Notes under the pieces: generated by a model
Database searches by the model: none
Told to the model about the DNA's origin: nothing
What the model saw: the letters and a program-made list of their open reading frames with translations, nothing else
IMG/VR virus record: IMGVR_UViG_3300036904_000029
Span: 1-41,475 of that record
Strand: one strand, 5' to 3'
Source of the DNA: a virus
Lineage: Duplodnaviria; Caudoviricetes
DNA length: 41,475 nucleotides
Shown here: in pieces, positions 1 through 41,475 of the stretch
Layout of the letters: each line of letters begins with the position of its first letter
Position numbering within the stretch: the first letter of the stretch is position 1
Translations under genes and position numbers: made by a program

Positions 1-127
1 TTGTGGATGTCAGCGGCCTGTCCGTCCCGCTGGGCGTCCAAGGATCATTAAACCTAAACACGTTTGGAATGTATGACGCATTCGCGAACGCGGACACCGA
101 TCCCATAGAGTTGACGCTGGAATTGTT
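1..127. repeat. Terminal direct repeat, identical to 41349-41475 (circular assembly overlap)
   Basis: ttgtggatgtcagcggcc...gctggaattgtt occurs at both ends; an ORF reads in frame across the join. Confidence 0.95.
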
Positions 128-374
128 GGTTCAATTCCCCGGATTGCTTCCTTATGTCGTGTACCGGGAGGACGTATCAGTTTACAAAAACGTGATCGAC
201 TTGGGAACGATGATTCCAACACCGATTCCAGCCGGGTTTCGCTCGCCGTGGGGAGTTGCGCCAGCGAACAGCGGAAGCGCCGGGGTTGCCGGGGCGGAAG
301 CTTACGACTTCGATTTTTATTATATTTGTGTTGCCGCGAACACTTGGCATCGTGTAGCCTTAGCTGCCTTCTGA
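1..374 (+). CDS. C-terminal part of the junction-spanning tail protein
   Basis: Ends in PANSGSAGVAG..AYD..YYICVAANTWHRVAL, a short C-terminal module common in phage tail proteins. Confidence 0.75.
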   Translation, partial: VDVSGLSVPLGVQGSLNLNTFGMYDAFANADTDPIELTLELLVQFPGLLPYVVYREDVSVYKNVIDLGTMIPTPIPAGFRSPWGVAPANSGSAGVAGAEAYDFDFYYICVAANTWHRVALAAF

Positions 375-376
375 AA

Positions 377-2401
377 ATGAAAAGACTTTTCGCGTTTCTA
401 AGCTTTGTGTTTCTTGTCGGCGCAACGATTCATGCCGCAAATCCGCCGAATTCGATTTACCTTCAATCAACGGGAACGGACGGGCATTTCCACGAAAACT
501 TTGTTTCAGGATCAACCGGGCAGATTCTAACTTTCAGCGGCAGCGGCACGCCAATCATTTCCAGTTCCAACACAAGCCTTCAACTTTACGGTGCGCTGAA
601 CAGCGGAACACTGTCAGGAATCACAACCGTAATCACCGGGTCAAGTTCCATCGCAGTTTCGTCAAGTGGCGGAAATCTTATCGTTGGATCGTTGCCCGTT
701 TTAACCGGCAGCGCGGTAACATCCATCCTTTCCGGCACAGGAATCGCCGTCACAACGACCGGAGGAACGAATACAATCAACAATTCTGGCGTGCTCGCGC
801 TCGAATCAGGAACCAATCCGATCACAACGGGAACCATTTTTATCGGCCCCAATCTTGTGCTTGTAAGTAATACGATTAGCGCAACAAGTTCAGTTGCAAA
901 CATCGTTTCCGGCACGGGAACTTCCGTCACTTCTACAAGCGGAACTTATACGATCAACAACGCGGGCGTGCTTGCATTGAAATCAGGAACCAATGCGATC
1001 ACAACGGGAACTATTTTCATCGGCAGCAACATGGCGCTTGTAAGCAATACGCTTAGCGCGACAAGCCCTGTTGCGAGCGTAGTTTCCGGCACTGGAACTG
1101 CCGTTACATCCACGGGCGGCACAAACACAATCAATAACACAGGCGCCCTCGCCGTCCTTGCCGGAACGAACACAACCGTAACAGTTGCCAGCGGCACCTA
1201 CACAATCAATGCAAGCGGCGGAGGCGGCGGCGTTTCTGGCATTTCAGTGACAAGCAGCAATGGCCAAACCGTCACCGTTTCTGGCACCAATTACAATGTT
1301 GGGCTTTCCACCGATAATGTTTCAGTCGGCAATCTCACGAGTAGCGGAACGATAAACGGAAACGCCGCAATTGTGAACACGGCGCAAGTGGGAAGCGCCA
1401 CTGTTCAAACGAGTCTGAATATGCTTTCCATTGCATTGGCAGACTTTCAAAGCGGGGCAAAAATTACCGGAACGCTGGCAGTTGCGACCAATGCGACCTA
1501 TGGGCGCTTTTTACTAAGCGGCACAGGAACTGCCGGAGCACTTGGACTGGCAATTAATGCTGCTGAGTTGGCGATTAATGGAACGAATGTCAGCACAGTT
1601 GCCGGGTCTGCGATTGCGAGCGGAACAGGCATTGCAACGACGCTCAGCGGCACGACGACGACGATCAACAATACCGGCGCACTTAGCGTCCTATCCGGCA
1701 CGGGCACTCATGTTACAACCGTCAACGGCACGAACACCATCAACAACACAGGCGCGCTTGCAATTGTTCAGGGAACGAACACAACCGTAACAGTTGCCAG
1801 CGGCACCTACACAATCAATGCAAGTGGAGGAGGAGGAGGAGGCGGAAGCATCAGCATCACATCGAGCAACGGCCTCACGGTGACGCTGAGCGCCACGAAC
1901 TACAATGTCGGAAAAATCACCGACAGCGGCACGATGGCGGCGATCAACGCGACGGGCACAATCTACATCGCGGCAAACAATATCAGTCTCGGTAATCAGA
2001 CGGGGACGAACGGATACGTAGATTCGGCAGGTAACATGTATCTGAGTGGCACGCTTCAAGTTGGCGCGGCGGGTTATGGTGCCATTCACATTGGCAATCC
2101 TCATGATGTTGGCGAGCCTTATATGTCACTTGGTGATCAGACTGGCGGAAATTGGTGGATTGACGGCATGGGAAACGCATATCTCGATGCAGGCGGTAAC
2201 CACACGACTCAGACTTTTTACAACGCGACCGTAAGGGGAACCTTAACGGCCAGCACTGCTGCTGCCGCTTTGTTTGGCAACATCCTCGCCGGAGCATCCA
2301 TCAGTCCCGTCGCAGACGGAACCTATGCCATCAGCAGTTCGCTGGGCGGCTCGATCACTTTCCAGTCTGGAATCGTCACAAGCTACACGCCCATGCCCTG
2401 A
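377..2401 (+). CDS. Gly/Thr/Ser-rich repetitive tail fibre/adhesin-like protein with N-terminal signal peptide
   Basis: Likely start MKRLFAFLSFVFLVGATIHA at 377; many SGTGxxVTxxxGTxTINNxG repeats; located at the end of the tail module. Confidence 0.7.
   Translation: MKRLFAFLSFVFLVGATIHAANPPNSIYLQSTGTDGHFHENFVSGSTGQILTFSGSGTPIISSSNTSLQLYGALNSGTLSGITTVITGSSSIAVSSSGGNLIVGSLPVLTGSAVTSILSGTGIAVTTTGGTNTINNSGVLALESGTNPITTGTIFIGPNLVLVSNTISATSSVANIVSGTGTSVTSTSGTYTINNAGVLALKSGTNAITTGTIFIGSNMALVSNTLSATSPVASVVSGTGTAVTSTGGTNTINNTGALAVLAGTNTTVTVASGTYTINASGGGGGVSGISVTSSNGQTVTVSGTNYNVGLSTDNVSVGNLTSSGTINGNAAIVNTAQVGSATVQTSLNMLSIALADFQSGAKITGTLAVATNATYGRFLLSGTGTAGALGLAINAAELAINGTNVSTVAGSAIASGTGIATTLSGTTTTINNTGALSVLSGTGTHVTTVNGTNTINNTGALAIVQGTNTTVTVASGTYTINASGGGGGGGSISITSSNGLTVTLSATNYNVGKITDSGTMAAINATGTIYIAANNISLGNQTGTNGYVDSAGNMYLSGTLQVGAAGYGAIHIGNPHDVGEPYMSLGDQTGGNWWIDGMGNAYLDAGGNHTTQTFYNATVRGTLTASTAAAALFGNILAGASISPVADGTYAISSSLGGSITFQSGIVTSYTPMP
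1163..1824 (+). repeat. 53-bp exact intragenic duplication (1163-1215 and 1772-1824); a diverged 177-bp-period duplication also lies at about 780-1140
   Basis: ggaacgaacacaaccgtaacagttgccagcggcacctacacaatcaatgcaag occurs twice. Confidence 0.85.
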
Positions 2402-2404
2402 TTT

Positions 2405-2728
2405 ATGAAAACAAAACGCATCACAGCAATCATCCTCACAGCAGCCGCGCTCGCCACTGCAGGCCTGCTTCGCGCGCAGTCGCCAGCGCCGACTCCCGCG
2501 CCGCTTCCGACACCGCGCATGGTGCCCGAGCGCACGAGCTTCACCTTCACGCCCGCCGAGACGCAGGCGCTGCTCGCGTCGCTGGCCGCGCAGTTGAGCG
2601 CGCTCGGCCATCCCGTGCCGAACGTCCCAGGCGTCATGGTGCAGAACGGCAATTTCCGCATCGAAACCAGCGGCAGCAACGCCGGTAAATCCTATCTCAC
2701 GCTAGGCTATGTGCTGAGCGGCACCTGA
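2405..2728 (+). CDS. Small exported protein, possible fibre chaperone
   Basis: Signal peptide MKTKRITAIILTAAALATAGLLRA, Pro-rich linker; directly follows the fibre gene. Confidence 0.55.
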   Translation: MKTKRITAIILTAAALATAGLLRAQSPAPTPAPLPTPRMVPERTSFTFTPAETQALLASLAAQLSALGHPVPNVPGVMVQNGNFRIETSGSNAGKSYLTLGYVLSGT

Positions 2729-2764
2729 TTTCGAACCGCAACCTGAAATAAAACTCACCATACC

Positions 2765-3091
2765 ATGTCCAACGAAGCTGAACCGCAGCAAAGGAAATTC
2801 GTTTCATGGCTGAATACCGTGCTGCTTGGAATAATCATCGCGGGCGGCGGAGTATTTTGCGAATGGAGCGGCACGCGATCCGTTGACCAAGGCGAAAGAT
2901 TGTCAGCCATTCAAGCAAGCCAAGTCACGCGGGCAGAGTTGGAGACAAAAATAAGCACGTCCCAAAACGAATTTAACTTGCGGCTTACAGCGATCCAAAA
3001 CGACCAAATCCAGCTTCGCGCGAAACTGACAGAAATGGAAATCAAGCAGGCGGCGGTCGCCGCCGCATTAGTAAAGAAAGAAAACCAATGA
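2765..3091 (+). CDS. Single-TM coiled-coil membrane protein (lysis module)
   Basis: One hydrophobic segment followed by a heptad-like region. Confidence 0.55.
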   Translation: MSNEAEPQQRKFVSWLNTVLLGIIIAGGGVFCEWSGTRSVDQGERLSAIQASQVTRAELETKISTSQNEFNLRLTAIQNDQIQLRAKLTEMEIKQAAVAAALVKKENQ

Positions 3092-3489
3092 ATCCACCAG
3101 CAACAATCAGTGACAGAATCATTCAGCTTTTAATCATGCGGTTTAGCGCCGCATTAACTACAACTCTTTCCGCGCTTGTGGCGATTGCAGTTACAAAACT
3201 TTCAACGCTGATTCCCGGCGTTGCGGAAAACATCAATCAAGTGGAAGTTGTGACGTTCTTAACGGTTGTCATTATGACGCTGATTCACGGATTTCTCGTC
3301 AACGTGCTAACCAAGCACACGAAACCGATCCAAGCCGCACTAAGGAAGCTCGGCTACAACGTGGACGTGGACGGCTGGATAGGAACCGCGTCAAGCGGTC
3401 TTATTGCGCAAAAAGCGCAGTTGACGTTGCCGCCGCCCAGTTCTACGCTCTCTCCCACGGTGGCAACAATGCCGCCAATCAGCAAATAA
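3088..3489 (+). CDS. Holin-like membrane protein with peptidoglycan-binding-like motif
   Basis: Two hydrophobic helices, then IQAALRKLGYNVDVDGWIG. Confidence 0.55.
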   Translation: MNPPATISDRIIQLLIMRFSAALTTTLSALVAIAVTKLSTLIPGVAENINQVEVVTFLTVVIMTLIHGFLVNVLTKHTKPIQAALRKLGYNVDVDGWIGTASSGLIAQKAQLTLPPPSSTLSPTVATMPPISK

Positions 3490-3503
3490 AACCAAACCAA
3501 ACA

Positions 3504-4019
3504 ATGAAAATGAAAACAGCACACAAAGCATTATCACTAATCACCGCCGCAACTCTTTTTTTCGCAATGTCGTCATGCGAAAGCGTCAAAAGTTTCTTCG
3601 CTTCGCCACAGGCGCAAACCGATGAAACCGCCGCGATCAACGTAATCAAGACAACCGCAATCGACGCGATCACGGGCGCGATCACGGGCGCGCTTGGCGG
3701 CGTTCCGGGCATTGAAGCCGGGGCAATCACAGGGGCCGGGCAGGGGCTTGTTGCCAGCGTTCCGCAAGCGATCTATGCAATCGAATCTGGCGCAACTTCG
3801 CCAACGTCAAAAGCGGTTGAAAGCGCAATCGCGAGCATTGCGGGTAGTCCCGTTGTCGCGGCATCCGTCGCGCCGACAATAGCCGGGCAGATTGCCAAGG
3901 CTACAAGCAACGGCATTCCGGCAACCACAGCCGCGAACATCATCAACGCGGCGCTGTACGCCATTGCGGCGCAACCGGCGGCATCAAAAAACAACACGGT
4001 AGCGCCGCCCGCACAGTAA
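3504..4019 (+). CDS. Lipoprotein (spanin-like candidate)
   Basis: Basic N-terminus, h-region, lipobox-like AMSSC; adjacent to the endolysin. Confidence 0.6.
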   Translation: MKMKTAHKALSLITAATLFFAMSSCESVKSFFASPQAQTDETAAINVIKTTAIDAITGAITGALGGVPGIEAGAITGAGQGLVASVPQAIYAIESGATSPTSKAVESAIASIAGSPVVAASVAPTIAGQIAKATSNGIPATTAANIINAALYAIAAQPAASKNNTVAPPAQ

Positions 4020-4031
4020 CCGGAACGATCT

Positions 4032-4607
4032 GTGATTTTCTCTGCCACAAAAAGCCCGGTATTCAACCGGGGCGTTCCGCCGGATGAATTTCTGGCGGAA
4101 CTTGTGGCATGGGGAAAAACCGCCAGTGAAAGCATTTTCACGTTCAACACGGAACCGCATGACGTTTTTGGGAGCACGTATCCGGCGTTAGGCCCGTGGC
4201 CCGGCGATGAAGGCACGCCGGAATGGTTGAATGCGCGTTGCGCGGCAATGCTTGAAATCATGCGCGTGCTTGCCGGGTTTGAATCGTCTTGGGACTGGAA
4301 TTGCGGAGTGGACACAAGCAACCCTGAAAGTGACACGCCGGAATCAGAGGAAGCGGGCGCATGGCAAGTCAGTTACGACAGCCATGTTATCGGGCAGGAT
4401 TTAAGAGACTTGCTTGCGGCGCACAATATCAATGACGGCATCGCGTTTCAAAAGGCAATGAAAGAGGATCACGCCTTGGCTATGGAATATGCCGCCCGGC
4501 TGTTCCGGCATACAACGCATGAAAACGGCCCGCTTGTGCGGCATGAAGTCAATCCGTGGCTCGACAAGGATTCCGCAGCCGAATTCTTGAAACTCATGGC
4601 GGCGTGA
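4032..4607 (+). CDS. Putative endolysin, lysozyme/lytic transglycosylase-like fold
   Basis: LAGFESS (catalytic Glu-Ser-like) and GAWQ motifs; lysis context. Confidence 0.6.
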   Translation: MIFSATKSPVFNRGVPPDEFLAELVAWGKTASESIFTFNTEPHDVFGSTYPALGPWPGDEGTPEWLNARCAAMLEIMRVLAGFESSWDWNCGVDTSNPESDTPESEEAGAWQVSYDSHVIGQDLRDLLAAHNINDGIAFQKAMKEDHALAMEYAARLFRHTTHENGPLVRHEVNPWLDKDSAAEFLKLMAA

Positions 4608-4698
4608 TCCAACCCCGTGAAGCGGACAGCCAAGCAGATTGCACGGCTTCATGTTCGCGGGGACTTGGGAAAGATAACAACGCTGCTTTTGATTTCCC

Positions 4699-5016
4699 AT
4701 GTTGCGGCGAAGTCCATTAAAAAAGGCTGGCAAAAAGACGGCGGAATGGAACCGGGAGCGGGCGAAGTTGAAGGAAGGATTCCAGCGGGCGGGAATAACA
4801 TTCTGCGAACTTGGATTGCAAGGTTGCTGGAAAGGAAATGGACTAAGTTTCGCGCACAGCAAAAAGCGGCGGAACATCCAAGGGAATGAATTGTCGGAAG
4901 TTATCTTGGCTTGCATCAACTGTCACGGCATCATTGAACGCAAGCCGGAAAAGAAAATGACTGCGATCGTACGTAAAACAATTCGCTTGCGCGAAACGCC
5001 GGTTGAAGTAACGTGA
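4699..5016 (+). CDS. HNH/NinG-like zinc-binding nuclease
   Basis: CELGLQGC...FAHSKKR...LACINCH. Confidence 0.6.
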   Translation: MLRRSPLKKAGKKTAEWNRERAKLKEGFQRAGITFCELGLQGCWKGNGLSFAHSKKRRNIQGNELSEVILACINCHGIIERKPEKKMTAIVRKTIRLRETPVEVT

Positions 5017-5062
5017 ATCCTTCAACGTGGCTGCGAGCCGTGTTGGTTTGTCAAAAAGTCAG

Positions 5063-5102
5063 CAACGCCGGGACGCCGAAAGGTTTCCCGGCGTTGTCTT
5101 TT
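5063..5102 (+). terminator. Rho-independent terminator ending the late/lysis operon
   Basis: Stem caacgccggga/tcccggcgttg followed by tctttt. Confidence 0.75.
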
Positions 5103-5120
5103 ACGGGGACAAAATAAATC

Positions 5121-5148
5121 TTGACAGTTGTATGACATATCATAAACT
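5121..5148 (+). promoter_or_regulatory. Sigma70-like promoter with an operator-like palindrome in the spacer
   Basis: TTGACA-N16-TAAACT; spacer contains tatgacatatcata. Confidence 0.65.
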
Positions 5149-5177
5149 GCTTGCGACTTAATGAAAAACCAACTGAC

Positions 5178-5462
5178 ATGGAATCGAATTCAAATAGGGT
5201 AACTGCTTGCCCGGATTGCTACGGAAGCGGATTCTTGGACTTGCTGGAAACAATGACATGCGTTGTTTGCGGCGGACTCGGAAAGCTTAAAATTGTCACG
5301 GGTCAAGTTTCGTCAACGCAACTTGCAAGCGGCGCACGCGAGATAGCCGCAAGACTTTCCCAAAAGCAGCGCGAGCAAAAGCAACAGCAAGCCGCGCGCG
5401 AACAATTCCAAAAGCAAAGCGTTCCGATCCAAGGGAAGCGCAAATTCAATTTCAGCGAATAA
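5178..5462 (+). CDS. Small CxxCxGxG zinc-finger protein
   Basis: CPDCYGSG...CVVCGGLG. Confidence 0.6.
   Translation: MESNSNRVTACPDCYGSGFLDLLETMTCVVCGGLGKLKIVTGQVSSTQLASGAREIAARLSQKQREQKQQQAAREQFQKQSVPIQGKRKFNFSE
5307..5322. repeat. 16-bp palindromic motif, copy 1 (GTTTCGTCAACGCAAC)
   Basis: Read directly; one of nine copies found. Confidence 0.9.
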
Positions 5463-5522
5463 ATCCAAACATCAAAATATGAACATCAAAAACAATCCGG
5501 CGGCATTCCCATATCAAAAACA

Positions 5523-6326
5523 ATGAACGCCAACGAACAGCCGATAGTATTGAAAGAGTTTTCCGGGAAGCCGGAAATAACAGCAAACGCATTTCAGCTA
5601 AAGGAAACCGCCCTTGCGCTTGCCAAAAATATAACCGCCGTGACAAGCGACCAAGACTTGCAAACGGCAACCGTGGCGTTCCGGGCGCTCGCGGACTTGC
5701 GGCGGAACATGGACAAAAGCCGGAAAGCGGTAGCCGCGCCGGTTGACGATCTGAAAAAGGAAATCAACCGGCAAGCCGGGGACTTCATCGCGGAACCGGA
5801 AAAAGAGGAAGCTCGGATTGAAGGGCTGATAAACCATTACCAACGGCAGAAATTGCAGCAACAGCGGGACGCGGAAGCCGCAAGGGATCGTGAATTGCAG
5901 GCGGCGCAAACACAGCTTACGGGCGCGCAGACAAAGGAAAATCAGGCGGCGGCATTGCGCGAGAAAGCCAAGACCGCAAAACCGGCCGAAGCTGCCCGGC
6001 TTATCAAGCAGGCGGAAGCCTTGGAATCGGAAGCCTTGGACATGGCGCTCAACGTGGAATCGGCGGCGCTGACAGTCACGGGGCCGGTTGCAGGATTCAA
6101 GCCAAAAGGGTTGAGCGTGAAAGTTCAATTCGACTACCAAGTGTTGAAATCATACGAATTCATTTCATCACACCCGGAATTTTGGACATGGAATGAAAAG
6201 GATGAAACTTACAAAATCAAGCGCCGGGAGTTGTTGGAAGAAATCAACAAAGAGGGCGGCATGTTCGCAGTCAACGCGCCGCGCGGGTTGAACATCTTTG
6301 AATCGGTGAAATCAAACGTGAGATAA
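5523..6326 (+). CDS. Coiled-coil recombination-module protein (Gam/Gp157-like candidate)
   Basis: Long helical Ala/Glu/Lys-rich protein upstream of the annealase; family uncertain. Confidence 0.5.
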   Translation: MNANEQPIVLKEFSGKPEITANAFQLKETALALAKNITAVTSDQDLQTATVAFRALADLRRNMDKSRKAVAAPVDDLKKEINRQAGDFIAEPEKEEARIEGLINHYQRQKLQQQRDAEAARDRELQAAQTQLTGAQTKENQAAALREKAKTAKPAEAARLIKQAEALESEALDMALNVESAALTVTGPVAGFKPKGLSVKVQFDYQVLKSYEFISSHPEFWTWNEKDETYKIKRRELLEEINKEGGMFAVNAPRGLNIFESVKSNVR

Positions 6327-6330
6327 CATC

Positions 6331-6540
6331 ATGGCGAAAATCAACATCGTAATCGACTCAGACATAGAGGACAGTCTTGCGCCCGTGTTCAACCTTGGGA
6401 AAGAGGGAACAATGGCGGAAGTGGCGTCACTCGGCATATCCCTGATTGCCATTGCCGGGGTACAAAATTGCAACATCGCCGTGACGTTTCCAGACGGCGA
6501 AATTCATAAGCGGAGTTACCGCCCGGATGCGAGGCAATAA
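6331..6540 (+). CDS. Hypothetical protein
   Basis: Tightly packed ORF in operon. Confidence 0.55.
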   Translation: MAKINIVIDSDIEDSLAPVFNLGKEGTMAEVASLGISLIAIAGVQNCNIAVTFPDGEIHKRSYRPDARQ

Positions 6541-6739
6541 AACCATGCGAAAGATGAAATTCAGGCCCGGCAAGCAGAATCAGATTTTTCTAACCGTGAA
6601 CGAATCGCAGATTGAAACTTTGAACGCGATGCTTGACGGCGGATTGCACGGAAAAAGCATCCCGCAAGTTGCGCTGCGAATCTTGGATGAGGCGTTCATT
6701 AATTTTCGTCGGGAAACTCCAATCACAAAATCAAAATGA
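6527..6739 (+). CDS. Ribbon-helix-helix-like DNA-binding protein
   Basis: IFLTVNESQIETLNAMLDGGLHGKSIPQVALRIL beta-alpha-alpha pattern. Confidence 0.5.
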   Translation: MRGNKTMRKMKFRPGKQNQIFLTVNESQIETLNAMLDGGLHGKSIPQVALRILDEAFINFRRETPITKSK

Positions 6740-8409
6740 AATCAAACCCCAAAGCACAAATCGCCAAAGTTCCACAACCCAAACATTCCGAGCCGCCCAA
6801 CGCGGCGTTAATGGAAAAAGCTTTGACCGGGCAAGACTTGGCGGGACTCTCCCCGGAACAGCGGTTGAGTTACTACAAAGCCGTTTGCGAAAGCTTAAAG
6901 CTTAACCCGCTGACAAAGCCATTCGACTTCATTTCATTGGACGGGAAAACCGTCCTGTACGCTCGGAAGGATTGCACGGAACAGCTAAGGCGGCGCGATA
7001 CAATCAGCGTGCGGTTGCTGAGCCGTGAAACATCCGGGGGCTGCTATATTGTCACCGCACAGGCTTCGCTTCCGAACGGACGGGTTGACGAATCAATCGG
7101 GATCGTGCCAGTAGTTCACCCGGATAAATACAAGGTATGGAATGACGCGGAGCAAAAGAATGCCTGGAAGGATCATCCGAAAGCCGGGCAACCATTGACC
7201 GGGGCGGACTTGGCAAACGCCATGATGAAGGCGGAAACCAAGGCGAAGCGCCGGGTTACTCTTTCCATCGCCGGGCTTGGGATCATGGACGAAAGCGAGA
7301 TTGAGCACGGAGAGCACACGCCTTTTGAAAACGAAACGATTCCCGCAGCATCACAGCAACCGCAAAAGACACTTGCTGCAAGACTGTTTGACCGAAACAC
7401 AACCTTGGCGGAACTGGAAGTGATCCGGGATGAATACTTGGCAAAAAAGGAAAGTGTCCCGCATGAAATCCTTGGACTGATAGCCGACATGAAACTTGTC
7501 GCGAGCGGCGACATAGAGCGCGCGGAACTGGAAAAGTATTACTCGCAAACCGCGCCGGTTGTTACCCCGATCGTACCGGGAACCGTTTCCTGGCCGGTAA
7601 TCGAAACAAAGAACGATGTCCGCGTTGACAACTGGCGATTGGTTGTCTGTCATATCGGCAAAGCGAACGGGCCGATGCTTGGGAAGATGTTGGGCGAAGT
7701 TCATCCAAAAATCATCACTTGGCTTAAAGAAAAGTGGATTGAGGGAGACAGCCCAAACAGCTACCCGGCAAATCCGAGCGAAGCTGACAAAACGCTCAAA
7801 ACAGCCGTTCTAGCCGCGTTAAAGGACTTGGCGGCATCCGGTACACCGCCGGAACCGGCGAAAGAGGCACAGCAGCCCAAAGAAACGCAAGCCGCACCGG
7901 AACCGAAGCCGGAACAGGCGCAAAAACCAGAACCGCCGATCATCGAAGCGGAAACCGAAGTGACGCCGGTTGCCGCAAACGACGACTGGCGCAAGGCGAA
8001 AGTCCCGTTCCCGTGCAAAATCCAAAACAAGACGCTTAGTGAGCTTGCGCCGGATTTCTTTTGTGCGATCAAAACGCAGCTAATCGACAAGCGGAATTGG
8101 GAAACCGAAACCGTGGAACACAAGAAATTCAAAGCCTTGTATGAATTGGCGGCAGAGGATACCGGCTACCTTTTGAGCGCTGAAACATTGCGGGCGAAAA
8201 TTCGCGAATGGTTTGATGACATGGTTTTGACTGAGGAAGATGCGATTGCGTTTCTGGTACAGCAAGGGATTCTGGAAACGGAGGAAGGCTATGCCGGGAT
8301 TTCAGAAGCGTTGCTTTTGCATATCTGGCAAAACCGCAAAACGCTCAAAGAAATTCACCGCGAGGCATCACAGCCGAAGGCGCAACCGAAACCCAAGAAA
8401 GGAAAATAA
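6736..8409 (+). CDS. ssDNA-annealing recombinase (RecT/Bet-like N-domain) with long C-terminal extension
   Basis: LSPEQR..YY...C.SL.LNPLTKPF and LANAMMKAETKAKRRVTLSIAGLG motifs. Confidence 0.7.
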   Translation: MKSNPKAQIAKVPQPKHSEPPNAALMEKALTGQDLAGLSPEQRLSYYKAVCESLKLNPLTKPFDFISLDGKTVLYARKDCTEQLRRRDTISVRLLSRETSGGCYIVTAQASLPNGRVDESIGIVPVVHPDKYKVWNDAEQKNAWKDHPKAGQPLTGADLANAMMKAETKAKRRVTLSIAGLGIMDESEIEHGEHTPFENETIPAASQQPQKTLAARLFDRNTTLAELEVIRDEYLAKKESVPHEILGLIADMKLVASGDIERAELEKYYSQTAPVVTPIVPGTVSWPVIETKNDVRVDNWRLVVCHIGKANGPMLGKMLGEVHPKIITWLKEKWIEGDSPNSYPANPSEADKTLKTAVLAALKDLAASGTPPEPAKEAQQPKETQAAPEPKPEQAQKPEPPIIEAETEVTPVAANDDWRKAKVPFPCKIQNKTLSELAPDFFCAIKTQLIDKRNWETETVEHKKFKALYELAAEDTGYLLSAETLRAKIREWFDDMVLTEEDAIAFLVQQGILETEEGYAGISEALLLHIWQNRKTLKEIHREASQPKAQPKPKKGK

Positions 8410-8663
8410 TGTTGCACGTCGCAAAACATTCCAAGGGCTACACGGAACTAACCAAGCGTTCCAAAAAGCACACCTTCACGCCGGTAAAGGTGGATCCCAA
8501 AACCGGCGAAGAAACGGCACAGCGTCCCGTAACCGTGGAATTGAAAACGGTTGCGTTGACGCAACCGGAAACCGTCCCGGCAAAAGGATTCACCGCAAAG
8601 CAGCAGCGGATGATTGACCTTGGCCGAAAAAGACTGACAACAAGCAACCCAGCCCGCAAATGA
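8409..8663 (+). CDS. Hypothetical basic protein
   Basis: Translationally coupled on both sides. Confidence 0.55.
   Translation: MLHVAKHSKGYTELTKRSKKHTFTPVKVDPKTGEETAQRPVTVELKTVALTQPETVPAKGFTAKQQRMIDLGRKRLTTSNPARK
8550..8565. repeat. 16-bp palindromic motif, copy 2 (GTTGCGTTGACGCAAC)
   Basis: Read directly. Confidence 0.9.
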
Positions 8664-9355
8664 AAATGGACATGATAAAAGGAACCAAAATCGAAATCAA
8701 GCCATTCGGATACGTCCGTTACGTGGATCATCTTGGCAGCGACCGGCGCATAGTGGAAGCCGCGCGAGTTAGCTACCATTCGCCAAGCAAGGGCGACGAA
8801 GCGGATTATAAGTTGCTTGAATACCTTTACCGGAACCGCCACACGTCCCCGTTTGAACAATGCAACATCACGTTCAACATCAAATTTCCGATCTTCCTAA
8901 TGCGGCAATTTGTCAGGCATCGCATGTTCCGGCTGAACGAATGGAGCGGACGGTATAGCGAGCTTGCGGATGAATTCTACACGCCGGAAAAATGGCGCGC
9001 ACAGGATACAAAAAACAAGCAGGGAAGCGTTGACGGCGACGGGCTGAAACAATGGCAATGCGATACACTCTGCCGAGATGCGTACCGGGCGGCTTACGAA
9101 AGCTATCAGGCGTTGCTAAAACAGGGAGTCGCCAAGGAACAGGCCCGCTTCGTTCTGCCGGTTGGCATCTACACGGAGATTTATGTCAACTGCGATCTTC
9201 ACAACCTGCTGCATTTTCTCCGCTTGCGGCTGGACGCGCACGCGCAGGCGGAAATGAGGGAGATTGCAGAGGCGATGCGCGGGATTGCGGCGGAACTGTT
9301 CCCGTGGACGTTCGCGGCTTTTGAAAAATTCGTTGTGGAAGTGAGGGAGAAATAA
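8660..9355 (+). CDS. thyX: Flavin-dependent thymidylate synthase
   Basis: AARVSY, HTSPFE, RQFVRHR-x7-S (NEWSGRY), EQARFVLP, HAQAEMR motifs. Confidence 0.95.
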   Translation: MKMDMIKGTKIEIKPFGYVRYVDHLGSDRRIVEAARVSYHSPSKGDEADYKLLEYLYRNRHTSPFEQCNITFNIKFPIFLMRQFVRHRMFRLNEWSGRYSELADEFYTPEKWRAQDTKNKQGSVDGDGLKQWQCDTLCRDAYRAAYESYQALLKQGVAKEQARFVLPVGIYTEIYVNCDLHNLLHFLRLRLDAHAQAEMREIAEAMRGIAAELFPWTFAAFEKFVVEVREK

Positions 9356-9356
9356 C

Positions 9357-9881
9357 ATGGCCCGCAAAACATCCCCAACGCAACGGACATTGAAAGAACT
9401 TCGCGACCAAGGCTGCGTTGCCGAAGTTGTGGAACGATGGATCACGATTCCGGGGCATCCCGGCGGCGGCAAGCGAAAGGACTTGTTTGACGTAATAGAC
9501 ATTATCGCCTGCCGCCCGTTACAGGGAAGCATCATCGAAGGTTTGGAATTTGAACTTCTGGCGGTGCAGGCAACAAGCGCCGTGAACCATACGACGCGGC
9601 TAAAGAAAGCGAAGGAAAGCGAAGGGTTGCGCGCATACCTTAAAACCGGCAACAAGTTTGAAGTGTGGAGTTGGGGAAAGAAAAAAATCAAAGGGCAGCG
9701 GCAGCTTTGGCATTGCCGGGCGGAAACGGTAACGCTCGCAGACTTGGACAAGGTTGAGCCGGTCAAGCCGGAACAAATCGACATTCCATTTTCAAGTGTT
9801 GCGAGCATCGAAAAGCCGAAACGGAAGCGCCGGGTAAAAACGCTGGTAATCACAGAAACCGCGCAACCAAGCCTGATATGA
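9357..9881 (+). CDS. PD-(D/E)xK-type nuclease, Holliday-junction-resolvase-like
   Basis: KDLFDVIDIIA...LAVQAT. Confidence 0.6.
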   Translation: MARKTSPTQRTLKELRDQGCVAEVVERWITIPGHPGGGKRKDLFDVIDIIACRPLQGSIIEGLEFELLAVQATSAVNHTTRLKKAKESEGLRAYLKTGNKFEVWSWGKKKIKGQRQLWHCRAETVTLADLDKVEPVKPEQIDIPFSSVASIEKPKRKRRVKTLVITETAQPSLI

Positions 9882-9991
9882 GCAAGGAATTTGTAATTGT
9901 TCTAAACAGCGGAGCGTTCCTGTACGAGAACGACGCGCTCTGCCGCCCCGCCGACAGCGAGGCTGGAGCGCACAAAGGACAATCGAAATGA
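9878..9991 (+). pseudogene. 37-aa ORF running into attC-like site A; possibly a gene truncated by cassette insertion
   Basis: ATGA-coupled to the upstream gene; MSKEFVIVLNSGAFLYEN then reads through the hairpin arm. Confidence 0.35.
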
Positions 9992-10046
9992 ATACGACTA
10001 TCGAACGGACAGCGGGGGCGGGGTTGGCAGCAGCAAATTGTTGTCC
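9925..10046 (-). mobile_element. attC-like recombination site A
   Basis: Minus strand: GGACAAC-aattt-GCTGCTGCC...GGCAGAGC-gcgtc-GTTCTCG; imperfect hairpin with an extra base in the L box; 122 bp. Confidence 0.7.
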
Positions 10047-10059
10047 GAATTACGAATTA

Positions 10060-10123
10060 GAGCCGAGCGTGGCATGGAAGCTGTGCCCGGCGCGGAGCCG
10101 AGCGTGGCATGGAAGCTGTGCCC
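10060..10123 (+). repeat. 29-bp direct repeat x2 (period 35)
   Basis: gagccgagcgtggcatggaagctgtgccc at 10060 and 10095; diverged third copy at about 10610-10637. Confidence 0.9.
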
Positions 10124-10148
10124 TCCGAAAGATTCTTGAAAAAAGATA

Positions 10149-10177
10149 TTGCATTTCAATCGAGGCGACGCGATACT
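10149..10177 (+). promoter_or_regulatory. Cassette-internal sigma70-like promoter
   Basis: TTGCAT-N17-GATACT just before ATG 10187. Confidence 0.5.
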
Positions 10178-10186
10178 CCTCCCGTT

Positions 10187-10402
10187 ATGAATACCAACAA
10201 CATCACCGACACACAGTTCATCATCGAAGACACCAAGGGCGGCTGGTTCCGCGCCAGCGACGAAATGCCGAACACGCACTGGACGCCCAACCGCGCCGAG
10301 GCGCAGACGTATCCGACGCGCGAGGCCGCGCAGGCGGAGATTGCCACGCTCGACCCAAGCGAACAGCGCACTGCCGCCGTCGTCGAATTGGCCAATGCGT
10401 AA
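10187..10402 (+). CDS. Small acidic hypothetical protein (cassette A)
   Basis: GC-rich coding pattern, downstream of promoter. Confidence 0.65.
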   Translation: MNTNNITDTQFIIEDTKGGWFRASDEMPNTHWTPNRAEAQTYPTREAAQAEIATLDPSEQRTAAVVELANA

Positions 10403-10574
10403 GCGGCGCAAGACTCACGGAGGTAAGCGCAGCGGTGCCGGTCGCAAGCCGACCGGCACCGAGCCGTGGCTGGTGCGCGTCAAACCTGAGACGCGCGAGG
10501 CAATCAAGGCCGATGCCGCACGCGCTGGATTCAAGACACCCGGCGCGCTACTCGACGCGCGCTACGGCGAGTAG
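10395..10574 (+). CDS. Small basic DNA-binding protein (GGKRxGAGRK hook plus RHH-like region; cassette A)
   Basis: HGGKRSGAGRKP...VRVKPETREAIKADA. Confidence 0.65.
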   Translation: MRKRRKTHGGKRSGAGRKPTGTEPWLVRVKPETREAIKADAARAGFKTPGALLDARYGE

Positions 10575-10646
10575 TTCCTTGGTCCGCTGGGCGGCGGGGG
10601 CTGGGCGGGGTGCCGTGGAACCGTGTGCCCGGAGCGGCGCTAATTC

Positions 10647-10755
10647 GGGGAACGCGGGAGCTGACGCACCCGCGACCGACGATAAATGAACTCTATGAAA
10701 CCTAAACGGAAAACTGAAAGCGCCAACGCGGGTTGCGTCCGGCGACTTGTTAGCA
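10647..10755 (-). mobile_element. attC-like recombination site B
   Basis: Minus strand: TGCTAAC-aagtc-GCCGGACGC-aacccgcg...cgcgggt-GCGTCAGC-tcccgc-GTTCCCC; 109 bp. Confidence 0.7.
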
Positions 10756-10991
10756 GGCGTCGAGAAAGACAAGCACTCGAAGCACTGGTAGCTCTCGCGC
10801 TCCGCAACGTGCAAGGAATAGTGACGGACGAGGAAATCGAAAACTACATGAGTCAGCCGGTGAAGCTCACGAAAGAGGATGAAGCCGCGCTAAAACGCGC
10901 CCGCCCGAAACTCCTAGCCGCGCTGCGTAGAGAACTGCGACCCGATGCGAAGCGACTCCAAAAGCGGTGGGGCAAGCCTGCTAACGAATAG
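10686..10991 (+). CDS. Hypothetical protein (cassette B)
   Basis: Starts in the loop of site B, stops in the arm of site C. Confidence 0.65.
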   Translation: MNSMKPKRKTESANAGCVRRLVSRRRERQALEALVALALRNVQGIVTDEEIENYMSQPVKLTKEDEAALKRARPKLLAALRRELRPDAKRLQKRWGKPANE

Positions 10992-11070
10992 CTCTGCCAT
11001 GCGCGACACGATGACGTCCGAATTGAAAACCGAGGCGACAACGCGCATTGGCAGCAGCGCATTGTTAGGT
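10979..11070 (-). mobile_element. attC-like recombination site C
   Basis: Minus strand: ACCTAAC-aatgc-GCTGCTGCC-aatgcgcg...cgcgcat-GGCAGAGC-tattc-GTTAGCA; 92 bp; R'' matches RYYYAAC. Confidence 0.8.
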
Positions 11071-11220
11071 GGCGGTCGTGGTCAATCCATCGTCGGAACA
11101 TCGCCGGGAATCTCAACTTGGCAGAAAAAGCTTGCATTGAAAATGAGCAAAGAAAAAGCAGAGCACGAACTAATGGAAATTATGCTGACATACAAACCCG
11201 CTAAAATTCAGCCCGCTTAA
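11011..11220 (+). CDS. Hypothetical protein starting in the loop of site C
   Basis: ATG in the hairpin loop; stop abuts the rep gene. Confidence 0.5.
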   Translation: MTSELKTEATTRIGSSALLGGGRGQSIVGTSPGISTWQKKLALKMSKEKAEHELMEIMLTYKPAKIQPA

Positions 11221-11221
11221 A

Positions 11222-12001
11222 ATGATTCATCGCATCACAAAACGGGACAACCCGTTCGCGCAAATCGACAAGCGGATGTTGGGCGATTACCGCCTTTCAT
11301 GGCGCGCAAAAGGGATACTGTCATACCTTTTAAGTAAGCCGGATAATTGGATCGTGCGAAGCGAGGAAATCCAATCACGGGCAACCGAAGGAAGGGATGC
11401 GATCCGGGCCGCAATGAAGGAACTTGCGAAGTTTGGATACGCCGAATTGGTGAACACAAAAGACGGGCGGGAATGGCTGATTCGCGAGCAGTCAACAAAG
11501 CCATGCCCTGAAAAGCCGTCTTTGCAGAATGACAACCCATGCCCTGAAAAGCCAACGCCTGAAAAGCCAACGCCTGAAAATCGCCCCCTAGTAATAAAGA
11601 GAAACACTAATAAGGATTTAAGTAATAAAGAGCCTTCTCTTTTTGATGATGAAGTTGCGTTGACGCAACCGGGAAAGAAAGCAATTCCATTCACAACACT
11701 CATTCCAGACTCTTTGTTTAGCGAATCATTCGTTTGCGCTTGGGACGATTTCACCGCGAACCGCAAGGAACTAAAAAAGCCGCTCACAACACGAAGCGCG
11801 AAAATGCTACTTCAAACCCTTGCACGGCGCCCGGCACAAGCGGCGGACGCGCTGGCGCTGGCAATCAAAAAAAACTGGCGCGGTTTTGAATGGGAATGGT
11901 TTGACGGAAACGGAACGAACGGCAGCGGATCGAAACCCGGCGCACAAATTCAAATGATGCCTTCCATCGAAGCGCAACGGGCGGCGCAAAAGAAAAAATG
12001 A
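11222..12001 (+). CDS. Phage replication initiator (N-terminal winged HTH)
   Basis: NPFAQID...LSWRAKGILSYLLSKPDNW...EGRDAIRAAMKEL...GY; internal PEKP repeats. Confidence 0.8.
   Translation: MIHRITKRDNPFAQIDKRMLGDYRLSWRAKGILSYLLSKPDNWIVRSEEIQSRATEGRDAIRAAMKELAKFGYAELVNTKDGREWLIREQSTKPCPEKPSLQNDNPCPEKPTPEKPTPENRPLVIKRNTNKDLSNKEPSLFDDEVALTQPGKKAIPFTTLIPDSLFSESFVCAWDDFTANRKELKKPLTTRSAKMLLQTLARRPAQAADALALAIKKNWRGFEWEWFDGNGTNGSGSKPGAQIQMMPSIEAQRAAQKKK
11501..11632 (+). repeat. Probable replication origin: iterons plus AT-rich tract inside the initiator gene
   Basis: CCTGAAAA(GCC) at 11507, 11543, 11558, 11573, followed by agtaataaaga-type AT-rich repeats; same layout as the lambda O-gene origin. 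Confidence 0.7.
11654..11669. repeat. 16-bp palindromic motif, copy 3
   Basis: GTTGCGTTGACGCAAC. Confidence 0.9.
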
Positions 12002-12210
12002 CAATCATTCGATTCACTCTCACCAACCCCGATTTGGATGCGCTTCACAGCTTCGCGCTGGAAAACGGATTCACGATCATAAAAAAACCAGCCGCAAAAT
12101 ACTTCACAATGTTCATCACGTCGGAACTGCCGGCACGCTTGGGAAGCTACAAGGCCGGACTGACAATCAAAAACCAAGACGGGACGCTCGTTCCGCACAT
12201 ATCACGATGA
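11998..12210 (+). CDS. Hypothetical protein
   Basis: ATGA-coupled ORF. Confidence 0.55.
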   Translation: MTIIRFTLTNPDLDALHSFALENGFTIIKKPAAKYFTMFITSELPARLGSYKAGLTIKNQDGTLVPHISR

Positions 12211-12623
12211 AAACAGCAACAGGAAAGCCGCAACGTAAAAATGGACAGTACAAGCGCAAAGAGGAATGCGTGAAACGCGACGAAAGAATCATGCTCGGAT
12301 TGGAGCTTTCGAGGATGCATTTGAAACCCGGCGAAACCAGAACCTTTGGAGAACTGGCTATTTGGTGCGGATGCCACAGGCGGACGTTTGAATACGATCT
12401 GGAAAGGGCGTTAAAAAAAATGCGTCTTGCGCTATTTGGAGAATTCCAAGTGAACCGTGAGCGCGCCGGGAAGCTGAGTTTCGACAGCGCAACGCAAGGC
12501 GTTAAGCAAAAAGCCGGATTCACCCCAACCAGCATTGTTCGCGCGGCAATCAAAGTTTGGGAAAAGAAAAACGGAATATCGGCGCACGGGGAATTTACAA
12601 ACAAACAAAGAAGGGCGGCATGA
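12207..12623 (+). CDS. Sigma70 region-4-like HTH protein
   Basis: RTFGELAIWCGCHRRTFEYDLERALKKMR. Confidence 0.55.
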   Translation: MKTATGKPQRKNGQYKRKEECVKRDERIMLGLELSRMHLKPGETRTFGELAIWCGCHRRTFEYDLERALKKMRLALFGEFQVNRERAGKLSFDSATQGVKQKAGFTPTSIVRAAIKVWEKKNGISAHGEFTNKQRRAA

Positions 12624-13168
12624 AAACAATTAACAACGATTCCATGTTTGGAAAATCCGGGGCGATATTCAGCAAAGGCGAAAAATACAGATACAAACTT
12701 TGGCGGATATGGGACGAAACAAAACCGCTGGCGTGCTTTGTCGGATTGAATCCAAGCACGGCGGACGCGAGCGTAAACGATAGGACAGTCACCCGTTGCG
12801 CCGGATTTGCAGCCGCATGGGGAATGGGAGGGTTTTACATGCTAAACGTGTTTGCGCTTCGCAGCACCGATCCTAAGGAATTGCACAAGTCAAAACTTGA
12901 TCCGATTGGAGCCGATAACATGCGGATCGTGCGCGATACGATTGGAGACAAATCAATCCGCACAATCATTGCCGCATGGGGAATCGAAGCGGACAAGGTT
13001 GGAAACTTGGGACGCGGGGAAGCAATGGCAGGAACGCTGGCAATGAGAAAGCGCCGCAATCAGGAATTGAAATGCCTTGGACTTACCGCAGAAGGAAAAC
13101 CAAAGCACCCACTTTACCTTGCGGCATCAACAAAGCTTGTGGACTTTCTTCCGCTGAAATCGAAATGA
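12620..13168 (+). CDS. DUF1643-family protein
   Basis: YRYxLWRxWD, GLNPSTAD, NVFALRSTDP, IAAWG, PKHPLY motifs. Confidence 0.85.
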   Translation: MKTINNDSMFGKSGAIFSKGEKYRYKLWRIWDETKPLACFVGLNPSTADASVNDRTVTRCAGFAAAWGMGGFYMLNVFALRSTDPKELHKSKLDPIGADNMRIVRDTIGDKSIRTIIAAWGIEADKVGNLGRGEAMAGTLAMRKRRNQELKCLGLTAEGKPKHPLYLAASTKLVDFLPLKSK

Positions 13169-13389
13169 GTTGCGCAAAAATCATTGTCGTAAAAAAGGGG
13201 AAATCTTTCCAGCTTCACACGGAAGCCTATGGACTGTGCGGGAACCGGCTGTTTCACGGCGACACGAAAAAGAACAAATGGCCGTTTGCGCGCGACGATT
13301 GGAACGCTTATAAAACGCGGCAGGCGGCGGACGATGCCTGCAAGAAACTGCAAGCCTATCTTGACCGTGATACGCCAGCCAAACCGTGA
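13165..13389 (+). CDS. Hypothetical protein
   Basis: ATGA-coupled; MSCAKIIVV start. Confidence 0.55.
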   Translation: MSCAKIIVVKKGKSFQLHTEAYGLCGNRLFHGDTKKNKWPFARDDWNAYKTRQAADDACKKLQAYLDRDTPAKP

Positions 13390-13660
13390 AATCATACCGC
13401 ACGATCCGGGAACATTCTTGGTGCGGTCAAGCCGTGGCGGATTTCAGATTGCGGACTTGATCGAAAAAACTTGCAGTTGCGAAGCGTTTAACGACGAAAA
13501 AAACAACCCAAACCAAAAACCATGCAAACACCTATTGAAGCTAATGGCGAAAGCCAGTCCGCAAAAACCACGGAACCAAACATCAAACCCGTCGCTACTG
13601 GCAAGCCTGAAAAGAAAAAAATCCACGCAAAGAAAACCGCAGAGAAAAAACCGAAAGTGA
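13367..13660 (+). CDS. SWIM zinc-finger protein
   Basis: TCSC-x13-CKH; probable GTG start; 3' end overlaps the next ORF. Confidence 0.55.
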   Translation: MIRQPNREIIPHDPGTFLVRSSRGGFQIADLIEKTCSCEAFNDEKNNPNQKPCKHLLKLMAKASPQKPRNQTSNPSLLASLKRKKSTQRKPQRKNRK

Positions 13661-13986
13661 AGAAAGTTGCGTCAACGCAACCGCAAAATCCGCCAACGGA
13701 ACCGCCGCCGGCTGAAAAAGAAACCGCCGAAACCACGGAACCAAAGCCAGAATCACTTCCACCGTCATTGCTTGAATCGCGGACAATCGAAGCGATTACC
13801 GCGATCTTGAAAGGGGAATGGAAAAACCTTCAACCGTTAAAATCGGGAAGTTTCCAAAACTTCCGGTTGAGCGTGACACGGAAAGGAAACGGAATACACG
13901 TCGGGCTTTCATACGACAAGACAACGAATGCGTGGATGCAAACGGAAATCAACGATCCGGCAATGGAACTGAAGTTACAAGGATAA
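13522..13986 (+). CDS. Hypothetical protein with Lys/Pro/Glu-rich N-terminus
   Basis: ORF immediately upstream of the helicase. Confidence 0.6.
   Translation: MQTPIEANGESQSAKTTEPNIKPVATGKPEKKKIHAKKTAEKKPKVKKVASTQPQNPPTEPPPAEKETAETTEPKPESLPPSLLESRTIEAITAILKGEWKNLQPLKSGSFQNFRLSVTRKGNGIHVGLSYDKTTNAWMQTEINDPAMELKLQG
13666..13681. repeat. 16-bp palindromic motif, copy 4
   Basis: GTTGCGTCAACGCAAC. Confidence 0.9.
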
Positions 13987-14004
13987 TATACAAGGGTTAT
14001 CAAC

Positions 14005-15363
14005 ATGGCAGATTACTCCGCAAAATCGGGAAGTTATTTACCGGATGTTCACAGAACGCTACCCCATTCGGAAGATGCGGAAAAAGGCGTTCTCGGATCA
14101 ATGGTTCTTAGCCCGATGGAAATAATCCCAATCGCGCGGGCGCTGCTAAAAAAGGAATCATTCCATATCCCGGCGCACGCGATGATTTTTCAACAGTTGA
14201 AAAACCTGTACGCGCAAAAGAAAAGAATCGACTTCATCACACTTACGGCGGCGATGACAGACGCCGGGCTGATTCAAGCGGTAAACGGGCCGGGATTCAT
14301 CACGGATATGTTTACGTTCGTTCCAACCGCTGCCAACGCGGATTATTACATTGCGATCGTACTCGAAAAAGAAACATGCCGCCGTGCGATCATCGAAGCG
14401 CAAGACTTGATTGCGCACGCATACGACCAACAGGACGACTTGCCGGGGCTGTTAAAAAAGGCGCGCAACATCGCGGCAATCGGAAGCGGAGCGACGGTCA
14501 ACCAAAGCCGCACAGAGGAAGCGATTGCCGGAATCCATGAAAAGATTGCAGCGCGTAAAATCGGCGCGGAGGGCGCAATGGGAATTGTTACCGGCGTTCC
14601 GGCATGGGACATCGCATTGAAAGGAATTTACAGGGGACGGTTTAACGTGCTTGGAGCGCGTCCCAAGGTTGGAAAATCGGCGCTCATCGAACAGGCTATG
14701 GGAACGCAGATTGAACAGGAAATTCCGGTACTTTGTTTCCAGCAGGACATGAGCGTTGACGACATGATAGGGCGCATGGCTTGCCGTGCGTGCGGCATGA
14801 TTTACGATCAATTCATTTCCGGGGACTTGGAACCGGCGGAACTGGACATCATCGGGCGCGCGGCGGACCGGCTTGATCCACGGTTGTTAAGGCTCTACTC
14901 TCATACGACACTGACAGCCGATGAAATGGCCGCAATCATCGAAAGGGAAAAACGCGAAAACGGAATTCAAGTATTTTACTTGGACTTGTTCCAGCGGCTG
15001 AAAGTAAACACACGCGACAAGGTGGAGGGATTGGTTGACGCGGCGAACACGATCCGAAGCGTGATCCAAGAAACCGGCGTCAGCGGCGTTGTGCTTGCGG
15101 AGATACTAAAAGAGGCGGACACAACCAAGCGCCCGCACAGCGGACAGTTCAAATACTGCGACGGACTTTTTTCATCGTGCGACACTTCAATAATGTTGTG
15201 GAGCGACGACGATCCAAAAAAACTTGCGGACATTACCGGGGAACTTCGGCGGCAGCATATCATCTTCACCGTGGATGCAAATCGGGGCGGCGGAGTTGGG
15301 GACAATACAATGTATTTTGACCGTCCGTTGATGACGTTTTTCCGGCACGCATCCGAAGATTAG
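14005..15363 (+). CDS. dnaB: Replicative DNA helicase, DnaB family (divergent)
   Basis: LPHSEDAEKGVLGS N-domain; Walker A GARPKVGKS; YLDLFQ; NRGG. Confidence 0.9.
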   Translation: MADYSAKSGSYLPDVHRTLPHSEDAEKGVLGSMVLSPMEIIPIARALLKKESFHIPAHAMIFQQLKNLYAQKKRIDFITLTAAMTDAGLIQAVNGPGFITDMFTFVPTAANADYYIAIVLEKETCRRAIIEAQDLIAHAYDQQDDLPGLLKKARNIAAIGSGATVNQSRTEEAIAGIHEKIAARKIGAEGAMGIVTGVPAWDIALKGIYRGRFNVLGARPKVGKSALIEQAMGTQIEQEIPVLCFQQDMSVDDMIGRMACRACGMIYDQFISGDLEPAELDIIGRAADRLDPRLLRLYSHTTLTADEMAAIIEREKRENGIQVFYLDLFQRLKVNTRDKVEGLVDAANTIRSVIQETGVSGVVLAEILKEADTTKRPHSGQFKYCDGLFSSCDTSIMLWSDDDPKKLADITGELRRQHIIFTVDANRGGGVGDNTMYFDRPLMTFFRHASED

Positions 15364-15413
15364 TTGCAGGAAAAAGCGTTGCCTGCAATTCAGCAACCGT
15401 GCCAAGCGTTAAA

Positions 15414-15429
15414 GTTTCGTCAACGCAAC
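15414..15429. repeat. 16-bp palindromic motif, copy 5 (intergenic)
   Basis: GTTTCGTCAACGCAAC. Confidence 0.9.
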
Positions 15430-15439
15430 CGGAAATAAA

Positions 15440-15492
15440 GTTACGACAAATCGTAAAATAGTTGTTGCATCCGTTACGATATATCGTAACAT
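15440..15492 (+). promoter_or_regulatory. Promoter with tandem 18-bp operators
   Basis: TTGCAT(15465)-N16-TAACAT; perfect palindrome GTTACGATATATCGTAAC at 15473-15490 and variant GTTACGACAAATCGTAAA at 15440. Confidence 0.75.
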
Positions 15493-15734
15493 CAAAGTGT
15501 CGGGGGGAAATGGGAAGTGAGAGAAAACCCCGGTGCGGCTTGGTTGAAAGCCGGAAAAGGAAAATCGGAAGGAATCCGAAAAACCGTTTGAGAGTTGGGG
15601 AAACAAGCCTTGGCAAAAAGACATTTTCGGGCGGATGACGAATCCGCCCGTTGTGATTTGTCCCGGATCAACCGGGGCGAATGACAGCGGAAAAACCAAT
15701 ATGCAAAAAACACAGTACACGACATAATCCAAAC

Positions 15735-17222
15735 ATGAAAACACTAAACCAATTCAAAGCAGCGCGCCGCGTAAGCGTACCGCTGATTGTATGGAAAACA
15801 CCCGATCCGGCGGCAACAATCGCGCAAGTGGTTGAACTCGCCAACGGAAAGGGCGCACCCGTGGCGCAATGGGATTGCGTTCGCGGAATGAAACCGTTGA
15901 ATGAACAGGCACAGGGAAAAGTCAGCGGAGAAATCGCAATCGGCAACCCGGTTGACGCGCTGATTTACATGGAAAGCTTGGACGAAAAATCCATCCTGTT
16001 TTTCCACAACGCGCACAAGTTCACAGCCGATCCCGGAACGCTGCAAGCGGTCTGGAACCTGCGCGACTCCAACAAGCAGGCGGGAAAAACGCTTGTCCTG
16101 CTTGCACCGTCCATGCCGATTCCGCCGGAACTGGCAAACGATGTTCTGGTATTGGATGAAGCGTTGCCGGATGAAGCGCAGTTGACGGAAATTGTTTTGC
16201 AGCAATTCGAGTCCGCCGAACTTCCCAAACCCGGCGACAAGGAAACTAAGAAAGCCGTGGACGCAATCAGCGGATTGTCCGCTTTCAGCGCGGAACAGGT
16301 TGTGGCAATGAGTTTCGAGGGAAAAACGGGAAGCGTGAAACTCAACCACGGATCATTGTGGGAAAGAAAGCGCCAAGCCGTTGAAGAAACACGCGGATTG
16401 AAAGTTTGGCGCGGCGGCGAAACATTCAATGACATCGGCGGCGTGCAAAACATCAAAGACTTCCTTGCGCTGTTCATCGGCGGACGGAAACCGCCCCATG
16501 CAATCGTTTGGGTTGATGAACTGGAAAAGAGCCTTGCCGGTGCGCAAGGCGACACTTCCGGGACATCACAGGATCAACTTGGAGTGTTCCTAAAGGAAAT
16601 GGAAGATAACGCGGCGGAAGGCGTGCTGTTCGTTGGGCATCCCGGCGGCGCGAAGTCAATGGTTGCAAAAGCAACCGGAAACACGGCGCAAGTCCCAACA
16701 ATCGCAATGGATTTGGGAGCGATGAAGGGAAGCTTGGTTGGCGAAAGCGAAGCCAACATACGGGCCGCGATGAAAGTTGTGAAATCCGTTTCACGCGGGA
16801 GCGCGCTTTACATCGCAACCTGCAACAAAATCGGCGTGATTCCGCCGGAACTGCAACGCCGGTTCACGCTCGGAACTTTCTTTTTTGACCTTCCATCGAA
16901 GGAAGAAAGGGAAACGATTTGGAAGCTTTACACTTCCAAGTTTGAATTGAGCGGCGAAGCGGCGAAGCGCCCGGAGGACGATGAAGGCTGGACGGGAGCG
17001 GACATATTCAACTGCGCAAAACGCGCTTGGATGTTCCGCACGTCATTGGCGGAAGCGGCAAAGTACGCGTCCCCGATCTGCAAAACACGTCCCAAGGAAA
17101 TCGAAGCGTTGCGCGATGTCGCAAACAACGCTTTCATTTCTGCGAGTTATCCGGGACTTTACAAAAAGGGATTCGTCCCGATTGAAAAGCCGGGCAAGCG
17201 TCAAATCAACATGGCAAACTAA
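15735..17222 (+). CDS. Ycf46-like AAA+ ATPase with permuted motif order
   Basis: Degenerate N-terminal AAA domain; FNDIGG, IVWVDELEK (Walker B), GHPGGAKS (Walker A), GSLVGESE, IATCN, PPELQRR, FFDLP. Confidence 0.85.
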   Translation: MKTLNQFKAARRVSVPLIVWKTPDPAATIAQVVELANGKGAPVAQWDCVRGMKPLNEQAQGKVSGEIAIGNPVDALIYMESLDEKSILFFHNAHKFTADPGTLQAVWNLRDSNKQAGKTLVLLAPSMPIPPELANDVLVLDEALPDEAQLTEIVLQQFESAELPKPGDKETKKAVDAISGLSAFSAEQVVAMSFEGKTGSVKLNHGSLWERKRQAVEETRGLKVWRGGETFNDIGGVQNIKDFLALFIGGRKPPHAIVWVDELEKSLAGAQGDTSGTSQDQLGVFLKEMEDNAAEGVLFVGHPGGAKSMVAKATGNTAQVPTIAMDLGAMKGSLVGESEANIRAAMKVVKSVSRGSALYIATCNKIGVIPPELQRRFTLGTFFFDLPSKEERETIWKLYTSKFELSGEAAKRPEDDEGWTGADIFNCAKRAWMFRTSLAEAAKYASPICKTRPKEIEALRDVANNAFISASYPGLYKKGFVPIEKPGKRQINMAN

Positions 17223-17245
17223 ACCCAAACAAACCAAAAAAAACA

Positions 17246-17644
17246 ATGAGTCACGTAGCAGAAATCGACTTGCATATCACCGATTTGGACGCTGCCGCGA
17301 AAGCGGCGGAATCCATCGGATGCGAGTTGCTAAAAAACAAAACGTCATTTAAGACATACCAACGCGGGTTGACGTGCGAGCACGTTATCAGCGTAAAAAA
17401 CAACAACTCAGCCTATCAAGCCGGGCTGCAAAAACGGACGGACGGAAAGCCGGGATACAAGCTTGTCTTTGACAATTACGGAATGGCAGGAAAGATGTTG
17501 CAAGACAAAATCGGGGTTGCTGGCAACAACTTCAAAGATCACTACGGCGCACAGGTTGCCGCAAAGGAACTGCGCAAGCAGGGATTCCGCGTCCAATTCC
17601 AAAACATTCCAACGGGAGGCGTTCGCGTAACATGCAACAAGTGA
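17246..17644 (+). CDS. DUF1257/Ycf35-like protein
   Basis: MSHxxxIxxxITD start, ends in YG...KQGF; follows the Ycf46-like ATPase. Confidence 0.7.
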   Translation: MSHVAEIDLHITDLDAAAKAAESIGCELLKNKTSFKTYQRGLTCEHVISVKNNNSAYQAGLQKRTDGKPGYKLVFDNYGMAGKMLQDKIGVAGNNFKDHYGAQVAAKELRKQGFRVQFQNIPTGGVRVTCNK

Positions 17645-17817
17645 TATTTGAAAGCGTCAACGGCGTCCCAAAAATCACCGTCAAAGGCGTTAAGGGAAAA
17701 GGCTGCAAATCCCTTACGGCGGCGGTTGAAAAAGCGTTGGGAGAAACAACAAGCAGCAAGCCAACCCATGAATACACGCAAACCGAAACCAAGCAAAACG
17801 CTTCTAATCGCCTTTAG
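17632..17817 (+). CDS. DUF2997-like protein
   Basis: VKGVKGKGCKSLTAAVEKALG...PTHEY. Confidence 0.75.
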   Translation: MQQVIFESVNGVPKITVKGVKGKGCKSLTAAVEKALGETTSSKPTHEYTQTETKQNASNRL

Positions 17818-18079
17818 GAACGGGAAGGCAATCGCAGTTTATGACGATTGCCTTCTGCCGATCCTTCAGCAAGGCGACTCAACAATAAAACGCGCTTCCA
17901 ACGTGGAACCGGAAACGGACGGTTGGAGCGCGGACTTGTCGCCGGTCAAGGGGCCGAAGATGCGCGGATTTTCAACCCGCGCGGCGGCGTTGGCGGCGGA
18001 AGTGAAATGGCTGAACAAAAACATCATCAGCGAAACCAAGAAAACGAAAGGAACCAAACGAATAAATTCTACTTCATAG
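17768..18079 (+). CDS. Conserved hypothetical partner of the AAA module
   Basis: RASNVEP...WSADLSPVKGP...TRAAALAAEVKWL. Confidence 0.65.
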   Translation: MNTRKPKPSKTLLIAFRNGKAIAVYDDCLLPILQQGDSTIKRASNVEPETDGWSADLSPVKGPKMRGFSTRAAALAAEVKWLNKNIISETKKTKGTKRINSTS

Positions 18080-18258
18080 CCCAAAGAAAAGGTTGGAGGC
18101 GTTACGGCATCATCTACGCCGACAACGCCGAAAGCCTGAAATCGGAGTTGGTCAAATATGACTGGACTCCGATCCTGATAAAGCCAGCGCCATTGGACGC
18201 GAAGCTTTACGATACGACAAAACCAATCGACACAACCACGACAGCGAAACAAGACTGA
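18007..18258 (+). CDS. Hypothetical protein
   Basis: Fills the gap before the next gene; start uncertain. Confidence 0.45.
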   Translation: MAEQKHHQRNQENERNQTNKFYFIAQRKGWRRYGIIYADNAESLKSELVKYDWTPILIKPAPLDAKLYDTTKPIDTTTTAKQD

Positions 18259-18275
18259 CAAAAAGACAAACCAAC

Positions 18276-19169
18276 ATGACTAAAACAAAAACATCCATCG
18301 AAGAAAAAAGCGTATTGCTTGTGCTTGAATTCAAGCTAATGGGCAACACGCGCACCGTTGATAACCGCCAAGTGACGGTTGACGCTGAAAAAGACAGAAC
18401 CAAGACAACCAAAAAGCTGATTGAGTCCCCGGCTTTTGATGCAATCCGTTCGCACGATTCCAAGACTCGCGCATTCCTTTACTCGCGCTCGCTTCCGTCC
18501 CTTTTCAAAGAGGGGGTTTTCAGAATTCCAAACACGTTCGTTGCGGACGTGGACGATTACCTGATTGCGCGCGCCACGGAACGCAAGGCATTGGTGAAGG
18601 AATTCCGCAAGGAATACGTCAACGCCGTAAAAGAGGCGGCGACGGACTTGCGATCCCTGTTCAACCCGGCGGACTACCCGCACGCCGACGACATAACAGC
18701 GGAATTCAACCTGCAATGGAGCTACGTCGCGTTCTCAACACCCGACACGCTTAAAGGCATCAAGTCCGGGCTGTTTGAGCGCGAGAAAAAAAAGACGGCG
18801 GAACTATTCCGATCCGCCAATGAGGAAATCAAAAACCTACTGCGCGCAAGCACGGCGGAACTTGTCAACTTCATGGTTGAAAAGCTTTCCACCAAACCCG
18901 GCGAGAAAACAAAACGCATCCATGAAAGCACGATAGCGAAGTATCAAGACTTCCTTGCGACGTTTGACGCGCGCAACTTGGTTGACGACACGGAACTAAA
19001 GGGGATCGTGGACAAGGCAAAAAAACTGATAAGCACGGCAAGCGTTGACGACCTAAAGGAAGGCGGCGCGTTGCGCGAGAAAGTGAAAGAAGGATTCACG
19101 GCGATCAAATCGGAAATCGACAAGATGATTGTCGTCAACCCGGCCCGCAAATTCTCTTTCGAGGATTAG
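18276..19169 (+). CDS. DUF3150-like helical protein
   Basis: KKLI...LFNPADYP...F.L.W pattern, about 300 aa, associated with the AAA module. Confidence 0.6.
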   Translation: MTKTKTSIEEKSVLLVLEFKLMGNTRTVDNRQVTVDAEKDRTKTTKKLIESPAFDAIRSHDSKTRAFLYSRSLPSLFKEGVFRIPNTFVADVDDYLIARATERKALVKEFRKEYVNAVKEAATDLRSLFNPADYPHADDITAEFNLQWSYVAFSTPDTLKGIKSGLFEREKKKTAELFRSANEEIKNLLRASTAELVNFMVEKLSTKPGEKTKRIHESTIAKYQDFLATFDARNLVDDTELKGIVDKAKKLISTASVDDLKEGGALREKVKEGFTAIKSEIDKMIVVNPARKFSFED

Positions 19170-19182
19170 CGGCAACAACCAA

Positions 19183-19217
19183 TCCCGGCGGGAACCAAAA
19201 CCGCCGGGAACGCTTTT
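19183..19217 (+). terminator. Probable terminator hairpin
   Basis: tcccggcgg/ccgccggga stem, short T run. Confidence 0.55.
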
Positions 19218-19223
19218 GAAAAA

Positions 19224-19239
19224 GTTGCGTCAACGCAAC
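19224..19239. repeat. 16-bp palindromic motif, copy 6 (intergenic)
   Basis: GTTGCGTCAACGCAAC. Confidence 0.9.
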
Positions 19240-19253
19240 CCGTAAAATAAAAC

Positions 19254-19282
19254 TTGCGCGGTTACGATATATCGCACAAGAT
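19254..19282 (+). promoter_or_regulatory. Promoter with 18-bp operator
   Basis: TTGCGC-N17-CAAGAT with GTTACGATATATCGCACA at 19261. Confidence 0.65.
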
Positions 19283-19293
19283 GAATTACTGAA

Positions 19294-19542
19294 ATGGCAA
19301 CGAAACCAACACGGCTGGAAAAAGTGATGCAACTTGCGGCAGGCGCAATCAAAGCCAGCGGCATATCCGTTGAAGTTCTCGCGACGGAAATAGGACACCC
19401 GAAAAAATACCGGCAGATTTACCCTTGGTTGGACAACAGGATTCCGCCGGGGGGAGAAATGACACTTGAAATATGCGCGTGGTTGCACCGTCATAGCCCA
19501 AAAACGCGCAAGGCATTGGAAGTGATCCTTGCCGAAAAATAA
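19294..19542 (+). CDS. XRE/Cro-like HTH repressor
   Basis: SGISVEVLATEIG...QIYPWL...PPGGEMTLEICAWL; operator directly upstream. Confidence 0.6.
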   Translation: MATKPTRLEKVMQLAAGAIKASGISVEVLATEIGHPKKYRQIYPWLDNRIPPGGEMTLEICAWLHRHSPKTRKALEVILAEK

Positions 19543-19558
19543 AATCCCAACATCAAAC

Positions 19559-20434
19559 ATGAAAACACAAACAACCCGAAAGGAACAAAACAACATGGCT
19601 ACCAAAGCCGACAAAGACAAACTGGCGAAAGGCGCTGCCGCAATCCGCAAAGCCGACGCTGAAAGAAAGAAAAAGAACAAAAAGACACCGCCCGCCGATC
19701 AACTTCCGGCGCTGCCCGATGTCACCGCAAGCGAGCGCCCGATTGGGGAACTGCTTACGGAGCGCGTGCAAATCGACACAACGCACCTGAGCGTGACACT
19801 TAGCAAGGAAACGCCTTTTGGCGAATACCTGCCGATCTTCGACTACTTCCGCGACACGGCGGAACATGCCGGATTCATGCTTGGGGACATCATCAACCAA
19901 GGGAAGGCGATCTACGGTGCGACGTACGAGGGCATCATGGCAAAGACGGGACGCGCAAAGCAAACACTGGAAATCTACGCCACAACATCGGCGCACGTTC
20001 CGGCGAACATCCGCGAACCGGCGCTGACATTCACGCATCATCGCGAAGTCGCGGCGATCCCGGACAAAAAGGATCAAATCGCGCTGCTTAAAGATGCGAA
20101 GAAAAACAAGTGGAGCGTGTCGGAACTGCGCGCCGCCGCCAAGCCGAAGAAACCCAAAAAGGAACCGCGCAAGCCAAAGGCAAACGCCAATCCGCGCAAG
20201 ACCAAGAAAGGCAAGCCGGCCCCGCCGCCATACGAACCAAGCGCCGACGAAACCGCACAGGTTGACGCGGCATTGGAAGCGTTGCGCGGGACGGACGCGG
20301 AACATCTGACAGCCGGATTCAAAACACTGGCGATCAAACTGAGCAACAAAACCAAAAAGGAAATCAGCGCCGCGCTTGCCCCGTACGCCGAACTGAAAAA
20401 GGCAATCGACGACAAAACCGGATACGGAGATTAA
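19559..20434 (+). CDS. LmbU-like DNA-binding protein (ParB/Spo0J-type HTH core) with Lys-rich flanks
   Basis: FMLGD...G...YG.TY......TG...QTL..Y......R...LTFTHHREVA...Q..LL..A....WSVSELR; alternative start 19595. Confidence 0.7.
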   Translation: MKTQTTRKEQNNMATKADKDKLAKGAAAIRKADAERKKKNKKTPPADQLPALPDVTASERPIGELLTERVQIDTTHLSVTLSKETPFGEYLPIFDYFRDTAEHAGFMLGDIINQGKAIYGATYEGIMAKTGRAKQTLEIYATTSAHVPANIREPALTFTHHREVAAIPDKKDQIALLKDAKKNKWSVSELRAAAKPKKPKKEPRKPKANANPRKTKKGKPAPPPYEPSADETAQVDAALEALRGTDAEHLTAGFKTLAIKLSNKTKKEISAALAPYAELKKAIDDKTGYGD

Positions 20435-20451
20435 CCGCGTCCACGGCATAT

Positions 20452-20481
20452 TGCCCGGCTGGAAACAATACCAGCCGGGCA
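20452..20481. other. GC-rich hairpin after the LmbU-like gene
   Basis: tgcccggctgg-N8-ccagccgggca, no T tract. Confidence 0.55.
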
Positions 20482-20506
20482 GCACCGGAACCAATATCAC
20501 AAAATC

Positions 20507-21106
20507 ATGTTAGACATTGACAAAATAATTCAACGCGCGGCTGAAATTAAAGGCAGCTCACTTAGCCCGTTTCATTGCGCCATAATCTGCGCGCTTTGCG
20601 AAGCGATCAACACGGAAAACTATCCGCCGGAAATAAGCGAAAAAATACCCGTGATGATAGGCGACAAAAAAGTGATGATGGATGAACAGTCCGCCGCAAT
20701 CATCGAAAGCCGCAACCTGACAAATCAAAAACTGCAAAAGGAATCTGCAAGCAGGGCAAGCTATTACGACAAAGTGATTGCCGAACTTCTCAAGGGGCAG
20801 CAAGAATTAAACATTCAGGGCAAACAAGCAATGGGGCGTGCGTTGGACTTGGAGAGCGAATTAACGGAATGCAAGGAAATCATCAAACAGCGTGGCGAAC
20901 TGCTTGACGCAAAGGGGCAGCAACTAAGGGAAGCGCAAGCGACAATCGAATTGCTGCGAAAGGTTATAGGGCATCATATCGAAACGAAATGCGCAAGCTG
21001 CCAAGCTGCAATCACGTTCCCGTTGATTGGCTGCTTTTACCTAACGGATTCAAAGCTGCTTTGCCGGGAATGCACAAGCCGGATGTTCAACGAAAACAAA
21101 CCATGA
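20507..21106 (+). CDS. Coiled-coil protein with C-terminal CxxC...CxxC zinc ribbon
   Basis: CASC...CREC. Confidence 0.65.
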   Translation: MLDIDKIIQRAAEIKGSSLSPFHCAIICALCEAINTENYPPEISEKIPVMIGDKKVMMDEQSAAIIESRNLTNQKLQKESASRASYYDKVIAELLKGQQELNIQGKQAMGRALDLESELTECKEIIKQRGELLDAKGQQLREAQATIELLRKVIGHHIETKCASCQAAITFPLIGCFYLTDSKLLCRECTSRMFNENKP

Positions 21107-21516
21107 ACTTCAACGCACACGAACAAGACGACGTTTGCGATTGCCTCTTTTGCAGAATCCAGCGGGGCGCATTGAAAGAATGCGGCGGCAATCTTGCAAA
21201 GGGGCTGGCAGCCGCACAGCAAAACGAACATTACATCCACCAAGCAATCAAGCTGGCGGAATGGGGCGGAATGAATCCGGCGTTTTTCGACAACGCAAAC
21301 GCCGTGAACAAACAATACGGAAACCCGGATGCGCATGAGAGCTTCCAAAAACTCTGCGAGGGGTTGAAATCAGTTGTTAAGCAAATCGAAGAAATTGTAA
21401 TCGAATCAGGTTGGGGACATTTCGAGAAAAAGCAATCGCCACAAAGCCAGCCAAAGAAAACAAAGGCGCTGAAAAGGCTTGGAAAATCCGCCAAGGCCAA
21501 TTTCAGCAAAAGCTGA
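21103..21516 (+). CDS. Hypothetical protein
   Basis: ATGA-coupled; CDCLFC motif. Confidence 0.6.
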   Translation: MNFNAHEQDDVCDCLFCRIQRGALKECGGNLAKGLAAAQQNEHYIHQAIKLAEWGGMNPAFFDNANAVNKQYGNPDAHESFQKLCEGLKSVVKQIEEIVIESGWGHFEKKQSPQSQPKKTKALKRLGKSAKANFSKS

Positions 21517-21518
21517 CA

Positions 21519-21716
21519 ATGGGAAAATCCTTCCAACTCGAATCAGTCACGATCCCAAAGCGCGCGGAAATTACAATCAACGTACGACCGGAAGGGCGCG
21601 GAACAGACATCCAAACAACGCTGCGCATCAACGCAGACGACAGCATAACAATCATTGGCGACATAGGAGAGGGTATCCCGGCCCCAATCTACCCAACCCA
21701 AAAACAAGAAAGGTAA
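21519..21716 (+). CDS. Hypothetical protein
   Basis: Packed ORF. Confidence 0.5.
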   Translation: MGKSFQLESVTIPKRAEITINVRPEGRGTDIQTTLRINADDSITIIGDIGEGIPAPIYPTQKQER

Positions 21717-21720
21717 AAAT

Positions 21721-21906
21721 ATGACAAAACTAATTGTCACAATCATCGCGGGCGCAACGCTCGCATTCGCAGTTCACAAAGCGCCCGAAAATGTAAAGCA
21801 CGCCATTGGCCTAAAGCCTGTGCCAGCAAAAGCGATCCCAACGCCAAAGCCGCCAACCAAGCGTAACGCATGGCATAGCAGCTTAGATGGTCCTGTAACA
21901 AGGTAA
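21721..21906 (+). CDS. Small protein with signal peptide/TM segment
   Basis: MTKLIVTIIAGATLAFA; SD-like aaaggt upstream. Confidence 0.55.
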   Translation: MTKLIVTIIAGATLAFAVHKAPENVKHAIGLKPVPAKAIPTPKPPTKRNAWHSSLDGPVTR

Positions 21907-22081
21907 CGAAAATGTTCACGCAAATATCGCCCCGCCCCACCGGGATAAGGAATCTCTTTCGACCTTCAAACGCCCAATAGGGTCGCGAAGCCGCGCTTTC
22001 TCCCCGCGTGCATGACATTTTCCAATTCAGGTTACACTACAAACGCCAGCCAAAGAGTTTTGTGACAGCAACCAAGCAGAT

Positions 22082-22582
22082 ATGCCGCGAAAAAAGAAAC
22101 GTCCCGCCACGGTCAAAGCACGGAGCGGATACGTTGCAACGAAGGTTGCGCTTGCCGTCGCGCTGGACATTGCGCGGACGGAGCTTTATCGGGACTTCCG
22201 GCAACCGGGACATCCGGGAAAAACAAAGCAGGGATACAGCGTTGAAAAATGGAAACAATTCCGGCAGACGGCGCGACCGGCGGCGACAAGTTCAAAGCAA
22301 AACGCGGAAATCGAATACAAGCGCGCGCAGACACGGAATCTTGATTTCGATTTTGCCGTCAAACGGAAGGATTATCTTCCGTGCAAGGATGTCAACGAAA
22401 CGATTGCAAGCGCGAACGCGATTGTTACGCGGGAGTTTTTGAAATTGGAATACGAACTTCCGCCGCACTTGGAAGGATTGGCAGTAGAAGAAATCCGGGT
22501 TGAGTTGGGGCGTGCGATCCGGGAAGTATTGAAAAACCTGCCAAAGAAATTCAAAGGCACGGAACCGGAAAAAGGTAAATGA
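22082..22582 (+). CDS. terS: Terminase small subunit (Nu1-like)
   Basis: N-terminal HTH plus coiled coil, ATGA-coupled to terL. Confidence 0.75.
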   Translation: MPRKKKRPATVKARSGYVATKVALAVALDIARTELYRDFRQPGHPGKTKQGYSVEKWKQFRQTARPAATSSKQNAEIEYKRAQTRNLDFDFAVKRKDYLPCKDVNETIASANAIVTREFLKLEYELPPHLEGLAVEEIRVELGRAIREVLKNLPKKFKGTEPEKGK

Positions 22583-24570
22583 TTCTGAAAAGCATTTACC
22601 GGGAATATGAACGGAGTTTGCAGCCGCCGGATGATGAACCGATTTACGAATGGGCGCGGCACAGGATCAAACTTGATTCAACGTCCCCGATAGCCGGATA
22701 TTATCGGATCGAAAACTCGCCTTGGCTGCGCGAAATCTTCCACGCCTTCCAAGCGCCGGAAACCCGAATGGTTACAAGCTTGGGGCCGAACCAAGGCGGA
22801 CGCACGAAGGCGATGGAAGTCGCAAGCATTTGGAGCGTCAAGCACCGGGCAGGCCCAATGCAATGGAACGGAAGCAAAGACGACAAGGCGGAAGCGTTTG
22901 CGGAAAAGCGTTGGTGGCCGATGGCGCGCAGTTGCGCCGAAATCGTGGACATGCTCCCTGACGGCGGAACGGGAATGGGGGACGCTCGGCACAAGGTTCG
23001 CAAGGCTTCCGTGATCTTCAAAAACGGAATGCCATTCACAATACAGGGGAGCGCGCCGGGGAACTTGCAGGAAGATTCGATAATGACGCAGTTCAACGAT
23101 GAGTGTTTCCAATGGCCGGTTGGCCGGCTGGAAGATGCTTGGATACGGTGCAACGTCGCATACGCATGGAATCACAAAATTTGGAACGGCAGCGTTGCCG
23201 GGCTTGAAGATGACGACGTGGACAAAACTTTCAAAGAGGGAACACAGGAAGAATGGCATTGGAAGTGTTTGAATCCGGCGTGCGGACATCTTCAAATCCC
23301 GCGATGGGGAAGGCGCGAAGAAAAAGGGGGGATCAAATGGGAGGAAAATGAATTCACCCGGCCAAAGGGGGAATGGAGTTACGTAGCGGTTGCCAAGACT
23401 GTTTATTACGAATGCGAATCATGCGGACAAAAATGGGCGGACACACCGCGCTCGCGACGGCTGCTAAACCATGGCGCGTGCTATGTTGCCAAGAATCCGG
23501 GCGCTGGAATAAAACACCGTTCATTCCGGTTCAACATCCTTACCGTGAACTGGCCCGGATTGAATTGGGCGCAATGGGTTGTCGAATTCCTGAAAGCGGT
23601 AAAAGCTTCCCGGCACACCGGAAACCATGAACCGCTTAGACTTTTTTGGACAAGGCGCATGGTTGATCCGTGGAACGAACAGCGGCATATCAACAGCAAC
23701 CGGCGGATAATCGTTTCCGATTACAAGCTTTACCCAAACGCCGGGGACAAAAATTTCTACATCGCGAACAAATGGGAAAATGAGGCATACCGGTTCATGG
23801 CAAACGACAAGCAGGAAATCGGCTACTGGTATGCGATCCGGGCGGCGCGGCAGAACGGGGAAAGCAGACTGATTGAAAGGGGGAACCTTTCGAGCTATTC
23901 GGAAATTGACGCCAAGGCGAAAGAGTTTCGCGTGATCCCAAAGCGCACTCTGATTGATTGCAGCTATGAACCAAGGGAAGTGTTCGCGTCAGCAATCAAA
24001 TACGGTTGGACATGCTTTGCGGGCGACGACCGGCCAAGCTTCAAGTATTCCGTGAAAGTCAGCGACGGACGCGGCGGCGAAAAGATACTGAAAATCGAAT
24101 CTCCCCACAGCGATCCGTCACAACCGCTTTGGGGCGATCCGGGCATGGGAGGAAGCAAGCAGCAACTAAACGCACGCGCCACAACCCGGATACTCGCGCG
24201 AAAATTCCTTTGGAGCACGCTTGCCATAAAAGACATGCTGACAGCGGCAAAACAGGGGCGCTCAATTTATTGGGGAGTCCCGTCCGATTGCGGGGACGAA
24301 TACCTGAAACAAATCAACTCTGAAATAAAGTTTCGCGTCCGCACCCGGAACGGGCCGGAAACATTCCGTTACACAAATTCCAATGCCAAGGGAACGGGAT
24401 CAAAGCGTCCAAACCATTATTGGGATTGCGAGTGCATGATTTTTTGCGCCATGATAATGCAAGGGTTGATTGACATAAGCGGATGGAACGGCGATTCAAG
24501 CGAGACAATCGAAAGTTGCGTTGACGCAACCGGCGAAGATGATGCTAAAACGGAAAGCGCCCAAACATGA
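22579..24570 (+). CDS. terL: Terminase large subunit, lambda GpA family
   Basis: SPWLREI, QGGRT (Walker A variant), FNDE (Walker B), CxxxC/CxxC zinc ribbon, NHYWDCE. Confidence 0.9.
   Translation: MILKSIYREYERSLQPPDDEPIYEWARHRIKLDSTSPIAGYYRIENSPWLREIFHAFQAPETRMVTSLGPNQGGRTKAMEVASIWSVKHRAGPMQWNGSKDDKAEAFAEKRWWPMARSCAEIVDMLPDGGTGMGDARHKVRKASVIFKNGMPFTIQGSAPGNLQEDSIMTQFNDECFQWPVGRLEDAWIRCNVAYAWNHKIWNGSVAGLEDDDVDKTFKEGTQEEWHWKCLNPACGHLQIPRWGRREEKGGIKWEENEFTRPKGEWSYVAVAKTVYYECESCGQKWADTPRSRRLLNHGACYVAKNPGAGIKHRSFRFNILTVNWPGLNWAQWVVEFLKAVKASRHTGNHEPLRLFWTRRMVDPWNEQRHINSNRRIIVSDYKLYPNAGDKNFYIANKWENEAYRFMANDKQEIGYWYAIRAARQNGESRLIERGNLSSYSEIDAKAKEFRVIPKRTLIDCSYEPREVFASAIKYGWTCFAGDDRPSFKYSVKVSDGRGGEKILKIESPHSDPSQPLWGDPGMGGSKQQLNARATTRILARKFLWSTLAIKDMLTAAKQGRSIYWGVPSDCGDEYLKQINSEIKFRVRTRNGPETFRYTNSNAKGTGSKRPNHYWDCECMIFCAMIMQGLIDISGWNGDSSETIESCVDATGEDDAKTESAQT
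24515..24530. repeat. 16-bp palindromic motif, copy 7
   Basis: GTTGCGTTGACGCAAC in the terL 3' end. Confidence 0.9.
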
Positions 24571-25199
24571 AAGTGCTTGTCGCGTGTGAATGTTCCGGTA
24601 GAGTCAGGGAGGCATTTAGAAAACGCGGGCATGATGCTTGGTCGTGCGATATAAAACCAAGTGAAGATGGCTCGCTGTTCCATATTCAAGACGACGTTTT
24701 AAGCGTCATGGCAAAAAATTGGGACTTAATGATTGCGCACCCGCCATGTACTTACCTTTCTTTTGTTGGGAACAGGTGGAATAAAAACAATCCAGAGCGG
24801 CAAAAGAAACGCGAGGAAGCGATGGGTTTCTTTATGGCGTGTTACAATGCGTCAATTAAAAAAGTGTGCATCGAAAATCCAAGAGGATACCCTATGACGA
24901 TTTTTAAAAAACCAACCCAAACAATTCAGCCGTACTGGTTTGGTGACAATGAAATGAAAACGACTTGCCTGTGGCTTAGGGGGTTGCCAAAATTGCAAAC
25001 AAAACTGGGAATGACTTTGTTTGGAGAGTGTGAACTTATAAAGCCGGAGCCGTATTATTTGCTATCCAGCAAAAACGGAATGGGAAAAAAGATATATTTT
25101 ACTGAAGCAATAAAAGGAATGTCAGCAAAAGAAAGACAATGCGCGCGATCCAGGACTTTCCCAGGAATCGCAAACGCAATGGCCGAACAATGGGGCTGA
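24567..25199 (+). CDS. Phage-type DNA cytosine methyltransferase
   Basis: VLVACECSG, AWSCD, IAHPPCTYL (PC), IENP, RSRTFPGIANAMAEQWG. Confidence 0.8.
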   Translation: MKVLVACECSGRVREAFRKRGHDAWSCDIKPSEDGSLFHIQDDVLSVMAKNWDLMIAHPPCTYLSFVGNRWNKNNPERQKKREEAMGFFMACYNASIKKVCIENPRGYPMTIFKKPTQTIQPYWFGDNEMKTTCLWLRGLPKLQTKLGMTLFGECELIKPEPYYLLSSKNGMGKKIYFTEAIKGMSAKERQCARSRTFPGIANAMAEQWG

Positions 25200-25244
25200 A
25201 ACAACAGCCTTGCCAGTGGCATAAAAAGAGTCTATAAGTCGCGA

Positions 25245-25484
25245 ATGGCTTTGTCAGACAATCCCTTTATAGGCTTGGACGCCGTGCAGATTCAACAACT
25301 TCAAACAACTTGGCTGCAATGTTTGAATGACATTGCAACAGCCGGGCAAAGCTACACGCTTGGGCGATCCTTCACCCGCGCGAACCTGCCCGAAGTCCGT
25401 AACATACTTTCCGAGTTGAGCATTGCGTTGCGATACATAAACGGAAAGCTTGTTTCCAATGCCCAGCCAAGATTTTGCCGGTAA
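25245..25484 (+). CDS. Head-to-tail joining protein (gpW-like)
   Basis: GQSYTLGRSFTRANL; position between terL and portal. Confidence 0.7.
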   Translation: MALSDNPFIGLDAVQIQQLQTTWLQCLNDIATAGQSYTLGRSFTRANLPEVRNILSELSIALRYINGKLVSNAQPRFCR

Positions 25485-25490
25485 CGGGCA

Positions 25491-28178
25491 ATGAAGGAAA
25501 AATACAAGCCATACGTTCCCACCAAGGCGGAAGCTCGGATTGACAAGGTTATCGGACTGTTCGCACCGATGCGCGCAGAACACCGTATGCAATCGCGGGA
25601 GCGGATGAATTACTTCCGCTACCTTGCCGCGCAATCCAACAACGTGCGGCAGAACGCGCATCCAAGCAGTTCCGGCGAAACGATCCGGGGAAGCCGGGAG
25701 AAAATGCAACTCATGTGGAACGCAATCGACATGATTGACAATTCCGGGCTTGGGGAAGGGATGCTGAAAAGGCTTGCGGATTACACCGCCGGGACGTTGC
25801 GATACCAAGCGCGAACCGGCGACAAGGCGGTTAATGAGGCATACGAAAGTTATTTGAAGGTGAAATTCGGAAAGGCAATCGACTACTCGAAGCGGTTTAC
25901 CTTGCGGCAAAAGGCGCAGCTTTCCGTGCGAAGCATTGCGCTAAAGGGCGATGTTGGACAGAACACCGTGCGCGAGGATTCGGAAATTTACTTCCAAGGC
26001 ATCGAAGCCAACCGAATCGGTGATCCCTACAATTACAACATTTCAAACCGATACATCCGGGGAATCCATATCGACGGAACCGGGACGCCGCAAGCATACG
26101 ACATCTACTCGCAGGATCGGAATTCCGCGTTCTACCGTTTTGAAATGCAAGTACCGGCGTTTGAAAAAACGGGACTGCCAAGGTTTCTTTTCGCGCACAA
26201 TCCAATCAGCTATGACGATTATCGCGGAGTGACGCTGTTCAAATCCGCAATCGACAACATCACGTTTTTGGATCAAATGCGGCAGTACGAATTGCAGGCA
26301 ATGCTTTGGGCATCTTCGCAGAGCGGCGTTTACAAGACCAAAAGCGGCACGCTGCCGGAAGGATTGCCGTTTGACGAAAACCAGCCGGAAGTGGACGCAT
26401 CCGGCAACAAGCTTCGCAGCTTCACCGTTCGCCCCAACACCGTGCAGGCAATCGGGGACGGGGAAGATGTTCACCTGTTCCCAAACGAACGGCCAAGCCC
26501 AAACGTGATTTCAATGTATCACGATTCCATCAAAGATTTTTGCGTTGGAACGGGATTCACTTTCTCTTTCGTGTACGACGCAACCGGGCTGAACGGCACG
26601 GCGATGCGCTACTGTTCATCGCAAGACAAGCGCGCAATCATCACTTGGGAATTAAACCTTTTGGAAAACATGCTTGATCCCATTGCGATGCTCACGCTTG
26701 GCAATGGCATTGCAAACGGAGAAATTCCCTATCATCCGAATTGGCGCAATGGTACGTTTATCTTTCCACCGTGGCCGACAGTGGACGCGGGCAGGGAGAG
26801 CGCCGCGAACATTAACGAAGTGAATGCCGGTATAAACAGCGGCACGCGGGTTGCAATCGAAAATTCCGATGATATAGGGGAAATTACGAAGGAACTTTCG
26901 CACGAAACGCAAAACCGAATTCAGGAAGCGAAGCGGATTGCGAAAGAGGAAGGGATTGACGATTGGCGGGAAGTGTTTGGATTTCTAAAACAGGGCGGCG
27001 GAGAAACCAAACTTTCCCCGCTCACTGAAAAATCCCGTGCGGATCAAACGCAACAAAACCCGCTGGCGGACGCGGACAAGAAAGGCGCAACAAGCGACGG
27101 CGCGGAGTTGGATGAAGATGAAGGCGGCGAAGAAACCGAATTCAAAATGAAAGGGCGCGACGGCGGAACGATCACGCTTCGCGGAAGGGTTGTGAAAAAA
27201 AACGGCAAAACTGTATTTGAACTGAGCGGGGTTGACGATGAATCCCGCGACGATCACGGGCGTTGGACGGAAGGAGGCGGAATATCTGGCGCAGCGTCGC
27301 ACTTGCAACCGACGCAAAAAGTTTTCACTGAGAGCGTGAACAAAAAAGGCGAGAAAGTAACATCGTCAAAATTCCTCACGCACGAAGGAAAGGAATTGCC
27401 GGAACATTTGTCCAAGATGAAAATTCCGCCCGCGTGGACGGATGTAAAAATCTCGCACGATCCGAACGCGAATTTGATGATACAGGGGAAAGATGCGAAG
27501 GGGCGCACGCAATCCGTCTATTCCGAAAATCACACAATGAAACAGGCTGCTGCAAAGTTCGCGCGCATCCGGGAGCTGAGCGAAAAGAAGGACAAAATTT
27601 TTAAGCAGAACGAAGATAATCTTTCACATTCCGATCCGAGCATTCGCGAAAACGCGGCGGCATCACGGCTGATTCATTCCACCGGAATCAGGCCGGGCAG
27701 CGACGCAGAAACCGGCGCGGAGAAAAAAGCATACGGCGCGACAACATTGGAGGGACGCCATGTGACGCAGGATGAAAATGGAAATGTGGTTTTGAAATTC
27801 ACCGGCAAAAAAGGCGTCGATCTTTCCATTCCGGTTGAGGACAAAAAAATTGCAGCCGATTTGCTGGAAAGAAAAAAAGCGGCTGGAGACGCCGGGAAGA
27901 TTTTCAAAACGGATCAGGCGAGCCTTGGCGATTACACGCACACTTTGGACGGCGGAGGATTCAAGACAAAAGATTTCCGAACACTCAAGGGAACAACGAC
28001 CGCGTTGGATGAGATTGAAAAAATGCCCGCTCCGAAAAGCGAAAAGGAATACAAAAAATACGTCAAGACCGTCGCGAGCGCCGTTGCAAAAAAACTCGGA
28101 AACACACCAGCGATTGCGCTGCAATCTTATATCTCGCCTCACGTCTTCGAGGATTGGAAAAACAAACTCGCCGCATAA
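25491..28178 (+). CDS. Lambda-family portal protein fused to a C-terminal type IB DNA topoisomerase domain
   Basis: Portal about aa 1-500 (YRGV, ERPS, TVDAGRE); TopIB about aa 630-895 with IPPAW, GKDAKGRTQ.VY, R734 (GIRPG), K773 (FTGK), R830 (KDFRT), N871 (GNT), Y880 (SYI). Confidence 0.9.
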   Translation: MKEKYKPYVPTKAEARIDKVIGLFAPMRAEHRMQSRERMNYFRYLAAQSNNVRQNAHPSSSGETIRGSREKMQLMWNAIDMIDNSGLGEGMLKRLADYTAGTLRYQARTGDKAVNEAYESYLKVKFGKAIDYSKRFTLRQKAQLSVRSIALKGDVGQNTVREDSEIYFQGIEANRIGDPYNYNISNRYIRGIHIDGTGTPQAYDIYSQDRNSAFYRFEMQVPAFEKTGLPRFLFAHNPISYDDYRGVTLFKSAIDNITFLDQMRQYELQAMLWASSQSGVYKTKSGTLPEGLPFDENQPEVDASGNKLRSFTVRPNTVQAIGDGEDVHLFPNERPSPNVISMYHDSIKDFCVGTGFTFSFVYDATGLNGTAMRYCSSQDKRAIITWELNLLENMLDPIAMLTLGNGIANGEIPYHPNWRNGTFIFPPWPTVDAGRESAANINEVNAGINSGTRVAIENSDDIGEITKELSHETQNRIQEAKRIAKEEGIDDWREVFGFLKQGGGETKLSPLTEKSRADQTQQNPLADADKKGATSDGAELDEDEGGEETEFKMKGRDGGTITLRGRVVKKNGKTVFELSGVDDESRDDHGRWTEGGGISGAASHLQPTQKVFTESVNKKGEKVTSSKFLTHEGKELPEHLSKMKIPPAWTDVKISHDPNANLMIQGKDAKGRTQSVYSENHTMKQAAAKFARIRELSEKKDKIFKQNEDNLSHSDPSIRENAAASRLIHSTGIRPGSDAETGAEKKAYGATTLEGRHVTQDENGNVVLKFTGKKGVDLSIPVEDKKIAADLLERKKAAGDAGKIFKTDQASLGDYTHTLDGGGFKTKDFRTLKGTTTALDEIEKMPAPKSEKEYKKYVKTVASAVAKKLGNTPAIALQSYISPHVFEDWKNKLAA

Positions 28179-28179
28179 C

Positions 28180-28374
28180 ATGCCCAAAATTTTACAGCAA
28201 AAAACGGATACGCATTTCGGCGCGGTTGGAAAAGACTGCGAAAATTGGCGCGAGGCGGAAACAAATGACGACGATCCCGATGACGAAATTCTTGCGGACA
28301 CGCCGGATGACGTGGTTTCGATATTGGGATTCGACCCGAAGGAATTTTCAAAACCCGTGCCAAGCGCGAAATAA
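28180..28374 (+). CDS. Small acidic protein immediately after the topoisomerase domain
   Basis: 64 aa, NDDDPDDEILADTPDDVVSILGFDP. Confidence 0.65.
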   Translation: MPKILQQKTDTHFGAVGKDCENWREAETNDDDPDDEILADTPDDVVSILGFDPKEFSKPVPSAK

Positions 28375-28461
28375 AACGCAGATTTTATTTCAAAAAAAGA
28401 TGAGAAAAAGTCTTGCGTTAATTACCGCGACAAAGTAACAATCGCACAAGTCAAAAACGAA

Positions 28462-29448
28462 ATGCTATTCCGATCCAAACAAAGCCTTGGCAGTAACGCG
28501 ATGGAAAACCGCGTTGACCGGGAAACGGGAATCATCAAAGGCGTTTCGCTGATTGCTTTCGGCGCGGCGAAAGGCCACAAGATTCTTTGCGACGACGAAA
28601 CGCTCAAGCAGGTCTTGGAAAAGGGGAAGGCGTTCAAAAACGGAATCCCGATCAAATGGAATCCTGACACGAACGATCACGGGCCAGCTTCGATTTGCGG
28701 GAAACCGATTCAGAACACTTACCGTATTTCAGGCGGCAAAGTTCTTTGCGACGTGCAAGTTTACAAAAGTTATCCGTACAAGGATTATCTGTTTGACATT
28801 TGCGAGGATCGTCCCGATAACTTCGGAATCAGCATCGAATTCAAGGGCGATCCCGAAACCAAAGACGGAATCAACTTTGCGCGATGCGAAGAATTGAACG
28901 CAGCAACATTTGTGGACATGCCCGCCGCCAACAGCGAAGGGCTGTTCCAAGAAAAAGAAAAACCAACCGAAGAAACCAATATGGCACTATCCGCCGAAGA
29001 TAAACGCGAATTCGCATCCATGCTTTCCGAAGCAATCAAACCGCTTTCGGAAAAAGTGGACAAAACGCAAAAAGATTTCCAAGCCTTTCAGGAAGGCGCG
29101 AAAAAAGAAACTCCGCCGACAGCCGACGAAATGAAGGAAGCCGGTTGCGCCGACACGGACAGCGACGACGACAAGGCGAAGAAAGTCACGGCATACCGGC
29201 AGAAGATGAACGCGCCGGTTACGAACGCCGGGTTGATGAAGTTTTTCCGCGCGAACGGCGGGCGTCCCGTTGGCGCAAGCGTCCCGGCGGACGGCGACAA
29301 GGGCGGCGATGCGTTCATGGCAAAAGTGAACCACTTCAAAACCGGCGAAGTCACCGAACCGGAAGCGATCCGGCTTGCGGCAAAAGCTTTCCCGAAACTC
29401 TACAACGCTTTCATGGCGAAACCGGCGAAACAGCCGGAAGCCGCGTAA
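28462..29448 (+). CDS. Prohead protease/scaffold
   Basis: VDRETGIIKGVSLI..G.AKGH, FGISI, FVDMPAAN; possible internal scaffold start MALSAEDK at 28981. Confidence 0.75.
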   Translation: MLFRSKQSLGSNAMENRVDRETGIIKGVSLIAFGAAKGHKILCDDETLKQVLEKGKAFKNGIPIKWNPDTNDHGPASICGKPIQNTYRISGGKVLCDVQVYKSYPYKDYLFDICEDRPDNFGISIEFKGDPETKDGINFARCEELNAATFVDMPAANSEGLFQEKEKPTEETNMALSAEDKREFASMLSEAIKPLSEKVDKTQKDFQAFQEGAKKETPPTADEMKEAGCADTDSDDDKAKKVTAYRQKMNAPVTNAGLMKFFRANGGRPVGASVPADGDKGGDAFMAKVNHFKTGEVTEPEAIRLAAKAFPKLYNAFMAKPAKQPEAA

Positions 29449-29492
29449 GGCTGCAAATCCACAAAACCAAAACCTAACCGGAATAAAAAACG

Positions 29493-29864
29493 ATGTCCGT
29501 CCAAGCTTCATACGTCGGCGTACAGCCGAGAACAATCATTTGCGGAGCGGTTGCGCTTGTGCGCGGAAGCCGCGTCAACATCCTGCTTGGCGTTGCCGCC
29601 GTAGCGGATCATACGACACGCGGGCAGTTTGTCGTCAACCAAGACATCGCAATCGGTGAAGCCGGGGAAGGCTATTCCATGCAGGGCGGCGGCAAAGTCA
29701 ACGGGCTTGTCAGCGTTGCGGTCAATCAGGACGATCCCGCTTATGGCGACGACAACGGAAAATTCACCAATGTCAGCGCGGGCGGGAACATCCTTGTCGG
29801 AAAATTCGCACAAGCGGCGGCGATCGGCGGGATCGTGGACATCGAACTGTTTAACCCGGCGTAA
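29493..29864 (+). CDS. Capsid decoration/cement protein (DUF2190-like)
   Basis: Small Gly/Ala/Val-rich beta protein preceding the major capsid gene. Confidence 0.7.
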   Translation: MSVQASYVGVQPRTIICGAVALVRGSRVNILLGVAAVADHTTRGQFVVNQDIAIGEAGEGYSMQGGGKVNGLVSVAVNQDDPAYGDDNGKFTNVSAGGNILVGKFAQAAAIGGIVDIELFNPA

Positions 29865-29911
29865 AAACAAAGCTTCCAACAAAAATTCAACCATAAAATA
29901 AGGAAAAACCC

Positions 29912-30976
29912 ATGCCAGTATTCACCGTGTCAGCCGCCCGCCCGCGCCAAGAACTTTCGCTCGCCATTGTAGAGGGGGAGGGAATGGTTGACGGACTTAT
30001 CGGGCAGGAAATTTATCCCGATTTCCCGATCAACCGGCGCACCGCGCATATTATCAAAGCTTCGCTGGCAAACACACAGGGGTTGCGGCTGATTGCGGAT
30101 GCGAAGTTCATCCATGCGCCCGGAACGAAATTTGAGCGTGTTGTGGCGAAATTTGATGACGACACGATGACTGTCACGCTTCGCGGGCAGGAAATCGTTG
30201 TCCCCAACGAAGTTTCGTTGGATTACGACGAATACTTAGACCAAGAATCCTTTTGGGCGTCCCGTTTCGGCAACGAAACTTCGGCGCTGACAAAGGAATA
30301 CCTGATTGAACTGGCGACGTTCTCTACGGCGACATTCGGCGCGGCAACCAACTCCAACGTGGCTTACACGGCGGCGGCACGCGACATTTCCGGCCCGCTC
30401 GGAATGAATCCCGTGCAAGACATCATCGCCAGCATCCGGCGCGTCAAAGCGAAGGGTGAAATTCCCGATACCGTTGCCATGAGCGGATTGGTGTGGGAGC
30501 GGGTTTCCACCTGCTTGAACACCCTGCAATTTGTGCGCGGTTTCTTGCAGGCAAACGCGGATGTCACCTTGGACAATTTCAGCAAGGCGCTGGCATCTTA
30601 CGGCATCAAGAAAGTGTTGGTGGGAGATTCGTACTACAACATCGCGGCGGAGAGCGCGACTCCCAACCTTGTCCCGATTTGGAGCACCGCTTACATTTGG
30701 GTTGGAAAATCCGGCAAGAAATCCAAACCGGCGACAACCGGCGGCGTTGCCGTGCCAACCCTTGGCGGCGTCGGTGCGAACATCTATTGGGAGGGTTACG
30801 CTCCCGGCGGAAAGCCTTCAATCGGACTTGACGCCAAAGAATTCGTTGGCGGGAATTACGTTGAATCGTATCCCGATCTTTCCATCGACTCCATGATCGT
30901 ACGCGTCAAAATGTCGTCGCTACCATACACCGGCAACCCGCGCGCTGGCGATTTGATTGCAACGCAGTACGTTTAA
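29912..30976 (+). CDS. Major capsid protein
   Basis: 354 aa, position, IYP..P N-terminal and PDTVAM motifs of HK97-fold capsids. Confidence 0.8.
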   Translation: MPVFTVSAARPRQELSLAIVEGEGMVDGLIGQEIYPDFPINRRTAHIIKASLANTQGLRLIADAKFIHAPGTKFERVVAKFDDDTMTVTLRGQEIVVPNEVSLDYDEYLDQESFWASRFGNETSALTKEYLIELATFSTATFGAATNSNVAYTAAARDISGPLGMNPVQDIIASIRRVKAKGEIPDTVAMSGLVWERVSTCLNTLQFVRGFLQANADVTLDNFSKALASYGIKKVLVGDSYYNIAAESATPNLVPIWSTAYIWVGKSGKKSKPATTGGVAVPTLGGVGANIYWEGYAPGGKPSIGLDAKEFVGGNYVESYPDLSIDSMIVRVKMSSLPYTGNPRAGDLIATQYV

Positions 30977-31028
30977 GCTTCAAAAAACGAAGTTGAAACG
31001 CCGTAAAAATTCAAAAGGAAAAAATCCC

Positions 31029-31361
31029 ATGCCCAACGAAAACGAAAACGATAAAGAAAAAGACGACAAAGCCAAGGAAGCCGCCGCCAAGGAAGCCGCC
31101 GCCAAGGAAGCTTCAAAGCCGCAAGCTGGCAAGAAATACGTCCATATCAAAGATGGCGCACCGTCCAAGGGAAAAGTGTTCACCCTGAAAATCGACAAAG
31201 ACGAACCGAAGGGCCGCACGCACACGGCAGTAAGCGAGCCGGTCCTAGGGCCGAAACCCAACGGCAACAGTCCCAAAGACGCGCCGCAACCAATCATTCA
31301 CCCAGGCCACACTTGGCAGGGAACCGAAGCGGAATTCCGGCAGGAATTTGAAAAGGAATAA
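31029..31361 (+). CDS. Hypothetical protein with KEAAA repeats
   Basis: gccaaggaagccgcc tandem repeat at about 31071-31111. Confidence 0.6.
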   Translation: MPNENENDKEKDDKAKEAAAKEAAAKEASKPQAGKKYVHIKDGAPSKGKVFTLKIDKDEPKGRTHTAVSEPVLGPKPNGNSPKDAPQPIIHPGHTWQGTEAEFRQEFEKE

Positions 31362-31404
31362 CCGCTTCCCGAAATCCATTCACAGCAACTTTCAAAAACA
31401 AACC

Positions 31405-32034
31405 ATGAAAAAACTCAAATCAATCTTCAACATTCAGCCGATCCTTGCGATCCTTGCGATCCTTGCGATCGTCGAAGTTCCAATCCCGACATGCGCCGAA
31501 GTGTATGAAGCGGGCGGAACAAGCGTGGCGACCGACACGCTGAAACCGATTTCGTTCACGCATCCCGCAAGCATCTCCCCAAGCTTCCTTGTCACTTCAT
31601 CGACGTATGGCAGCAATCAGGTTATTGGCGGGTTGCTGACATTGACCAATGCGGTACGCTCGCAGGGCGGAAGCGCAACAATTCAGGGCGTCACGCTCAT
31701 TGACAGCAACAACCCGGTTCAAAAGATTCCGATTCAAATTGTCATTTTCGATACGACTACCCTTTCCGGGACGTACACCGATCACACTTCGGTGAACATC
31801 AATTCGCTGGACATTCCGCATGTCCTTTGGACAGGAACAATTCCGGCAACAAGCTACATTCAGACAAGCGGAACACTGGTTGCGATTGCAACGCAAACAT
31901 TTTCATCCTACGGGCTTGTTGCCGCCGGAACCAGCACAAACCTTGGCGCGATCTTGGTTACAACCGCAACTTCCGCGCTCGCGCTTTCCGGCACAACAAC
32001 AATTTCGGCGCGATTTCTTTTGGATCAAAAATAA
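31405..32034 (+). CDS. Beta-rich putative virion/exported protein with signal peptide
   Basis: MKKLK...ILAILAILAI (GATCCTTGC x3, 31440-31470); Thr/Ser-rich. Confidence 0.6.
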   Translation: MKKLKSIFNIQPILAILAILAIVEVPIPTCAEVYEAGGTSVATDTLKPISFTHPASISPSFLVTSSTYGSNQVIGGLLTLTNAVRSQGGSATIQGVTLIDSNNPVQKIPIQIVIFDTTTLSGTYTDHTSVNINSLDIPHVLWTGTIPATSYIQTSGTLVAIATQTFSSYGLVAAGTSTNLGAILVTTATSALALSGTTTISARFLLDQK

Positions 32035-32075
32035 TCTTCCGGCGTGAGAAACCGGAGGGGAAAAAGTGCGAGGGG

Positions 32076-32115
32076 GCAACCCCGGCGGATTCAAACACGC
32101 CGGGGTTGTTTTTTT
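32076..32115 (+). terminator. Rho-independent terminator after the head genes
   Basis: gcaaccccggcg/cgccggggttgt stem plus T tract. Confidence 0.8.
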
Positions 32116-32132
32116 GTGAAGCATAAAACAAA

Positions 32133-32468
32133 ATGCCAATCAACCTAGATGCGCTAGGAAGGGATTTGAAAGCATGTATTCTGGACATGCCCGCAACGAT
32201 CCGGTACAGGACAAAACTAATCACCGTATCTTACAATCCTTCCGACGAAATGAACATGCTGCTTAACGGCGGGTTGCTGGAAAACGTCACAGCAACGATC
32301 AACGCCTTGCGCGCAGACTTCGGAAAAAGGCTTCCAAGGGAGCGGGACATCATCGAAATTCAGCAACGAAACGGGAAGTTTCTGGAATTGGAAGTAAAGA
32401 AAGTTCCAAACCTGAGCGATCCGAACGATCCGGGGTTGTCAATACAGCTTGGAACACCGGAGCAGTAG
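32133..32468 (+). CDS. Head-tail connector (gpFII-like)
   Basis: Size, position, beta-barrel-like pattern. Confidence 0.5.
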   Translation: MPINLDALGRDLKACILDMPATIRYRTKLITVSYNPSDEMNMLLNGGLLENVTATINALRADFGKRLPRERDIIEIQQRNGKFLELEVKKVPNLSDPNDPGLSIQLGTPEQ

Positions 32469-32477
32469 AAAAAAACA

Positions 32478-32903
32478 ATGAGCCAAGGCGATCCATACCC
32501 AAGCAACGTGGAAGCCGCCATTGTGCGCGAACTGCGCTGCTATCCCGCCGCCCGCGCGTGCAACCTTGCACAATGGGATGACGATTCGGATTTCAAACAG
32601 CCGATACTTTGGGTGAAAGCCTCAATTTCGGAATCGCCCGTATATGGACAGCCGGTTTATCGCGTCCAAGTGGAAATCACAAGGGAAGGCAAACCACGGC
32701 GGCACACCCGGCGGCAGGCGGACAAGGCGATACTGGACTTGATCCAAGATTCAAACCTTTGGGGAAGGCTTACGGACGCGACAATTAAGATCCTTGGCCC
32801 GGCGGAAGATATTGCGATGGAACCGACGATTCAGGGCGACTTGCGAAAACGAACCTTCCGATTCAAGCTAATCGGCTACCCGCAAAACCTTTTCGGGGCT
32901 TAG
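32478..32903 (+). CDS. Tail terminator-like protein
   Basis: Size and position. Confidence 0.45.
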   Translation: MSQGDPYPSNVEAAIVRELRCYPAARACNLAQWDDDSDFKQPILWVKASISESPVYGQPVYRVQVEITREGKPRRHTRRQADKAILDLIQDSNLWGRLTDATIKILGPAEDIAMEPTIQGDLRKRTFRFKLIGYPQNLFGA

Positions 32904-32964
32904 AACGTAAAAATATCTTTACAACCGGGCGGGAACGTATTTAACTCTTTCAACCCAAACCAAC

Positions 32965-33324
32965 ATGGCTAACGAAATTCAAATAAACGCAAGCCTTACA
33001 ATTTCGCAAAACGGATTGCAGGTAACTGGACAACTTCAAGGGCTGCAACTAAATCTTAACGGGCCGATGCTTGGAAACGAGCAATCCATCGGCACGGAAA
33101 ACCAGCAGCTTGTGCTGACAGGCGTAACCGCACCGTGCATTCTCTTTGTCAAAAATCTGGACACCGTGAACTATGTTGAGATTTCACTGGACAACGCGCA
33201 AGCCGACGTGATTTCCAAACTCCAACCCGGCCAAGCGTGTCTTGTATTTCTCGAAACGGCGACCGTGTACGCCAAAGCGCACACCGGGGCGGTTAATGTC
33301 GCCATTGCCGCCGGTTCATTGTAA
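32965..33324 (+). CDS. Putative structural protein
   Basis: MANEIQINASL...FVKNLD.VNYVEI...KLQPG. Confidence 0.55.
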   Translation: MANEIQINASLTISQNGLQVTGQLQGLQLNLNGPMLGNEQSIGTENQQLVLTGVTAPCILFVKNLDTVNYVEISLDNAQADVISKLQPGQACLVFLETATVYAKAHTGAVNVAIAAGSL

Positions 33325-33326
33325 AA

Positions 33327-33617
33327 ATGGACAAGCCGAAGCCAAAACAGCTTTCCAAATGTCCGCAATGCGACGGATGCGGCAAAATCGACTCGCGCGA
33401 TCAAAAGCCTTGGAACCGCTTTCAAAAAATGCGCGATCCGGGAGTATTCGCCGGAAACATACAGCCGGTTCTCTGCAAAGACTGCGAGGGAAGCGGATTC
33501 CTTCCAAAACCAAGCGAGCATCCGAAGATTGAAGCGCAGTTCAACAAAGACATGGCGCAATGGCTTGCGGAACAGCGCGAACAAAGCAAAAAACCCGAAC
33601 CTGCAAACGCTGAATAA
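33327..33617 (+). CDS. Small CxxCxGxG zinc-finger protein
   Basis: CPQCDGCG...CKDCEGSG. Confidence 0.6.
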   Translation: MDKPKPKQLSKCPQCDGCGKIDSRDQKPWNRFQKMRDPGVFAGNIQPVLCKDCEGSGFLPKPSEHPKIEAQFNKDMAQWLAEQREQSKKPEPANAE

Positions 33618-33619
33618 AA

Positions 33620-33988
33620 ATGAATCCAATCCTTGTCAATCTGGCCGGTCTGATTTTCCTAATGCAAGCGGAAAGCGGCATTTTGGTTCAAAACTTTGAG
33701 CGGCAGACTTCCCGCACGCGGGAGGATGTTTTCGACGCCAGCCAAGGCGTTGACATCGGTTTCGTTTCCTACAATCCACAGGCAACCTATACCTGCAAGG
33801 GCCGCGTATCCGGCGGCGGCGGCGTGGCGGCGGCATCGCCGGGCGTTTCGATTGCGTTCGCGAACCTTACGACCGGCAACGGCGTTACGGCGGGCGGAAT
33901 TTACACGGAAACGGTTTCCATCAGCCATACGGAAAAAGGATTCCGTGAAATATCCGTTACCGCGATGCAAAAACCCGGAATCGCATAG
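33620..33988 (+). CDS. Putative minimal tail tube protein
   Basis: 122-aa beta-rich protein upstream of the chaperone and tape measure genes. Confidence 0.5.
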   Translation: MNPILVNLAGLIFLMQAESGILVQNFERQTSRTREDVFDASQGVDIGFVSYNPQATYTCKGRVSGGGGVAAASPGVSIAFANLTTGNGVTAGGIYTETVSISHTEKGFREISVTAMQKPGIA

Positions 33989-34050
33989 AATCGCAGACAC
34001 AAAACATCAACCATAGCCCGGCTTGAAAACCGGGAGCTTATCAAAACATC

Positions 34051-34758
34051 ATGCCAGAAAACGAAGTCTTGGACACCGATGCGCGGTTTCCAGTAACGAA
34101 CACAAAACTTGCGGCGGCGGCGGCAACAATGGGATTTGCCGTCAAAAAAATACAGCCGTGCCTGACTGAAATAGACGGCGAGACAAGAAAGGCAAAGACA
34201 ACGATTTGGATGGAACCGGAATTCAGCCGAACGGACAACGGGGAAACGGAACCGATGAGCCGGTACGCCATTGCTTACAGCGATCCGAATTCATGGAAGG
34301 CGAATCCCAAAAACTACCCGGAACATCCGTTCAACTATTGCGTGGCATATCTGGAAGCAAGGGAATGGTTGGTAAAAACCGGCATGGCTGGCGGATTCGG
34401 GCATAAATTGGAACCGGGCAGGGAATATCATTCGACAACGAACTTGCGGGTTGCCGCAACGATCTTCGCGCACAAGCACCCGCTTTACAGCTACCAACTG
34501 AAGAAGTTTTTCTTTGATCCCGAAACGGAAGCCTTGGAAAAAGACTTCAACTCGGGAGAAAGTTCCCTTCCCGTGCAATGGATGAAAACTTGTGCAGAGA
34601 ATTATGAGCGGATGATTGGACTGATTCGCGATTCCAGAAACATCCCATGCGTGAGCATGAGGCGCGTTGCAAACGGAAAAGAGCGCGTGCTTTTGATGCC
34701 CGTCAACTGCCCGGATGATGTCAGGAAAACTTTCGAGCACTACTTTTACGAAAACTAA
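34051..34758 (+). CDS. Hypothetical protein (tail module)
   Basis: Internally repeated T(T)NxxxAAx motif. Confidence 0.6.
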   Translation: MPENEVLDTDARFPVTNTKLAAAAATMGFAVKKIQPCLTEIDGETRKAKTTIWMEPEFSRTDNGETEPMSRYAIAYSDPNSWKANPKNYPEHPFNYCVAYLEAREWLVKTGMAGGFGHKLEPGREYHSTTNLRVAATIFAHKHPLYSYQLKKFFFDPETEALEKDFNSGESSLPVQWMKTCAENYERMIGLIRDSRNIPCVSMRRVANGKERVLLMPVNCPDDVRKTFEHYFYEN

Positions 34759-34781
34759 AGTTCAAACAAATCAACAAATCC

Positions 34782-35231
34782 ATGAGCGAAAACGAAACCC
34801 CAACATCGGAAACCGAATTCAACACGGCAATGGAGCGGCAGTTTACGGAAGCAATGCCGACATTCAAAGGCGTTCAACTTTGGGCATACTCAACAATGCC
34901 ACGGCTGCTTGCGTTTCAAATCAGCCAAGACAACGATTCCGGGACATTTTTCGCATTGTCATTGGTCAAGATACTCATGGACTTGCGGCAGATTTATGGC
35001 CTGAATCTGGAAAGGCTGAAAAACCACGATGCCGCCTTGCGGGAAACGGTGCGTGAATTCATGCAAAAAATTGCGGATCGTGAAGGCTACCGGGTTGACG
35101 TGATGATTTGGGCGGAAACTCTGAGCAAAGAGGATGAAACGGCGGCTTTTGAAATCGTGGCGGGATTCAATGAGAAAGTGAAGCCAACGGAACTGGCTGG
35201 CGTTGCAGCCGGAAGCGATCCGGGAAAATAA
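34782..35231 (+). CDS. Tail assembly chaperone (gpG-like)
   Basis: Ends in the slippery heptamer G GGA AAA before TAA. Confidence 0.7.
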   Translation: MSENETPTSETEFNTAMERQFTEAMPTFKGVQLWAYSTMPRLLAFQISQDNDSGTFFALSLVKILMDLRQIYGLNLERLKNHDAALRETVREFMQKIADREGYRVDVMIWAETLSKEDETAAFEIVAGFNEKVKPTELAGVAAGSDPGK

Positions 35232-35449
35232 GGCCCGCTGAAATCCCGTTCACCGTTTTAGCGCTGGCAAGGGCATCAGGTGGATGGAGCAGGCTGGAAA
35301 TCGCTTGGGAAATTCCCGTATGGGAATTGAACCAGTACCATTTCGCCGCGCTATACATCGAAGGCGTTAATTGTTCCCTGAAATGCGAGGTTGATTTGAG
35401 GGAAAGGAAATGGCAGGATTTGACCGCTGCTTACAACGTCAAAAAATGA
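35222..35449 (+). CDS. -1 frameshift extension (gpGT-like)
   Basis: Open -1 frame GKIRPAEIPFTVLALARASGGWSRLEIAWEIP...YNVKK*, with no ATG of its own. Confidence 0.7.
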   Translation, partial: GKIRPAEIPFTVLALARASGGWSRLEIAWEIPVWELNQYHFAALYIEGVNCSLKCEVDLRERKWQDLTAAYNVKK

Positions 35450-36036
35450 AAGATTCATTTTCCATCAACAGTCCGATTCAAAGGTTTTCGGAAGCGTTCA
35501 AGATTTACACGGAATACAACAAACGGGATTTTACGGAACTCTTCGTGAGAAAGTCACGATCCTTGGCAATCAGCATTTACATGGAAACGCCGAAGGTGGA
35601 AAGCATGGGAGTGATCGAAACGGCGCTTTCGGGACTTGGATGGAAAGTAAAAAGAAAGCTTTCCGTGGCGCAAAAAAGGGCGATTGGAAAACTTAAGGGA
35701 AACGAAGCGTTGCAGGCCATGCACGCCATTGTTGCCAAGATACGCTATGCACACCGCCAATACGTTGCGGCGGGCTGGCTCCCGGCGGCGCGGGCGCTAG
35801 GGGCGGCATTGGAGCATGTTCGCGAAGTCAAAGGGGCAACCGGGAGCGTGGAAATCCAATATCAGGGAAGCAACCCTTCCGTGGCATACATCAACACAAC
35901 CAACGGAATCGCAACCTTGGAAGAAAGGCACAACATCAGCGGCGCGGCATTCGACCGGGAAACCGCCGACATTTGGGAATACATCCAAAGAAAACTTCGC
36001 GAAAACGCAACAATCTTCAACCCTTCCGGCGCGTAA
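35446..36036 (+). CDS. Putative neck/tail completion protein
   Basis: ATGA-coupled; basic; AAGW motif. Confidence 0.5.
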   Translation: MKDSFSINSPIQRFSEAFKIYTEYNKRDFTELFVRKSRSLAISIYMETPKVESMGVIETALSGLGWKVKRKLSVAQKRAIGKLKGNEALQAMHAIVAKIRYAHRQYVAAGWLPAARALGAALEHVREVKGATGSVEIQYQGSNPSVAYINTTNGIATLEERHNISGAAFDRETADIWEYIQRKLRENATIFNPSGA

Positions 36037-36038
36037 AA

Positions 36039-36054
36039 GTTTCGTCAACGCAAC
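36039..36054. repeat. 16-bp palindromic motif, copy 8 (intergenic)
   Basis: aaaGTTTCGTCAACGCAACttt. Confidence 0.9.
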
Positions 36055-36065
36055 TTTGAAATAAA

Positions 36066-37919
36066 ATGGCAACCAAAGAGGAAAGATTAAAGCTGATATT
36101 TGAAGGCGATTCTTCGAGCATGGAAGGCGCGCACCGGAAGGTTTCCGCCGGGTTTGAAAACATGGTTGAAGGGGAGAGGAAGGTAAAGCGGGCATTGTCG
36201 GAACTGACAAAAGACTTCATCGAAGCCAAAAATGGCGGGGACGTTCTGGCGGCTTCCATGTTCCGGCTTTCGGAAACCTTCAAAGTTGGCGGAGCGGCGG
36301 CGATCAGCGTTGCCGTGGCATACGCCGGATTTCAAAAAATGCGGGAGATTGCCAAGCAGTTGACCGATGAAAATGACAAGCTTTATGACAGTTACGTGAA
36401 GCTTTCGACAGCCTCCGCGTTTAGCACAAGCGCAACCGGCGGCAGCGGAATCGGATCACAGATTGAACAGCGGCACGCGGCGATGGACGCGATCAAAAAA
36501 CAGTTGGATGAAATGGACGGCAACGGGTGGAATGATCCATTGAGTCTTTTCAAAAAAGGAATGGCGCGTTTCGGAATGGCCGTGCAAACGGGCGACTATA
36601 ACGCCTCATTCCAAGCAGAGAGCACGCTTCGGCAGCAAGCCGCCTTGTACGGAAAGATGGAAGCGAAAGACAAGGGAAAATTTGTCGGCGCTTTAAGGGA
36701 TGAACTTTCGGTACAGCAAAAAGTAAATGAGGGCGATTCATTGGGCGCAAAGCTTCTGCAAATCAAATTGGACAGAATGCGCGAACTTGCGGAAATGGGG
36801 AAAGTATTAGGACACGAAAACAGCGATCCGATTATCAACCGCAAATTCGACGCGCAAAAGGAAGCGGCGGAATATGACGCGAAGATACAGCGGCAAAACG
36901 TAGCCGTCGCAATATCAATAGCCCGGCTTCGCGGAAGCGCCGACGACGAACAGGAACAATCCTTGCGCTTGCAGCTAAACCTTGCCCGGCAAATCGAAAT
37001 GGAAGCGAGAAGGGCGGGAATGTCGGCGGAAAAAATAAACGAGCTTGCCAAGAATACAGCCGAAAAGGAAAAGGCTTCCCGTGATTTCACCCGCGCACGG
37101 CTCGGAAGGGACATAGACACCGCCGGGGGAGTGGATCAATCCGCAATGAGGGCGGACGCGGCGGCGGCGCGGGCCGGGGCATACGCAAACCCGGAAGCGC
37201 AAACCCGGATCGAATTGGACGCACAGGAAAGGATTCTGGAAAACCAGTTGGAAAAAATCCGCGAAAAACGAAACTTGGATCAAACCAACAAGCAACTTGC
37301 CGCCGAAGAAAGGCAAATCTTGGATCAAATTAGCATGGTTGAAAGCCAGCGATGGGAGACTGCGCAAAAAATCGCAATGGCGCGCGAAAAGGAAATCCGG
37401 GAGATTCAAACCGAAAACAGCGCGTTAAAACTGCAAATGGCGGGATACGGATACCTTGCGGAACTGGCAAAAATGCACGCGGACGCACAGGAAAGAATCC
37501 GCGATGCCATGCACGTTGGAAACACGGACTTGGCACAGCAGATAGCATTGCAGGAACAGTTGAACGCAAAAAAACTTTGGGAGGAACATTTTCATCACGC
37601 GCGGACGCAAACACAGGTCAACCGGCAGCTTCGCATAGACAGGATCGTTGCGCGGCAGCGCGAGCGCGAGAATCGAATGTACGATCGAAGCGGGGGTTGG
37701 GCGGCAGTTCCCGGCGCGGCGGCAATTATTGGATCAACCAATTCCACAACCGCCGACATTTACAGAATGAATCGCAATGATACCGAAAAACTAAAGCGCG
37801 AAAACAGCGCAACAACGCACACCGCTGCAATTCAAAGGGTTTTGGAAGATAGCAACAAGGCATTATCGGAAGCGAACAACTATCTGAAAACGATTGCCGA
37901 AAAAGAGGGAGTGGAATAA
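36066..37919 (+). CDS. Tape measure protein
   Basis: 617-aa helical Ala/Glu/Gln-rich protein downstream of the chaperones. Confidence 0.75.
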   Translation: MATKEERLKLIFEGDSSSMEGAHRKVSAGFENMVEGERKVKRALSELTKDFIEAKNGGDVLAASMFRLSETFKVGGAAAISVAVAYAGFQKMREIAKQLTDENDKLYDSYVKLSTASAFSTSATGGSGIGSQIEQRHAAMDAIKKQLDEMDGNGWNDPLSLFKKGMARFGMAVQTGDYNASFQAESTLRQQAALYGKMEAKDKGKFVGALRDELSVQQKVNEGDSLGAKLLQIKLDRMRELAEMGKVLGHENSDPIINRKFDAQKEAAEYDAKIQRQNVAVAISIARLRGSADDEQEQSLRLQLNLARQIEMEARRAGMSAEKINELAKNTAEKEKASRDFTRARLGRDIDTAGGVDQSAMRADAAAARAGAYANPEAQTRIELDAQERILENQLEKIREKRNLDQTNKQLAAEERQILDQISMVESQRWETAQKIAMAREKEIREIQTENSALKLQMAGYGYLAELAKMHADAQERIRDAMHVGNTDLAQQIALQEQLNAKKLWEEHFHHARTQTQVNRQLRIDRIVARQRERENRMYDRSGGWAAVPGAAAIIGSTNSTTADIYRMNRNDTEKLKRENSATTHTAAIQRVLEDSNKALSEANNYLKTIAEKEGVE

Positions 37920-37926
37920 AAAATAA

Positions 37927-38643
37927 ATGAGCGTTGCAGATGGATCAATCTTGATTGGCGGGAACATCCGCAATGTTCTCATTCCGCAAACGTCAAGCGC
38001 GGACTTGACGCGGGACTTGTTTGGATTCGACGTTTTGGAACGTCCGTACAAAGCCTATAAAAAAGATTGGGAGGCAATCATTGCTGGCTACCCGGTAAAC
38101 ATGCCTGACAAGGAATTTCCGGGGCTGACATTTGCGGGATACAAAGTTTCCGGCGGGAAAGTGATGACGGACTTGACGCTGATTTTCAAAGGGCTGAAAA
38201 CCGGAAAGCCGCCCGATCCGATCCCAACGGCAGGCATAAGCCTTCAAAGCGCATCCCTTCCAACAACGCACGTCAACGATGCCGGGGACGGTTATGACAC
38301 GATTCAAGCATCGTATTTCTCCCCGGAAACAACATGGCGATGGATCACGTCGCAAGCATACCCGCAACCGATTGCAAGCGTCCTTTACCCGGCTGGATTT
38401 TCAATGGTTCCATTCAACATCGTCCCGGCATACAACGATGGAAGTTATCCCGTTTATCAATATCAGGTGCAAATCAGCGGCTACAAATCCGAACTTGTCG
38501 GAAGTTGGTGGCAGAATGAATGCACGGCATCCGTGATAATCGTTCCCGGACAGCAGCCAATCGACGGCAACCCGCCGCCGGGCAGCTTTTCAATCCAACT
38601 TAACGATCCGTTAAACGCGGGCGGACTTGGATCCGCGTTTTAA
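37927..38643 (+). CDS. Tail tip/distal tail protein candidate
   Basis: Position after the tape measure gene. Confidence 0.5.
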   Translation: MSVADGSILIGGNIRNVLIPQTSSADLTRDLFGFDVLERPYKAYKKDWEAIIAGYPVNMPDKEFPGLTFAGYKVSGGKVMTDLTLIFKGLKTGKPPDPIPTAGISLQSASLPTTHVNDAGDGYDTIQASYFSPETTWRWITSQAYPQPIASVLYPAGFSMVPFNIVPAYNDGSYPVYQYQVQISGYKSELVGSWWQNECTASVIIVPGQQPIDGNPPPGSFSIQLNDPLNAGGLGSAF

Positions 38644-39212
38644 TGTTTAAGATACCGGATTTTTTCAAAGGCGGTTCAACGAAACTGCGTGAAAAACTAA
38701 ACGCATGGATGCGCTTTTTCATAAGCGAACGGCGGTTTGCGGACAACGTGACAATTCGGGAGACAAGCAGCGCGCACGGGAAGATGCTTACGGCAATTGC
38801 GCTTGCGGCCACGGCAAATCCAATAAAGCAATTGGAGGTAATCGGCGGCGGAAACTATACCGCAACCGTGGCGGCGGGATTCGTAAACGGCTTGGCGGTA
38901 AACATTGTTTCGCCTTCCAAAATCGGCACGCAAGTTACGGTAAGTAACGGGGACTATGTTTACATAAGCATAACCATGCACTACGGCAGCGAGGACAACA
39001 GTTGGAGTGACGATTCCATTGCCGTGCTCGCTGGATCGAGCATTCCTGCGGCTGACGACACAAGCATTTGCATCGCGCTCGCGCAAGTCGCGGTTAGCAC
39101 AAACGGAACCGTTACCCTTCCAAGCGGCGGCGGCGGCGGAAGCAAATGGCATCAGCGTTGCGGAACCGGAACGGTTTACGGCGACAATGTTTGGTTGCAA
39201 AGCGTGAGTTGA
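38643..39212 (+). CDS. Tail protein candidate
   Basis: Coupled ORF, beta-rich. Confidence 0.5.
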   Translation: MFKIPDFFKGGSTKLREKLNAWMRFFISERRFADNVTIRETSSAHGKMLTAIALAATANPIKQLEVIGGGNYTATVAAGFVNGLAVNIVSPSKIGTQVTVSNGDYVYISITMHYGSEDNSWSDDSIAVLAGSSIPAADDTSICIALAQVAVSTNGTVTLPSGGGGGSKWHQRCGTGTVYGDNVWLQSVS

Positions 39213-39215
39213 GCA

Positions 39216-40031
39216 ATGACGCTTCAAGACGTAACACCGAACTTAAACAACTGCGTAGATGCTGTGTACTACGAAGGCACGCAGTTTGGCAGTTACTGCA
39301 ATCTGTTTGATGCCGGGGATCAGTGTCCATTAAGCGACATTACTGTTACCCTAAATTTGGACATCGTGGTTAGCCAATTTTGCCCGTGCTTTGGCGGCGA
39401 CGGCGAGAGCGTGGTTAATGAATGGAACCTTTCGGCAAGCGCAACCGTGACATACAACCGCGTTCCGTATAACGGCGATCCGTCAAATTATGCGGACAAC
39501 GAATTTTCGATTGTGCGCCAGTGTTGCGGCGGACAGCTTCAATTCGCAAGCAATGCATTACTTGATGGTTCGCTGCCGATTTTTGCGCCGTCGCCAATTC
39601 CAAAGTTTACAGCAACAGGCAGCGTTCCGTTTGATTCCAGTAACAGCATTGCTGCAACCGATCAAGCAATTTGCGGGGTTGTTGATGCAACTTGCACAAA
39701 AAATAACACGGCAAATCCGGGACTAATTTTCACGGGAAGTGGAGGCGGAGTAGGCGGATATAATGGAGTCATATTGAGGGCGGATTTCAACTCACTAATC
39801 CCGGACATCTGCGCGGACATCACCAACGGAGGAAGCGGAATTGACTATTCGCAAATGCTAGTTCAATACACCGATCCGTTTGACGTAACACCCGAAACAT
39901 TGGAAGAATACACAAACCCAATTACCATGAATGTGACAGTTTCAAATCCGCAAACATGCCCGCCGCCAAGCCCGGCAAGCCAGTGCTGTTTCACCAGTTT
40001 TACGGCAAGCGGAACAATCACAATCAATTAA
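39216..40031 (+). CDS. Cys-rich acidic tail-region protein
   Basis: Numerous Cys including CC pairs; very few Lys/Arg. Confidence 0.6.
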   Translation: MTLQDVTPNLNNCVDAVYYEGTQFGSYCNLFDAGDQCPLSDITVTLNLDIVVSQFCPCFGGDGESVVNEWNLSASATVTYNRVPYNGDPSNYADNEFSIVRQCCGGQLQFASNALLDGSLPIFAPSPIPKFTATGSVPFDSSNSIAATDQAICGVVDATCTKNNTANPGLIFTGSGGGVGGYNGVILRADFNSLIPDICADITNGGSGIDYSQMLVQYTDPFDVTPETLEEYTNPITMNVTVSNPQTCPPPSPASQCCFTSFTASGTITIN

Positions 40032-40032
40032 A

Positions 40033-40221
40033 ATGGCAGTCCACATCAGAAAGTTTTTCAAAAACGGCGTGCTGGAAAGCGAAACAAAAATCCCGGTTGT
40101 CACACCGGAAGAAAGAGAGCGGTTGGAAAAGGAATATGACCGCACGCATCCGCCCGGCATTGAGAGGGTTTCCGGTTGCTGCGATTCGCCCGCAAACTAT
40201 CCGCCGCAAAATCCGCCTTGA
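40033..40221 (+). CDS. Small hypothetical protein
   Basis: Packed ORF; SGCCD motif. Confidence 0.5.
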   Translation: MAVHIRKFFKNGVLESETKIPVVTPEERERLEKEYDRTHPPGIERVSGCCDSPANYPPQNPP

Positions 40222-40252
40222 CCTAACGCAAAACCCAAACCAACATTTCTTC

Positions 40253-40477
40253 ATGGCTGATTTCATTGTTGAAGAAATTAAAACTATCACCACGCGATTT
40301 CGCATCACAGGCGCGGCGGATTCAACGGCGGCGGTTATCGCCACGGGCGGTGCAAAGCCGGATGCCGAACCTGTGACAAAATCGACGTTTTCAACACAAC
40401 CGATTCCACCGGCCCCGGCATCAAAAAACACAACGCCGACAAAGCAGGGGGTTGCGTCAACGCAACCGGCGGCATAA
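40253..40477 (+). CDS. Small hypothetical protein
   Basis: MADFIVEEIK start after an A/C-rich leader. Confidence 0.55.
   Translation: MADFIVEEIKTITTRFRITGAADSTAAVIATGGAKPDAEPVTKSTFSTQPIPPAPASKNTTPTKQGVASTQPAA
40451..40466. repeat. 16-bp palindromic motif, copy 9
   Basis: GTTGCGTCAACGCAAC. Confidence 0.9.
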
Positions 40478-40525
40478 GTTTTTCAGGCTTTACAAAACCG
40501 TTTGCGGCGATAGTATTTCCCTGAA

Positions 40526-41475
40526 ATGCTGACCGGCCAACTGATTTTTGACATAACCGCACCGTTGCGGGACGGGCTGCTAACCGATTTTGCAAGCCAG
40601 CAAACAACCCGGTTCTCGGAATTTATAAGACAAGAAGGGCTTAACCGTAGCATAAGGCTTGTCCAGCCTTCCGCCGCCGCCACAAGGATTTGGGATGACA
40701 TAGACCTAACCGGGGCATACTTGGCGCTGGCAATAGGTCTATCCGATCAACCGCCGTTAACCGGAACATTCCCGCTAACCTATGCGGCGGACGGTACAGG
40801 GTTAGGTGCGTTGGCATACAACGTAAGCGCGGCAACCTTGCAGGCGGCATTGAACGCAAATCCAACGATAGCCGCAATTCCCGATACGGTTGTTGTCACG
40901 CAAAACGGGCAAAACTACATCATCCAATTTCAAGCGGTTGGCGTGCGCTCATTGATTGCGACGGCGGCAAACTCATTGGAACCGGAAAGCTCCGTAACCA
41001 TTTCACGGGTTGAGACTGGCGGCGCGGCAACAAAGGAAGTGCAAGTCATGCGCGTTGTCCAAAAACCTTACGCGATGAATGACGTTTGGACGGGACTCCC
41101 TGTTGCGGCGGCAGTCATCACGCAACTCCAAGTCGGCGATGCAGGGAACCCTTCGATTCAGCGTGTCACTTTTTCACCGTCGCCTTACGACGGAACTTGG
41201 TTTGTCACCGGCGGAATCAGTACGCCGATTCCCTACAACGCAACGGGAACAACCGCCAGCAACGCAACTACCGGATGGACGGTTGTAAGGAGCGGAAACT
41301 TTTCTTGGGATTTTACGAACAACGCAAACGGCGCACAGGCGGCATTGGTTGTGGATGTCAGCGGCCTGTCCGTCCCGCTGGGCGTCCAAGGATCATTAAA
41401 CCTAAACACGTTTGGAATGTATGACGCATTCGCGAACGCGGACACCGATCCCATAGAGTTGACGCTGGAATTGTT
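40526..41475 (+). CDS. Tail/baseplate-associated protein, N-terminal part; continues across the junction to 374 (about 398 aa in total)
   Basis: ATG at 40526 is in frame with position 41351 (= position 3); contains GTFPLTY...LAYNVSAATLQAALNA, a motif typical of tail proteins. Missing from the ORF track because it runs off the end. Confidence 0.75.
   Translation, partial: MLTGQLIFDITAPLRDGLLTDFASQQTTRFSEFIRQEGLNRSIRLVQPSAAATRIWDDIDLTGAYLALAIGLSDQPPLTGTFPLTYAADGTGLGALAYNVSAATLQAALNANPTIAAIPDTVVVTQNGQNYIIQFQAVGVRSLIATAANSLEPESSVTISRVETGGAATKEVQVMRVVQKPYAMNDVWTGLPVAAAVITQLQVGDAGNPSIQRVTFSPSPYDGTWFVTGGISTPIPYNATGTTASNATTGWTVVRSGNFSWDFTNNANGAQAALVVDVSGLSVPLGVQGSLNLNTFGMYDAFANADTDPIELTLEL
41349..41475. 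repeat. Terminal direct repeat (second copy)
   Basis: Identical to 1-127. Confidence 0.95.

Follow-up and report, generated by a model that had tools for sequence, protein, structure and literature searches.

The integron is regarded as a bacterial device, and the strand selectivity of its attC recombination as a means of placing genes in sense behind Pc. In complete integrons (Cury et al., 2016, PMC4889954; Nivina et al., 2016, PMC5027507), attC sites of 57–141 bp are described with R and L boxes, two extrahelical bases and a footprint that runs across cassettes, and the locus reported here shares all of these. Related phages also share the orientation of intI, which diverges from the attC top strand, and the attI-like site in between. 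The differences are that this genome has no intI, attI or Pc, that cassette genes point towards intI instead of away from it and have their start codons in the attC loop, and that the attI of related phages lies only 30–157 nt before intI. The inverted-integrase integrons of Treponema and others (PMC4889954; PMC13323075) resemble the phage family in having cassette genes and intI co-directional, but in them intI is flipped relative to attC, whereas the phage family keeps the ordinary intI–attC geometry and flips the genes. Cassette insertion at genomic attG sites and SALINs (Loot et al., bioRxiv 10.1101/2022.09.11.507474) offer a route by which an IntI in trans could place cassettes without attI; these are single cassettes in bacterial chromosomes, whereas here a multi-cassette array lies in a phage and its second junction is not identifiable.

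Published systems also include phage CALINs whose attC sites work, 5 of the 6 phage sites tested having recombined with IntI1 (Qi et al., 2023, PMC9892861). The array described here is like them in having at least two attC sites in a phage genome without intI, and its family shares methyltransferase cargo with them. It differs from the TJE1 and PH101 arrays, called typical in direction in that article, in that its genes are antisense to attC. By the polarity rule of our analysis, which we tested on known canonical arrays, TJE1 is canonical (3/3 sites on the gene strand); in another canonical array (L115), all eight cassettes have the longer ORF on the top strand, three of them with Pfam matches. 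A further published phage CALIN, MW202573, has three attC model matches on the minus strand and its annotated genes on the plus strand (2069–3738), and judged from these matches is probably reversed too; the main text of PMC9892861 does not mention this. Phage CALINs are already known, and what appears to be new is the reversed gene polarity: a reversed class of phage integrons has no description in the literature searched, outside of which most subscription papers fall.

The window, that is, the whole 41,475-nt stretch analyzed, is a circular phage genome with a terminal direct repeat of 127 nt and three attC sites. Its 59 scanned ORFs include genes for a terminase, portal, major head protein, DnaB, ThyX and a replication initiator, and the same DNA is present in peat metagenomes. 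The backbone has no close relative in the collections searched (best match 53%, for a flanking protein) and no match among 50,697 GenBank phage records, so that an empty site, or gain or loss at the array locus, was not seen. The array sits between a 174-aa gene and the replication initiation gene (11222..12001, +; phrog_4707, E 1.6e-23), its right flank, in a region whose genes are on the + strand. Its left boundary is a 37-aa frame (9878..9991, +) that runs into the first site and stops on the ATG of that site's loop. As the initial annotation had claimed, the block is richer in GC than its surroundings (61.2% versus 51.6% elsewhere, the richest equal-length stretch elsewhere reaching 58.3%).

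The three hairpins of that annotation are all present with every motif it had quoted: site A at 9925..10046 (122 bp), site B at 10647..10755 (109 bp) and site C at 10979..11070 (92 bp), each inside the attC range of 57–141 bp and with the minus strand as its top strand. All have R boxes with AAC (at 9929, 10651 and 10983) and GTT (at 10040, 10749 and 11064), L boxes, and spacers of 5–6 nt. On the + strand, each site pairs over 3 bp, an extra C, 6 bp, an extra T and then a further 6–7 bp. The extrahelical bases are C 10031 and T 10024 in site A, C 10740 and T 10733 in site B, which has one T–G wobble in its L box, and C 11055 and T 11048 in site C. In every case they are 6 bp apart, on the arm opposite AAC, with a T as the last, and this is how the recombinogenic bottom strand is described (PMC5027507); the first is a C where G is usual. 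ATGs occur in the loop of site A at 9988, in that of site B at 10686 and 10695, and in site C at 10999 and 11011.

To compare the genome with shuffled strands, we scanned both for the rule AAC-5-bulged L box...L box-5/6-GTT. The genome contained 12 sites scoring at least 7/8 (shuffle mean 3.7 per strand), and its only perfect 8/8 sites were A and C (shuffle mean 0.19 per strand), which share their L boxes and have B between them; one of 80 shuffled strands had three rule sites inside 1.2 kb. The second extrahelical T and the 6–7 further pairs, found in all three sites, are not part of this rule. We also built a covariance model, R1, from 26 attC sites of canonical or chromosomal arrays that were found without the window's motif and include no window sequence. 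Sites C (43.2 bits), B (31.5 bits) and A (18.6 bits) were the top three of its 25 genome matches, all on the minus strand; the score of site A is below the 20-bit threshold of Qi et al., whose model differs from R1. The anatomy, the second bulge and this ranking agree with the R- and L-box architecture claimed earlier. The claim that the outer boxes pair across cassettes better than within hairpins also stands: sites B and C pair 7/7 over the R box and 9/9 when extended, and A and B 5/7 and 11/13, the latter within a 22-nt imperfect inverted repeat, versus 4–5/7 within each site. With at least two same-strand attC sites within 4 kb (PMC4889954) and no integron integrase nearby, the array is a CALIN by definition, and is neither a set of canonical cassettes nor a complete integron.

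If these were terminators, REP-like repeats or hairpins that arose by chance, all unrelated to integrons, their unremarkable raw folding energy (z 0.07 to −2.4) and the frequency of loose rule matches in shuffled strands would be expected. The clustering of perfect sites, the second bulge and the cross-cassette pairing all speak against this, as do a terminator scan and an Rfam scan, which found no terminator-like site and no match in the array region. The model ranking, together with the exact recurrence of cassette B described below, refutes the idea, to which we give next to no weight; the array of attC sites is real. Folding of the sites as single-stranded DNA gave a divided result: the bottom strand is predicted to fold well in site A (pfold 0.41, top strand 0.011) and in site C (0.85), where the top strand is nearly as good (0.70), but poorly in site B (2e-6), where the attC fold is not the most stable structure. 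Little or no excision is reported in the pfold range of site B (PMC5371416). From this poor predicted fold, excision of a single cassette should be rare and excision from A to C more likely, and a fairly stable array is predicted.

Cassette B (10653..10984, +) consists of site B and a 224-bp gene body. Its 101-aa gene (10686..10991, +) has its start codon within the site B loop and its stop 6 nt into site C. The protein has 20 database matches (59–98% identity) and nothing in the ESM Atlas; the gene was found in metagenome contigs and not among the viral contigs searched. In the alignment, conservation extends from the codons over GTT to those over the next AAC, with variable sequence on either side, a pattern that would be expected if each cassette's own attC encodes the start and the attC after it encodes the tail. 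Four contigs among the metagenome matches listed for this gene bear on its mobility. L211 carries the cassette whole, matching the genome from AAC to AAC (10651–10985, 335 bp, 91.6%, no gaps) between other, unrelated neighbor cassettes. In L212 and L213 (92%) and L214 (74%), similarity to cassette B ends at 10986 and a different attC follows. Contigs of three other studies, from peat and permafrost, likewise break at AAC (10650, 10983, 10986 and 10987). L212 has ten same-strand sites with cross-pairing of 6–7/7 at 9/9 intervals; at 3971–4184 it also holds a 5′-truncated cassette B gene fused behind the gene of another cassette, its own attC lost.

These findings support exchange of cassette B, though not of A, as a unit bounded by the crossover points, and from its recurrence in these sequences we consider cassette B mobile. 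Together, the cross-cassette pairing and the exact recurrence of cassette B support the reading of the outer boxes as a recombination footprint. No excision joints appeared in four sequencing runs containing this phage (X1–X4, of which X1–X3 may be the source sample). Four other runs yielded no joints or excised forms except one 107-nt skip in an 80% relative, and contigs drop rare variants; small shares in runs X7–X11 are partly low-depth pieces of the same phage.

The attC sites might instead be relics, with units now moving between phages by homologous recombination over shared attC repeats. Consistent with this, attC types are common to unrelated contigs at 91–95%, peat assemblies contain high-depth repeats that match the right arm of site B, the genome has no integrase and site B folds poorly. 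Moreover, a single 929-bp unit lying between two identical sites distinguishes two viral contigs (L005 and L031), a difference that homologous recombination or a collapsed assembly would fit equally; since both sites are identical, we rejected it as evidence on breakpoints. However, similarity in L211 ends at AAC on both sides with a different attC directly after, so that there is no homology across the breakpoints, and pairing across cassettes exceeds that within sites. Intact intI genes and attI-like sites also adjoin arrays of this kind, and we consider the relic account unlikely.

Cassette A (9931..10652, +), whose boundaries follow from the attC rule, has predicted AA^C crossovers at 9930/9931 and 10652/10653 and comprises site A and about 600 bp of cargo, with ends that pair 11/13. 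It was not found as a unit elsewhere. Site A itself recurs from AAC to GTT exactly, at 76–95% identity, in other contigs that carry other cargo (91–95% in L023, L024 and L048). Near the start of the cargo is an exact 29-nt direct duplication (10060–10088 and 10095–10123), followed by a putative, weak promoter-like spacing, two hexamers 17 nt apart identified by eye and under the promoter-scan threshold (10149..10177, +), before a 71-aa gene (10187..10402, +). The latter has two full-length relatives (53% and 48% identity; a further search gave none) and no Pfam or PHROG match. A 59-aa gene (10395..10574, +) overlaps its stop. It has no Pfam match but, given feature matches of 0.92–0.93 in the ESM Atlas to viral RHH/CopG clusters, which are a lead only, likely encodes a ribbon-helix-helix (CopG-like) DNA-binding protein. 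A 233-aa open frame (9988..10689, +) opens at the site A ATG and closes with a TGA that overlaps the ATG of site B; it has no Pfam or PHROG match and is probably a shadow frame over these two genes.

Cassette genes with relatives lie on the + strand, the bottom strand of attC, as the initial annotation had proposed in calling the array inverted relative to its genes; the canonical arrangement, with the gene on the top strand and ending at its own attC, is not seen here. Three minus-strand frames of the array have no Pfam match. We also tried AT skew as a strand indicator and rejected it, since canonical arrays show the same sign. To the right of site C, a 69-aa open frame (11011..11220, +) starts within the site and ends 1 nt before the replication gene. 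It fills the position that attI and intI occupy in related phages (intI in G006, G010 and G011), and the far end of cassette C, the truncated third cassette, is not identifiable. The genome has no match to TIGR02249 or PF00589 at E ≤ 10 and no intI remnant by tblastn (best E 0.03), which confirms that the array is without an integrase. Within 330 nt right of site C, no AAC exceeds a 7/12 match to the cassette end, and none carries the attI-like motif of related phages described below. The promoter scan gave two weak sites, versus 0.8 expected, neither placed as Pc.

To investigate whether similar arrays occur elsewhere, we searched for the L-box pattern and found it in 32 viral stretches, many with arrays. 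An integrase search covering 25 of these loci identified an IntI-type gene in nine (211–354 bits), three of them above the curated TIGR02249 cut-off and six below it; one (L057) is frameshifted. This frameshift separates near-identical phages, intI being intact in L049/L012 and broken in L057/L025, and is possibly a step towards integrase-less arrays or an assembly error. The six phage integrases aligned carry the inserted segment specific to IntI. The scanned intI records encode terminase, capsid, portal, tape-measure, head, tail or helicase proteins, and two (G009 and G010) have terminal repeats. An alignment search then gave 164 viral stretches with integrases of this type, and we kept 80; 91 of the 101 perfect sites near these 80 loci are upstream of intI and on the opposite strand. 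An attI-like junction was present at 28 of 37 phage intI loci, as an AAC 30–157 nt before intI that matches the far R box of the first cassette 7/7 and is followed by a common attI-like motif. The motif is compact, has intI starting almost directly after it, and is shared by the phage integrases of L079, L090, L092–L095, L099, L103, L108 and others. Of 39 nearby genes downstream of intI, nine are replication genes and three encode a terminase. Second reversed arrays away from intI occur in L098/L109, L060 and L061.

We compared 92 distinct viral cassettes of the family from 42 loci, with L115 and L118 omitted as canonical. R boxes pair at 6/7 or better across the cassette in 76 of the 92 and within the site in 29. 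The bottom-strand ORF is the longer one in 73 of the 92, starts in its own attC in 50 of the 92 and stops in the next attC in 69 of the 92, and in 19 the top-strand ORF is not shorter; most cassette ORFs are without a family match and their strand call rests on length. PHROG matches were found for 25 of 99 bottom-strand ORFs versus 3 of 87 on the top strand, two of these three in L115 and one a shadow of a methyltransferase, and Pfam matched none of 79 top-strand viral ORFs. A bottom-strand ATG in the loop is present in 86 of 112 viral sites versus 12 of 34 canonical sites. DNA methyltransferases, PAPS-reductase-like proteins, HTH regulators, HNH and Lar are among the cargo. In an IntI tree from a quick search (87 rows from 115 matches after near-copies were removed), two virus-rich clades had 100% SH-aLRT, one with 14 viral members and the other with 11 viral members and six genome-bin contigs. 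The tree does not show a single origin of viral IntI: viral rows need nine changes, and the query was drawn from those clades. Five loci (L112, L119, L120, L133 and L150) have a second, ordinary phage integrase or a serine recombinase after the IntI gene, so that IntI is probably not the lysogeny enzyme in these phages.

The inversion would be merely apparent if the sites recombined on the other strand, since relative to their own enzyme the genes would then be oriented as usual. Both strands of site C fold, and one gene body found with different 5′ attC sites (L214) suggests occasional exchange at the other R box. Yet the 5′ hairpin is part of the mobile unit, which extends from one AAC to the next; at those 28 loci the far R box of the first cassette finds its 7/7 match in the attI-like junction, and intI diverges from the top strand as in ordinary integrons; we regard apparent inversion as very improbable. 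The same L-box type was found in ten bacterial genome contigs, seven of them from Verrucomicrobiota, which on this count is the likely host phylum, and IntI scored above the cut-off in 17 of 61 genomes sampled from the likely host class. Together with the GC-rich block, this could suggest chance capture of part of a host chromosomal integron, inverted and carried as inert cargo. However, a flipped host array would retain its genes on the attC top strand, whereas here those with relatives are on the bottom strand, and the family's cargo is of phage type. In addition, bacterial contigs with reversed cassettes (L040, L047, L048/L205 and L207) carry mostly phage-like genes, whereas those with canonical cassettes have chromosomal neighbors, the latter being a small control mostly without family matches. 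Capture from the host is largely refuted and, in our estimate, highly unlikely. Some attC sites of bacterial contigs hold a bottom-strand loop ATG (L042 at 5998–6098, L199 and L200), and the L042 site shares its type with one in the phage contig L005; host and phage attC pools may exchange.

Overall, we propose, with a probability of about 0.8, that the array is an integrase-less member of a family of reverse-polarity phage integrons, assembled by IntI from a shared phage cassette pool. Its three attC sites bound two complete small cassettes and a truncated third, with genes opposite the attC top strand, and IntI-type site-specific recombination from a pool common to phages likely put them together. 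By analogy with known integrons, the + strand would fold into the recombinogenic hairpin and be cut at AA^C by an IntI, and cassettes would enter and leave as hairpin-plus-gene units. The layout suggests that the hairpin sits at the 5′ end of the gene, its loop supplying the start codon and the next hairpin the stop, and that the rightward phage transcript towards the replication gene reads the cassettes, in which case an integron Pc is not needed. With no integrase or attI of its own, the array would change only when an IntI is supplied in trans by a co-infecting or resident phage or by the host. Because many phages that carry the same kind of array have an IntI gene of their own together with an attI-like site, often a short way upstream of replication genes, a phage-encoded enzyme (lost from an ancestor, or brought by a phage that co-infects or is resident) is no less likely than the host IntI that the initial annotation had proposed. 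Loss of attI–intI from an ancestral phage integron appears somewhat more likely than insertion at a secondary site.

More broadly, we lean slightly towards the view that phages run an integron system of their own, with phage-specific IntI clades, a compact attI and reversed cassettes that start in the attC loop, and that integrase-less phages share its pool. The same chemistry would then serve another expression logic, and part of phage mosaicism would have a site-specific mechanism. Bacterial integrons are reported to stock anti-phage cassettes, and a mirrored phage pool, with DNA methyltransferases and Lar-like anti-restriction genes among its cargo, would form the opposing side of an integron–phage arms race. 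If phages do run their own integrons, phage cassettes would, under reversed polarity, stay silent behind a host Pc, as would host defense cassettes in the phage transcript, and we hypothesize that this polarity insulates the two pools. The same attC with different cargo, and the same cargo with different attC, would then expose how cassettes are made; such reassortment bears on the open question of where integron cassettes come from. The attC-encoded, variable ends of small hypothetical phage proteins would be explained as well. The value of this small integrase-less array lies in the exact recurrence of cassette B and in its link to complete phage integrons with an attI-like site.

Outside the array, we observed three further features of the genome. 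In an 895-aa ORF (25491–28178, +), a lambda-type portal (PF05136) is fused with the core of a type IB topoisomerase (PF01028, E 6e-24). A near-palindromic, operator-like motif of 16–18 nt has three copies within genes (~8548–8565, 11654–11671 and 13666–13683). Finally, the replication initiator gene contains four 20-nt direct repeats (11498–11583) that are likely origin iterons.

Follow-up and report, generated by a model that had tools for sequence, protein, structure and literature searches.

The open reading frame at positions 25491-28178 raises the question of what a topoisomerase is doing at the end of a phage portal protein. The window, by which we mean the whole stretch of 41,475 nucleotides analysed, is the 41.5-kb genome of a tailed phage; it carries a terminal repeat of 127 nt, its record is classed as viral with direct terminal repeats, and all but one of the 13 runs containing the locus are labelled as peat metagenome. 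The frame is single and open, encodes 895 aa on the plus strand, and stands in a run of genes in which the terminase, methyltransferase, adaptor and portal-TopIB (topoisomerase IB) fusion are followed by the protease-scaffold, a cement-like gene and the major head protein. The features needed below are:

22579..24570, plus strand: lambda gpA-type terminase large subunit (Pfam, PHROG)
24567-25199: DNA methyltransferase-like gene (PHROG 757), flanked by the genes for the terminase large subunit and the adaptor
25245..25484, plus strand: head-tail adaptor in a gpW-like position (PHROG 118)
25491..27113, plus strand: lambda-family portal proper, aa 1-541 (Pfam PF05136, PHROG 21), ending at a GATSDG motif (aa 532)
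27114..27224, plus strand: linker, aa 542-578, acidic then basic in sequence, with a cut after F576 or L578 proposed by analogy
27225..27281, plus strand: cargo tag, aa 579-597, with its core RDDHGRW at 27246, of a kind common to unrelated cargo modules
27390..28178, plus strand: bacterial/poxvirus-type topoisomerase IB, aa 634-895 (Pfam, alignment, model), with R734, K773, K827, R830, N871 and Y880
28180..28374, plus strand: acidic partner of 64 aa, pI 4.2, its start codon 1 nt past the TopIB stop, a predicted active-site plug
28462..29448, plus strand: prohead protease-scaffold (start possibly 28501), named from Atlas features and structure as leads, with a fold like S77/S78/S80 head proteases
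29912..30976, plus strand: major head protein (PHROG 1005)

A portal running into a topoisomerase could simply be an assembly chimera, or a frameshift that merged two genes, and sequencing depth was indeed low, with contigs at 5-8×. Nevertheless, run X4, from a study other than that of the three samples that may be the source, has a contig across the junction, and over 25984-27510, which takes in the portal, the linker, the tag and the start of TopIB, it shows 0 differences. Run X2 spans the whole fusion ORF, although the window may derive from it. The comparison with four runs listed neither joints nor indels, X4, X5 and X8 lacking the middle of TopIB. Contigs from RNA runs also cover pieces of the locus, e.g., 28011-28294 over the TopIB/partner border, which is sequence coverage rather than expression. 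The same architecture recurs in 66 other portal proteins (among the best 120 of 279 TopIB matches), making a chimera or frameshift extremely improbable. The check for a chimeric assembly proposed in the initial annotation gave no sign of one, and translation and Pfam bore out its description of one 895-aa frame holding a portal, an acidic linker, an RDDHGRW motif starting at aa 586 (nt 27246) and a TopIB domain.

The portal half matches Pfam Phage_portal_2 at aa 74-383 (E 3e-22), scoring 79.7 bits against PF05136 (cut-off 32.9) and 59.9 against TIGR01539, under the equivalog cut-off of 172.7. Its position after the terminase and adaptor fits lambda-family gene order, such that profile and gene order both place it in that family. 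In the C-terminal half, Pfam recognises Top1B_N_bact (PF21338) at aa 640-668 and Topoisom_I (PF01028) at aa 684-877 (E 6e-24). The pentad R734/K773/R830/N871/Y880 with its 39/57/41/9 spacing, pointed out in the initial annotation, is present and in register with the catalytic positions of the Deinococcus radiodurans enzyme (2f4q, E 1.9e-25). Its Asn in place of His (N871) is likewise a bacterial trait, occurring in the active TopIB of Pseudomonas aeruginosa according to the accessible text of PMC2666729. All five residues are kept in 120/120 relatives (the best 120 of 279 matches), as is K827. The AlphaFold model of the domain has a pLDDT of 92.8 and its best structural matches are TopIB enzymes (3m4a, E 3.7e-14; 2h7f, TM 0.82), as the initial annotation had led one to expect. 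Identity as a protelomerase or tyrosine recombinase was ruled out by the fold scores, which were E 1e-14 to 1e-9 for TopIB structures versus E >1e-3 for protelomerase and Cre. With R-K-R-H/N-Y in register and an N-terminal beta domain joined to the catalytic fold, the domain is of type IB; it is also basic (pI ~9.4). The term "catalytically intact" thus holds for a complete residue set at the sequence level, and ATP-independent relaxation through a 3'-phosphotyrosine would be expected of it.

The topoisomerase is not a standing part of this kind of portal. A portal search returned 73 relatives of 30-58% identity, and there was no TopIB match among these 73 closest portals. A GATSDG-like motif was found in 39 proteins, 15 of which stop within 7 residues of it. 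Other relatives run on into zeta-toxin-like kinase, GNAT, 2H, FAD oxidoreductase, PI3/4-kinase-like or ParB-like domains (cargo domains were rescanned in 28 of the 73), and portals that are 45-58% identical bear different cargo or none. In P0002-P0006, on the other hand, the TopIB part is ~65% identical to that of the window and the portal parts are 19-27% identical. The initial annotation had suggested surveying portal homologues for variable C-terminal cargo, and among the 73 relatives such cargo does vary or is absent. Comparison of these proteins indicates that the C-terminal slot of the portal is exchangeable.

Two other arrangements were noticed among these portals. In three of the subfamily (P0230, P0244 and P0254) the tagged cargo is an FAD oxidoreductase resembling thioredoxin reductase, and in P0229, P0301 and P0302, which form one 90% cluster, the portal and a predicted kinase are either split (580 + 488 aa) or fused (1084 aa).

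The other side of this exchange is the spread of the topoisomerase over carriers. A search with aa 600-895 against proteins of 492-1567 aa gave 279 matches, and the best 120 comprised 67 portals, 11 MuF proteins (with PF04233 and no portal), 5 DUF2213 proteins and 37 other or unassigned carriers. The 67 portals divide into 47 PF06381, 11 PF06074, 2 PF04860 and 7 lambda-type, four of the last being calls that depend on weak Pfam or BLAST matches. Other partners of TopIB include ART, Nudix, 2H/Acb1, InPase and helicase domains. That search could return only fusions because of its length filter, so 160 loci from viral and metagenome data were also taken, giving 131 distinct TopIB sequences when the window is counted; in viral contigs a single-sequence query found nothing and an alignment query succeeded. 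In this set, 34 of the 108 frames closed at their 5' end are stand-alone TopIB genes with a short leader, and 15 of the 19 stand-alone loci of at least 8 kb share their strand with a recognised head gene. One stand-alone TopIB (L161:1999-3210), on a Chthoniobacterales MAG contig, has a tag at the very N-terminus and a partner gene, and its cassette lies between the terminase and a Mu-type portal.

The clade is compact (~262 aa) with 50-69% identity within it, and a quick tree of 83 labelled domains, with 32 of 80 branches open, required 16 carrier changes where 5 would be the minimum. No member was found in cultured phages among 50,697 records, where the best match was 30% identical. The wider family, at E up to 1e-30 and as 50%-identity representatives, numbers 1191 proteins, cellular TopIBs included.

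These distributions bear directly on the first role suggested for the enzyme in the initial annotation, i.e., relief of torsion during packaging or ejection. A TopIB tethered to the portal as a swivel would be well placed beside the moving DNA, and portal fusion is the commonest form (67 of the best 120 of 279). However, with no TopIB on the 73 closest portals, a slot shared with other cargo or none and TopIB on distant portals, a required packaging role is unlikely. The enzyme also rides on MuF or DUF2213 proteins or stands alone (34/108), and its alternates in the slot include enzymes unrelated to DNA topology. Furthermore, one lineage (L193, L221 and L258) has deleted the enzyme body, the portal, tag and first TopIB residues running in frame into the acidic partner, with portal-ORF ends near locus positions 2569, 1739 and 2569, respectively, on the coding strand. 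An apparent cut signal ahead of the tag also argues against permanent tethering. We therefore regard a tethered swivel as improbable and do not take torsion relief to be the main role.

That cut signal was recognised by comparing cargo modules. Most begin with a short tag from a small set that includes F-x-E-x-x-H-P-R, Y/F-N/D-P-x-x-x-R-D and G-G-x-G-S-G, and in multi-module proteins the tags repeat at the head of each module, with four in P0042. The same kinds of tag head unrelated cargo modules, in agreement with the earlier remark that RDxxGR(W/F) motifs occur in cargo extensions of phage head proteins. Heads were typed by portal family, which was possible for 79/140 loci and 89 proteins. 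In residue windows picked after the data were seen, and with counts that represent four or five lineages rather than independent events, Lys falls in the last two positions before shared tags in 22/22 HK97-type, 8/114 PF06381 and 2/11 Mu-type cases, Asp in the last four positions in 5/22, 109/114 and 0/11, and Asn in the last three positions in 0/22, 9/114 and 7/11, respectively. In the portal subfamily of the window, Phe, Trp or Leu precedes 40/41 tags (31 proteins) against a background of 8%. The seven lambda-type rows of the head-typed set are mixed, with no single residue before the tag. In PF06381 heads the same Asp site appears at 11/15 capsid-protein starts and 9/10 scorable protease ends, and one capsid cluster (4/15 sequences) has no Asp leader. 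The protease of HK97 cleaves after Lys, and the portal of Mu is shortened at its C-terminus.

We read the residue before the tag, which in these counts matches the head type, as a prohead-protease cut site; alternatively, it could be part of a lineage-specific tag. Read as a protease site, it would place the cut in the window's protein after F576 or L578, by analogy only since the tag of this protein is a variant outside the strict pattern. The protease part of the protease-scaffold ends in GLF, which would fit a cut after Phe. In T4, gp21 cuts internal proteins after Glu and these proteins are ejected (PMC9026906, in the part available). The initial annotation had offered cleavage by the prohead protease and injection as an alternative to torsion relief, with a cut expected near aa 575-590; this alternative is now favoured, and the proposed site after F576 or L578 falls within that range.

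Immediately downstream lies a gene that the initial annotation overlooked. No family was found for the 64-aa acidic partner in Pfam, PHROG or NCBIfam, the Atlas gave no usable family, and its profile shows no likeness to TopIB. With a partner profile built from 90 of the loci in which it was then counted, the partner was found within 300 nt of TopIB in 109/125 loci with room for it (104 as separate genes, 5 in frame), and in 12 of the 16 misses it sits 0.3-2.4 kb further on. A search of G005, the only genome examined among those whose TopIB is distant, did not find it. As the partner alignment was too variable for a locus search, viral contigs were scanned for its motif instead. This gave 87 matches, of which 77 have 600 nt or more of upstream sequence; TopIB lies there in 73 of these 77. 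Of the four matches without TopIB, three are almost identical copies of a single deletion in which the TopIB start is joined to the partner. The linkage of the two genes is thus, by these counts, tight in both directions. No tag precedes the partner motif in 107 partner frames, and one follows it in 20 of 38 long partner frames.

The predicted partner-TopIB complex scored 0.70, compared with 0.01 for the best of three controls. The mark for such complexes, reached by 116/157 solved complexes and 2/215 mismatched pairs, is only roughly applicable because our own alignments were used here. The runs share at least 67% of contacts, with a partner pLDDT of at least 63, and the predicted interface takes in R734, K773, K827, N871 and aa 877-879 just before Y880. 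The partner is thereby predicted to lie across the active site and DNA-binding cleft of TopIB.

At a rough probability of 0.65, we propose that TopIB is exchangeable cargo delivered in the virion to the next host. The portal ring has 12 copies and the portal C-terminus faces the head interior. On this proposal, the ring of 12 subunits would bring the tag-TopIB module into the prohead, where the head protease would free a basic tag-TopIB piece of 34.6 kDa that leaves the head with the DNA at ejection. During late expression the partner would keep TopIB off DNA in the producing cell, and, lacking a tag at its front, would stay behind. Against delivery, a folded domain of 29-35 kDa would have to unfold in order to pass the tail.

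It is also conceivable that TopIB is loaded and cut but acts late in the producing cell or in the head, e.g., on the packaging substrate, without ever being delivered. Its co-expression with late genes would suit such a role. However, the co-expressed predicted inhibitor would silence it in exactly that phase, and the slot's other cargoes are of types proposed as injected effectors in the available texts of PMC5512222 and PMC9503650, so we consider this rather unlikely. The pair might instead be a selfish, toxin-antitoxin-like cassette that occupies a permissive late-gene slot and has no virion role. It is indeed a two-gene unit that moves between carriers, the P. aeruginosa TopIB is toxic when expressed (PMC2666729, in the portion available), and relic copies of TopIB plus partner lie amid bacterial genes in two Alcaligenaceae MAGs (L165:5764-6786 and L172:6001-6669), one adjoining a transposase-like ORF and the other broken. 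Yet the cassette is almost always within a head module, its tag and head-type-matched residue are common to other cargo, and no mobility gene was noticed in an incidental rather than systematic look. We give little credence to a purely selfish cassette.

If TopIB is delivered as we propose, its target after entry is the least certain part of the model. It would act in the new host on the phage genome as this enters, serving as a swivel that needs no ATP, although the benefit is not obvious given that bacterial hosts already own gyrase and topoisomerase I. A swivel aiding entry or early transcription is our tentative suggestion. Cascade binding is favoured by negative supercoiling, and a counter-defence role is therefore possible, in which the genome is kept relaxed to blunt host defence; we judge this somewhat unlikely, and relaxation of host DNA less likely still. 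The broadest version is speculative and, on balance, doubtful: that hundreds of uncultured tailed phages inject TopIB as a first-minute weapon paired with a DNA-mimic inhibitor, for example relaxing the incoming genome so that supercoiling-dependent defences fail. In that version the loading would follow a general two-part code, consisting of a cut residue matched to the head protease and a retained ejection tag, across unrelated head types.

Portal-, MuF- and protease-fused effectors have already been described (accessible parts of PMC5512222, PMC9503650, PMC5576092 and PMC3482391). In the literature searched, of which few subscription papers were reached, we found no description of a head-fused phage TopIB or of its partner. 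The string "topoisom" occurs once in the main text of PMC5512222, in a reference title, and the 131-domain supplement to that paper may list TopIB; the string is absent from the main texts of PMC9503650, PMC5576092 and PMC3482391 (for the last, its first 300,000 characters).

The nearest precedent is the polyvalent proteins of Iyer et al. 2017. In the parts of PMC5512222 and PMC9503650 available, these are variable enzymes fused to the portal, to MuF or to the head protease, with genes in the head module, and their injection has been proposed. Here, too, at least two disparate domains share one chain in a portal-terminase context, domain content varies among orthologues, and the TopIB clade co-occurs with ART-PolyVal, InPase, ddrB-ParB, Nudix and 2H. 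The difference is that, in the same portions of those papers, the polyvalent proteins are proposed to be processed by built-in metallopeptidases, rather than to bear a tag with a head-type-matched cut residue. MuF polymorphic toxins (Jamet et al. 2017, PMC5576092; Zhang et al. 2012, PMC3482391; both in part) similarly comprise a head protein with an exchangeable C-terminal enzyme, and the small gene after the cargo, predicted here to neutralise it, may be a further likeness. However, the carrier in the window is the portal itself and the cargo a topoisomerase, and Pfam detects no MuF domain (PF04233) in the 895-aa protein.

As an enzyme, the phage TopIB shares its fold, two-domain layout and Asn-for-His set with bacterial TopIB (D. 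radiodurans 2f4q/3m4a; P. aeruginosa, accessible text of PMC2666729), but its clade is compact, its members are fused or tagged, and an acidic partner accompanies them. T4 internal proteins (PMC9026906, in part) are also variable, loaded into the prohead, cut by the head protease gp21 and ejected. As far as that text extends, T4 removes the targeting peptide, whereas here the tag follows the proposed cut and would stay on the cargo; loading here would also be by fusion to the portal. Vaccinia topoisomerase IB belongs to the same enzyme class, is carried in the virion and acts mainly in early transcription, which it supports (PMC12188299, part seen), and so provides a precedent for an early-transcription role of a delivered TopIB. 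It differs in being a free protein of a eukaryotic virus with His at the fourth position. We know of no portal, tag or inhibitor associated with it.

Our best reading is that a TopIB-plus-inhibitor cassette in an exchangeable portal slot is an addition to the known polyvalent head cargo. Of the initial annotation, the fusion, the catalytic set, the cargo-type tag and the cut-and-inject alternative stand; torsion relief as the main role does not, and neither the partner gene nor the exchangeable nature of the slot had been noticed. If our reading is true, virion-borne topoisomerase IB would extend from poxviruses to tailed phages, and the 64-aa partner would count as a small, naturally occurring protein that inhibits a class of drug-target enzymes. 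Virion cargo could be predicted from sequence by the cut-residue and tag rule, which would also give testable specificities for uncharacterised head proteases. The enzyme, the inhibitor and the cut rule can all be assayed with recombinant proteins, with phage culture unneeded.

Several observations concern the rest of the genome. A homologue search for the protease-scaffold returned the protein itself alone, a single-sequence locus search of viral contigs for it was empty, and a promoter/terminator scan of the window did no better than chance. The nearest TopIB among 185,579 genomes is on a Chthoniobacterales MAG contig (60%), but the portal matched just 2/301 genomes of that class, at 26-29%, too little to assign a host. 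At 15681-19169, an AAA ATPase gene (15681-17222) precedes small ORFs and a gene of 297 aa that matched no family, in what looks like a conserved block. Finally, a 16-bp near-palindrome, GTT(G/T)CGT(C/T)(A/G)ACGCAAC, occurs in nine copies in the window (5307, 8550, 11654, 13666, 15414, 19224, 24515, 36039 and 40451, some within ORFs) where 0.02 would be expected by chance, and is a candidate operator-like site or putative binding site for the ParB-HTH protein encoded at 19529-20434.
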